In this document: positions 1 through 64,000 of the stretch, one piece after another | How positions within the stretch are numbered: position 1 is the first letter of the stretch | How the letters are laid out: every line of letters starts with the position of its first letter | DNA from: Bugula neritina | Taxonomy: Eukaryota > Animalia > Bryozoa | Assembly (NCBI GenBank): GCA_964035545.1 | Contig: OZ037766.1 | Coordinates: 15,614,722-15,678,721, forward strand | DNA length: 64,000 nucleotides | Direction: 5' to 3' | Made by a program: the position numbers and the translations under genes | The notes under the pieces: model-generated | Databases searched by the model: none | The model's input: the letters and a program-made list of their open reading frames with translations, nothing else | What the model was told of the DNA's origin: nothing

Positions 1-60
1 TTACAACTACAATTATACATTATCATACATCAATTACAAATTACAATTACCCCAACCCTG
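1..60. mobile_element. Right end of a hAT-type MITE (same family as 29735-30204), truncated by the window edge
   Basis: AATTAC-rich repeats ending ...caattaccccaaccctg, whose last 11 nt are the reverse complement of the CAGGGTTGGGG left TIR at 29735. Confidence 0.75.
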
Positions 61-460
61 TTTATAAGCAGGATGACATAATTGAAATATTTTTCAAATT
101 CTTAAAACTAGCTGTAAGATGGCATATGAGCATCAACCATGTTCGAGTATTTCCCACATGAGCTTCTTTCAAACATAATGTCTGATTAGTTATAGTAAAC
201 TATAAACTTTATAGTAAACAAAGTTTTGAGCTTTAACCCTGTAAGAGTTTGCAATGCAATTATTATGTTTACTATTTGGAGACTTGAAAGATAAAATCCT
301 TTGTGGACCAGGACACATTATTTAACAAGAGGTTACTGACATGCAATGTTAGCTATCTACGTAATTCCTTATCAGTATAAAAACATAAGTCTAGTGATGT
401 CATAGAATGTGAAATAATAAAATCACTCACAATGAGAAGCATGCCAACAGGAAGCAATAA
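60..460 (+). repeat. Diverged direct repeat, copy A (copy B at ~4855-5250)
   Basis: Collinear similarity. The core 296-387 matches 5070-5161 with about 5 mismatches in 92 nt (manual count). Confidence 0.85.
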
Positions 461-1064
461 CTGTAATAACATGATAAGTGGCACTCAAAATGATTGTAAC
501 ATCAGTTGCTGTCACCTCTACTATACAATATATTATAATGTTAGTCATATCATGTCATGTGCATTTTATTTAGATATATAATTAGACAAATATCTGTCTA
601 CATGCAATGAACTGGCTATTATTTTGTTTATTTGTTACGTTTACCATTTAGACAGTTTCATCATCAGGATAAGAACTGATTACTCTACCCCAGTGACATC
701 AATTGAAACAATCCAGTCAAAATATTAGTGTCATGATATTGACCTGATCTCTAATCATCATGGACTGTTGGTATGACACACATGCATACTAATAAACTTT
801 GCTTCAGTTTGCCACATGTAATAACATGTTGTAACACCAACACAACATTATTGCTCTTGTAAAATGTTGATTCTTTAAACACTCATCAGTTGGCAGAGGA
901 TATGATCAGTTAAACACAATGCTTCAGCATGATGTAATAATATCTGTAAACAATATTTTATATTGAGAAAAATTATCTTCTGCAAGTTTTAATACAATTA
1001 CTAATTTAACTTCAAAATCTTATATTGCATATTTAGCAAATATCTAATTAATATCAAGTGTATT

Positions 1065-1264
<200 letters not shown>

Positions 1265-1774
1265 GAAATTATATGCTATCTACACTTGCAATATCAACAT
1301 ATAAAATGGCAATATATGAAATATCAATTATACAACAGTAATCTGTATAATAGCAAAACGTGTAACAAAAACATATTCCATAACTACATATTATAACATA
1401 GTATAACCAAATATATAACAGACACCTTATAATAGCTATAGCCCTGCAGTCTTTAAATATAAAAAGAACCAACTAGTTTTGGTACCAAAACATCCTTCTA
1501 CCAGCCTAAACGAATCTCTTGCTAAATTGACTATAGTTTTTGGAGCAGGAATTAAGTTGAAAATATGTAACACATAAACAAATTACAATCAAAACATGAT
1601 GAATAATTTTAAAGCAATGGAACTCAAAATAAATGCTGACAGAAATGGAGCAACTCTGTTGGTACTTGAGTAATGTGCCCACACAACTGATTACAAATTA
1701 TTGCAACACAACCATATGTCGTTGGTTCCTGGTTTTGATAGACAACATAGCTTGAACTTTGACACTTATTCTGG

Positions 1775-1856
1775 TATATAAGTTAGCTGAGTGGACTATT
1801 GAGGTTATTCCAAACCAACAAGTCTGCAAAAACCTTCTACCAACAAAAAATCTAAT
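1775..1856 (+). promoter_or_regulatory. Putative TATA box and non-coding first exon of the chitin-binding protein gene
   Basis: TATATAAG at 1775, Inr-like TTATTC about 30 nt downstream, donor GTAAGT at 1857, and acceptor ttttag at 2082, 12 nt before the ATG. Confidence 0.5.
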
Positions 1857-2094
1857 GTAAGTACATATAGAATATTCTCACATTATGAATTAAGTTGAAA
1901 CTATCACTATATATACTCTGCTATAAATACAGGGTATTTTAAGTGCAAAGTTCCGTGCAATTAAAAAGAATCAGCTAAATATTTCTAGATTAAACTTGTC
2001 TTGTTGAAGCTAAATTTTAATTGATTTTGTGCATTCAAAATAAAATTTGTATTATTGTCACAAAATGGTGATATTATTTTAGAATTTAATCAAC

Positions 2095-3579
2095 ATGATG
2101 CAAACTAAAGTCAGCGCTATATTTTCATTGGTGACAATAGCTGTGGTTTCAGCCAGCTATATTGGACCTCATCCAACAACTACTACTCAACCACCCTACC
2201 AACCAACAACACCTGGGCATATTGTTGGTGAGTTACCATTTGTGTTATATTTGATTCAAAAATTTTAATTTCATTATTTTAGCTTTAAACTGATGAATAT
2301 TTTTCCAACAACTGTTTTAAGTTGAAAATTCAATGAAAACTTAGAGTTCAGAAGTAAAAGGTAAGATACTTTATTGTGCTAGGATTATTGTAAATTGATT
2401 TTCAGCCGTTTCATGATATGTCACTAATATAGTTTATGTTTATAATTACTTTCGGGCCAATAATTCACCAAGTTAAATTTTTCTGGCCAGCGTTTGAAGA
2501 AGCAAAGCTCTCTATAATAATTATTGCACGAGTTTCTCTGAACATTGTTATAGTAAAAAAAGTTGGTAATGTGATTTGCAAAAATATGTCTAACCTTGTG
2601 TGCAGTTCTTGCAAAACAAAAAGTATCATGACTCATATGTTTAAAGAAAAAAGCATTTGACAACTTTTTGATAATATTGTAATTGATGATATTAAAAAGT
2701 CATCTAATGTTTTTTGGTAACTATGAATTAGTTACGCAACAGTAAAATAAATCAAGCATCAATCCTTATATTTATTCATTGTGAGTACACAGCGCAACAA
2801 CTCTAAACATAATATATAACCTTATAGTAGGCCTATTCACTTTTTGTTACAACTGAAAGTTTACTAATTAGTCCCTTTGAAACAAATGCATTGTCATTTG
2901 ATATTTTTCTATTTCAGTTGATGACTGCACCTGCTTTGAGAAGGGTAACTACTACTCCCCAGTATCAAGTGATGATTGTAGAAGTTTCACTCAGCGAACT
3001 GCTTTCCTCCCAGCTGAAACTCTAAAATGTCCATATGGTCTACAGTTTGATGTGAAAACTTGTGTCTGTAATTTTCCTACGGATACTGTCTGTCCACAAT
3101 ACTGCCCTGCACCCTATACTCCAACTCCTAACCCTAGGCGTAAGTATACATGGAAATTACATGTCAGAATTTTTTATTCTACGCTATTATAATAATTAGA
3201 GAAACACCAAATCAATCTTATATAGCTTGGTTGACCTGCTATATAAAAAAATCTTATAGAATCAAAATAACAGATTAATTTGCAGAGAAATTGTTTTGAA
3301 TTAGTGAAAACAGTATTTGGTCTCATACAAAAGTGAAGATTGGAGCATTTTAAAATCTGAGCACAATTTAGTAAGTTCCATACAATATTCTGTATATTTA
3401 CAGCAGGCTGCACAGAAAACGGTAACACGTACAGACAAGTACCTGGTACACACTGTCAGAAATTTACTCAAGAGACAGCTACACTTCCTCCACAAGCTCA
3501 CTCCTGTCCTTATGGACTCAAGTTTGACTTAGACACATGCGTCTGCAACTTCCCAGCCCTCACAACTTGCACTGTATAA
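2095..3579 (+). CDS. Secreted ~176-aa protein with two chitin-binding type-2 (CBM14/peritrophin-A)-like domains. Exons 2095-2227, 2918-3139, 3404-3579
   Basis: Signal peptide MMQTKVSAIFSLVTIAVVSA, a P/T-rich linker, and two repeats of C..F(T)Q...CPYGL.FD..TCVCNFP...C. Introns are phase-1 GT-AG, stop TAA is at 3577-3579 and AATAAA is at 3734. Confidence 0.85.
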
Positions 3580-4854
3580 ACTCAATGTAATAACATATTG
3601 TCAACTCTATTGGCACAATCTTTAGAATTGCAAAAATCTGCACTCAATCACTCAACTGCCATTTTACTCACTATATTATTATCTTTTTTCTGTAGTTGAA
3701 TGAAACAGTTTTTATTTCTCAATCTCAACAACCAATAAAGTTATATAAACACGCAACCACTAAAGGTTTGACAGAAGCTCTTTAGATAATTATCTATATG
3801 TAAACTTAGTGTAGCATAATCTGCACTATACTTAACATGAAAATAAGAAATATTAATATAATTAGAAATATCTGGGTTATGGAATATATTTTCGCATGAT
3901 GACGTATAGTGTGAGTATGAATTCATGAGATGTCAGAACACAGGTATTATAGGGAGCATTATTTGGGCACAAAAATTATTATTATGTAGCTAAATTTTAC
4001 ATCCCTATCACAAATATAACAGCCATAACATATGTTGAAACCTCTTGCCTATTATTTATAGATTAATACAAAGTTATGGGAAAAACATTGTAATGTAAAA
4101 CACTTCAACTCAAACTTAGCATATAAGACAATTTGCTAGCTTTTGCAAAGGTAATAATGCAAACCACTTTGATTGAAATATTTGCCTTTTACTGTTATCT
4201 GACTTATATTGTAAATGTATATTTCTGAAACTGGGTTGTTATATAATTACTAATCGCTATCTGTAATTATTTATGGTCCCTGTAATCAGCCTTATAGATT
4301 AGAGCCTAGCTATTACAAAGCTCATATGTCAACATTAAATTTTCGAAATGAATAACAATTTGGTCACTAAATCTATTTTTGTCTGTTTTATGACACATCA
4401 ATCATTCATTATTTTGAATTTTTTTAAATCATATAAGATAATAACAATTCTAGAGCAAATATCGGTCTGCAGTATCTTTATATATTTGAACATTTGAGGC
4501 AGCTCATGAAATCACCATATAATATGAACTAATACCCTGAAGCAAATGTCTTGTGCAAAGTATGAACAGCAATCAACTTCGAGTTTCCTTATCATACAAA
4601 ATACAACTTTATTACATAATTATTATATCAGTATAAAAAACAATTATTGCTTTTTTATGCAGAAAATAATTATTATAAAAAACATGAAAATGTTGAATAT
4701 ACCAAGCAATAAACATACTCTACAAAAATGATATCAATTACATGTATTTATATATTATTGCATAGGTTGAGAGTATTTAGTATTGGTATAAATTTAAAAT
4801 TCATGTTGCCAAACAGCTACAGTTTAAACTTATATATAGTTCTTAAGGAAGCCA

Positions 4855-5250
4855 ATTATAAGCAGCATGCAGTGTTGGAATATTTTTTCAAATATTTAGA
4901 ACTATAATTAATATAGCATATGAGCATCAACCAAAGTTGTGTATTTGACATATACATGTTTTCAGCATATGTCTGAGTCATTATTTGTCAAACAAAACAT
5001 TGAGCTGTAACTCTGTAGGAGTTTGCAATGCAACTATTGCTTTTACAATTTGGAGATTTCAAAAATGACATCCTTTGTGGACCAGGACACATTATTTAGC
5101 AAGAGGTTACTGACACGCACTGTGTGCTATCTACGTAATTCCTTATCAGTATAAAAACATATATGCCTAATGATATCATAGAATGTGAAATTATAAAAAA
5201 CACTCACAATTTGCAGTTTGCCAAAGGGGAGAAGCAATAACTGTAATCTG
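4855..5250 (+). repeat. Diverged direct repeat, copy B (copy A at ~60-460)
   Basis: Shares gcatatgagcatcaacca, gagtttgcaatgcaa and cctttgtggaccaggacacattattta...cgtaattccttatcagtataaaaacata with 60-460. Confidence 0.85.
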
Positions 5251-5644
5251 ACGTGACACATGTGACTCAAACTCAAACTTGAAATCTAACATTAGCTTTT
5301 ATCAGTTGCAACTTGCATTATACATTATACTATAATATTACCAATAACTGCAAATACAGCAATACCTGTCATGATCTCTGCTCTAGGAATCATGACAGTC
5401 TTATTTCTAAATGACCATTAAACTATTGTATGAAACAACGTAATGTATCTATGAATTGGGTGGTCTTCGAAACAGATTAATTGGGAAACAAGTCATAGAA
5501 GGGTGGGTGCTTTTAAAGTAGTGTACATCAGGATTTAAAACAAATTAATTTGCATATCGTAGTAGTTTTGTGGGTTATAGAATGAAATCAGGCAGAGATG
5601 AACATAACTCCTTGTTATAGAAGAGACAAGAGAGAGTGTTGAAT

Positions 5645-5753
5645 ACACACACGCACACGCACACGCACACGCACACGCACACGCACACGCACACGCACAC
5701 GCACACGCACACACACACACACACAATTATACAATTATACAATTATACAATTA
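5645..5753. repeat. (CACGCA)n/(CA)n microsatellite followed by (CAATTATA)n
   Basis: Visible tandem repeats; explains the spurious CACA ORF 5535-5726. Confidence 0.97.
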
Positions 5754-6999
5754 TTTACTACATATTTCAAAAATAGCATAAACTAAGTAGTATTACTACG
5801 CCTATTTGCATCCAATTTACTAATCTTACATTTATAACAACTGTAATGTATTTTGTGTAAAATGGCTCTTGCAAGCATTATTCAATTCATATTCACATTG
5901 TAATCACAGCGAAGCCCAAACTTTATAGCTTTGTATTTACGTACACGAGTGAGTTTTAAAATTCTTTTAAATTTTATATGCATAAAAAATGTGTTTAAAA
6001 ATTTTACCAATAAACAAAACTAAAAAATGTACCTATAAAATAAAAAGAACTAATAAAATAACAAAAGTGGCAAAATTTTCCCTTTATAACTTATATAAAC
6101 TCGCAGTACTCATCGCGGCATAATAACTTTTTATACTTTAAAGTCGCCACTCCTGATATATATTCCACTCTGTGAATATCTACCACTGAGCTGGAAAAGA
6201 TATTATTGAGTTCGATGATATCTACTATCTCTGACTACACCTCACCGCTATTTCTCATGTTAATTCTAGAAGTTTTTGGCAAGGGTCAATACCGAGGCTG
6301 AAAAAAGCGCTTCCACTCAAACCCTTTCTACTTGTTGAAAACGAAAGTAATCTAAAAACTCGCCAAATAAAAATGGTAAACCATAAAATTAAATGTAATA
6401 CTTGTACTAGCAAGTAATACCAGTGTGCCACCTACCCCTTTAGTAAACTATTAGCTATCCGCGATCAAATACGTATTAAATGTATAATTGTAAATTGAAG
6501 AAACATAGAGAATGTTTAAAACTAGGGCTTTCTGAACTGGAAGAGTGTACCGAAGGCGAATGAAACTCCCATATCAATTATCACTGACTTGAGTTTGATT
6601 ACCTCAAATTACCTCTAATGAGGTAGAACTTCCTTGCAATCTGTGTTTGGATCTAATGAGAAGCCTCTATTTAGACACATTGTTTAAAGAGTTTGAGTTT
6701 ATATATTGCTAACAGCATAGTACTGTTTACTTTTAGTTTTAGTTTAAGTTTTAGTGTCTCGGTTGGAGGTAGGTGCAGTAATGGAGAAATTGAGAATTGG
6801 TGAATAAGTTTTATCTTACGAATTGATCGTGTTAGACTTAGTGTGTTTCAATTGATTAGTTTAAGATTCTCGTGCCACGAATTGTCTGTGGTAAAAAGCT
6901 GTCATAGTAAAGTTTGTAAAAATGAATTTGAATGTCCTTTAGGCTTTAGCTGCTGCTCGTGTACACGACTTTGAGTGAATCAAAATCACTTTATTATAA

Positions 7000-8225
7000 T
7001 GATAATAATATCATTGTGATTGTGATATTAATTGACTGTTGAATGTCATTTTGATCTCAATATGAATACCATCGACATTATCAACATGAATATAAATTAC
7101 TACCAGTACGCGGCACTGGTAGTCGTAGAGTTGATCTAAATACTTAGACTAAGTGACTTCTAGTCTTACATATTGGTAAAGTTATTCCTGTGGTAGTACT
7201 AGTACTCCAGTTGTGCTTTATACTTGAATTTATGTTTTTTCGTGATACTGAAAGCGATGGTCTTGTTCATATTGAATTTGATATTCATAGTCATAGTAAT
7301 AGTGAATCATACTCATACTCGGTGAATGTGACACTGATTACTGATACCGATAGTAATCAAAGTAATAATGTTCATTTAATTTTATATAATTATATTTATT
7401 TTCATTCAGCTTCACTCATAGTCAATGAGTTTTATAGGGGTATTTACTGTTACACGTACTGCCTTACTGCTAGTTATACTCAAGTATGGCTGTCGATGTC
7501 AGTGTAACTCTAAGATTTTCTACTTACATTTTAATTTAGTTCTTTGCTTACTTAATGATGAAGTGTAAGTACTTGTAAAAACAGTAATCACTACTACTAT
7601 TATTGCTATCACCGTTACCACCGCCACCATTACCACTACCAGTACCACTACCAGTACTACTACTACCTGTACTACTACCGGTACTACCAGTACTACTACT
7701 AGTACCAGCACTGCTACCGCTACCACTGCTACCACTATTGCTAATACTACTATTAGTCTATTACTAATACTATTACTACTAATATTACTACTAGTAATGC
7801 TACTGCTACTAATGCTACTGATACTAATACTACTGCTACAGTACTGATACAGTACTACTACAGTACTAGTAGTAGTGAGTACTGTGTTTACAAGTACATA
7901 CTCATAATCATTATCATTTTACTTATACTGTTTCAATCACCGTATTAGTAATATTTAAGTATAATACAAGTGAAAGTAATAGTGATACTAGTACTAATAG
8001 TAATAATGTTATCTTTGGTGTTAGTATTATACTAATAGTGATTAACACATTTTTATTATGATTATCATAATCAGAGATCGGTGGTTATCATTATTTCTAT
8101 CATTATCATTATGATTTAACTACATAAAATAAAATTGGCATTATCATTATAATTTTTGAATTGGGATTATAAATACAGTATGACTATTGCTATTACACTA
8201 TTACTATTATTATTATTATTATGTT
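7000..8225. repeat. Degenerate tri/hexanucleotide low-complexity tract with a (TAC/ACT)n core at ~7590-7880
   Basis: Visible 3- and 6-nt periodicity; explains the spurious V-rich and S/T-rich ORFs. Confidence 0.8.
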
Positions 8226-9413
8226 TAATATCAAAGATTTACATTATTTGAATTTAATGTCGCCAAGACTAACTGCATGAGTTGCTCTCTTTGGAGGCAT
8301 GCTTAGAGCTAGGTCAACAAGAAATGGATAACTGTCACATACCTATCTGATCATCAGAATGTCGACAAACTACTTAAGAACCATAAGGGTGTACTTAAAG
8401 GCATTGGTTACTTGCCTAGAAAATAGCGCAGTGGAATTTATCTCACCGCTCTGCTTACATAATGTTGCACTCAGTAAGTAGCTCTATCTATGCTAGATGA
8501 TTTCAAACTCAATTTGCTTGCAAGCCTCCACTGCCTAATGCAACCAGGCAAACCAGTAGCATATGCATAAATAAGTATGGACTTGAAAAGAACAGCGCAC
8601 CAGTAGAATTAGAGCTAGTAGTCATGATTTCGACATGAGAAAATTTGACCAGTATGTGTTTAGAAATTCTAATGCAATTCAACAGATTACAACGGATATG
8701 CTATCTTTTACATCTACTGTAAGTTTAAAATGATGTGAGGTTCTAACTTGGTCTGCCATCATCACATACTCAAAAAACAGCAAGCAATATAAAAAAATAA
8801 TTACAAAAAGTTAGCTAAATATCACATAATTTTTCCTATTGGTTCAGCTGTGATTATCCAGAACACAGTGAACATAAAGAAAGATCGAGCCAATGTAAAG
8901 TCACAGTCCTACCCATAAGTTAAATTACTCAAACTGCATGTGTTTTTTATATCATCCGAACACTTTTGGAGTTTTAAAGCTAAAGGTTTAAAATGAAATT
9001 CACCAAAATGTATGTAGAATAAAAATTTTAAAGTAAACGAAAATTGAGTTTATTTTCGCTTTCACTATCGATTTAAGGAACCCTTATTTTAATTTGTTTT
9101 GTTTAAACCCATTTACTTGATGTACAATTTATGAATGTTTAAAGCAGCCAAGTTACTCAGAGTTTGTGTTTCACCATATGGCATATTCCTATCAACTTCT
9201 AGTGACACTTAATGTTTCAATCATATATCCACTATACTTGCTAAGTTTTAACCATTTGATTATTAAATGTTTTAGAACTATTTTAAAGTCATATAATTAT
9301 GTCTAAGAAAATGCTGATTTTCTTTTATAATTATTTCTAATGCAGGCAGTTTTACCTTAAAAGTTATTGTTTATAATTCATAGGTCTACTTGTGAATTCA
9401 CTGATTATGCGAC

Positions 9414-12400
9414 ATGATGAAGCCAGTTGACTTGACTTTTGGATCTTTGATTGAATATCTGTCAAAAAAATTTAATTTTAATTTCAACAGGAACCATTAT
9501 TTAACAATCTCAAGCTTGCCTATTTGCATAGTACTTTGGTTACTTCGAAAATATAGAAATAAGCGGAGAAAGCAATCTCTAGACTGCTTACGAGATGAAT
9601 TCAGTTCTAAACTTTATTCTCAACGGGTGCAAGTTCAAACTGTGTGTCAGTTGAAGGTTTGTTTATTTTATACCAAAGTTGATATACTATTATATTGAAA
9701 TAGATTTTGATTTGATATTTTCTTGCTTTTACACATATGCACTAATTTTAGAAAACAGCAGCATAATTTAGTTTTTATTTGCTATTTTACATGGTTTAGA
9801 TAGTTTATGAAAGAACTCATATAGTAACAGTCAAAGTATTTACTCAGACGAATGTAAAGTTTTAGTCCAATGTTGCTGTTTCAGATTTCAGAAGAAAGAG
9901 CTAAAGAAATAACTTCACTTTCATTCACAGAGTTACAATCAAAGCTACAGAAACGAGAACTTTTTTGCATTGAAGTCTTATATGCCTATCAGAGAGTTGC
10001 TTTCACTGAAAATGTACAGCTGAATTTTATCGTTCAGCCAGTCTTGGAGGCCGAGGTAAAAATTCTATTCAATGTGCCTATTTTTTGCCTATAGTAGCCA
10101 TGTTTATCAAAAATATTATAATGCTACTAAATAGTTATTTCTGTTTCATGTCTAGGAAATAGCCCGAAGACTGGATGGATTACCAGCTAGTGAAAAAGAC
10201 AAGTTACCCTTGTTTGGCATTCCATTTTCTCTAAAAGAAAATTTCAGGATTTCTGGCTATCAATGTACTGCAGGTGCATCTAAGCTGATAAGCAATTTGA
10301 GTGCTGATACATGCTCATCTGTGCAAGTATGTTTAGTTTTACCAATGTTGGTTTTCAACTGTAAGAGTAAATTTTAATTATATTTTCTTTGCAAATATAA
10401 TTACTTTTAGATTTTGAGAAAAAATTATGAGTACCTCGTGCATTATTTATAATAAATCGGAATCGAGTTGCCTTTACAAAAATTATATGAGCATTTTTCT
10501 CGGTTGACTAAAAGCAAATCGCAGAAGAAGCAAAAGAAGCACAAGTACACAACATAATTATCAACTCAGCTATAGTTGTTTTAATCAATAGCCAGCACAT
10601 ACACCTAGTATCTAAAGTTCAAATAAGAAATTATTTATTTGATGTTGATAGATTGCGCTAACTTTAATAATTTTATTGTTATATACATGTCAATTTGCAC
10701 CAATTATTTAATAGATATAAATGTACTAGGGCCTTTAGATCAGCTTACCATTAAATACCAATAAATGAGTAAATGTTTTTTTTGTTAGCATTATTATATT
10801 ATAGTTTTTATTACAGTTTTAGTAACAAAAATATTATTGTTGAATATGTTTAATTTCCAGCCGTTATTTTGGTTTGTATTAGACCTTTGAAACTGATACT
10901 TGTTTGTTTTGATGTATTTCTTATCTTCTAGACACTAATAGATGCCGGAGCTGTGCCTTTTATTAAGACTAATCTTCCACAAACAATGATGTCTCTGGGA
11001 GCTCATAACCCCATATACGGCCAAACAAGGAACCCTCTAGATCTGGCACGTTCTCCTGGTGGGTCTTCTGCTGGAGAAGGAGCTGCTGTAGGATCTGGAT
11101 CTTCAATTATTGGACTTGGTTCTGACATAGGTGAATGCATAATTATGCTCATTGCATAAATGTCACATTGATCAGTTGTAAAGCTAACTGCCTCTCACTA
11201 AATGCTTTTAGGCCCAATAATAGATAAAATTCAATGACCTCAATTTTTTAATGTTTTCATAGATTTTGTTTTGGGGCGAAGAGTTGAAATTCTTGAGAGA
11301 ATATAATTTACTTTGCTAATTTTTTTTTATCTAGAACGCAGGCTTTGTCCAATTTCTTCATTACTGCACTTACTTCTCTAAATCATTTAAGTGCAGTAGT
11401 GGAAAAATTTAAATAGTCTGCATTATTTAATATTTTTAGTTGTTTAAATTGAAGTTCAAGCAATAGATTGTGCATAATTTTGTTACTTCTGGGATGTTAT
11501 ATCAATGCTAAAACCTTGATGGCAAAGTTGAACTTCTGTTTTGTGTATGTTGATAACATATTTATATGTGATTTACCACATGCAAGACAAATGTACTTTA
11601 TATTTATGTACCAAAAAGCTAAACAGGTATGATAGTTATTTACAAGAAGTTCATGTTTTGGTTGGTGGTGTATCAAATTTTATTCATGAGTGTTGATTCA
11701 GCTAAAGGGAAATATTTAATGTTATTGCAACTAAATCCTGTTTCAAATTTTATTTTGAAAAATACGAGGTACTTAAGAGTATATATTGCAGTTTTACGTT
11801 TTGTAGAAACACAAAGGCCGTCAATTTCAAATTGCTAAAGAGATCAAACAAGTTATATTCCTGAAAATATTAGCATTTTCTTTTTTCACCACCCTCAAAA
11901 ATGTAGCAAATGGCAGAATTATTTCTTCACCTTTTAAAACATCAAGGCTGGTGAAGCTTATTTGTAGGGAACATCACGAGTTGTTGTGTCTTTATTAGAA
12001 GGAGGGCATTGGAGTCTGATATTATGCTATTCCATCACTTCTTCAGGCACACAAAATAAAGTTGTATCTATGAAAATATAACTAGAGGTGATTACAACTC
12101 GACATGCTTTGCACCATGTAATGCATCAATCGGTTTGCTTTTTTTCATGTATCAATTTTGCTTCTGATTTCAGGTGGCAGCGTTCGTGTGCCAGCAGCCT
12201 GGTGTGGAGTCACTGCATTGAAACCCTCAACCAATCGTTTTTCTACTCGGTTCATGACCAGCATAGGATGTGGACAGACACTAGGTACTTACTTCTCTAC
12301 ATAGTCTGAATCTGTTAAATACATGCTCAGTTGTTGATGCCTAGTTGAATGGAACTTTGCAGATTTTATGGATATATTTTGTTGGTTGCAGTGAGAGGAG

Positions 12401-15400
12401 TTCCAGGGCTGGTGGGCAGAGATGTTACGGCTTTGGTAGAGTTTACTAAAGTTCTGTGCTCTGACTTTCAATATAACAATGACACTGCAGTTCCTAGGGT
12501 TTACTTCAACTCTGAGGTTAGTTCTCCTTCCACAGAGTTTCTTAAATAATGGATAGCTTTATCTCAAGTGAGGATTTACTAAACACAGTATATCCTTTAG
12601 ATCTGTATATGTAATGTATACATCTTATTAAATTCATTCTACTAGATCTGGCTACTGGATATGATGAAATTCTGAGATGGCGAAGCACATATTATCAGTT
12701 TTCACATACAAGAGTTGCTGCATGTGAACGTGTGCATGAATAACTTATAAAATTTTCATGTCTGTGCAACATGTTCGATATCTGTGTATTAATACTGTAA
12801 ACATACTCAATTAGTCTGATGTCTGCAACCTATGTGCACATCTTTGGTTTTTATTTCCAGGAATATCTCTCCACTAAACCGCTGACCATCGGATATTTAT
12901 ATTATTGGCCAATTGTTGAAGTCACCAAATCTGCTAAGAATGCCGTTACTAAAGTAGTTCAAGAGTTATCTTCTCAAGGTCATAAGGTAAGTGACTAGAA
13001 ACTGTCATTCTCAATGTCCCAGTGACACTTCAACAGTTGACACATGTAGAGAAATCACTATTCTCTTATATAGTCGGACTGGTTGGTTTGTGATGGTAAA
13101 GCATAGAGCTGACAAAGTAAGAGTGTCTTCTCAAGTTTCTGTTTTATTAGTTTAGTTTAGATATTAAAATTCTTAGTCAACCATGACATAACTTTGACTT
13201 TTAGCCCCCCTCCCCCCCCCCCCAGTCAACTTTCGGTATCAACTAATCATTGGCTCAGTATTACTGTTGGTTAAATGAAATAAGTCTGATAACTTAATTC
13301 ACTACAAGAGTTCAACAAACCTAAATGTTTATAGCATTTGACATCATAATTTATTGTGCAAATAATTGCATGTATTTCCCATAGTCCTAATAATTATGAA
13401 TAGAGAAGTTGCTGGCAGGGCAAGTTGGTAGCGGGGCAAGTTGGTAGCGGGGCAAGTTGGTAGCGGGCAAGTTGGTAGTGGACGAGTTGGTAGCAATTAG
13501 CAGTAAGGGATTAAACATGAGCTCTTTGCTAAAATATATATTTGTTGACTTATCAGCATACGCTCTTAGCACTTTGCCTAAATATGCTTACAATTAATAA
13601 GCAGCTTTGATACACTACTCTGTATAATGCTTTCTATAAAGTAATACATTTCTTTTAGGTTGTGGAATGGGAGCTACCTCAATCCGAGTGCATTCCTGGC
13701 AAACTTTTGCGTGATATTTTCTTTGCTGACGGCGGGGTTTCAGTTTTTCGACTTCTGTGAGTTGTCTAAAATATCTTGCACTGCCTACCTTGAAACTATC
13801 TGCCAACACATCCTCATTATCAAGTGAAGTATAGTTTTTAGAAGTTTTGTAATCTGTATTTGTAGAGAAAATGATGAGGTCTCTTACACTATAAAAAGAC
13901 TTCTTTCAACATTAGGATGGGTTGGCTGGTTTAAATACTACTTGGCATATACTGTCGGCTGGCTGGTAAGGTTCTAATACAATAAAATATTATCATTCTA
14001 ATTAAATTTAGTACTATCTTATGTCAACATCAAGTAGTGTGACCAGCCATGATGTGCAGTAAACTTGTTGTGCTCATTGTATTGTCATTTAGTGAATAGA
14101 ATATTTATTTGGTATACAATAAACAAAATATCTAATTTGGTATGCAATAAGCAAAATGTTTCATTTGTATAAAAATCTATTTTTTGTATAGCAAAGCCAA
14201 GTAAAACCAGTCTGTGATCTGATACATTTTTTTTTAAAATTGGCTTTCTCTTACTAAACTTTTAGAAAACCATGTGTTCTAAATTCCCATTTGCTATTCA
14301 CATTCTTCTATTGTCATAACATTTTAGTAATAACTCCTGGTGTTGTTCATTGTTTAGAGAATACAGCAAGCCTACAGAATTGGTTCAGTTTTACTCATAA
14401 CTAAACAATGTATTGCATTACACTTTACAATATCACTTTTAATAGCATGTTATTCTGTTCTATGGAAGCTACAAGCTTGACATTCATGTTTAAGTAGACT
14501 TGGTATGGTATGTGTGTGACATAACAATACTTTGCTGATTTATTTTGAATAGCTACCTAGTTGGTTCACAGAAAAGCATTTGGTTGGTATTGTTGGAGTT
14601 GAAAATGTCAATAAATGGTTTCAACTGACAGATACTGTGGAGGTTAGTGTAAGATATGTTAGATTATATTATTAATTGAGGGTGTTCATTGTATTCTATT
14701 AATTACTATTAAATTTTTAATTTAGTGTTGCATGACAAGACTTAGTTTTTACCATGCAATATGATTTGTTTTTGTCGGGCACAGGTATGTGCTACTTCTT
14801 CAGGTCTGATTGGCTGGACATAAGGGAGTTTTCTTCTTTCTTGCATCTTTCTCATTTTTTATGTTGAATATGTAAATAAGTATTACAGAATGCAGTTTTT
14901 AGTAAGCAACAGATTCTTTGAAAAACAGATTTAGTAAGAGAAGCACATTGCTGTCGGTCTCTTAGACAAAGAAAAATTTAATATTTAATAATAAATTAGT
15001 TGGTGTTATTTCTAATGCAGAAGTACAGGCAGATGTGGGTACAGGATTGGAGGGATAAGGGTATAGATGTGCTAATTACTCCAGCAGTTCCCGTTCCTGC
15101 TGAGTTTATTGACCAAGAAGAAGGTTGCATGTCAGGTACCTATATCTTCATTTTACTTAGACTAGTTGGTAAATCCATCCTTCATTCAAAGTAAACTATG
15201 TTAGCATGGGCAATTGGAAATTTGCTAATATATAATTTATTTTTTTATAAATGTGTTATTACGTTTTTAATATAAATTTAAATATATGTTAGCAAATATT
15301 CTACTTTTTGATAGCAAATATATTTATAGATCGTTTGTTTGTAAAATGGCTATCCTATTGCTGCTCTTCGGTTAATACGATATACTAACATAAGCAGGGA

Positions 15401-16663
15401 AAACATGTTGAATGAAACCAATCTGGGTGTTGATATTTTTTTTAAAGTAAACACTATCACTTGTATCAAAGTTAATTATAAACTATAACAAGGAAATACT
15501 CTTAACTAGTATAGACGACTGCAGTTGATGTATACATTTTTATTTTATTTTCACTAAATTTATTTAATAGAATGGGGGTAGAAAAAGTTGTTTGCAAGTT
15601 CATAATTTTCAATTCTTATCAGGGTCAAAAGCTTATTTAGAAAATAAATCATTTTAAATACTCATATTAAAGACACTTTTCTACTATGGTCAACCGTGAT
15701 TTCCTGCTTTACAATCCCCCCTATTCTACTCTAATCTGCTTCCAATTATATAGTTACAAATTAAGCTAGATTCTTGTCAACTCAGTATGGTGACAGTTAG
15801 AGTAGCATCAACAAAAATTAGTTTAATCTGCTTGGATGCACTTTAACCTAATTTAAGGTTTCAATTAGTCCATTCATTTTAAGTTGATTTACTCAATTGT
15901 TTTTTTATTTTCTGTGAGATTTTGCTCTATTCTGTTTATCGAATAGCATGTTTTCTGACTACAACAGGTTCAGGTTCTTATAGTTATTTGCTGAACATGA
16001 TAAACTTTCCAGCTGGAGTTGTTCCAGTGGGTAAAATATCTCCTGAAGAGGAAGTTAATGATTTCAAATGTTATCCTGATCATAATCAAGTTCATAAATG
16101 TCTTAAAAAGGTAATTCTAAACCAATTAATATATATGTAAAAGCTAAAAGGATTTTTTTCTAAAGACATCTGTTTCAGTATTCAGCCAATTAATCATAAC
16201 TATTTTTAAAAATTTGCATCAGAAATGACCATATCATAAATATTTTTTATTCTGACTTCCATCTTGGATTTAGCTTTAGAAACTAAAGGTAAAACAGGTA
16301 CCACCTGTGCCAAATATTGTTTTTGTGGTTTGGCTACTATTTAAATACCACGAAATTATTGACTAAATATTTACATAATTTTTAAATGCAATGTGTTTGC
16401 CAACATCTATGTGCAAAGTTATGTTGTCTTCCTCATGCCTATTGCAGTTATATATTTTGTTAATAAAATATGCCAATACATTTGTCACAGCAATTATCTT
16501 CTCTTTAGCAACATTTACTGCCAGATAAGACAACTTCACATTCTTATTATTTCAGAGTATCAAAGGAAGCACTGGTCTACCACTAAGTGTACAGTGTGTA
16601 GCTCTGCCTTACAGAGAAGAGATGTGTCTTAGAGTTATGAATCTCATCTCTAAACTCCAATAA
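9414..16663 (+). CDS. FAAH: FAAH-like amidase-signature enzyme, copy 1 (~599 aa). Exons 9414-9656, 9885-10055, 10156-10326, 10932-11130, 12174-12284, 12392-12516, 12861-12986, 13659-13756, 13866-13965, 14553-14642, 15021-15135, 15968-16110, 16556-16663
   Basis: N-terminal TM anchor; LFGIPFSLKE (catalytic Lys), SPGGSSAGEG and GSDIGGSVRVPAAWCG (both catalytic Ser), FPAGVVP and GLPLSVQCVALPYREEMCL. All introns are GT-AG with consistent phase. Confidence 0.92.
13407..13495. repeat. 16-bp minisatellite (caagttggtagcgggg) x ~5.5 in intron 7 of FAAH copy 1
   Basis: Visible GC-rich tandem repeat; probably a DNA-transposon remnant (inference). Confidence 0.85.
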
Positions 16664-17929
16664 TAGGTACCAGTTTGCTATGAAATGATTTCTGTCGTCT
16701 GCAATTAATTCTACATAATATAGTCAGCTGAGTTTTTAACCTTTATCATACCGTTGAGGTTTGTTGCTCTCTAAGAAAACAAATTTTTGTTTGTTTTTAT
16801 CTTTGTTTCAAAACCTTTTCTTATTAAACCTATTTAAAAGCTTGTTCATGCAGAAATTTTAACTGAAATTTATGTTAATTTATGCTGGAGTACAATCTAG
16901 ATTTTCTTGAAATTTTATTATTTACACCTAAGAATAAACTGTGCCAAAAGTTAGACACATCATACTAATGTACTTAGAAGTGAAGTTGCAGTAATGAATT
17001 TACAATTTTGCATTTAAGATGCCAGTTAATTGCTTGTTTTACTAAATGTATTTTCATTACAATATTTTTTGCTAAATTCGAGGCAAATATTTCTGCAATT
17101 GTTGCATTAGCTGTACATTATTGTTAGCTCCATTAGTTGTTTTGTTTAATTATATATTCCATTTTGTAACCAAATAAACTTTTAGAATAAAAATGATGTT
17201 TTCTATTAAATCTACTGTACTGCAGCCTTTTCATAGAGTTAAAAAGATTTTACTGGGAAGTTGGAAATTTGGGCAAACTTAAAAAGATTTAACGTTAGTG
17301 TTTCTTAAGAACGCTACTAAGAGAAGGTCAAGTTAATCACTGATATGCTTATAGCATCCTCTGCTCAACCTGCTAACACATGACAATAAACTTTCTAATT
17401 ATAACTCATCACATCATCCATTAGGTTGTAACTTTCTCTGAAATAGTTAACCTGGAATAAAACATTTAATTTTATGCATGTTATAGTCTGTGTTATGAGA
17501 AAAACAGCATTTAGCAGGCGTGTAGTTTTTAGTGTATTCCGAATGGGGAAAAAATTATTCAACAAGAGCTGCTAAAATAATAAACATTTACTGTTAATTG
17601 AAATTTTTAACCAGATAAAATGTAAATGACTAGGTGATTAGGTTCCAAAATGCATGTATAATTATTTAAAATTTGCCTGTTAGTGCATGGGATCAATGGA
17701 CCTCAACTTCACACTGTTAAACAAATTGGTGCAAGATTATCATAGTTATGACTTATGAAAGTTATTACATGATAATGTTCATAATTGCGACAGTCCATCA
17801 TACTTGGGCCATGTTAATCCTTAGCTTTAAATAGCAATATTATAATATGTTTTGAATCCCAGCCACCCTATTAAAACATGGCGGTGATTGGTGAACAGCA
17901 TGAAGTATGTTTTTAATTGACATTTCCAA

Positions 17930-18120
17930 CAACTATCTCGATCTCTTTTTGCAATCCCTCTATAGAGTTCGGATAGAGTATGATGTACTCTTGCAAGTTA
18001 ATAAGTGGCTCCAGAATCCAATGACCTGCATGTTATGTGGTCACACTGTTGACATCGGAAGTCGTCATTCACCTGAGTGTCTGTTGAGCTGAGCCTAACC
18101 TTTCGTCCTGCTCCCAGCTC
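17930..18120 (-). mobile_element. Possible 3' fragment of an RTE-type LINE
   Basis: The minus strand reads FRCQQCDHITCR-(frameshift)-IGFWSHLLTC, resembling the C-terminal CxxC...SRIGLxSH zinc finger of RTE ORF2. It is absent from the paralogous region near 34860. Confidence 0.4.
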
Positions 18121-18256
18121 GTCTCTATCATTGCTAAGTGTAATTATTTAGTCACGTGCCGTATGCATTGGTTAGATTCAGCGTTCAGCTATTAGTAGTA
18201 TGCGATAGAGATCATCAAGCTGTGGTAACTCTAATATAAATAGAATATAATACTAG

Positions 18257-18766
18257 TGTAACGTCTACCCCAGTTTATTGATAACAGGTTGCACTGCTGG
18301 TGTTTTGTTGATATTTATTTAACTGGTAACCAACGTGAAACTACAATAACACAATAATACGATTTAATAATAAAGACATTATTGAAAGAAAAATGAAACA
18401 TACAAAAATTACAAAATTGTTGCAAAACAATGTTTAACATACCTCTATTACCCTTCCTGGGGAGAGTTAGAATTAAGTATATAAAATTGTGATGGTGAAA
18501 GTTTAATCAAATGAAGAGTGACTAGTTAGAACTGCAACAGTCAGTAGAGAAATGAAGGCATAAAACACTTTAGCTATTATAACTTTGCTACAAGCTATAA
18601 AAAGCTGACAGCTATTCTGTTAGCAAAATCATTGCATTGTAATAATGAAAACAAAGCTATTTGTGGTTTACGAAAAAGCTGTGGCTATGTGAGTAGCTAA
18701 GTGAATATAAGGGTGAATGGTATGCAGTAGTGAGTACTATAATAAAAAAATGATCAAAATGCTACA
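18257..18766 (-). repeat. 3' LTR of the BEL/Pao element
   Basis: tgtaacgtct...aatgctaca; direct repeat of 22487-22996 and adjacent to the PPT. Confidence 0.97.
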
Positions 18767-18779
18767 CTCCCACCTAAAA

Positions 18780-20210
18780 TTTAGGATGAAATTTTACTTT
18801 GTGCTTTTACTAAAACTACTAATTTACTCAATGGCCTGACGAGCCTTCACTTTGGGGTATCTATGTACTGTTAGTAGCAGCCTCATGGATCTCACTACTC
18901 ATTTCAAAACGTTAGACTTGGCATTGACTAGTCAGAAACCATGAGATCAATTGTGATCTAGTGTAAATCCTAGACCTTGGTGAGCAGGAAGTGAGTGATG
19001 ATGGCTAATTAGTAGCGCGGTCATATGTGCAGATTAGGGTAAGATGATAGGGTGCTTCTTATCATGTGACAGGGTGATACATTCTTGAAGTCTCCCACCA
19101 ATACGATTTAGAGCTTTTGAGTCTAATAATAGATCTAGCGTTGTCAGGCAACTAGATTTTTTTTTCGGAGTCTGAGATGCCTTGAGCACGGTAATCTCAT
19201 TTAAAAAATACGCTGCATGTATGAGTTGAAGGATAGTTTGTTTGGCATTTTGAAAATTGAACGGGGCATTTTTGCTTAAGTGCTTTTGAAATGTGGCAGT
19301 TGCCCTGACTGCTCTGTTTTAGTCAGAGAACTTTTCCAAGCATCCATCGAGTGAAAAGTGAACTGTTTGTGAGATGAATGACAATGATGACTGTTTTACC
19401 TCCACATGTTTAGAGTTTATGTACACCAATGGCTGTGTGGGTAAGATATTAGGTTCGGTCCTGGGAAATTGTTTCTACTCTCTTTGCAACACATGTGTGA
19501 AAACGATCAGCAGGATTACTTTTATGGTCAAGAACAACAGTGGAGTCAGAATAGAAGTATGTGCTGATGTTTGAAATGTCAAGTTCTTTGATATATTTTG
19601 TGACCGATCTGACAGCACTTGCTGCTGCCTGAAGTTTGAGTCATGAAACTTGTCTCATTGGTGCGACTTGGGCTTTACCTGAAAGCAGTGCAACATGCAC
19701 TCGCCTTGCCGAGTTAACTAGTCGAAGGTATGTGCAGTGATCATAGCCCACTGTACTGGCGTCAGCAAAAGTGTGGTTAAGCAGTTTCCTATGAATCAAA
19801 GTCATGAGGAGTGAGACATCGAGGTATGGTGATATGATTGACAGGCGTCAAGTCTGATTTCCAAGCAGACCATCTGAGTCTGTGAGTGATGCATTCTAAT
19901 CAAGGTTATTAGAACACGTCTTTTGTAAAATAGTTTTGCCCTAGAGAACAAAGGGAGCTATCAGACATCGGGGTTCAAAAACTAAGGCTACTGTGGATAG
20001 GACACCTTTCCTAGTGTCCGGTTTGATAATGGGCGATATTGGAATGTGAATTGATCTTGCGCAGTATCCCATAGGGCACGAAGTGATAGTTCTTGAAGTA
20101 ATGAATCAAAGGTGAGATCTAGGGTGTCAAGTGTGTTTGCACACTCACTCCTGGGTAACTGTGATATGACAGACTTACTGTTAGAGGCTATTTTGTGGAG
20201 CCACAATTGA
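18780..20210 (-). pseudogene. Decayed, internally deleted BEL/Pao pol (RT end, RNase H, integrase fragments)
   Basis: Fragments LHKIASNS...WDTAQDQFTF, LIAPFVL*GKTILQ, FADASTVGY, KAQVAP, RIGGRLQ and KHPIILP, interrupted by stops and frameshifts. Confidence 0.85.
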
Positions 20211-20307
20211 CTGGTTTGACAAATGGACTAAGTTTGTTTGGTGAGGGTGATTTGGGTTGTTTATCTGATGCGTTTTGTTGAGAGCTTTGTCTTTCTGGGT
20301 TTTATCG

Positions 20308-21804
20308 TTAATCTGGTTTTATGGTGGGTTGCTTGTTTGAATCATTAGATTTCGTTACGTTTCTGGGATATTTACGCATTTTGTGAAGAGAAGTTGGGTG
20401 CCTTTCTTTGCAGATATTGCAAACAGCAGGAGATCCACATCCCTTGGCAATGTGGTTATCATCTAAACAGGCATAGCAAAGGCGTTTGTCTCTTATGAAC
20501 TCATGAACTTCTGAAAATGGCAGGAGGTTTAGCTTGCCACAAACAGCAGTTTTGTGATTGTCCATTTTGCAAAATATACATGCATGAATGTGTGTTTTGG
20601 ATTGCTGTGGAGTGACTTCAGTTTTCTGTGTAGCAAATGTTCTCTTTGATATCACAGGTTTTTTAATGATGTCTTGGGTTTTTGTCTTTGCTTGCGTGTT
20701 TGACTCATGGAGAACTTTTGACATGTTGAAAGCCTCATTGAAAGCCATCTTCAACTTCTGGTATTTCTGTGTATTGCTCAAAAACATGGGCGGTTCTAAT
20801 GGACGTTGCCTAACTAGGTTGATACTTTCAGCGTAATCATCAGGTGTGAAGGCAGGTTGCCGTTGGTGACTGGAGGTAGTGATGGGGCTTTGATAAGCAG
20901 GCTGGAGAACATTCCTTGAACTTTTGGTAGACTGTACAAAAGGATTTGTGGATGGTGGAGGCGTCATGAACTGTAAGAAAGGGTTTGTAGATGCTACAGG
21001 TGCCAATGGAATAATGTGAGGTTGTATTATGTTTTGTTCTGGAGGCTGAGGTTTGTAAATTATTGGTTGAGGTGGAGCAGCTGGTATAATAGACAGTGAT
21101 TGGTTTAGAAGAGGACAGGAGCTATCTTTCTCTTCCTCTTCTTCAATGGCTTGGGCTATGACTTGCTCTTCAGCCTGCGCTGCGTCTATTTCAGCCTGGA
21201 GCTGTTGCTGTTTGATAGCGTTTGCAAGTTGACTTGCTTGCTGTTGTAACTCATAAATTAATTGTGCAGATTCTAATTTCTTTCTTAGTGCGGCTGCTTT
21301 AGCTTTAGATTTTACCTGCATTAATCTTAGCTGTGACTGTGAGCTAGCACGAGATGAGTGACTGGATGAAGCCGATTTTGAACTAACAAAGTGACTAGCA
21401 GATCCTAAGATCTCGAAGCGCTGATTTTCTTGTGCTGGCTCGAAGCCAGCAGCTTTTGTTTTAGTTGAAAGTTTACTCATTCGATCTATGGCATCACCAA
21501 TCAATGTTTCACAATCGGAATGCAATCTATCCATTTGATTTCGGACTCGAAGATCTGGCTCATGGTCTCCTAGCATCTGGCGCCACTCATCATAGGTTCC
21601 CTCTAAGTTGTGTTTAACTTGAGATAGTTGGTTTTTATAACTTTCCAATGAGTCGTACGAAATATCCTGTTTTGATGCAAAGTGTGAAAATATAGCTTCG
21701 TGTAACTCAGCACAGTTTTTGATTTCATTGTCTAGCTGTGCAGCTTTCTGAATAATTTTTGTTCTTGAAAATATATGGGGTTTTGAGGTGTTTGATTTAG
21801 ACAT
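20308..21804 (-). CDS. gag: BEL/Pao Gag-like protein (498 aa)
   Basis: Uninterrupted ORF with a coiled-coil region and the BEL-type triple Cys-His knuckle (CIFCKMDNHKTAVC, CYACLDDNHIAKGC, CNICKERHPTSLH). Confidence 0.88.
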   Translation of the reverse strand: MSKSNTSKPHIFSRTKIIQKAAQLDNEIKNCAELHEAIFSHFASKQDISYDSLESYKNQLSQVKHNLEGTYDEWRQMLGDHEPDLRVRNQMDRLHSDCETLIGDAIDRMSKLSTKTKAAGFEPAQENQRFEILGSASHFVSSKSASSSHSSRASSQSQLRLMQVKSKAKAAALRKKLESAQLIYELQQQASQLANAIKQQQLQAEIDAAQAEEQVIAQAIEEEEEKDSSCPLLNQSLSIIPAAPPQPIIYKPQPPEQNIIQPHIIPLAPVASTNPFLQFMTPPPSTNPFVQSTKSSRNVLQPAYQSPITTSSHQRQPAFTPDDYAESINLVRQRPLEPPMFLSNTQKYQKLKMAFNEAFNMSKVLHESNTQAKTKTQDIIKKPVISKRTFATQKTEVTPQQSKTHIHACIFCKMDNHKTAVCGKLNLLPFSEVHEFIRDKRLCYACLDDNHIAKGCGSPAVCNICKERHPTSLHKMRKYPRNVTKSNDSNKQPTIKPD

Positions 21805-22486
21805 GACTTATTTAGATATGAGAGCGTTAGTTCTTATTTACAGAGAAATTTTGTGAAATATTTTATCACTAATTTGCTACAGTTTATCGCAGCAGGTACA
21901 GGACAAAAGTGACAGGTGATGTGGGATGATTGAAGAAACCTATTATTTGATGAGCAGATTATGGTGAAAAATGTCAGCCAATATCAAAATATTTGATAAT
22001 GTTCCAAATTAATCCACTAGCTTTGTGATTTCACTATTACAAGTACTAATGTTACAGTATTTCAAAAGATGAACACTAATTCAGCCTAGTTATATTAAGC
22101 TTAACATAATCAAGATTATAAAAAGAAGTGTTGATGTGCTATTACTTAATTTAAGTGATTATAGTAGGTAAGAAACTCAAGTGTTGTAGATTTAAACCAC
22201 AATGATACATTGAACAACTTATCGTTTGAGTTAGTTGTCTGTTGACCTCTGGCTCCGTCTGTGTAGTTCTGATCCGTGATGTTGTGCTAGCTGTCAAAAT
22301 GGTGTACTGGTGATGATAGTTGAAACTGAGTGCAGACAGGAACTGAATCTTGAACTTTACTGGCTTTCTGGGTTGATTCTTTGAGTAATCCACTTCAAGG
22401 CAATGAGTTGCAGCAGGGTTTGTGTCTTTTTGGTTTTGGCAGCAACTGCACAGAACTGGTCTTTTCAGAAGTAGGTAGAGTTTCAC

Positions 22487-22996
22487 TGTAACGTCTACCC
22501 CAGTTTATTGATAACAGGTTGCACTGCTGGTGTTTTGTTGATATTTATTTAACTGGTAACCAACGTGAAACTACAATAACACAATAATACGATTTAATAA
22601 TAAAGACATTATTGAAAGAAAAATGAAACATACAAAAATTACAAAATTGTTGCAAAACAATGTTTAACATACCTCTATTACCCTTCCTGGGGAGAGTTAG
22701 AATTAAGTATATAAAATTGTGATGGTGAAAGTTTAATCAAATGAAGAGTGACTAGTTAGAACTGCAACAGTCAGTAGAGAAATGAAGGCATAAAACACTT
22801 TAGCTATTATAACTTTGCTACAAGCTATAAAAAGCTGACAGCTATTCTGTTAGCAAAATCATTGCATTGTAATAATGAAAACAAAGCTATTTGTGGTTTA
22901 CGAAAAAGCTGTGGCTATGTGAGTAGCTAAGTGAATATAAGGGTGAATGGTATGCAGTAGTGAGTACTATAATAAAAAAATGATCAAAATGCTACA
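22487..22996 (-). repeat. 5' LTR of the BEL/Pao element
   Basis: Direct repeat of 18257-18766, upstream of gag on the minus strand. Confidence 0.97.
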
Positions 22997-23084
22997 ACTA
23001 GCGTGGCGACTCGGAAAAACCACTGCCCAAAACACAATGTCAGTCAACCCGCACCGAACCGAGCAAAATTGTGCAAAAATTGCT

Positions 23085-23231
23085 TTATAAGCAGCTCCAA
23101 GTTAGGGGTGACTTAGTGCGGTAGCTTGCAGTTCTCGAGTTTAAAGCTGGGTTTCATTAATACCCCCAAATTTGAACTCGAGAACTGTAAACTACTGCAC
23201 CCAGTCACCCCTAACTTGGAACTGCTTATAA
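23085..23231. mobile_element. ~147-bp palindromic MITE-like element
   Basis: Long imperfect inverted repeat: ttataagcagctccaagttaggggtgact...agtcacccctaacttggaactgcttataa. Confidence 0.75.
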
Positions 23232-25123
23232 AATAACTTGGTTGCAAACATTTTTTACTGGTCTAACTGCAGCAGTATTCAGCATGACTTTTTGTAACTA
23301 GCCACTTTATCAATCATGTAACTCACTAATTGGTATCACTCTCTTAGTCTTAGTTTATGGTTACCGTAATCATAATGGAATTGGTGTTGTATTATATATT
23401 ATTCAGTGTTACTACACAAATTGAAATAGTAATACAATTATTGAATTATTGTTAGATTTAGAATAAGAATTACTAATAGTAATACTAATAGTAATAGTAA
23501 TAGTATTAGTAATACTAATACTAATACCAATAGTAATACTAATGGTATAAGTATTAACTATAAGTAGGCCATAATCATAAGTAATATCAATATCAATATG
23601 TAATATTATTTCAATAATAATATAGATATTAGTATTGGTATTACTATTATTATTACTATTACTTTATTAGTATTACATTCAATAGAAATGATTCAATGAA
23701 ATGTAAATCAAAATGAAAATATAATCGTAATGATAATGGATATATTCATATTGATTATCATTATATTCTAAATTACATTTTGATCTACATTTCATTGAAT
23801 CACAATGTTGAATATTAAATTTAATCATGATTAACTGTTTAACCTAATGTGAATATGAATATAAAACTCAATATCAATTGAATATGATTATGAATATGAA
23901 GTTGAATGTAAGCTAACTAAAAAGAGTCCAATTAATTATTAAACTTGATATAATGAAAGATTGCATATATGAGTATGAGTCTTACTGTCGCTGCGAGTCA
24001 TACCATCTGAGACAGTATGAGTGTGACTGTATGATATTGATACTGTATGCATATCAGTATGGGGCGGTGGAAATGAGTGTGATCAACCTTTTTTTATTCC
24101 AGTATGAATATTTATGAGGTTGTTTTTATTTTACAATGCATATTGAAATATAGTTACCCTTCTCTAACTGTAAAGTGAAAATGAAACTGAAAGTCAAATA
24201 ATTTTGGTTATAAATATTAATCATAAATTTGATCAAGTCTAACAATTATGCATTATGATATTTCCCATATTAGCATATTTCTGAACCAGAATACTAATAG
24301 TATTGTGTACTTGCTAATAATTTATATGATGTAATAGTACATATTTAGGAAGTAATTACATTTTAAATGTTACATAAAGCTATTTAAATAGAGAAGTTTT
24401 ATTGTATTGCTGAACTTCAATGTCTGTTGTAGTTAGATAGTTGTTTTTTGTTCACCTTAACTTTATATTAGCAAAAACCACAGTCACTTTATTATTTTCT
24501 TCTATTTGAACTGCTGGTTTATTAGCAGAATAGCATTTTTTAAAACTTGCATAAATACATACAAAACTGAGTATTGCACATAATTACTCAAATTTTATTT
24601 GATTTTATTTTTGCTCAAGCTAAGACTAGATCTGACTTGTTAATACTCCACCAAGTTCTGCTCTTTTTTATTTAGTTTGGTATTTGAGTTACTGGTTTGA
24701 AGCTTTGACGGAGGTTTATTATCATTATGGCATATTGTGAATTACCATGATAGTATGGTTATCTCTTTGGCTATTGGTTTATGTAGCATAAGTATCATTA
24801 TAATTAAAATAAATAATGATAATTCCTTCTTAAATTCTCCCTCTTGAATTAATTTTTAAATTTCAAATACAAAATAAAATATTGCTATTCAAAAGTATTT
24901 TAACACCTAGTGGCTATCATATTACTAAAACATTTGAAACTTACTGGTTCTAACCAATACAGTGTTAGATATCTACATGGAAGACAAAATTGTCCTAAAG
25001 ATTTTGCATTATCCAACCTTATATAATGCATTTAAACACAGTTTTGCCTTTCCTATATATAGTATAATTTGTTTTATAATGCCCATAGTTCCTTAAACTT
25101 TATTGGAAATATGTTCAGTAAAC

Positions 25124-25189
25124 CTTTAATTTTAAAAAGATTTCTCAGAAGAGCTAAAGTTCTTCTGAGAAATCTTTTTAAAATCAAAG
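25124..25189. repeat. Near-perfect 66-nt hairpin
   Basis: 32-bp arms with one mismatch and one G-T pair, and a 2-nt spacer. Confidence 0.9.
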
Positions 25190-25236
25190 AGCTGTTGCAT
25201 AATTGTTCTTGCAGGGTATTCTGGAGTGAAAACATA

Positions 25237-28200
25237 ATGAGTCCATTTCTCTATCATTCTACTGCATGGCTAAGAGAACAAGTTGGTTCAGATCCAAAGC
25301 GTGGCACTGCTATGTTAGTTGCTTCAGTGTCAGTCCCTGTGCTCACAGCTTTTATGGTTCGAACTTATCGAAGACGATCCTTGCTCAGACAACGCAAAGA
25401 GTATGTTGCTGAAATGGAGTGTCAAATGAGAAGTAAAGAACAAGAAGTTGCATCTAGAGTAAGAGATGTATACACAATAGTCAGCTGCATCTAGCAAATA
25501 TTCCTTTTAATTCTTTTTGGGCGCTGATGTGCTGTGCAAATGTTTTATTTTCAGATTTCAGCAGAAAGAGCTAAAGAAATAACTTCGCTTTCTTTCAAAG
25601 AGTTACAATCAAAGCTACAGGAAAGAGAACTTTCTTGCATTGAAGTCTTATATGCCTTTCAGAGAGTTGCTTTCACTGAAAATGTACAGCTGAATTTTAT
25701 CGTTCAGCCGGTCTTGGAGGCTGAGGTATAAGCAGTTAATAAGAGTACTTGCAGCTTTACTTTATTTTATATACCACTTTGTATGTTTTTAACAAAAGTG
25801 ACTTACACTGTTAATATACCTAGAAATGAAATTGGTGATCAATTTGCTCACCTTCCAAAAGCAAATATAACCAATCCTTATTTGTGCATTTTAAATTTTT
25901 AGTAATGATTATTGGAGTTTTTAGTTTACAAAAATATTTTCATTATGGTTTATGAATGTAACTATTTTATTTGGTCAATCTTTAGGATATGGCTAGACGA
26001 CTTGATTCTTTGGATGCAGAAGCCAGAAAGAAGTTGCCTCTTTTTGGAATTCCAATTTCTGTGAAAGAGAATTACAACATGACTGGCTATAAATCTACCG
26101 CTGGATTGTCTAATTTGATCTCTAAGACTTGTTCTGAAACCAGTGGATTTGTCCAGGTTAATGATTTGCTCAATGATAATCCTAGACACTAAGTATTTCT
26201 CTCTTTCAGTACTTCATCATGTCACGTAAGAAACTGTTTTGCATTCTCTATTTGTAGGCTCTTGTATATGCCGGAGCTGTGCCCTTTATTAGAACTAATA
26301 TTCCACAAACAATGATGTCTCTGGGAGCTCATAACCCCATATATGGTCAAACAAGAAACCCTCTAGATCTGGCACGCTCTCCTGGTGGGTCTTCATCGGG
26401 CGAGTCTGCTGCTATTGCATCTGGATCTTCTCTGATTGGACTTGGTTCTGATATTGGTGAGATTTTAACAGACATTATAGTTCACCTGACTGTTGACATA
26501 GTTTTAAAGGGTAGCAAATTGGCATATCTTCAGGTTTCTATAATAACATTCTTGGCAAATACATAATTTGTGATTGTAAATATGTTTTATTTTATTTTTA
26601 AAACAATTTTCATTTTAGCATTCTGCATGCAATTAAAATTTTGATGAAGATTTTCTGCCGCCAATCATTTTTTGTATCATTAGAACGTTTTGGACTACTG
26701 ATTGTAACTAACTTAATGTTTGTACAATGTGAAGATATGCTCTACAATGTAAAACTGAATGTTTTCCAGAACACTTTTGCACTTCTATATCATTAAATTT
26801 GTTTATCTGCTTCTTACGATTTTAGATTAAATAAATTCAAAAAATTTTATAGGCTTTTGAATGCTGAGATAGAGGATCTTATTTTAATAAGTCTTACTAA
26901 TCATTATTATATGAGGAGTATCGCTCTGTTTTTGTGGCAAAAATATAAATATATATGAATTGGTGAATTTTTTGCAAATCTTTCAAACAAAGTGGTTGCA
27001 TTATAAATTAACTTGTTAAATTTCTAGATAGTATGTATATAAACACAGAGCTCTAACATTTGTACCAGAGACTGTATTAGATATTGTATATCTGATTTGT
27101 TCTATTTTATTCTTGTTGCTAGTTATTTTGTATAGTGTTAGATAGTTATAGTCGCATGTATTTTATAACCATACTTATATATATAGGTGGTAGTGTAAGG
27201 ATACCTGGTGCATGGTGTGGCATTACTGCTCTTAAACCAACAGCTGGAAGATTTTCTGTTTTAAACCAGACATCAGCAGTCAAAGGTCAATCAGCAGGTA
27301 CTGTCAACTCATAACTGTGTAGTATAATGTATATAGCAACTGTGCTTGTAATATAGCTTTGTAAGGGTTCCAAATAAAGCAAAGTTGAATCTTTGCGAGG
27401 TGATGTGATCATACTATAGTTGGAATATTTTAACCTCTTGCTCAAGGAAAGCAAGATTTACACAAAAGCTATTTCAAGTCAAAACCACTTGAAATATGTT
27501 TTCCTTTTTGAGATTTCAGCGGACACTCCGTGTGTGTGTGTGTGCAGCCGGGCGGGTGGATGGATGGGGGGAGGGTTGGGGGTGTGTTATGGTTATGCTA
27601 AGCTCAAATGCTCAACTATTTAAAGAGATCCCACAGTTGTTTCATGAAGGATATCATAAATATTTAAATAATTACATAACCATTTTTATTTTTCTTATAT
27701 AATACAGGATATGACATGTAAGTAGCTTCATGAAATAAGATAATTGCATTCTATTGCAACTCATGACTATTGAGTGGAGACATAGAAGCAGAACATTCAG
27801 TGATAAAATAAAATCATCATTTGAATTAGTTATCTCTGCTTAAAAGTTGTCATACTTGTATAGTCATAACAATTTATAGCAGTGTTATAGCAACTTTAAT
27901 ATTATTTAGTGAAATTGCATATAATCAGCATTTTGTTATTCATTCAGTTAAAGGAACTTCTGGACTAATGGCTAGAGAAGTTGATGCCCTTGTTGAGTTT
28001 ACTAAAGTGGTCACATCTGATTTCCAGTTTCAAGTAGATATGTCAATTCCTCGACAGTATTTTAAAGAGGAAGTAAGTATTTACAGACTAAGTACTATAT
28101 ATTTTAAATATTGTATATTCCACAGCTGTTGCGGTAGAAAGGTTGCAAGTATGTATACATGTGATACCTAAGATGTAGCTCTTCTTGCTTACTGAATTTT

Positions 28201-31200
28201 GCATCTGAAATACCAATGACCTCTAAATATATTCAAACACAAATAAAACATGTTTAGATAAAGAGCTCTATTCTTTTATAACATTGGGTCATTTTACTTA
28301 ATTTAGTACACACTCGAAATCTCCAGTTTTTAGCTATTTTTCACAATTTAGCTGCTAATGAACATGGGTTTTTGCCCAAAACTAGTAAAATATGAATGAA
28401 TACAAATAAATAATTAAGGTTCTTCTTAATTTTGTTTGATTTCCCATGTTTTTTCCTAATTATTCGGCCACTTTTAATTTCGGAGAGTTATGGTTTTTCA
28501 TAACACTCGTACTACTTGACACTGTTCAAAGTGATTTTGCTGTGTGGTGAAAAATATGACAATATTGGCTGAAGCTTGAAACTTACAGCAACTTACATAG
28601 AGTGTTCTGATATGTTTCAGTGCATTGTTTTTAGAGCATTTTATCTCATCCTGATGGTATCTTTTCTAGAACTTCTAAAAGCCCACTAAAATATGTATGT
28701 CTAATTATTTAGACTGTTGAGGTCTATTTTGATATAGTCTACCTTGCTAAATTGTGACTTAATGCTCCAAACCACTGTTACATAGCGTGTCCAAAGGCTG
28801 GAGTTTTTATATTTTATGCATTGCATAATTTTACCAAATTGAAAGTGAAACGAGGTGGTTTAATACTCCAACTGTATATGTAGATGTAATACTTTATTCT
28901 AGAAACCAAAATAAATAACTTTATTTTATGTAGTCTCTCGACTATTTTACTTATTTTGCTGAGTTATCGCGGGCTCGAGTAAATATATGTGAAAGCTATT
29001 AATTGAATGCTTTTGGTTTACCGTACTGCATTTTCTAGTAATATCATTTTGAGAGTAATTTGTATTCAAACTGTGATACATACTAACCGCTTTACTTTCA
29101 TCTGCATTTAAACGTCAGCTGGCTTAAGAAATTTTATTACTAAGATTGTCAATTCCATTGGATCCATTAAGCAAGTTTGAGTCGCTTTATGTTAATAAGT
29201 TTTGGACTTCCACTGTCTGATAAGAACAAATAAGGTTTTTTACATTACTTGTTAAAGCTGCAGATCTGTATAAGTGTGGTTAGTTAGTTTTCAACTTGCT
29301 TTATAGGAATATCTTTCCACTAAGCCACTGACTATTGGATATTCTCGTTATTGGGCACCTATTGAGGCCACTCAGTCTGTTCAGAATGCAGTCACTAGAG
29401 CAGCTGCAGAGTTGTCTAAACAAGGTCATAAGGTAAAATAGGCTACATGCATATACTAGTATTTATACTGCTTATTAATCATTTAAAGGTTTATCTATCA
29501 CCAGGCTATTATGGTAGTTTGGACATGACTGATGTATCACCAACTGGTTGATATTCACTTAGAAACTGATAAGAACATGAGGTGTTGGTCTACTTTGTGG
29601 TCTCATCAGTAAATTATTGCATTTAAACACAGTCTGATGCTAGCAAGAGAAATTGATAATTTTCAGAATGTTTAATAGGTGCTTGGAAAATTTATATGTC
29701 TTCAAAAATACCCTGGTAGAGTTTCACCACAAACCAGGGTTGGGGTCAATTACATGTGAATGTAATTAATTACAATTACATGTAAAATTGTCAATTACAA
29801 TTACAATCATAATTACAATTAAAAAGTAATGTAATTAATTACAATTACATAGCAATGTAATTAATTACAATTACTTTTGTTCTCACAAGAGATAAATAAA
29901 AGTTATGCAATCTCACTTCTAGGGTCCAACCACCAGGGGCAATTTTGATACTATGCCCCATTAACTTAATTTGAACTTGTTATTTAACAGTAGGCATAGT
30001 AGGAAAAGTATGAAATTTTAAGATTTTAAAGTTTGAAGTAATTGACATGTAACTATAAAGTAATTGTAAAAATCAATTACACTACATATGTAATTAATTA
30101 CAATTACAATTACATTTTTATACATCAATTACAAATTCAATTCAATTGCTTAAAAAAATGTAATTAATTACAACCAATTACAAATTACAATTACCATAAC
30201 CCTGCCACAAACCAGAGTCAAGTATAAACTTTAGGGTTCTACTATTACCCAACTGTCAAAGAATCAACTCATTCACCACCATCTCTATAAAAACTGTATA
30301 GTATGTTATGCAGTAACAGCTGGGGCTGTGGTAAAACTCTGCCAGGATATTTTTGCAGACATGTAGTTTTTAATTGCATTTTCCAAGCACTTGTTGAACA
30401 TTCTAAAAACTGAACTTAATACTCAAAGATTTAAGGTATGAAATAAAATAATTCATGTATTATAAGTTGCACAAATATTTTTAAAAGCATTGTATATTGC
30501 AATTGAACCTTCAGAATTATATACAGGTCATGATAGTGAAGTTTTTGAGTTGGTACACACCCATGATTGGCTGAGTTTTACATGGTCTATTTTAGGTAGT
30601 GGAATGGGATCTGCCAGAATTTCCGGATAACATGGCTCGTATGGCAGTGCAAGCTTACTTTGGTGATGGTGGAGTGCAAATAATGAAAAATATGTAAGAA
30701 GTATTTTTCCATCATTATCATGATCTTTTTATCAAGGATATCTGAAAGTTTGCTGTGTATTTTGTTGCCTGATATAGTGTCTGCACCAACAACAATGCAA
30801 AACTTTGTGAGGTTCTATAATTGCTAATCGGTAATGGCCTTCATTCTGAGTACAAAATTATCATGATGTTTATTATGTAACTGTAGACATTGTACATCTT
30901 AAATTACATACATTACACATACTATATAATATCAAAATATATTATATCTTATATATTATACATTGTAAAAATATATTCTATATCATACAAATAATTCACC
31001 TGTTGCAGTGCTAATGATGATGTATTATACGTTATATAGTAGCCTATACAAATATGTTTTATATATTATAAATTGTAAAAATATATTATATCATAATATA
31101 TACAAATAGTTTACGTATTTCAGTGCTAATGATGATGTATCATATGTTATACAAACAACAATGCGGGCTCTCACTGTCAGCAACCGACTTAAGCAAACTG

Positions 31201-33895
31201 TTGCCGCTGTGGCTCAGAAGCTGGTAAGTGTTGTATTTTGCTCTTCTCTGTATGATCAGCGTATTAACTTAAAAAGCTGTTGTATAGTCAAGGAAACAAA
31301 TTTTTTAGGATTTCTATTTGGTTGATAAAACTCAACTACATTTTTTTCAAAATTCCCAATCATTTTTAAGGAGTTAACTTATAGCAAAAGTTTTCCAAAT
31401 TAGAAAACATCTAGAATCTTATTGCATTTTGTCACCTTAATATTTTTTTTACAAATGATACGATCAATATCTTTGCAAATGAAACTATTAAAATTAGTTG
31501 ACTTTGCTGTATTCAATTGTGAGTTATATATTTTTGTTCTGCACTATTACAAGTTTTTAACTTGAAATATTAGTTATTCATTAATGTCACATGATCCGCA
31601 TTATTACATACTTTATATAATTGTTATGTAGTCAATATACGTTACAAATTGTCTATCAAATTCCTCACAGATTCCTCAGGATTGGAGGTACAAATTTCTG
31701 ACCGGATTGGCTGGAGCTAAAGATGTAAATGAGTGGTTTGAGCTTCAAAACAAAATAGCTGTAAGACTTTTTATTGCTACTTAACTAAGGTTTGGTTTTT
31801 TAGATCATGGTTAGTTCAACTAGGACCATTTTCATTAGTCATTGTTCATTCAAGACCAGGTTATTCAACTATTAGATATCGACGTGCAAATTGAAAATAA
31901 ATACCATGTAAATTATCTTGTGACTATGTCCTATTTCCTTGATTGTTTCTAGGTCAGCTAAACCCAGCAGCATATGGGTCACTTTACTTACTTTAGTACA
32001 CACTCAAAATTTCCAGTTACTAGCAACTTTTTACAATTTAGTTGCTAATTTATATGGGTTTTTGCTTAAAACTAATAAAATATCAATAAATACAACTAAA
32101 TAGTCAAGATTCTTTTAAATTTTGCTTAATTTCCCATGTTGTTTTCTAACTATTTAGCTAATTTGGAATTGCGGACCCTCTCGGTGTTTGCGTGATGGTC
32201 CGCGAAATCTAAATTAACTAAATAATTAGGAAAAAACATAGAAAATCAAGCAAAATTCAAAAGAACTTAGATTATTTAGTGGTATTTTTAGTATTTTATT
32301 AGTTTAGAGCAAAAACATACATACATTAGCAGCTAAATTGTAAAAAATAGCTGAAAACTGGAGATTTCGAGTGCATACTAAACTAAGTAAAATGACTCCT
32401 ATAACTTATTTTAATGTAGTCTAATTCACTTCTCTGGGTTTCCTATAAAACTGTGTCATATTCGAGTGATAAACTAATTTATGTTGACAGCAATACCGCA
32501 AGTTGTGGATAGATGACTGGAGTAGGAAAGGAATTGATGTGCTGCTTGCACCAGCTGTACCAATACCTGCAGAGTTCATTAGTCCAAAGAAAGGGTGTTC
32601 TGCAGGTATTAATTTAGCAGATATTTTGCTGTAGATTATCTTTTTATAAGAGGTTGATGTGATTATGGGAATTACAACTTACAAAATACACCATCCATAA
32701 TGAATGTATGTATTGCATGCAAATCTTGTCATGTGTTGTGTACACAGTTACTGCTCATGGGTTTGAGATAAGAGAATTTCTGTTAGTTGAAATTGATTCT
32801 TGAATTATATTAAACAGACATTCAATAGCACAGTGCTGTTTTAAACAGATTGCTAGACATAAACTGTCACACCATAGTGGTGTGTTTTGTCCAACTAATA
32901 AATTTTGGTGGGCATCATTGAAGACGTCTTCAATGGTACTAAAGGACTATGTGAGTGCTAGGTCACATAGTTTTATGTCTTAGACTTTTACAAGGGTTTA
33001 TTTTGGTGGATAACATATTTTTGAAAGTTATGTTTTTCTCCCTTTTCCTTCCTTATTGCACTGCATTATATAATAACACCTTTTATTGAGTTCAGTTACG
33101 CTGTGGAAAATCACGTTTGTTCAGTCAAAGTTATCTTCTCATCGTAGTATATGTGCTTTTGTGTTTTCATATACTATTAGCATCATCTAGCAACTAGACT
33201 CTGCTTACTGAGACTACGAGTAAGGTCAGAGTGGGGCTTACAGAAATTTCCCTTCTTAGTTGTATTCTGCTTAAATGGAATATATGCTATGCATGCTTTA
33301 GCATGTCACTTAATCCTTTAGCTGCTGGTGCTTATGTCTATCTCCTGAACTTGGTGAATTTCCCAGCTGGAGTTGTCCCTTTTGGGAAGATAACTCCTGA
33401 GGATGAAGCAAATGACTTTAAAAATTATCCCGACCAAGATTTAATGCAGAGGCGGCTTAAAGAGGTATGTGTTCAGAAAGCATAAGTATTGCAGTGGTTT
33501 TATAGTTACTGGGTTTTGCTAAATGTTTGATTACAAAATTTTCCTGGCTACAATTAATTCACTTAGCAAACCCGTAAGAGGTACTCTATTAATATTGATT
33601 TTTTATAAAATAAATTTACCAGCTGCAAAATTATTTTAATTGCATGTTTCTGATATGTTTTTTTTGCATATTTAAAGAATTTTTGACAAAGTGAACTTGG
33701 CAAAATGGCATATTTGTCTTCAGTAAACTTTTTCGACTATAAAGCAGTGGCTGATATTTTTTTACTTGCTTTATGTCGATTTAGAATATCAAAGGAAGCA
33801 CCGGTCTACCACTCAGTGTACAGTGTGTAGCTCTGCCTTACCGAGAAGAGATGTGTCTTAGAGTTATGGATCTCATCTCTAAAGTCAACCAATAA
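25237..33895 (+). CDS. FAAH: FAAH-like amidase, copy 2 (~593 aa). Exons 25237-25458 (or -25467), 25555-25725, 25986-26156, 26258-26456, 27187-27297, 27948-28072, 29307-29432, 30596-30693, 31124-31223, 31671-31760, 32491-32605, 33322-33464, 33785-33895
   Basis: Internal exon sizes are identical to copy 1. Motifs GIPISVKE, SPGGSSSGE and GSDIGGSVRIP are present and the frame is open throughout. Confidence 0.92.
28285..28490. mobile_element. Single arm of the MITE family at 31972-32402
   Basis: tgggtcattttacttaatttagtacacactcgaaatctccag... matches that element's TIR; absent from the equivalent intron of copy 3. Confidence 0.75.
29660..30590. mobile_element. Fold-back MITE (outer left arm deleted) hosting the nested hAT MITE
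   Basis: Inverted arms aaaaataccctggtagagtttcaccac / gtggtaaaactctgccaggatattttt; equivalent to 45034-45664. Confidence 0.7.
29735..30204. mobile_element. 470-bp non-autonomous hAT element (MITE) with an 8-bp TSD
   Basis: Ends CAGGGTT...AACCCTG, TSD CCACAAAC at 29727-29734 and 30205-30212, internal AATTAC arrays, and an empty site at ~45289-45300. Confidence 0.92.
31972..32402. mobile_element. ~430-bp fold-back MITE at a TA site (Tc1/mariner-like)
   Basis: Almost the whole element is an inverted repeat; the empty site gcagcataaataactt is at ~46875-46890 in copy 3. Confidence 0.85.
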
Positions 33896-34861
33896 ATTTC
33901 TAGTCTGCTATAGGGATTTATCTAGTTATTCGTACCTTCATGGCTCATTGAAAATGGAACTTGTTGTCTGTATTCATGTTATAATACTGGTCATCAAACT
34001 TTTCAGTTGTCAAACCATATGATGCTGCTCATTTATACATTCTAGCATTTTTATATCATTTACATTATATTATTTCATATTTTCTGGAGTATTGGAAATT
34101 ATTCTATATATATTTGGGTTTCTATTAAATGGTTCCTGTAGTCTGCAATATAATCCTACACAATATGGTCAGCTAAATAGTTAATATTCATGTTAATATA
34201 TTTTAGGTCTGATAAAATCTAAGAATACAATTTTTTTTCATTATTTTTTATTTTTTTTTAAGAATTTTCTTTGATCCAATTTATTTACAAGCGTGTTCCT
34301 ACAAAGTTATTTTCTGGCTCTTGGGTTGTTATATGTACCGGAGTACAATCTAGCTTTTGTGGAAATTTTACTATTACTGCTTAAAAATAAACGGTGCCAA
34401 AAGTTGAACATTTCATATTAAAGTTGCAATGATAAATTAATTTACAATTTTACTTGTTTGCCTAACTGAATCTATATTACTAGAGTACATGACATTATGC
34501 TAAGCTCATGGCAAGTATTATTGCAAATCACACTTATTGCTTTGACTATACGTTACTGTTTCCTCTAGTAGTTGTTTTATTTAATTATAACTTCTATTTC
34601 ATAATCAAATAAATCTCTGAAATTAAAAAACATGCCCTATTAAGTTTGCTCATGAAAAGCTACATAGATTTCACTGTTTATTGAATATCTAGAAATCTTA
34701 ATAAGATAAATTATAGATGACTACACTATGTTGATTATGCCCACATATTTTTGAAAATCTAGATTTTGAAATGTGGGTATAATGATTTATAATTAAGCTG
34801 GTAGTGCAGCGGATAAGGACACCCACAACACACTGCTTATAATTGGCAAGCGTTGCCTATA

Positions 34862-34866
34862 ATATA

Positions 34867-34934
<68 letters not shown>
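34862..34934. repeat. (TA)n microsatellite
   Basis: Visible TA run. Confidence 0.97.
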
Positions 34935-34937
<3 letters not shown>

Positions 34938-35225
34938 TACAAGTTTATAAATATATATTATATAGATTATAAGTAATTTAATCACAACCCACTATATGCA
35001 ATGTGGTCAGAGTCAGCGTGCGTATATAGTTATGTAATGATATGTGGCAGATCGTCAAGATGTTGTAATTTTATGACCAGGCTACCAAATTATTATAAAA
35101 TGTTACAAATAATAATAAATGAGTTTATATTTCTGCACTACAATGTATCTATAATAATATGTATTTCAACAGTTCTAGCGTGGCGACTTGGAAAAACCCA
35201 CGTCCCGGTGCAAAATCTAGGTCAA

Positions 35226-35909
35226 CCCCCCTATTCACACTTACCGTACCGTACGCCGTAACAGCAAATTTTAGCGAGTTTTGTTAACATCCGGGCTAAA
35301 TCGTACTCCGGTTTACGTTGCGGCGTTGATCAAGCAGTGCTTGATTCAAAAAATCACGGCGGGCTCCTATTGGGTAGAGTTGATCTGGTACTAAAATTTA
35401 AAGAACATTTTCGCTAGTTTATTTTAATCGCTTATTTTTGATTTAATTTAATCAATTCAAAAGTTTTAAAAGATTAAAAAATCTTTATCCGGCTTGTTTG
35501 AATTAAACTCAGCTTAAAAATCTAGCTTTCTATAATCACAAAATCAAGCGAACTAAAAACTTAAAAATGATTTGGACGGCTTAAATATTCATTATTTAAA
35601 TTAGTTTGCACAATTATTTTAAAAACGAATATATTTAAAAAAAAGATTCATTTCATGTAATTGCTTTTATTTAGTAAATAGCATTTATATAACATCTTTT
35701 GATAAGAATGTTGCGAATAAGTTGTAAATAATATTCAAAGGCGTTCAAATCACCGCAGACAAGAGTTGGCTTTATTATGATTGGTCACAGCTCAACGTCA
35801 TGCATTGTACTTTTACGGCAATGTGTGAACACCCGTTGACAAAATGCAACAGCTTCGCCATTTTATTTTTGCTGTTACGGCGTACGATACGGTAAGTGTG
35901 AATGAGGGG
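35226..35909. mobile_element. ~680-bp MITE with ~45-bp TIRs
   Basis: ccctattcacacttaccgtaccgtacgccgtaacagcaaa pairs with tttgctgttacggcgtacgatacggtaagtgtgaatgagggg; absent from the paralogous site at ~23045. Confidence 0.85.
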
Positions 35910-36539
35910 AACAGTAGCGAGCCTGCGACTGTCCTGCAGAACTTTTGTACTCGCCGAAGTAGAACTATTACTATAAGTGCCTTATAAGTCTTCAATACGG
36001 TTTGCTGTAACTAGTCCCAGTATTTGCTTTCTTTAATTGCCGTAATAAAAAATATTTTATTTTTTAGTCAACATTGCTACACAAATACTGTAATGCAGTT
36101 ACATTACATTTAGTGATTTATTCATCTACATTGCAGTATAAATTCCAAGATCAATGACAATCACAATAGCCAATAGGCATTGATTGTGATTGTCATTGTG
36201 TGAATCATTGTCAATAACATTAACTATAAGTTAATACAGAATATGAACTTGAATATGAATATGAATATCAATATGGCTATCAAAAACATATCATTATATG
36301 AAGTTGAATGTAAACTAAAACAGTCTGAACATTGAAGCTAAACTAAAAATAAAATATTGAATGAATTGTAAAAAATTATCATTATCATTATGATTATGCC
36401 TATGGAGTATGGTTTTGCTTCACGGACACATCGATTTCGAAGATTTGCAAAGAAAACCTTCAAACAGATGAAAAAGTAATATTACATTAAAACTTAGGTG
36501 TCCAGACTACTTCTACATGTATCTGAAAGGTACAATGAG

Positions 36540-37720
36540 CTTAAGAGGTCAAATGGGGCTTGGTAAGCGAAATAGACAGCTCACCTCTCATCCTAAAGAA
36601 TGTGCAGACATGTTCAACTATTAGTTTTATTTCCACAGAAAGTTTGCTATGCCTACTGGTCATCAGCCTTCCATACACACCTCTAGTACCCACACAGGAG
36701 ATCCCGGTGTGTCTGCCTCTGGAGTAGTGAAAATGATGCAAGATTTAAAATACGGAAAAGCTGCAGGTCCAGGCCCCCAAAAAGCTGATCTGGGCATAGA
36801 CATAGAACAAACTGCTGCATTTCTCAGTCATATATTTCAAGTTTCTCTTACAATTGAAAAGCTTCCATCAGAATGGAGGACAACCAACATCTCACTTCTT
36901 CAAAAGTATGGACGGTGGGTGACGGACAATGCCAACAACTATCAACCCATTTCTGTGACAAGTATTCCTTGTAAGATATTGGAGCATTTGGTACTGGGAC
37001 ATCTGCTGGAAAAAGTTGACCGTAAGCTAAGTAGGCGGCATGGATTTAGAAAAGGCCTCTCTATGCACTATATGCTTCTACAGACAGACACCAAACTGTT
37101 CATGCAGCTGTTTTAGACTTTACTAAAGCTTTTAATTTAGTGCCTCATGTCCTTTTAATGAAAAAGCTTTCAGAGATTGGATGAATGCATCTTACACTAG
37201 ATAGAAAACTTCCTAGCCAATCAAAACAGAGCAAGTGGTGTTGCAAGGTCATGCCTCAGACCCTTTACCAGCTACTTCTGGTGTGCGACAAGAATCGGTT
37301 TTGGGACCAATAATATTCCTGAATTTTATTAATGACCTACCTAACTATCTTGATTGCTTGTGTGCCTTGTTTGCTGATGACATCCTTGTCTACCAGGAGA
37401 TAGCCTCATTGAGTGACTGCAGTAAGTTCCAACGTAATCTAGATTCTTTTGATGCTTGATCAGACAAGTGGGGTATGTCATTCAACATCTCTAAAAGCAA
37501 AATAACAAGCTTCAACTGTGTAGGCGATACCCCCAATTACACATTAAGTGGATTAGTGCTAGATTATGTAGACTTTACAAAATACCTGGGTGTCCTACTG
37601 CAATCAGATTGCATGCTCAATAAACATATTATATCAAATAGAATACTAGATGCTAGAAGATATGCCTACTGGGCCCCCGAACGAGCACGCCTGTTTGCAT
37701 ACAAAGCATTGGTCGCAATC
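36540..37720 (+). mobile_element. Decayed LINE reverse transcriptase fragment (CR1/L2/Jockey group)
   Basis: KAAGP, LPSEWR, NYQPISVTSIPCKILE, HGFRKGLS, LDFTKAF, SGVRQESVLGPIIFLNFINDLP, LFADD, WGMSFNISK and KYLGV lie across three broken ORFs. Confidence 0.92.
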
Positions 37721-38534
37721 AATGCAATAACTCGGAGATATCTATATAGGCAGGTTCCTCCTGTTCAGTCAATGCAGCCTAACCAGCACTAACTGTATGA
37801 CTATTGGCCAATGACTGCCCAACATATTACCCCTTCCTCTCTAGGGCGGTCCAGTCTGATTACTTCGAGTGAGTTTGAGTAAGGTCATTTATCAATATAT
37901 ATATATATATATATTACTTATTATTATATGCCATATTGATTTGGCGTTTTTTCGTAATGATTTTCAATTTTATATTGATGTTGATCATATTAGTATTCAT
38001 ATTGAACTAACTTTAGTAAATTATAATTATGATAATTATAAGTATTGATAATTTAAACTATGACTATCACTATGGTCATACTAATTTTAAATGACATTTG
38101 TAGTACCGTACACTAACGGTGATAAGATTCAGATTAATATCATGATTGTCATTGAGCGAATTGTTGCCTTTGAGCTTTGAGGGATTTGTAAATTGTATTA
38201 ATTGACAATATTTATATTTGCAAATGTATAATAAAATTGATAACGATATTCAAATCTATAGCTATTTTAGTAATATTGGTATTGCAATTGCTTTTTTTTA
38301 TCAATATTGAAATGACTTATTCATATTGGTATTGAACCTACCGACTTGGTATTACACTTACAGCAACTCTCTCTAAGATTATTACAGTATGAGTATTACT
38401 ATCACTATGAGTCATAATGTTTATGACAGTATGAGCATCAGTATGAGTAAGAGGGGATGACATCGAATTTGACTAAGAGTAAGCATTTCTATTTCAGTAT
38501 TTTGAAAAAATTTTTTATTTGACGACACTTATCC

Positions 38535-38958
38535 TGTTAGCGTAGAACCACGTGACGCAGATTTCCCTCACTGACCACATGCGAAAATTCATCTAGCCAA
38601 GTGAATTGTTGCGTGTGGATTTTCAGATGGATTTCATGCAGAAAACATGCTGAGCAGCAAGTGTGGAAAGCTTGTACGCATTTGATCTAATTGGCTGGTT
38701 GCCATTAGCAAGCGAACTTTTTGTGTTTTTATCCGCTGTTAAATTTCTACTGAACTGAATTAAAACATTTTTAAACAGTTTGCATTTTCCGCTTTATAAT
38801 ATCTCAAGTAGGCTAGCAGTAAAGTTAAACAACAAGATCATTAGCGAATAAATTTCTGCACCCACAGCCAACGCATTGTGTATGGCAGGTCGTTCCCGCA
38901 ACAGATTTTCATGCATGTGGATTCGCACACTGAAAATCTGCGTTGTGTGTCCCTAACA
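38535..38958. mobile_element. MITE with degenerate TIRs
   Basis: tgttag...acgcagattt at the left pairs with aaatctgcgttgtgtgtccctaaca at the right; absent upstream of copy 2. Confidence 0.65.
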
Positions 38959-38999
38959 TTACTTTTGCTGTTATGTGAAATTGAAAATTAAATAATTTT

Positions 39000-39321
39000 A
39001 GCACCCCAGGGCTGAATTCGGCCCCCAGCTTATATTTATGTGGCCCTCAAAGACATAAAAAATAAAACTATTTTGCACGCATTTATAAATTGGAGTGGAA
39101 AAATCACCTTTAAAATGTCATATTTATATGCATTCTAAAAACATGCAGCCTGCAGTAACTATTGGGACTTCATTGTGAATAATTAATAAAAAAAAGGAAT
39201 TAAGTAATCTGAAAGTCACTGGTGCTGTGACCCCCAGTACAAGTTAAATTTTGCAATTTGGCCCTCACCATGGAATGTTCCAATTCAGTGGCCCTCGCTC
39301 TAAAAAGGTTGGACACCCCTG
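39000..39321. mobile_element. hAT(Charlie)-like MITE remnant
   Basis: Ends in aaaaaggttggacacccctg with GGCCC subterminal motifs; the same end occurs at ~60768-60786. Confidence 0.6.
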
Positions 39322-39890
39322 CACTAGAACAATGCAGAGTAAATATTATAAGTAATTATATAATAGTTATAGTAATGTAGTGTGTTGCCCAATCATCATA
39401 ATTTAATTTTTGGGCAACATAAAGCCCACAGCATGTGATTTTAAAAGGTGAGCAGTTATTTAGTGATCAATTTATGTTCTGGGTGGGGGGATTTAATGGT
39501 GACCCTCAAATCTCATGAGCTTCAGCCAACTAGTTGTCAGCAAAATTATCATTAACTATGCGGATCTGGAAGTTAAAGAGAAAACGCTGCAGTTGTAAAA
39601 CATTTGAGTTTATTATTCAGAAGAGGCTTGTTAAAAATGAATATTTTGTAGAATAAATATTTACAGCATTTAAAACACACATTTGCCTTTCCTATATCGT
39701 AGGTTTAGTTTTGTGATATCTATTATTGCTTAAACTTTATTGATAATATGTTCAATAAATCTCTAACCTTCCAACATAGAAAAAAGTGTTTTTGGACACC
39801 GTTAACTGCTTTTGGTGGTAACTGTTAACTTGACAAGTCAAAGAGCTGTTACATAACTGTTCTTGCAGGGTAGTTTGGAGTGAAAACATA

Positions 39891-42800
39891 ATGAGTCCAT
39901 TTCTCTACCATTCTACTGCATGGCTAAGAGAACAAGTTGGTTCAGATCCAAAGCGTGGCACTGCTATGTTAGTTGCTTCAGTGTCAGTCCCCGTGCTCAC
40001 AGCTTTTATGGTTCGAACTTATCGTAGACGATCCTTGCTCAAACAACGCAAAGAGTATGTTGCTGAAATGGAGTGTCAAATGAGAAGTAAAGAACAAGAA
40101 GTTGCATCTAGAGTAAGAGATGTATACACAATAGTCAGCTGCATCTAGCAAATATTCCTTTTAATTCTTTTTGGGCGCTGATGTGGTGTGCAAATGTTTT
40201 ATTTCCAGATTTCAGAAGAAAGAGCCAAAGAAATAACTTCACTTTCATTCACAGAGTTACAATCAAAGCTACAGAAGGGAGAGCTTTCTTGCATTGAAGT
40301 CTTATATGCCTTTCAGAGAGTTGCTTTCAATGAAAATGTTCAGCTGAATTTTATCGTTCAGCCAGTCTTGGAGGCCGAGGTATAAGTAGTTAACAGCAGT
40401 GCTATTAGCTTTACATTATGTTATTTTATTACTTTATGTTTTTTCTTCAAAAAGTGACTTACACTGTTCATATACTTACATTTAAATAAAATTTATTGTT
40501 AGTTTACTTACACACACTCTGTTCTTAGGAAAAATGCAACCATCCCTGATTTTTGCGTTTTAAAATTTTTGTAATTTTGATGACTGTTTTAGTTTACAAA
40601 AAACAAATTTAACGAGAATTTATAAATATATTTTTTTGTATTTGATCAAATTTTAGGACATGGCTAGACGGCTTGGCTCTTTAGATGCAGAAGCCAGAAA
40701 GAAGTTGCCTCTTTTTGGAATTCCAATTTCTGTGAAAGAGAATTACAACATGACTGGCTATAAATCTACTGTTGGCGTGTCGAAATTTATTTCGAAGACT
40801 TGTTCTGAAACCAGCGGAATTGTCCAGGTTAATAATCTGCTCACTGATGATTCTAGACACTAAGTATTTCTCTGCTTTATTAATTTTTTATGTTAGGGGA
40901 GCAACTGAAACAACTGCTATATTTTTCAGTAATAAATTTTACTAAACTCTTTATTTTTGAAAGACATACTCATTAGTGTTATATATGTAACTTCGAAAAA
41001 GTACTTTTTTGATTGAATTGTTCTTTTGATTTTGGTGATATAGAAGTTTTAATTTTAAGTTTTAACTATGAATGAATGGTTAGTGAAATATGCTCGTCTA
41101 CATTTAGCACTACATATAAGGTGGCCTGTGCAACGTACTTGTCAGCATCTCACAAATACTCTGCAGTAACATCATATTTTTGCAACCTTGTTAACAACAC
41201 GTATTGCATAGCATCTGCCTATATTTGTTATGTAATATTTTAAAATACGTTACCCTAAGTTTAAGGCAACATATGACGCATCTTGTTTGTATAAGATATA
41301 GACTGCCAAGCTCCAGTTGACACTGACTATTTCTTGAATTTTTTTCATGTGTTTAGATCGTTTACTTCGATTAAAAAGGTAAGCCCACACCTTTTATTGT
41401 GAATTGACAGATTCTAATCTATGAACAGCAAAGTCTAGACTATAGAATTTCCTGTAGGCTCTTGTAGATGCCGGGGCTGTGCCGTTCATCAGAACTAATA
41501 TTGCCCAAACAATGATGTCACTAGCCGCCCATAACCCCATATATGGTCAAACAAGGAACCCTCTAGATCTAGCACGTTCTCCTGGTGGCTCTTCAGCTGG
41601 CGAATCTGCTGCTATTGCATCTGGATCTTCTCTGATTGGACTTGGTTCTGATATTGGTGAGATTTCTAACATATGTTATAGGTCACTTGAATGCTGACAC
41701 ACTTTGTGGGTATACAATTGGAATATGTTTAGGTTTCTAAAATGTGTTGAGTAGTAAAAGATGGTTTGCAGATATTCTGTGATAAAGATTTTGGCAAATA
41801 TATTATGTGTGATTTAAAGTATTCTTTATGTTATTTTTAAAATAATATATTTATATAAAGTCATACCTGGTTAATGTGTGTTACAGTTACTTTTACAAAG
41901 TGTAGCCTATATATATATATATATATGATAAAGATTTTCTGCCATCAATCACTTTTTGTATCATTAAATAGCTCTAGACTGTTGACCTAACCAACAGTGT
42001 TTTTACACTGAAGGTATGTTCTACAATGTGGGAAGATGAAATGTTTAGTAACCTTAATGCATAATATAGGTGTTCAAATAATTATCTGATTTCGACGAAG
42101 ATTAGTTACGTATTAGTTTTTGTGGGATTTTGTCCTGCCAAATATGGCAGGAGTTGATGCACAACGTAGATGTATATGAATATCATTTTTCTGTACATTT
42201 TCTAAACTAAATGATCACATTATAAATGCACTTACTAAATTGCTCGGTAGGTTTAACATTTATGCTGGAAATTGTGTTAGAAAATGTAAATCTGCTTTAT
42301 TTCTTATTTCTTTCTTGCTAGTTATTTTGTGTAGTACGAGATATTTAGTCACACATGTTTCATACTCATACTTCTGTATATAGCTGGTAGTGTCAGAGTA
42401 CCTGGTGCATGGTGTGGAATAACTGCTCTGAAGCCAACAGCTGGAAGATTTTCTGTTTTAAACCAGACATCAGTGATCAAAGGTCAATCAGCAGGTACTG
42501 TCAACTCATAACTGTGTAGTATAATGTTCGTATATATAGCAACTCTGTCTATAACATAGCTTTGTAAAGGTTCAAAATAGAGCACTTCAAGTTTAGCTCG
42601 ACGGTTTAGCCTTCACTGTAAGAGTAAACATGCAACCAAACATCCGGTTAGATAAACATTCAAGTCTGTTGATTTGTTGATTGCAAAACTTAAAACGCAT
42701 CTTTTTGTTTGTTTTTTTAATGAGATTTTCATGGACATATAATATCTCACAAGAATTATTTATTATGTATTTATACATTTTTTAAAAGATATGATCAACT

Positions 42801-45800
42801 TTAGACAAGCATTAAATTGCTGAATACCAACACAAAAAATGTAACAAACACTAATTTTGCATTGCATATGTTATATTCCTAAATTGATTCCTTTTTCAAG
42901 CAAAAGAATTGAATCTTTACTTCTTGATGCGATCACTACTTAACAATTTTTTTCCCACTCCAATCCTGGAAAGCAAGATTTTTACAAAAATTGATTTCAA
43001 GTCAAGAATTACTTGTCATTCCTTTTCATCTTTTGAGCTTTCAGCGGACGCTCCATGTGTGTTATGGTTATGCTAAACTAAAGGGTTTAATTATAATGTT
43101 TATTTGCATAGATTCTACATCATTTTTAGCTACTAATACTCTTTAGATAAGGTCTATTAATATACTGGTTTTTTTTTGTGTAGGATATCATAAATATTCA
43201 AATAATTACATAAGCATTTTATTTTACTTTACTTATTTAAAACAGCATGTAAATGCAAAGTAGTGAAGTAAAATAATGGATTTGTTTCAATCCATGAGTA
43301 GTGAGCAAAAACCTAGAAACTGTATTTTGAGTGATACAATAATAATGCACTGGAAATAGAATCAATATTTGAACTAGTTATCTCAGCTGAGCAATTGTTA
43401 TATAATCTTAACAGTTTATAGCATTTGTATTGCATTCTTCAAAACTTCTTCAGTGGAATCACATATTAGTATTATTTGTTCAGTTAAAGGAACTTCTGGA
43501 CTAATGGCTAGAGAAGTTGATGCCCTTGTTGAGTTTACTAAAGTGGTCACATCTGATTTCCAGTTTCAAGTAGATATGTCAATTCCCCGGCAGTATTTTA
43601 AAGAGGAAGTGAGTATTTACAGACTAAGTACTATATATTTTGAATATGGTATATTCTACAGCGGTTACAGTGGAAAGGTTTCGAGGCTGTATACTCATGA
43701 TGCCAAACATGTAGCTGTGTGCATCATATGTTCTCATTTACTAAATTTAATGTTTGGACTATCAATGACCTCTGAATAATATATAATTCGAACACAAGTA
43801 AAGAAATGTTCAAACAAAGAGCTCCATTATTTTACAATAGGCATTACTTGTCAACAACTCGTACTCAATTTAATGAGTGGAAATGAATGATAGAATAATA
43901 GCTCATAGTTTTGTAATAAGATTAAAACTGACATTTCATAGTTAGCAGCATATATATATTTAGTGACATTAAATCAGTATAACTGTTTTAATTTATGGTA
44001 GGGTTATTTATCTAAGAAAATTGAATGGCAAGTTATCATAACAACTTGATTTTACTAACTTCTGATAAATATTAATAGAAAATTACTTTTATCGGAAGTG
44101 TTAATTTACCTTATATAGCAATATGGCTCACCAATCAGATTATATACATGTTCTTCTTGTCCTTTTATAACTTCATTTTATGCAATACTAGCACTAGCTA
44201 TAGCCTTTCGTTGAGCTTTTTTACCATTTTGATAAACTTGTATTTTCTTTAGTAGCAAGCAAACTTACATCAAACCTATTCTTTTGAATACTTTTGTGTT
44301 CTTATGGAGAATATCAATTCAATTAAATCAACTAAAAACGCTTATTATTTTACTGACTTAAACTGCAGGTATGCATCCATGTATTAGTATTGCCAATTAG
44401 CTGTCAGCTTACTTTATAGGAATATCTTTCCACTAAACCACTGACTATTGCATATTCTCGTTATTGGGCACCTGTTGAAGTCACTCAGTCTGCTCAGAGA
44501 GCAGTTGCTAAAGCAGCTGCAGAGTTGTCTAAACAAGGTCATAAGGTAAAATAGGCTACATGCATATTATAGTATTATATACACTTGCGCAAGTTTATAG
44601 TCACCATCCCTGTGAGAACCCCTGGTGGAAAGGGTTTTTGTTAAATGGAGCTAAGGAGTTATTCAGATGAGGCACAGGAGCAATTATGACTAGATGCTCT
44701 TCCTAACATCACCAATGGCCTTTATTGGGCTTGAACCCATCATGACTTCCTGCTTACTAGGCAAACGCTCTAACCCCTGGACCACGCTCTAACCCCTAGA
44801 CCGGCTGCTCCCTTATCTTGTAGTATGTAGTGTTATATACTGCTTATTAATCATTTAACAGTTTATCTATCACCGGGCTATTTTGGTAGTTTGCACATGG
44901 CTGGTGTATGATCAGCTGGTTGATATTCACTTAGAAACTGATGGGAATATGAGATGTTAGTCTGCTTTGTGACCATATCAGTAAATTATTGCATTTAAAC
45001 ATAGTCTGATGCCAGAAAAGTTGCTATTTTAAAGGACTATGTAAAACTCAGCCAATCAGAGATGTGTAACAACTTTAAAACCTAACCATTTAATATAAAT
45101 AAAATTCTGTAATTTCAAGTGCAAAATGCATACTTCTAAAAATGCCTGTAAAACTTTGGTTATGTGCACTAGTTTATTTCATGTATTAAATTTATGAGTC
45201 TTAAGATCATTTTTCAAAATGTTCAATTTAAGTGTTTGAAAAATACGATTGAGAGGCATATCTGCAAAAATACCCTGGTAGAGTTTCACCACAGACCAGA
45301 GTCTGTATAAACTTTAGGGTTCTACTATTACCCAACTTCCAGAAAATCGACTTATTGATCATTATGTCCATAAAAAACCATAAGTATGTTATGCAGGATC
45401 AGTTAGGGCTGTGGTAAACTCTATCAGGGTATTTTTGCAGACATGTAATTTTTAATTGGCATTTTTAAAAACACTTATTAGACATTTTGAAAAGTGAATG
45501 GAAATTTAAGATATGAAATAAATTATGCATGTAACAAAAAATGCATGGCTACTTTCTAGAAGTTTGCATTTTGCAGTTGAACTTGCAGAATTTCATATAA
45601 CTTGTAATAGTGAGATTATAGAGTTGATAAACACCCATGATTGGCTGAGTTTTACATGATCTATTGTAGGTAGTGGAATGGGATCTGCCGGAATTTCCGG
45701 ATATCCCGGCTCGTATGGCAGTGCAGGCTTACTTTGGTGATGGTGGAGAGCAAATGGTGAACAATCTGTAAGAAATATTTTCCATCATAATTGAAACTTT

Positions 45801-47828
45801 TTTCTAGCCAATATCTAATTACCACGTATCTTGTCTTTAATATCAGTATTTGCACTGATAACACATTTATATTTAGTCAGGAGTAAAGGAGTTATCCTGA
45901 AGTTTATAATGTACCTGCAGATATACAATTATATATTATGCAAATATATTATAAATTACTCGATCATATTATATTATATAGTATACAAATATGTTATATA
46001 TATAATATATATTGTGAAAATATGTTATGTAATATATACAAATAGTTTACGTATTTCAGTGCTAATGATGATGTATCATATGTTATACAAACAACAATGC
46101 GGGCTCTCGCTGTCAGCAACCGACTTAAGCAAGCTGTTGCCGCTGTGGCTCAGAAGCTGGTAAGTGTTGTATTTTGCTCTTCTCTGTATGATCTGTTCTA
46201 TTAAGTCAAACATCTGTTGTATATTTGTGTAAGCAAATTATCTATTACTTCTTTTTTGTTAATAAGGTTCAACTTTATTTCTTTGAAAATTTTGTAATCG
46301 TTTCAAAGAGTCAATTTAAGTAAGTAGTATTCTCCTAGTATGAAAAAAATTATGACTGTCTTGCATTTTGTTATTTGGAGAATTTTTTTTACAAAAAAGT
46401 TGACCAAATTTATGTGAAATAAACCATCAACATTTGATAATTCTGCTATATATCTGTTTTTTATATAATATTACTGTCAATTTAAAATGTTATGTTTTAT
46501 TGTCATTTCATACTGTAATATCAAATACATCATATATTATGCAGTCAATATACGCTATGCCTTGTCTATCAAATTCCTCACAGATTCCTCAGGATTGGAG
46601 GTACAAATTTCTGACTGGATTGGCTGGAGCTAAAGATGTAAATGAGTGGTTTGAGCTTCAGAACAAAATAACTGTAAGCCTTTTTATCTCTACTTAGCTA
46701 AGGGTTGGCGTTTTAGACATAATTCAACTAGGACCATTTTCAGTAGTCATTGTTCATTCAAGACCAGTTTATTCAACTATTAGCTAACGATGCGCAAATT
46801 GAAAATAAATACTATGTAAATTATCTTGTGACTATGTCCTATTTCTTTGATTGCCTGTAGATCAGCTAAACCCAGCAGCATAAATAACTTCTTTTATTGT
46901 AATCTAATTCACTTCTCTGGGTTTCCTATAAAACTGCGTCCTACTATATTCGAGTGATAAACAACTTTATGTTGACAGCAATACCGCAAGTTATGGATAG
47001 ATGACTGGAATAGGAAAGGCATTGATGTGCTGCTTGCACCAGCTGTACCAATACCTGCGGAGTTCATTAGTCCAAAGAAAGGGTGTTCTGCAGGTATTAA
47101 TTTAGCAGATATTTTGCTGTAAGTCACCTTTTTTATGAAAGAGTAATACGATTATGGGAACTATAACGTACACCATTCATAATGGGTGTATGTGTCTAGT
47201 CATGTGTTGTGCACTGGTCATGGGTTTGAGGGTATTTTACTATTAATCTTTTAGCTGCTGGTGCTTATGCCTATCCCGTGAACCTGGTAAATTTCCCAGC
47301 TGGAGTTGTCCCATTTGGTAAAATAACTCCTGAGGATGAAGAGAATGACTTTAGAAATTATCCTGACCAAGATTTGATGCAAAGGCGGCTTAAAGAGGTA
47401 TTTTTTCAGAGAGCATAAATACTGCAGTGATTTTATAGTTACTAAGTTTTTCGCTAAATGTTTGATTACACAAACTGTTTAAAGATTCTAAAATTGATTT
47501 GTTTAACAAACCTGTATAAGTTGTGACGTTGCTTTATTGACATTAAATTTGAAAAATAAATCTACCATTGGTTGTTACAACTAATAAAATGTTACTGAAA
47601 ATGGGTTTTGAAGTAGGACTTTACTTGATGTTGATAAATTAACTAGCATAATGTAAAGCATGCTGACCTTGGACATTAGTTCTCCGGTATGACAACTTCA
47701 AATGCCTATTATTTTAGAATATCAAAGGAAGCACTGGTCTACCACTCAGTGTACAGTGTGTAGCTCTGCCTTACAGAGAAGAGATGTGTCTTAGAGTTAT
47801 GAATCTCATCTCTAAACTCAACCAATAA
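39891..47828 (+). CDS. FAAH: FAAH-like amidase, copy 3 (~593 aa). Exons 39891-40112, 40209-40379, 40657-40827, 41458-41656, 42384-42494, 43484-43608, 44420-44545, 45670-45767, 46060-46159, 46584-46673, 46979-47093, 47255-47397, 47718-47828
   Basis: Close paralog of copy 2 with identical exon sizes and an intact triad (SVKE, GGSSAGE, DIAGSVR). Confidence 0.92.
44590..44809 (-). mobile_element. tRNA-derived SINE
   Basis: Matches 59656-59860. It is absent from the copy-2 intron and is flanked by an imperfect 13-bp direct repeat (44570-44582, 44828-44840). Confidence 0.8.
45034..45664. mobile_element. ~630-bp fold-back MITE ending at the exon-8 acceptor of FAAH copy 3
   Basis: gtaaaactcagccaatca (45041) pairs with tgattggctgagttttac (45638-45655); further nested inverted segments lie inside. 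Confidence 0.75.
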
Positions 47829-49450
47829 ATTTCTAGTCTGCTGTAGGGATTTATCTAGTTATTCGTACCTTCATGGCTCATTGAAAATGGAACATGTCCA
47901 ACTCCATTAGTCTCTGCATAGTTGTTACCTGTATTCATGTTGTAATACTAGTCATCAAACTTTTCAGTTGTCAAACCATATGATGTTACTCATTTATACA
48001 TTCTAGCATTTTTATATCGTTTACATTATATTATTTCATATTTTTGGTATATTGGATTTTCTTCTATATATAATCTTGGTTTTGTAGTTTTGCTGATCAT
48101 TGGTAAAGTCACTTATTTAATTTATGTATTCTGTAGTATGGGAATAAACACATGACTTGAGGTTGACTAACTGTCATCAGCTACTGTTTTATCTTATAAA
48201 GATAGTAGCACTAAGGCCTGGATAATGTAAGTCTATTTATGATATGATTTGCTGGGTCATAGTTTCTATAGCCATGAGTTGCTAGCATTGCCTTCAACTG
48301 TGTTCTTGCACAGCTCATGAGGATAAAAACTTTTGTTTAATAATTTATTCACAGAGGCTAAAGTTGTGCATAAATACAACTACAATAAGAATTTAAAAGG
48401 TATGCACTAGTGGGATATTACTGGTGTAGTGCAGTATAACTAAATGGATAATAGTATCTCGTACTATTATACACTGCTACAATTCCATAATGTAGCTGCT
48501 CACTAAGTAACTAAGTCTCAGTAAGTGCATGGGGAAGGCAACCCCATAGCAACACTAAGTGCAGCCAGTGAGGTTATTATTAGCTACTCTGTCCTATTAT
48601 TACTTGGTTAGTCAATTGCATGAGCAGCCTACTTGCATATGTGACTGACATTTGCTATTTCTGGGCTATGCTTATAGTGTGTAACAATTATTATAAAGAG
48701 TTGAGATAACACAATTCTAGTGATTCTACTTTAGTTACGAATATTCCAAATTTCTCTGATAGCATGTGAACTCTGGCAGTTTCGTTAAGTACGGGTTGAT
48801 GTCAAGGGTCACAGTAGATAATGACCCAAAAATGTCAAACACCATTGACGATGGCTTTGCTATGTAGTGCTTTTATGATGTTTTAAATCAGTACTACTAT
48901 ATATACTTGTTGCAACTTTAATTTAATGAGGGATTGGCTACAGGTATTGGCAAAGGCTGCTGGTTCTTACAGATAACTTTCTAAGTGATCTATTCAGAGT
49001 AGACTATGATTTATATCACTGATTTATTGATTGAGCTCTCTTGTTAATAAGAAGAGTAGTCTATCAAGCACGCGGAGCAATTTTTACCAAAAAAATTCTG
49101 TACTCCACCACTTTAATAAGCGAATTCCAAGTTACTAACATCTTTTCTATGCTTTTATTATTACTAAATTGACCACAAAATTTATTTATAAACATTCCGA
49201 AACAACTTAGTTTTACTATCAATAACTTTATTGTTAAAGAAGCAGTATTGAGCGTAGTATTATTCTGTTTTAAATTTTGAAATAGTAAATTGTTATTATG
49301 CTGTAAGCCTGCAACAAGGAAGTAAATACAGCCAAAACTTCTGCCAAGAATTAATGGCTATAAATTAGGTGACTGCCAATTTTAAAGTAGGCCAGCTTAA
49401 GGCAAATTTCAACCTGTGAAACATCATTATGAGGAAAGCAGTGGACAATA

Positions 49451-52400
49451 ATGAACGTTAAAAGGGTATGCATTTGGCTTATAGTTGGCGTCACTTTGCT
49501 TGTACATAGAGTATGCAATGAACAACATGACATCGAGTACTTGTGCTCTGCAGCTCAGAGTAATAGTAAGTTACCTACTTGACTATATTAGTAGAGTATG
49601 TTATGTACTTAACTACGCTATATGAGTATAATAGTTATGTACTTGACTATATGAGTGCATACATATCACTTATAGGACATTGCAAATTTATTATTATGTC
49701 TACTATAATATATAATTTTACAGATCTTAATACAAAGAAGTTATATAGCCTATATAGTCTATTGTTTAACTGAATACTGGTATAATGCATGCACTTATAT
49801 AATATTATGATTAACTGAATTGTGAAAAAGCTTTTTTAATGGTGATTAAAATTTTATATATTTTGTTTGATAGTTAATTATGAGTAAAATGATAACTGCG
49901 TACCATCTATATCATCTATATCGGATTGCAAGAGCTAATTATTTTTTGTAACCGTTAAACTAATATTGGATATAACAATTTTCTTAATTTGTTTTGTTCT
50001 GTTGCTGGCTAAATTTTACCTAAATATCATATTTATTATCTATAATACAAGTTTGCAATCTATAATGTATACTTAGAATGTCTTAGCAAGTTTATTTACA
50101 TGCAGCCTAGTTGAATTGGCAACAAATGCCTTATGCAATATTATAAAATGCTCAGCTATGCCAACCCCTTTGCAACTGCACATTCTTACTTTTTTCAAAA
50201 AAGATTTTCAGGTTACACTTCTGCTGAATGGGCACTATGGGAAGGAGTGTGAGCACCAGAACTCAAGATGGCCGACACATGTGCTTCATACACAGCTGGC
50301 CGAATGGCAAAATTTACTCTCCAATAAGATTGGTGGGAAATAATCATGTTTTAATTGAATATAAAATTAAACAGGCTGCCCATTTGCATTTCAAAGTTAA
50401 TATTTGACTTTCACAGCCAACTTTATAACAATTTAATCTACAGCCTGCAATTTTATCTAAAAGATTTTTACATGACAACTAAAATATTGCTTTGATTTAT
50501 TGAAAAAGCTGTTCAAGCTATATTGGGATTCAAAAAATTTTAAAAATTTGTTGTTGCTTGAAATTATAATAATTTTTTTCTATTTTCAGGCGTTAGTGTG
50601 ATTGACACATGCAGTGACCCTGATATAGCCGCTAAGGTAATATCTGAGAATATTCCATATACCTGGACAATAGCAGATCCATCTATTGGAAGAGCAAATA
50701 ACAGTGTCTGTACAGCCAATGGGAGCTCTCCCATAAATATAGGTAATACGTAGTATGCATTATAAACAACATAGACGACATACATCCAGGAGCTTAACCA
50801 CTTATCATATATGAAGTAATATACATCTGTACATAGTTGAAGCTTAAATTTGTCTTGTTGCTTATTTTTATGATGAGTTGAATATAAAGATACTGGTGTA
50901 GACAAAATATCAACCTTTATACAACATCTATACAAAAGAAAAAAATGGGTTTATAGTCGCTATCCATATGAGAACCTCTGATGGAAAAGTTTTTTCTATT
51001 GTGGCGAAAAAGCAATTGCGGCTGAATGTCCTTCCTAACATCACCAATGGCCTTGTGTTTACTAAGCCTGCGCTGTAACCACTAGAGTCTATACCATGAT
51101 TATTATATAGTTTTACAATAACACAGTTGTGCAGCTTATTCTTTCTCTCTAGCAACTTCCAGCTTATTGGCTATTACTATAGCCAATAAGAAACATTTAT
51201 CATATCGATATATTTATTCTATATTCGAATTTTATATGTTGCACTACCTCTTCATTACTGGTATACTTCTCAATACCTATATACTTTTGGCACATGCAGG
51301 GTTTATATCGGAAACTCTTCCCACTGGGTATGAGACGAAGGAAGGACTGTTAGGTAAAGTTAATGTGCCCCTCATTATAACTGTAGACTGGACCACGACC
51401 AATCAGGATACCAATGTGTCTACAGCTGTTATTAGTATCGGTAATGACTTGGAAAGTAAACTTGAGGTTTGCATAGTTAATTCTCAATACCTTCTATTAA
51501 TGTTGCTGCATTAATGTCAAGTCTTATAGTGACTAAGTAAGATTTATATTACATGAAATACTTTTTTCCTGATTATGCTTAAAAATACTCACCCATGTGG
51601 TTTACTGTCTGTAACATAAACGATGATTGCACATCAACACTATTAATAGTTTATTGGTTGAAATTATACAAGAGAGCATGGGTCTTCTTTGGGAATTTTT
51701 AATAATTTTTGTTAATCTGTAGCTACAATGCTTATTATAGACATGTTTATTTAAATTAATGCTGTTGCTTACTAAAATTGATATATGCTACATACATGTT
51801 TAAACCCATTGTAGTCGTTAGCAGTTTTGATGGTAAATATGGATTGGGACTACATTACTGCCATCTATTCTGACGATGTGATTGGGCATAAGAGTCTGGG
51901 ACTGTTCCAAAATATTTCTCACCATCACCAGATCTGCATTAATAAATCTATCAGTATAACTTACAACACTGAACTGGACATTTCAGATATTGTAACTGTT
52001 GGAGTTGTGCTACTTGGCTCAGAGGGTATAGGTAAGTTTTCTATTAATGCAAGTAAAAGAATACTTATTAGCACCTATACCCATTTAGCAATACGGCGGA
52101 GTAGTCTTCTCCACTGTAATATATCAAGCCAGGTGGTTGATGGCCCTAGTGTTATTGAATGTATTTATCTCATTGAAAACAAACTTACCTCTTTTCAAAC
52201 AAAGGAAGTGTATTTCATAATATTACTATAACGACTGAGCTTCAAAGAAAAATTATAGTAAAATATTATATAAAGTAATGATAATTAATGAAATAAATTT
52301 AGCATGATTATGACAATGTTTGTAGGAACATGCAAGCTTATCATGTTTTGTAATATATTTTGTACACTTAGGATTTCATCTTCTCCAACATCTAACTCCA

Positions 52401-55400
52401 TCTTCCCATGTTTGGGTAACTGTTCATGATATCCGTTACGTGGACATAAAAGATGAAGTAAAAGCATATTCTGTGGTTGGAGAGAGCGAGTCTCAAAGAA
52501 TCACCAACTCTCTCGTGTCTCTCAGTAATGCTGTAAAAATTTCCCAAAACAAACCAGACTGTCTGGGATCAGGTAAATTTGTTTTAATTTTGATGCAATG
52601 ATATAATTATGACCATTATGCGTTTTATAAGTTTATAAATCATGTTGGAATATACCAACCCTCTTACAGCTTTCAAAGTAATTTATTCATTTATAACTCT
52701 GACAAATGAATGGAAACATTCACTTTAACATGTATTCAATTTTCACAGCTTGTTCCAAGTTAATTAAAAGGTTCAATGGCTCTACAAACTTTTCTAGTGT
52801 TTAAAATTGCGGTAATTTCTAAACTAATGACGAATATGTATATGTTTTATAGAGGGCACATCTGACCTTTGCTCCAGTAATTCTAAGTTTAGATCTAGTT
52901 TACTAGTCAACCTACAGCAAGAAGTAAAGCTGACAAAAATAAATCTTCAAAACAGATCTTTGAACTTAGATGGTGCAGTTGAAAAATTCATTGTTTATCA
53001 CCATCACTTGTCAATGAGTCAGGTATTGAAATTTCATGCTTATAACAATTTATTGTAATTTTTGTTATGCTTACAAATAAACATATTTAATCTCGTACAA
53101 CTGGAAACAGTGAAAAATTATAACAGTTATTTTATTTAAGTCTTGGGTTGGCTGAGACTGCTATTTTAAAAATGTGATTAAGACCTGGTCAACCAAATGA
53201 GATAGAAAACTACAAACACCTGCCAAACTTGTCAAAATAGTTCAGTGAGATTAATGCTTTAGGAATAGTTATTTGTTGGCAACAATTCTCTGTATAAAGA
53301 GGTTAATAAATTTTTGTTAGCTTGTCAAGCTGTATAAATAACCTATTTAGCACTTTTCAACTCAAGATTCTTCTGTATATCCATCTAATACTATAGATTA
53401 GTACCACACTTTTATTCAGTCCGAGACAGGGATCTCTAGAGAAATAAAACTCTTTAAACTACTTAAAGTAATCATAATTTAACTACTGTATGACAGGTTT
53501 TGTGCCTCTAAATGTTAATACTATAAGTGAGTGATGTATTAACTTTGCTTGTATGCAGGTGGCAGAGTTCTCAATAGACAAGAAATTTAGTGCACAAGAA
53601 AACTTTCTACCAGAATCTTCTCTATGTTTAGGCGACTGCAGACAAACTTGTAGTTCCTTTATAGCTGATCGGTACACTTACTTACATGGGAAGTGGGTCA
53701 TCATAGTTCTGTTGAACATCCATGAACAGTAGGTTCAATGAAATATAGATTATTATGTAAAGGTATATATCTGTGTGTGTGCATGCGTGTATATTATATG
53801 TTAGTATTGCATGAAGCTACATCACATTTTTATAAGACTTTTTGTCACTATGTTTGTTTCATATAATATTTTTCTTGCAGAACAAACTTTTCCGCCCCGT
53901 ATCAATGTGACCGATTCTCTGAAATTTCTCTTTTTCGAACTGAAGCAGCCACTTTTGTGTTTGAGTATCTGAAAAAAGATTTTAAAGATGATCGATTTGG
54001 TTTGCTACTGTTGGACTCGTGCGGAGAAAAGCTACATGTCACCAGCAGGCTGTATAACGTACTGCTTGGCAAAACTGAAGTCTGCAATCAGATGAGGGAG
54101 TGTTTTGATCCTGACTCAGCTGTTATTGTTGTTGGTGGCTCCACCAGTACCATAGCACAACAAGTAAGCTATAGATAGGGTAGTGCCAGCTGGTCGCAAT
54201 TTTGTACTAATCAATGCAGAACTGTTCAATATATGGTACTGTTTACACTTTTTACATTTATGCCATGAATATCAAATCAAAAGAAGGCTAATGTTAGCAT
54301 GAAAATAACAAAGAAATGGTATAAAATGTTATTTCATACTGGGATTAAAAGTTTTAATCAACAGTTTGATCAAATACAACTTGGAGATAACTGCAGCGCT
54401 TCATTTACTGTGGCGCCACATTAGACGGAGAAAAATCTAAACAAGAGCATATTTAGTGAAAATGCTGAATGGCCAGTGTGGAGCGCTTCTGTGGCAGTGA
54501 CTCACTTGGCTATAACTATTTCACAAACCCGCTTTTCGTGTTTCAGATTTGTATTCTGTTTAGCTGTGCGTCATTGATAATAGAGAGTGACATTTAAAAA
54601 TGGAAACCTTTTAGCAATTTAGATTTTCAACTTTCTACTTTTTTTTAGCAAAATCAGTCTTTTCTTATCTGTAGTCATCTTTTTACAGCAGACATTATTA
54701 GGAAAGCAAAAGTGCTGTAGGCAAGCAGTAAAGTCAAATGGCTTGTAAATTTTTGCTGCCCCATGTAGATTCGCACACAGAAATTTGTCTAATGTGACCC
54801 CACACCTAGCATAGCTCAGTTATTAATCAAATTTCTTTGCCTTTATTTTTGTGTTGGTCAGTTGCAGACGATTACCAGAGAAGTCCCGCTTATTCAGATG
54901 TCATATGCAGCCTCCAGTGTTATGCTCAATGATCGAGAAAAACATCCATTCTTTCTGAGAACAAGTCCGTCTGATGACCTTCAGTGTCATTTCATGGTAG
55001 AGTTGATCAGATCATTCAGTGGAAGTAAAATCAATGCTGTGAACCTCCTATACTCATCTTCCTTGTATGGTGTAACAGCAGCAGAAGTAAGTCATACGGT
55101 TGACAGCAATCAGTACATAACATCATCAAACGTTTGCAAATCTTTAACTTAGGATAAAATATTGTGGTGGTAGCTTTTTTAGATGACATAATCAAAATGT
55201 TAGTTAAGTTAAATGAAAATAAGTATGTAAAATACAATACATAGATAACAATAAAACACATTAATGTTTGTTTAGTGGTGATGATGGTGGCAATGTAGTT
55301 TAGAGCATATCGTAATATATACGTACCATATATATGCCCTTTGACCGTTTGGTTTAGAGTAACTCAACTATAAAATTTAGGTTTCATAATATATACACTA

Positions 55401-58400
55401 TAGATTTAAGATAAACAAATTATTTTTGCTGAGGGTTTTGAATTATAAAAAAACTTTTGGCTAGTTTTTCTGTGTGTTGTATTTATGCATAAGATATCAT
55501 TAATATTTCTAAAAACTAAACAGTGGAGTAACATATAAGCTCATATTGATAATAATGCCAACTTACTTAATTACTACAACACTATTAAAAACTGTTGTTG
55601 AATTGAGTCTGATAAAGGTTTGGAGAAAAGCAGTTATGTTAGACATATATTTATGTAGAAGATAAAGACGCTGCTGAATGATAGTGGAATATTTGTACAC
55701 ATTGATGAGAAGATAACTTACAATACAAACTTTTCTAGTCTAGCTATTGATTTGATCTACCACTCGGAGAATGTGAAGATGACAATTGCATTCCTTGAAA
55801 ATGAAGTAAGTTTACTGTGGTACAGTAAACCAAGTTCTTAATCATAAGATATGTTAATTTGAAAACTGTGTGTTGGTGAAACATTTAATATTTGATTTTT
55901 ATACATATCTTATACCATGCGATGATATATCAATAATTGTAACACTTTTGAGCTAAGAGTTTATGTAAAACTATATATTTATAGAAAATAATATAATACA
56001 TTTTCTATATTTTTACTTTTTTTACATCTTTGACAAAACTCAAACAAATGTTTAGATTATAAAAAAAACTTGAAAACTGGAGAGAGCATTTGCGTTGATG
56101 TTTTTTTATTAACTTTTACACAGTGATGACCACATTATTGTAAACCTTTAAAAGATTGAAACTTCATATTTTAATTCACATTTGCAACATAGTAAAAGAG
56201 AAAAATGATAAATCATAAATTATGAATTATTAAGACACGTTCCGAGATAGTAGCTTAGGCATTCTAATAAATGATCTGTTTTTACTTCAAAATTGAAAAA
56301 AGACTGACCTACTCTCTAAAGAATATTAAGAAGACTTTGCATACCTGTTTAGAAACAAACTAACGCTTACATACGCAACTGTTTTAGCATATTGTGGGTT
56401 TGATGGACGAGGCTAAAAAGAGATACACGGCCTGGACTCTTGCTGGGCTCAGTTTCATCTTTAGTGAATCATGGAGTTCTGATATGGCCGGTTATCTCCA
56501 AAAGTATGGGGATTTAATGGCTGGTAGCTTTGCATTTAGATTTGCTACAAATTTCAGGGTAAGTTTTTGTTCTGATAAAATATAATACATTTGTGCAAAT
56601 CTATAATATTGTAAGTTTTACAAATAAGGCCAGCTAATCAAGCACTTTTTCCATGTTCAGCAGTAATGTTTTAACCCTAATAAGCAAATGGTGTGAATTC
56701 AAAGAAAATTAACTTTGAAATCTTTTTGTCACTTATAATATTTTCAATCACTGACTTGCTATTGTATTACAATGTCTAAAGTTATTTGCTTTACGCTGGT
56801 ATGATAGATAGCTAAATTTAAAAATTTGTCCAATATTTTGGTAAACAAAGATGTTTCGATAATACATTTTAATCTTGCTTCAAAGGAAATTTACTGTAGC
56901 TTTATTAAAAAACAACTGTTATATTATGTTTCTATGTTAAAATGTTGCATTCACATCATTTTATAGAGTAACTCTTTCACCACTCACTTGAAGAATATTA
57001 GTTTACCTACAATTGATGATAGGAATTACTGGCTCTCAACCCTGGTAGAGGAAGTAGGTAAATGTAAGATACGAGGAAACTTTCACAGCACTTATACCAG
57101 ACAGTGCGAATCTCAAAGTGTAAACCTCGTCAGGTTACAGAATGAGCTGTATTCACTACATTTGATGAAGTCAATCACTGCTGCTGTATATGGAATCAGA
57201 AAAATGGCTATTGACATGCCAGAAGAGTACCTCTTTGATAGTGACAGAGTAAAGGATAGGTATAATGAAATGTTACATATTGCTCTTCCCACAGTTCTAG
57301 AAGATAAGTCAACTAAAAACCACCATCCATTTGACAGTCAGGGGAATGGCAACGTAGGATACCAGATTTACAACATAGTAAAGCTGAATGAATCGACAAC
57401 CATTTACCAATTATTTACAACGACTGAACCGATCAACCAGATGGAGCAGGTACAGCATAGAGTGCCAGTGTTCTACACTTACAGGAATAAAGCAAGAACA
57501 GCAGTGTTTTCTATAAACAGTACGTGTCACACTTGCAACAAACTAAAGTTGACACCAGCTGACACAACCACGACGACAAGTACAATAGGAACTTCTACAT
57601 CAACAAGTATTCAGCTGCCTACATCAACAACAGCCTTCCTGGGGGCAATACTAGCTGCTGTAATTCTCACATTCTTTGCAATGAGTGAGTGATCATGTCA
57701 GTTTTCATGATATGAAAAAACACAGCAAATATTTTTATCCATTAATACAAAATTTAAAATAAGGATGCATTTCCTCAGCAATATGTTGTATAGCTGATAA
57801 TTTAAAATAACTTTCTGTACTCAATATTTGGTGTCATGGTTAGGGCTTTCTAAAAAGTGTAGAGTCTGCAATCAGCAATTAAGATTCAGTAGCTAGTTTA
57901 GTTAAGTAAAAACATTGAAAGCTTGAAGTTTTGCATGTTGTAATTTTTCAAATTCTAATAATCTGTTGATTTAATTCATGATGCCTTACAGGTTTCTGTC
58001 ATCAAAAGATTTTGAATGAGTTGAGAGGCATCAGGAGACAACTCTCCTCTATGAGACCAGCACGATGCTTTAACAGCAAAGAAACAGGTGCATTGACTTT
58101 CTATATGCTTAGTAATAAGTAAATTGATAACATCATACACATTATAGGCTCCAAAACCAGAACTTCTTACTGCATTAGTGATTAGTAGTTGTTTTATTGG
58201 CATATCGTTGTTTATGTATATAGTTATGGCCCACTGTATAACGGTAGAGCTTAACATTAGTATGTATAGCAATATGGCTATAAGCAGCCTAGAATGTAGA
58301 TAATCTCAAGGTGCTGATCACTTAGAACTTGACTAGCTGGTGAGTAACTTTTACATAATAGATAATACAAAGTGGTCATCTTTGATCTTAACTCGCTATA

Positions 58401-58980
58401 AGACTTATTAGAAGTTCTATAAAACTAATTGAAATTGCTTTCTGCTGCATGCTGCAGTTATTAAAATATCTTTCATTTAGCTGCACATTTTTAATAGATA
58501 CTAGCATTATATAAAACTGATTCAAATTGAAGCCTATTTATAATCTTCAATCTTTTCATTTCTGAGTTATAATTATTTGCCAAAATTTTTTTGTAGCTTT
58601 AAACTAACTGTAAAGCTAAATTATTAGTGTGTTTCTTTTGCTACACTAATTGTTAACTGTTTACAAGGTATACAAACTTTTCCTCAGATTTCAATGGCAA
58701 TGGCATCAAAGAATCCCAACCAATTGATCAAGAATGTAGCGGAGGTGGAAGAAGCTCACATGCACTTCAGCCACCGTTGTCTACACCTGTGAGGGATGAG
58801 CCTGAGTTGATCAGCAACAATATACACCCGTCTGTTTCCCCTTGTACAGAAGATGAAATGCCTGATTCCAACCACAGTAACAGTAGAAAAATACATATTT
58901 TACAAAATCTGAAAGATGATACTGACTTTCATTCTATGGGAGACATGACTGAAAAAGGAAATAACTCCCATAACAATTAG
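49451..58980 (+). CDS. Single-pass membrane protein with two tandem class-C-GPCR-like Venus-flytrap (ANF_receptor) domains, ~1084 aa. Exons 49451-49565, 50204-50332, 50590-50742, 51300-51466, 51815-52031, 52372-52572, 52853-53022, 53559-53728, 53881-54163, 54862-55086, 55659-55805, 56388-56558, 56967-57684, 57992-58087, 58688-58980
   Basis: Signal peptide; VFT1 motifs LLLNGH, IDTCSDP, DWDYITAIYSDD; VFT2 motifs GKWVIIVLLNIH, LLDSC, VVGGSTS, QMSYAASS.MLNDREKHPFFLRTSPSD, LYG, SESW, RNYW, FDSQGNGNVGYQIYN; then a Thr/Ser stalk and TM FLGAILAAVILTFFAMSFC. All 14 introns are phase-compatible. The last two exons are less certain. Confidence 0.82.
50948..51090 (-). mobile_element. Degenerate copy of the tRNA-derived SINE
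   Basis: Shares tgagaacctctgatggaaa and cttcctaacatcaccaatggcctt with the copies at 44590 and 59656. Confidence 0.7.
54409..54805. mobile_element. Intronic MITE
   Basis: tgtggcgccacattagac pairs with gtctaatgtgaccccaca. Confidence 0.6.
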
Positions 58981-59655
58981 AAATATTAATATTGAGTTTC
59001 TAAAAGTTTGCAAATTAGCCTTTTAAATAGGCTCGCTACTAATATCAATATTTTTACAATATGTCCTATTACTATCTTGCTTGGAAAAAAAACTGACCGA
59101 GAAGCTATATCATGTGTGCTGTAAACGTTAAACTTTGTTGTCTCTTAGGCTGACCACAATTATTATTGGGTGTTCAGAAAAAATTATTTTAACTTTATTA
59201 GTAAAACACAATTTAAATAGCTGACTATCTTTTCCTAGAAACTTATCATATCCTAATTATCTTTTCTGTGGTCCCCATTTCACACAATTTTTAAAATTTG
59301 AACTAGCAAATATTCAATGGACTAGTTGAGTTCAGCTTTTATATTAGTTGAATTTTATATATTGGTTGAATTTGGAAAGACTATTTGAACAAGGACACCC
59401 TTTTATTTATAACTTCTGCATTGTCATACAATTACATAAAAAAACCATATTTTTAGATCGCCAAATTTTTTCTGACTAAAGAATATTATTTTGATGTTTG
59501 TTTTGTTTATGTCACTATTAGGTGCATACTAAAATTGAACGACAATAGCTGTAATTGCTTTCCCGTCACTTTCAGAAGTATTTTCAAGTACACAAACAAA
59601 GAAAATGTTTTTGACAAAAGTAAACTTGACTAAAAGCTTATGCAGCTAAACATTC

Positions 59656-59860
59656 AAGTTTATATAAGTCACCATCCCTGTGAGAAAACCTCTGATGAAA
59701 ACGGTTTTTTGTTAAATCAGGCTAAGCACTTATTCAGTTGAAGCACAAGAGCAATTATGACTGGATGCTTTTCCTGACATCATCAATGGCCCTTGCCGGG
59801 CTCGAACCCATGACTTTGTGCTTACTAGGCAAACGCTCTAACCCCTAGACCACAGCTGCT
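59656..59860 (-). mobile_element. tRNA-derived SINE (tRNA-Thr(AGT)-like head)
   Basis: The minus strand carries an A box TGGTCTAGGGG, an anticodon-like loop CT-AGT-AA and a B box GGTTCGAGCCC, followed by a non-tRNA body shared with two other copies. Confidence 0.82.
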
Positions 59861-60117
59861 AAACATTTAATAATCAAAACAAATTAACTAACTGCTCTGG
59901 CATTTTTCAAATAGATAGTTGTACTGCTTTGGAACTATATACTCCCAGAGATGGAGATTAACAAAATTTGAGTTCAGTTTACTAGTTACCTTTAATATCT
60001 AAGTTTACTAAAGATGATGACCAGCCTAATGTTGCAGGGGATTTTCTAATAAACCTCATATTCACTTGTCCAAGGCAAACAATACCAAATATTGTACTAG
60101 ATTTTGGGATTTATCTT

Positions 60118-60487
<370 letters not shown>

Positions 60488-61207
60488 AAATGCATAAATG
60501 TTTATTTTATTTTGGAGTTACCTTCCTCTTGTACATACCAATACAATCAATTGCTCTTTTTCTTTTTGTTGTTTAAAACCGAACCTGGACAACTGAAGTT
60601 CGGGTGTTCGATTCAGAGGAATTCGATCGTCTGTGTCTGATTTGGGTTCTGATTCCTGCAGCACTTTTCTGGATTTTGAGTACTTTCTAGAAAATTGAGC
60701 CAAAGCAACATGAAAAATACCGATGCTGTGGCACTCAAGCTAAATTTTACAGAGTAGCCCCAAGTCTAAAAAGGTTGGACACCCCTTAGCTAAACAACAT
60801 AGTTTTTGACAGATACGTAGTAGTGTTTCATACATGGTTCAGCCACTACTTATTCTTAGCTTTTCTCCCAGTATATAACTAATTAAAATATATGATTAAG
60901 ATACTATAAATTGTTTGAAGCATTTCATATCAGGAATTTTTTTGATTTCCTTGAAGACTTTGATGGGCTACTTTTAAATTTAGAGCCTATAATATTTCAG
61001 CAAACCAGACTCTCCTATCATGTTTATAAAGTTAGTTGAACCTATCAGAGTATTAAATCATTGCCTTTACATCATTATAGCTTAATAATCTTTTATATTT
61101 GTTAAGTGAAGTGTAGTCAATAGTGAGTTGAAACCGTAACTGATCAGATTAGAATCATTCAGGTTCAGCTAGCATGCTAAGGAAGAACACATCTACTTGA
61201 GGACAAA

Positions 61208-63360
61208 ATGGCTAACCTGGACACCATTTTACTACTTACACTGACTGTTGTTACACTCCAAGGAGGTTTTGTGAGTTCTCAACACGCAGAATACATCTGT
61301 AAATCTTCAAATGCTGGGGGTAAGTAGTTAAAACATTGTATAAACTACCCGTTCTGCAACTGCAACAGTGTTTCCCAATTTTTACTTTTTGCTCATTTGT
61401 GTGTTTTGTCTATACTTTGTACTTTTAATTTAGTCCAATTTACACAAAGGTTTAGTCAAATTGAAATAAAGTCAAGAAAATAGTTGCATATAATTTGTAT
61501 ACTAAGTTGCAAATACCTGCCACTAGATGTCAAGGACACTTTTACTACTACTTACTGTAAAAAACACTGCTTTCAAATTATTCACCCCCCCCTCCCAAAA
61601 TAAACTTAGCCAATAAATGGCATATTTACAATTGCTATATTAAAAATTTTGGTTTGAATGTATAGTTACAACTGAGAAGATATGTATTATACTTCTAACC
61701 ATACAGTTGCTGTCATGGTTTGACTTTAAATTCTATGTCTCTATAGCTACTGCTAATGCTAATCAATTCTTTAATTGGTTTTCAATAACTCTCCATGCTA
61801 AATAATATCGTCTTTTGGAATGTGCAAGTTTAGAAAAATTAAATGTTTTTACCATAACTATATTTAATAGCATGCCAACATGGCTTAGCATAATAATATT
61901 ATGTATATTATACTTATAGCAACTTTTTTGCATTTGGCATTATATACCAGAAAACTGCTATGTATTTTGGTGCATGCTGTAACCATTATAACTATATAAT
62001 ACACATATAGCACAGTTTTCTTATTCCAAGTTTTTATTACTGTAGTTAACGTTATATATAATTTTGATTAACCATGAATTAACAATTTTAGAAGAATTTT
62101 ATGAAGTGCCAAGGCTAGTGATTACTTAACATTTCAAATTCTACAAAACTTGATCTAAGATGCTACCACAATTGCCAGTATTCTACATATAATTATAAAT
62201 TTGATGCCTATAATACAATCACATTATAGTTATAGACAACTGATGTGATATGGTATCAGTGATAATAAAGCTAAAATTTCCCGCATAATGGTGGGTCTCT
62301 TTCAACCATTATGGTCAAATATATCCCTGATCACAATTAACATCTTGTTCAACCAAGCGCGTCATTTTCCTTATTGGTTAATAAGTTATAAGTTACTTAA
62401 TATGAAATACTTTACAGCAATTTCATCGCGCTGCATATAGTGTTTATTTTCTACTGCTATTCACCAAGTGTTAGTATTAATAGCTCTCATACCTTCACCA
62501 TCTCAACAAGGCTTGCCTCACTGCTAAATGAGCTTTGCTATTGGTTGAATTAGCCTACCCTAACATAATAGCTTCAGAGCCTGCTTTATAATCTGTTTTG
62601 AAAGTATATGTTGTACGTATAATATGTATTCTAGGTAGATCAACTTCCTCGTTGTTCATGAATTCAGCTTTCATAAGGGGGTATCATTGCATTTGTCCAT
62701 TCCAAAGAAATTTTTGTTTGTAATCTGAATGCAGTTTTTAAAAACGTGTAACAAAAGAGAGTAAAGAGAGAAGCTCACTAAGTGACTAAGTTCTATTTCA
62801 TGTGCATTATTTTACCAGGTCATATTTAAACTGTTTATACAAAATGAAGTCATGATGTAAGCATGTGCTTATTATATTTCAAGGCGAGATTATTCTTCTA
62901 TTAAACCTACACTATGGAGCAGAATGTGAGCAGCAGAATTCAAGATGGCCGACATCAACCCTTCCTGCAGAGATACTTAAATGGGAAAAGACCTTGTCAG
63001 CAAATATAGGCAGGCCTTACACTGTTTTAGATATAGCCTTAAATAAGCTTGATATAAAGTAACTTGTAAACAGTGTTGACTCAGTTTTGAGTAATTCAAG
63101 TAATATATTTATAACTTGAATAATCTCCTGAATTTTCTAGCAATAATTTATATAAATCAAAAAATTACATTTGCAGTCATAGTCATTTTTGAGCACGATT
63201 GTTTTAGATTTCAAAGTTGTTGACACATGCAGTGACCCTGATATAGCTGCTAAGGTAATATCTGAGAATATTCCTTATACCTGGACCATAGCAGATCTGT
63301 CCATTGGAAGAGCAAATAACAGTGTCTGTACAGCCAATGGGAGCTCTTCTATAAATATAG
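61208..63360 (+). CDS. 5' part of a second VFT-receptor paralog that probably continues beyond the window. Exons 61208-61319, 62884-63009, 63208-63360
   Basis: Signal peptide MANLDTILLLTLTVVTLQGGFVSS, then QHAEYIC, LLLNLHYGAECEQQNSRWPT and DTCSDPDIAAKVISENIPYTW, collinear with exons 1-3 of 49451-58980. Confidence 0.85.
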
Positions 63361-64000
63361 GTGAGAGGTCAAGCTTGCAATCATCAACATCTGTTGGAAA
63401 TTTTCTTTCATTCTATGGTCAACTTTTCATTTACTAAATTAATAATTACCTCCTGCTTTACCGTAGTGATACATAAAGTAACAGAAATTACTATAAATTC
63501 CTCAAATATTCTTTATTATAAACTGTAAAATATTGCTAAAAATATTTATATTGTACACTAGCTACAAATTATTGCTATAAATAGCCATTATTGTAGTTGT
63601 AATAATATTCTAAAGAATTTATTTGATGTATGTATTATTATATTTTAGATTAACGTACTTCATGTGTTGCAACAAACTAACAGTAGATCAAATATAAAAC
63701 ATCAAGCATTGCTCATTAAAGCTCAATAAAATGTTTCTTTATTTTTTGATTAAATAAAGATTTTATTGTAACCATGACCAATGACTATGTTACAAATATT
63801 ACAGCACAATTTGATAATTGGTGATTTCAATTGACACATGCACATAGTATGACATCATATGCATTATTGTCTTATAGCTGATTGGACATAGTCTATCAAT
63901 TTTTTAAACACACTTATGAGCTGCTGCTAAGATTTTGCAATAATTGAAAATAGGCTGTTATAGGAGTTCATTTAGGTTACGAGTTAGCTTAATGAAGACA

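What the first reader, a model, noticed from the sequence alone, without database searches (positions are those of the whole stretch)
49451..58980. Double-Venus-flytrap receptor with one TM helix and no 7TM domain
Seen: a fully open 15-exon model encodes signal peptide - VFT1 - VFT2 - a short CHTC motif - Thr/Ser stalk - one hydrophobic helix - ~125-aa polar tail - stop. Only ~2.2 kb (SINE, microsatellite, no hydrophobic ORF) separates it from the next paralog's ATG, so I see no encoded 7TM. Known: mGluR/CaSR/T1R-type class C GPCRs have one VFT, a nine-cysteine domain and a 7TM; the best-known single-pass VFT proteins are natriuretic-peptide receptors/guanylyl cyclases. The motifs here (SYAASS, FFLRTSPSD, RNYW, FD..GNG..Y.IYN) are class-C type and no kinase or cyclase domain follows. 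Inference: a tandemly expanded family of G-protein-uncoupled sensors, co-receptors or decoys that may be undescribed.
Basis: partly seen in the sequence, partly recalled or inferred. Interest (0 to 1): 0.85.

Follow-up and report, generated by a model that had tools for sequence, protein, structure and literature searches.

The report
Two-flytrap single-pass receptor without 7TM
This is an intact, transcribed gene for a membrane protein that carries two glutamate-receptor-type ligand-binding "Venus flytrap" domains on one membrane helix instead of a G-protein-coupled seven-helix body. It belongs to an unstudied family shared by bryozoans, brachiopods and molluscs.

Summary
Window 49451-58980 (+) carries a 15-exon gene: all 14 introns are GT..AG and the exons sum to 3255 nt (1084 codons plus TAG). 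Spliced RNA contigs from three runs confirm the junctions of exons 7 to 15. That includes TM exon -> 96-nt exon -> last exon with the stop, and a further contig runs across the stop into the 3'UTR. No 7tm_3 match lies within 1.6 Mb.

The order is signal peptide, reduced VFT1, three-Cys linker, canonical mGluR-like VFT2, CHTC, Thr/Ser stalk, one TM helix, and a polar tail of about 129 aa. The next two tandem paralogs have the same exon order. The third matches GenBank KAF6020825.1, misnamed "GRM1", of Bugula neritina.

Full-length relatives in molluscs and the brachiopod Lingula share the plan: two ANF_receptor domains, one TM helix, no NCD3G, 7tm_3, kinase or cyclase. VFT1s and VFT2s form separate, congruent groups in a tree, so the architecture looks ancient in Lophotrochozoa.

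VFT2 keeps the class C alpha-amino-acid-binding residues and is predicted to dimerise through lobe-1 helices. I found no paper on this family.

Verdict: a real new variant of a known kind. Function is inferred, not shown. Two other first-stage notes of this scan flagged the same family in this genome.

The parts
49451..49565 (+). Exon 1: ATG and signal peptide (MNVKRVCIWLIVGVTLLVHRVC...), ends in phase 1
   Evidence: Predicted. GT donor. The ...EYLCSAAQSN stretch parallels ...EFLCSSQTSE of P0063. No RNA was laid here.
50204..53022 (+). Exons 2-7 (50204-50332, 50590-50742, 51300-51466, 51815-52031, 52372-52572, 52853-53022): VFT1, a reduced ANF_receptor-type domain
   Evidence: The same exon order is conserved in paralogs 2 and 3. 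Exon 5 matches ANF_receptor profile 111-159. VFT1 of P0063 scores 27.8 bits against a cut-off of 25.4. It aligns best to mollusc VFT1s. The exon 7 donor is confirmed by RNA loose ends.
53559..53728 (+). Exon 8: inter-domain linker with three family-invariant Cys (CLGDCRQTC, 53625-53651) and the first strand of VFT2
   Evidence: RNA joint 53728|53881 and the upstream loose end. Invariant C402/C406/C410 in alignment A2.
53881..57524 (+). Exons 9-13 (53881-54163, 54862-55086, 55659-55805, 56388-56558, 56967-...): VFT2, a canonical mGluR/CaSR-like flytrap with GGSTST, SYAASS, TSPSD, SLYG, SESW
   Evidence: RNA joints, all GT..AG. Pfam ANF_receptor E 1.7e-8. PDB mGluR1 E 1.9e-6. Binding residues mapped. 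The paralog's VFT2 fold gives TMt up to 0.85 to mGluR structures.
57525..57632 (+). CHTC motif (57525-57536, a possible remnant of the first two Cys of a cysteine-rich domain) and the Thr/Ser-rich stalk (57552-57632)
   Evidence: Read from the sequence. C905 is invariant and C902 nearly so in the family. The stalk is present in all three paralogs.
57633..57684 (+). Single transmembrane helix (AFLGAILAAVILTFFAM, continued by S-F-C in exon 14); exon 13 ends in phase 1 right after it
   Evidence: All three paralogs have a phase-1 donor just after the helix. RNA joint 57684|57992 in two runs. Relatives have one strong TM helix.
57992..58087 (+). Exon 14: basic juxtamembrane start of the cytoplasmic tail (FCHQKILNELRGIRRQ...)
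   Evidence: Spliced RNA contigs in X3 and X5.
58688..58980 (+). Exon 15: polar, low-complexity tail; stop TAG at 58978-58980
   Evidence: The RNA joint to 58685/58688 lies in the same X3 contig as the TM exon. An X4 contig at 58922-59332 covers the stop and the 3'UTR. No Pfam match.

Best explanation
SHOWN: the locus is an intact, transcribed gene. It encodes a type-I membrane protein of 1084 codons: signal peptide, VFT1, three-Cys linker, VFT2, CxxC, Thr/Ser stalk, one TM helix and a tail of about 129 aa without a domain. It is the first of three tandem paralogs. The family is conserved across bryozoans, a brachiopod and molluscs, and has no NCD3G, 7tm_3, kinase or cyclase domain.

INFERRED mechanism: the protein is a G-protein-independent, class C-style dimeric sensor of a small ligand. 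The membrane-proximal VFT2 keeps the residues that hold the alpha-amino-acid group in mGluR1. It probably closes on an amino acid or a similar small ligand. Two VFT2s pair through their lobe-1 helices as in mGluR or CaSR. Ligand-driven re-orientation of the dimer would then change the spacing of the two TM helices and tails. The signal would pass to cytoplasmic partners that bind the selected but unstructured tail, or to a membrane partner.

VFT1 looks ligand-competent in molluscs. In these three bryozoan paralogs it is reduced and has lost the motif. Three of its exons are kept nearly identical among the paralogs, so it more likely serves as a constant accessory or interaction module.
For: Architecture and expression:
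- Exon model with 14 GT..AG introns.
- Spliced RNA contigs in X1, X3 and X5. One 818-nt contig spans the TM exon, exon 14 and exon 15. The loose end before 53556 reads the end of exon 7, which links VFT1 to VFT2.
- Nearest 7tm_3 match is at C2:17309124, against the window at 15.61-15.68 Mb.

Family:
- Three tandem paralogs with the same exon order.
- Paralog 3 matches KAF6020825.1.
- Relatives of 1035-1669 aa have two ANF_receptor stretches and one TM helix.
- Named members come from molluscs, Lingula and Watersipora.
- VFT1s and VFT2s form separate, congruent groups in a tree.

Ligand site: mGluR1 R78/S164/S165/T188/D208/Y236/D318 correspond to R/T/S/S/D/Y/E in this gene.

Fold: VFT2 of the paralog has pLDDT 80-90 and matches mGluR VFT structures with TMt up to 0.85.

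Dimer: the homodimer score is 0.56 against a best control of 0.00. That mark was reached by 21 of 30 proteins solved as pairs of one chain and by 0 of 23 solved as single chains. On eukaryotes it was reached by 17 of 29 pairs, but by only 1 of the 7 with no older solved relative. The runs agree in at least 85% of their contacts and partner pLDDT is at least 78. The interface lies at 487-501 and 531-539, the lobe-1 helices.

Tail under selection: pectinid orthologues keep the tail at 87-88% identity, like the ectodomain at 84-93%.
Against: - No ligand, partner or signalling output is known for any member.
- Tails have no recognisable domain. They diverge strongly between clades (18-26% identity) and vary from about 20 to 600 aa in predicted models. 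That fits a partner-dependent or decoy role at least as well.
- The dimer prediction may be memory of solved mGluR dimers (caveat).
- The structure and dimer work used paralog 3 (P0063), not this gene. I did not build the joined product.
- VFT1 folded poorly on its own (pLDDT 47).
- The RNA contigs differ from the window by about 5%. They come from a sibling strain or species, and the runs are labelled RNA only by guess, although intron-free GT..AG joints argue for RNA.
Confidence: 0.55

Rival explanations
1. Auxiliary subunit or co-receptor. The protein does not signal by itself. It pairs through its VFTs with a true class C GPCR or another membrane receptor and modulates it, much as GABA-B1 supplies ligand binding for GABA-B2.
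For: The tail has no catalytic or adaptor domain. Tail length is very variable. The predicted interface is the same lobe-1 surface that class C receptors use for homo- and heterodimers. The genome holds only about 8-10 7tm_3 loci but more double-VFT genes.
Against: No partner has been identified. The family VFT2 clade is distinct from the GPCR VFTs sampled. Tails are conserved within orthologues, which suggests a cytoplasmic role of their own.
Confidence: 0.2
2. Ligand sink, clearance or uptake receptor. A membrane-anchored binding protein buffers or internalises an extracellular amino acid or cue. This would resemble the clearance receptor NPR-C or the schistosome glutamate-binding protein SmGBP.
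For: The binding-site residues are kept and no signalling domain is present. There is precedent for a truncated mGluR that binds glutamate at a surface membrane (PMC3206071).
Against: Long tails conserved among orthologues and a conserved two-domain ectodomain are more than a sink needs. NPR-C and SmGBP have one VFT.
Confidence: 0.15
3. Artefact: two neighbouring genes or a decayed class C GPCR pseudogene wrongly joined into one model, or a 7TM exon that was missed.
For: Exons 1-6 have no RNA support in the runs laid. The VFT1 Pfam match for this gene's own exon 5 is below the cut-off.
Against: All 15 exons are open with consistent phases. RNA links exon 7 to exon 8 and the TM exon to the stop. 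The order is identical in three paralogs, and the architecture recurs in mollusc and brachiopod models, among them RefSeq records for Pecten, Saccostrea, Physella and Lingula. No 7tm_3 match within 1.6 Mb.
Confidence: 0.03

Closest known systems
Class C GPCRs (mGluR1/5, CaSR, T1R)
   Same: VFT2 is a clear homologue. The PDB best hit is mGluR1 (E 1e-24 for the paralog). The fold gives TMt up to 0.85. The alpha-amino-acid binding residues are kept. A lobe-1 dimer interface is predicted. The CxxC after each VFT resembles the start of the cysteine-rich domain.
   Different: Two VFTs instead of one. No NCD3G domain and no 7tm_3. One TM helix and a domain-free tail, so no route to G proteins.
SmGBP, the truncated mGluR of Schistosoma mansoni (PMC3206071)
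   Same: A lophotrochozoan mGluR-derived VFT protein without CRD or 7TM. It is membrane-associated, binds glutamate and forms dimers.
   Different: SmGBP is 488 aa with a single VFT. It has no C-terminal TM helix, stalk or cytoplasmic tail.
Natriuretic peptide receptors and receptor guanylyl cyclases, including the clearance receptor NPR-C
   Same: ANF_receptor domain, one TM helix, dimeric. NPR-C has only a short tail.
   Different: They have one VFT of the NPR subtype that binds peptides. Most carry kinase-homology and cyclase domains, which are absent here. By sequence this family is nearer mGluR, CaSR and T1R.
Venus kinase receptors (PMC2680970, PMC3703292)
   Same: Invertebrate single-pass receptors with a class C-like VFT activated by amino acids.
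   Different: VKRs have one VFT and an insulin-receptor-like tyrosine kinase domain. No kinase domain is found here or in relatives.
Tandem-VFT sensors: bacterial BvgS/EvgS (PMC4352136, PMC5573083) and trypanosome receptor adenylate cyclases (PMC6027212)
   Same: Two VFT domains in series, then one TM segment. In BvgS the membrane-distal and membrane-proximal VFTs have different roles.
   Different: Known to me here only from a title, two abstracts and a search hit. By my own knowledge, the Bvg/Evg VFTs are of a different periplasmic-binding-protein class, all of these carry cytoplasmic catalytic domains, and none shares ancestry with this family beyond the fold.

Membership tests
Class C GPCR (glutamate family) | Extracellular ANF_receptor (Venus flytrap) domain | tested here: met
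   Exon 10 matches PF01094 at E 1.7e-8. VFT2 of the paralog scores 79.9 bits. The fold matches mGluR VFT structures.
Class C GPCR (glutamate family) | Nine-cysteine domain (NCD3G, PF07562) | tested here: not met
   No PF07562 match in any exon, in P0063 or in seven relatives. Only CHTC remains.
Class C GPCR (glutamate family) | Seven-helix domain (7tm_3, PF00003) | tested here: not met
   A genome-wide six-frame search finds the nearest match 1.6 Mb away. RNA runs from the TM exon to the stop. Relatives have one TM helix.
Receptor guanylyl cyclase / natriuretic peptide receptor | Kinase-homology and guanylate cyclase domains after the TM helix | tested here: not met
   No Pfam match in the tail exon or in the tails of P0063, P0055 and P0045.
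Venus kinase receptor | Cytoplasmic tyrosine kinase domain | tested here: not met
   Same Pfam scans.
SmGBP-type truncated mGluR | A single VFT with no C-terminal TM helix | tested here: not met
   Two VFTs and a C-terminal TM helix are present. The SmGBP description comes from PMC3206071.
Unnamed lophotrochozoan double-VFT single-pass family (e.g. XP_033746774.1 Pecten, XP_013389729.2 Lingula, KAF6020825.1 Bugula) | Two ANF_receptor domains in series, joined by a CxxxCxxxC linker | tested here: met
   (invariant C402/C406/C410). The gene has CLGDCRQTC at 53625-53651.
Unnamed lophotrochozoan double-VFT single-pass family (e.g. XP_033746774.1 Pecten, XP_013389729.2 Lingula, KAF6020825.1 Bugula) | CxxC, then a stalk, then a single TM helix, then a domain-free cytoplasmic tail | tested here: met
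Unnamed lophotrochozoan double-VFT single-pass family (e.g. XP_033746774.1 Pecten, XP_013389729.2 Lingula, KAF6020825.1 Bugula) | Ligand-competent VFT1 (class C binding motif, as in the mollusc members) | tested here: not met
   In alignment A3 the bryozoan VFT1 lacks the GxxxS, RTVPSD and DxxYG motifs and about 100 residues. This is a lineage-specific reduction rather than grounds for exclusion.

The most novel reading that the evidence does not exclude
These genes define an undescribed, ancient receptor class of Lophotrochozoa. Two class C flytrap domains are stacked on one TM helix. The receptor would transduce amino-acid or other small-molecule signals without G proteins, through a selected but unstructured tail. 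In bryozoans the family has expanded in tandem, with a homogenised constant VFT1 and a diversifying VFT2, as expected for a chemosensory repertoire.
Probability: 0.35. Interest if true: 0.8.

Novelty: new variant of a known kind. Interest (0 to 1): 0.66.

Why it matters
Class C flytrap domains are textbook ligand sensors. They are known to feed G-protein-coupled 7TM bodies, and related flytraps feed kinases, cyclases and ion channels. A conserved family that stacks two of them on a single helix with no catalytic domain shows another way this module has been wired.

The family spans at least three phyla. It gives a natural system for asking how flytrap closure and dimer re-orientation can signal through one TM helix. 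It also corrects database names: these proteins are annotated as "GRM1" or "metabotropic glutamate receptor 5". That would inflate GPCR counts and mislead neurotransmitter-receptor surveys in molluscs and bryozoans. In a fouling, larva-settling animal such as Bugula, an expanded surface-sensor family is also a candidate for cue detection.

Tried and rejected
- PDB sequence searches with single exons 9 and 12 of this gene found only chance matches. The whole exon 13 found nothing. These pieces are too short or too divergent.
- Folding VFT1 of P0063 alone with a 13-row alignment gave pLDDT 46.9. I did not search with that model.
- The search for homologous proteins with VFT1 of P0063 returned nothing. 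With alignment A2 it returned only ordinary class C GPCRs. Word sampling, and the fact that P0063 is hidden behind a 177-aa cluster representative, make both blanks uninformative.
- AATAAA search: no + strand site between the stop and 60048, so the poly(A) site is not placed.
- The search of earlier findings by place returned nothing near the finding.
- I did not build, translate as one piece, fold or search the joined 15-exon product. Every search used exon references or the natural full-length paralog P0063. Domain-level statements about this gene's whole protein therefore rest on exon-wise evidence plus the paralog.
Full report
WHAT IS THERE

The window is AT-rich eukaryotic DNA (about 32% G+C). 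It lies on a 33.6-Mb contig of a 216-Mb assembly.

On the + strand between 49451 and 58980 I recover a 15-exon gene. All 14 introns are GT..AG and the reading phases are consistent. The exons sum to 3255 nt, that is 1084 codons plus TAG at 58978-58980. This sum is arithmetic only. Every search used exon references or a natural full-length paralog.

TRANSCRIPTION AND THE 3' END

I laid contigs of four runs on 53500-59499. They show intron-free joints with GT..AG ends at:
- 53728|53881
- 54163|54862
- 55805|56388
- 56557|56966 (cut +1)
- 57684|57992
- 58084|58685 (cut +3, giving 58087|58688)

The joint reported as 55084|55657 (AA..GT) is best read as 55086|55659 (GT..AG). The contig's strain has GAG where the window has GAA (my reading of the contexts printed).

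One 818-nt contig in X3 holds the TM exon, the 96-nt exon 14 and the start of exon 15. An X5 contig repeats the first of these two joints. An X4 contig covers 58922-59332, across the stop.

The letters hanging before 53556 in X3 and X5 spell the end of exon 7 (...IVYHHHLSMS). This ties VFT1 to VFT2 in one transcript.

The contigs differ from the window by about 5%, so they come from a sibling strain or cryptic species. The label 'RNA' is the tool's guess, but removed GT..AG introns argue for RNA.

A six-frame search of the whole genome with 7tm_3 finds about 15 matches. The nearest is at C2:17309124, 1.6 Mb away.

DOMAINS

Exon 5 matches ANF_receptor profile positions 111-159 (E 6e-4). Exon 10 matches positions 66-134 (E 1.7e-8). 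These are overlapping parts of the profile in two places, so there are two domains.

Exon 10 hits mGluR1, T1R3 and GABA-B2 in the PDB.

Exon 13 carries, in order: the end of VFT2 (RNYW, FDSQGNGNVGYQIYN), CHTC, a Thr/Ser stalk and the hydrophobic helix. It ends in phase 1 directly after the helix. Both other paralogs end the same way. The tail exons give no Pfam match.

PARALOGS AND IDENTITY OF THE ORGANISM

The best in-genome matches to exon 13 lie 15.7 and 31.3 kb downstream. After fetching 40 kb beyond the window, tblastn shows the same exon series in the same order in all three genes.

The cluster of one homologue at 90% identity contains KAF6020825.1, 'GRM1' of Bugula neritina (1134 aa, P0063). 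P0063 maps exon by exon onto paralog 3, mostly at 82-100% identity and lower in four exons. The genome is therefore most likely B. neritina or a sibling, and the name 'GRM1' is a misnomer.

More distant copies lie on contig C5. They also show a VFT1-type exon, VFT2 exons and, in the one end-of-gene frame I could read (L006), a TM helix after a Ser/Thr-rich stretch.

RELATIVES ELSEWHERE

I searched 1.84 billion representative proteins with a profile of exon 13 from the three paralogs. It gave 61 hits.
- The seven long hits scanned against Pfam have two ANF_receptor stretches and nothing else.
- All 18 long hits have one strong TM helix. In the full-length models it lies near residue 1000-1070, followed by a tail of 20-600 aa.
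- Named members come from bivalves and gastropods (Pecten, Saccostrea, Pinctada, Solemya, Potamilus, Sinanodonta, Tegillarca, Batillaria, Bulinus, Physella, Lymnaea). Others come from the brachiopod Lingula and the bryozoan Watersipora. All are 'uncharacterized' or misnamed.

In a quick maximum-likelihood tree, the VFT2s form one group (SH-aLRT 99) and the VFT1s lie on one side of a branch (84). The two subtrees are congruent, and the six class C GPCR VFTs sit nearer VFT2. The two-domain protein therefore predates the split of these phyla.

Caveats on the tree: the Bugula VFT1 sits on a very long branch, the outgroup is small and the search was short.

VFT2 LOOKS FUNCTIONAL, VFT1 IS REDUCED HERE

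VFT2 of P0063 aligns to mGluR1 at E 1e-24. Mapping through that alignment, mGluR1 R78, S164, S165, T188, D208, Y236 and D318 correspond in this gene to R, T, S, S, D, Y and E (the D208 column is corrected by one position, as read from the sequence).

The AlphaFold model of P0063 has pLDDT 80-90 over VFT2, a TM helix at 923-962 and a disordered tail. Foldseek gives mGluR VFT structures with TMt up to 0.85.

Evidence that VFT1 is a reduced flytrap:
- It reached only pLDDT 50-77 in the full model and 47 when folded alone.
- It is about 100 residues shorter than mollusc VFT1s and lacks their GxxxS, RTVPSD and DxxYG motifs.
- It still passes Pfam's cut-off in P0063 (27.8 bits).
- Most of its strongest matches are to mollusc VFT1s rather than their VFT2s.
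- Language-model features place it among ANF_receptor families.

DIMER

Two copies of P0063 415-905 scored 0.56 against a best control of 0.00.
- That mark was reached by 21 of 30 proteins solved as pairs of one chain and by 0 of 23 solved as single chains.
- On eukaryotes it was reached by 17 of 29 pairs, but by only 1 of the 7 with no older solved relative.
- The runs agree in at least 85% of their contacts, and partner pLDDT is at least 78.
- The contacts lie at 487-501 and 531-539. By my own knowledge these are the lobe-1 helices that class C receptors use to dimerise.
- The pass may reflect memory of solved mGluR dimers. It supports likeness and does not show binding.

MOSAIC CONSERVATION AMONG THE PARALOGS

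Three VFT1 exons are 87-96% identical in DNA among the three genes: 50602-50744, 51809-52044 and 52366-52579. The identity stops at the exon borders, and the introns do not align.

Synonymous divergence is 0.24 in exon 3 and 0.09-0.12 in exon 5. It is 0.35 at the start of exon 13 between genes 1 and 3. It is saturated in exons 2, 9 and 10. This points to short, exon-bounded gene conversion rather than protein-level constraint alone. The result is a constant VFT1 core beside a diverging VFT2 (41-65% protein identity).

TAILS

Among scallop orthologues the tail is 87-88% identical, like the ectodomain at 84-93%. Between bivalve families it falls to 18-26%. So the tail is constrained within lineages, although it holds no known domain.

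LITERATURE

Four full-text searches found no description of a eukaryotic protein with two class C-type VFTs on one TM helix. The nearest published cases are:
- SmGBP, a 488-aa single-VFT truncated mGluR of Schistosoma that binds glutamate (PMC3206071).
- Venus kinase receptors.
- Bacterial BvgS/EvgS and trypanosome adenylate cyclases, which have tandem VFTs of other types plus catalytic domains.

The library lacks most subscription journals, so absence there is not proof.

EARLIER NOTES OF THIS SCAN

Two first-stage notes on this genome describe the same architecture. One covers the next window (paralogs 2 and 3), which I checked directly. One covers another piece, possibly the C5 arrays, which I checked in part.

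VERDICT

The gene is a real member of a conserved but unstudied family, a new variant built from a known module. Architecture and expression are shown. Ligand binding, dimerisation and the signalling route are inferred.

My odds:
- Autonomous dimeric small-ligand sensor: 0.55
- Co-receptor: 0.20
- Sink or decoy: 0.15
- Artefact: 0.03

Noticed in passing
window 50602-50744, 51809-52044, 52366-52579; also 56960-57100 (gene 1 against gene 3 only): Exon-bounded stretches are 87-96% identical in DNA among the three tandem paralogs, while the flanking introns do not align. Synonymous divergence is 0.09-0.35 here and saturated in the other exons. This looks like short-tract gene conversion that keeps part of VFT1 constant.
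   Followed up: partly
window 20308-21804 (-) and 36649-37116 (+): A 498-aa ORF that looks like a retroelement Gag protein with Cys/His zinc-knuckle-like motifs near its C-terminus, and a 155-aa ORF that may be a reverse-transcriptase fragment (judged by eye). Probably transposon remnants upstream of the gene.
   Followed up: no
window 59651-59860 and L011 (about 91034-91244 in window-plus-flank coordinates): An interspersed repeat of about 210 bp (78% identical) lies downstream of gene 1 and of gene 3.
   Followed up: partly
window 58290-58347 (intron 14): A short stretch has very high summed contig depth in X1 (about 200) and loose ends on both sides in all four runs. It is a repeat expressed from elsewhere in the genome, not part of this transcript.
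   Followed up: no
window 60123-60476: Microsatellite (ATATAC)n with about 58 copies, between gene 1 and the likely first exon of gene 2 (about 61223-61315).
   Followed up: yes
G000:C1:2642748-2654282 (-): Two long open frames of 821 and 877 aa match the VFT2 exon at 38-41% identity, with no 7tm_3 match nearby. They may be further flytrap proteins without a 7TM, possibly intronless.
   Followed up: no
RNA contigs laid on window 53500-59499: Contigs from runs labelled with the same organism differ from the assembly by about 5% in exons. This would fit a cryptic sibling species or a divergent haplotype.
   Followed up: no
P0042 and P0063 C-termini: The Pecten protein ends in ...SRV, which looks like a class I PDZ-binding motif. 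The Bugula paralog 3 ends in ...DMV. Gene 1 ends in ...HNN with no such motif.
   Followed up: no
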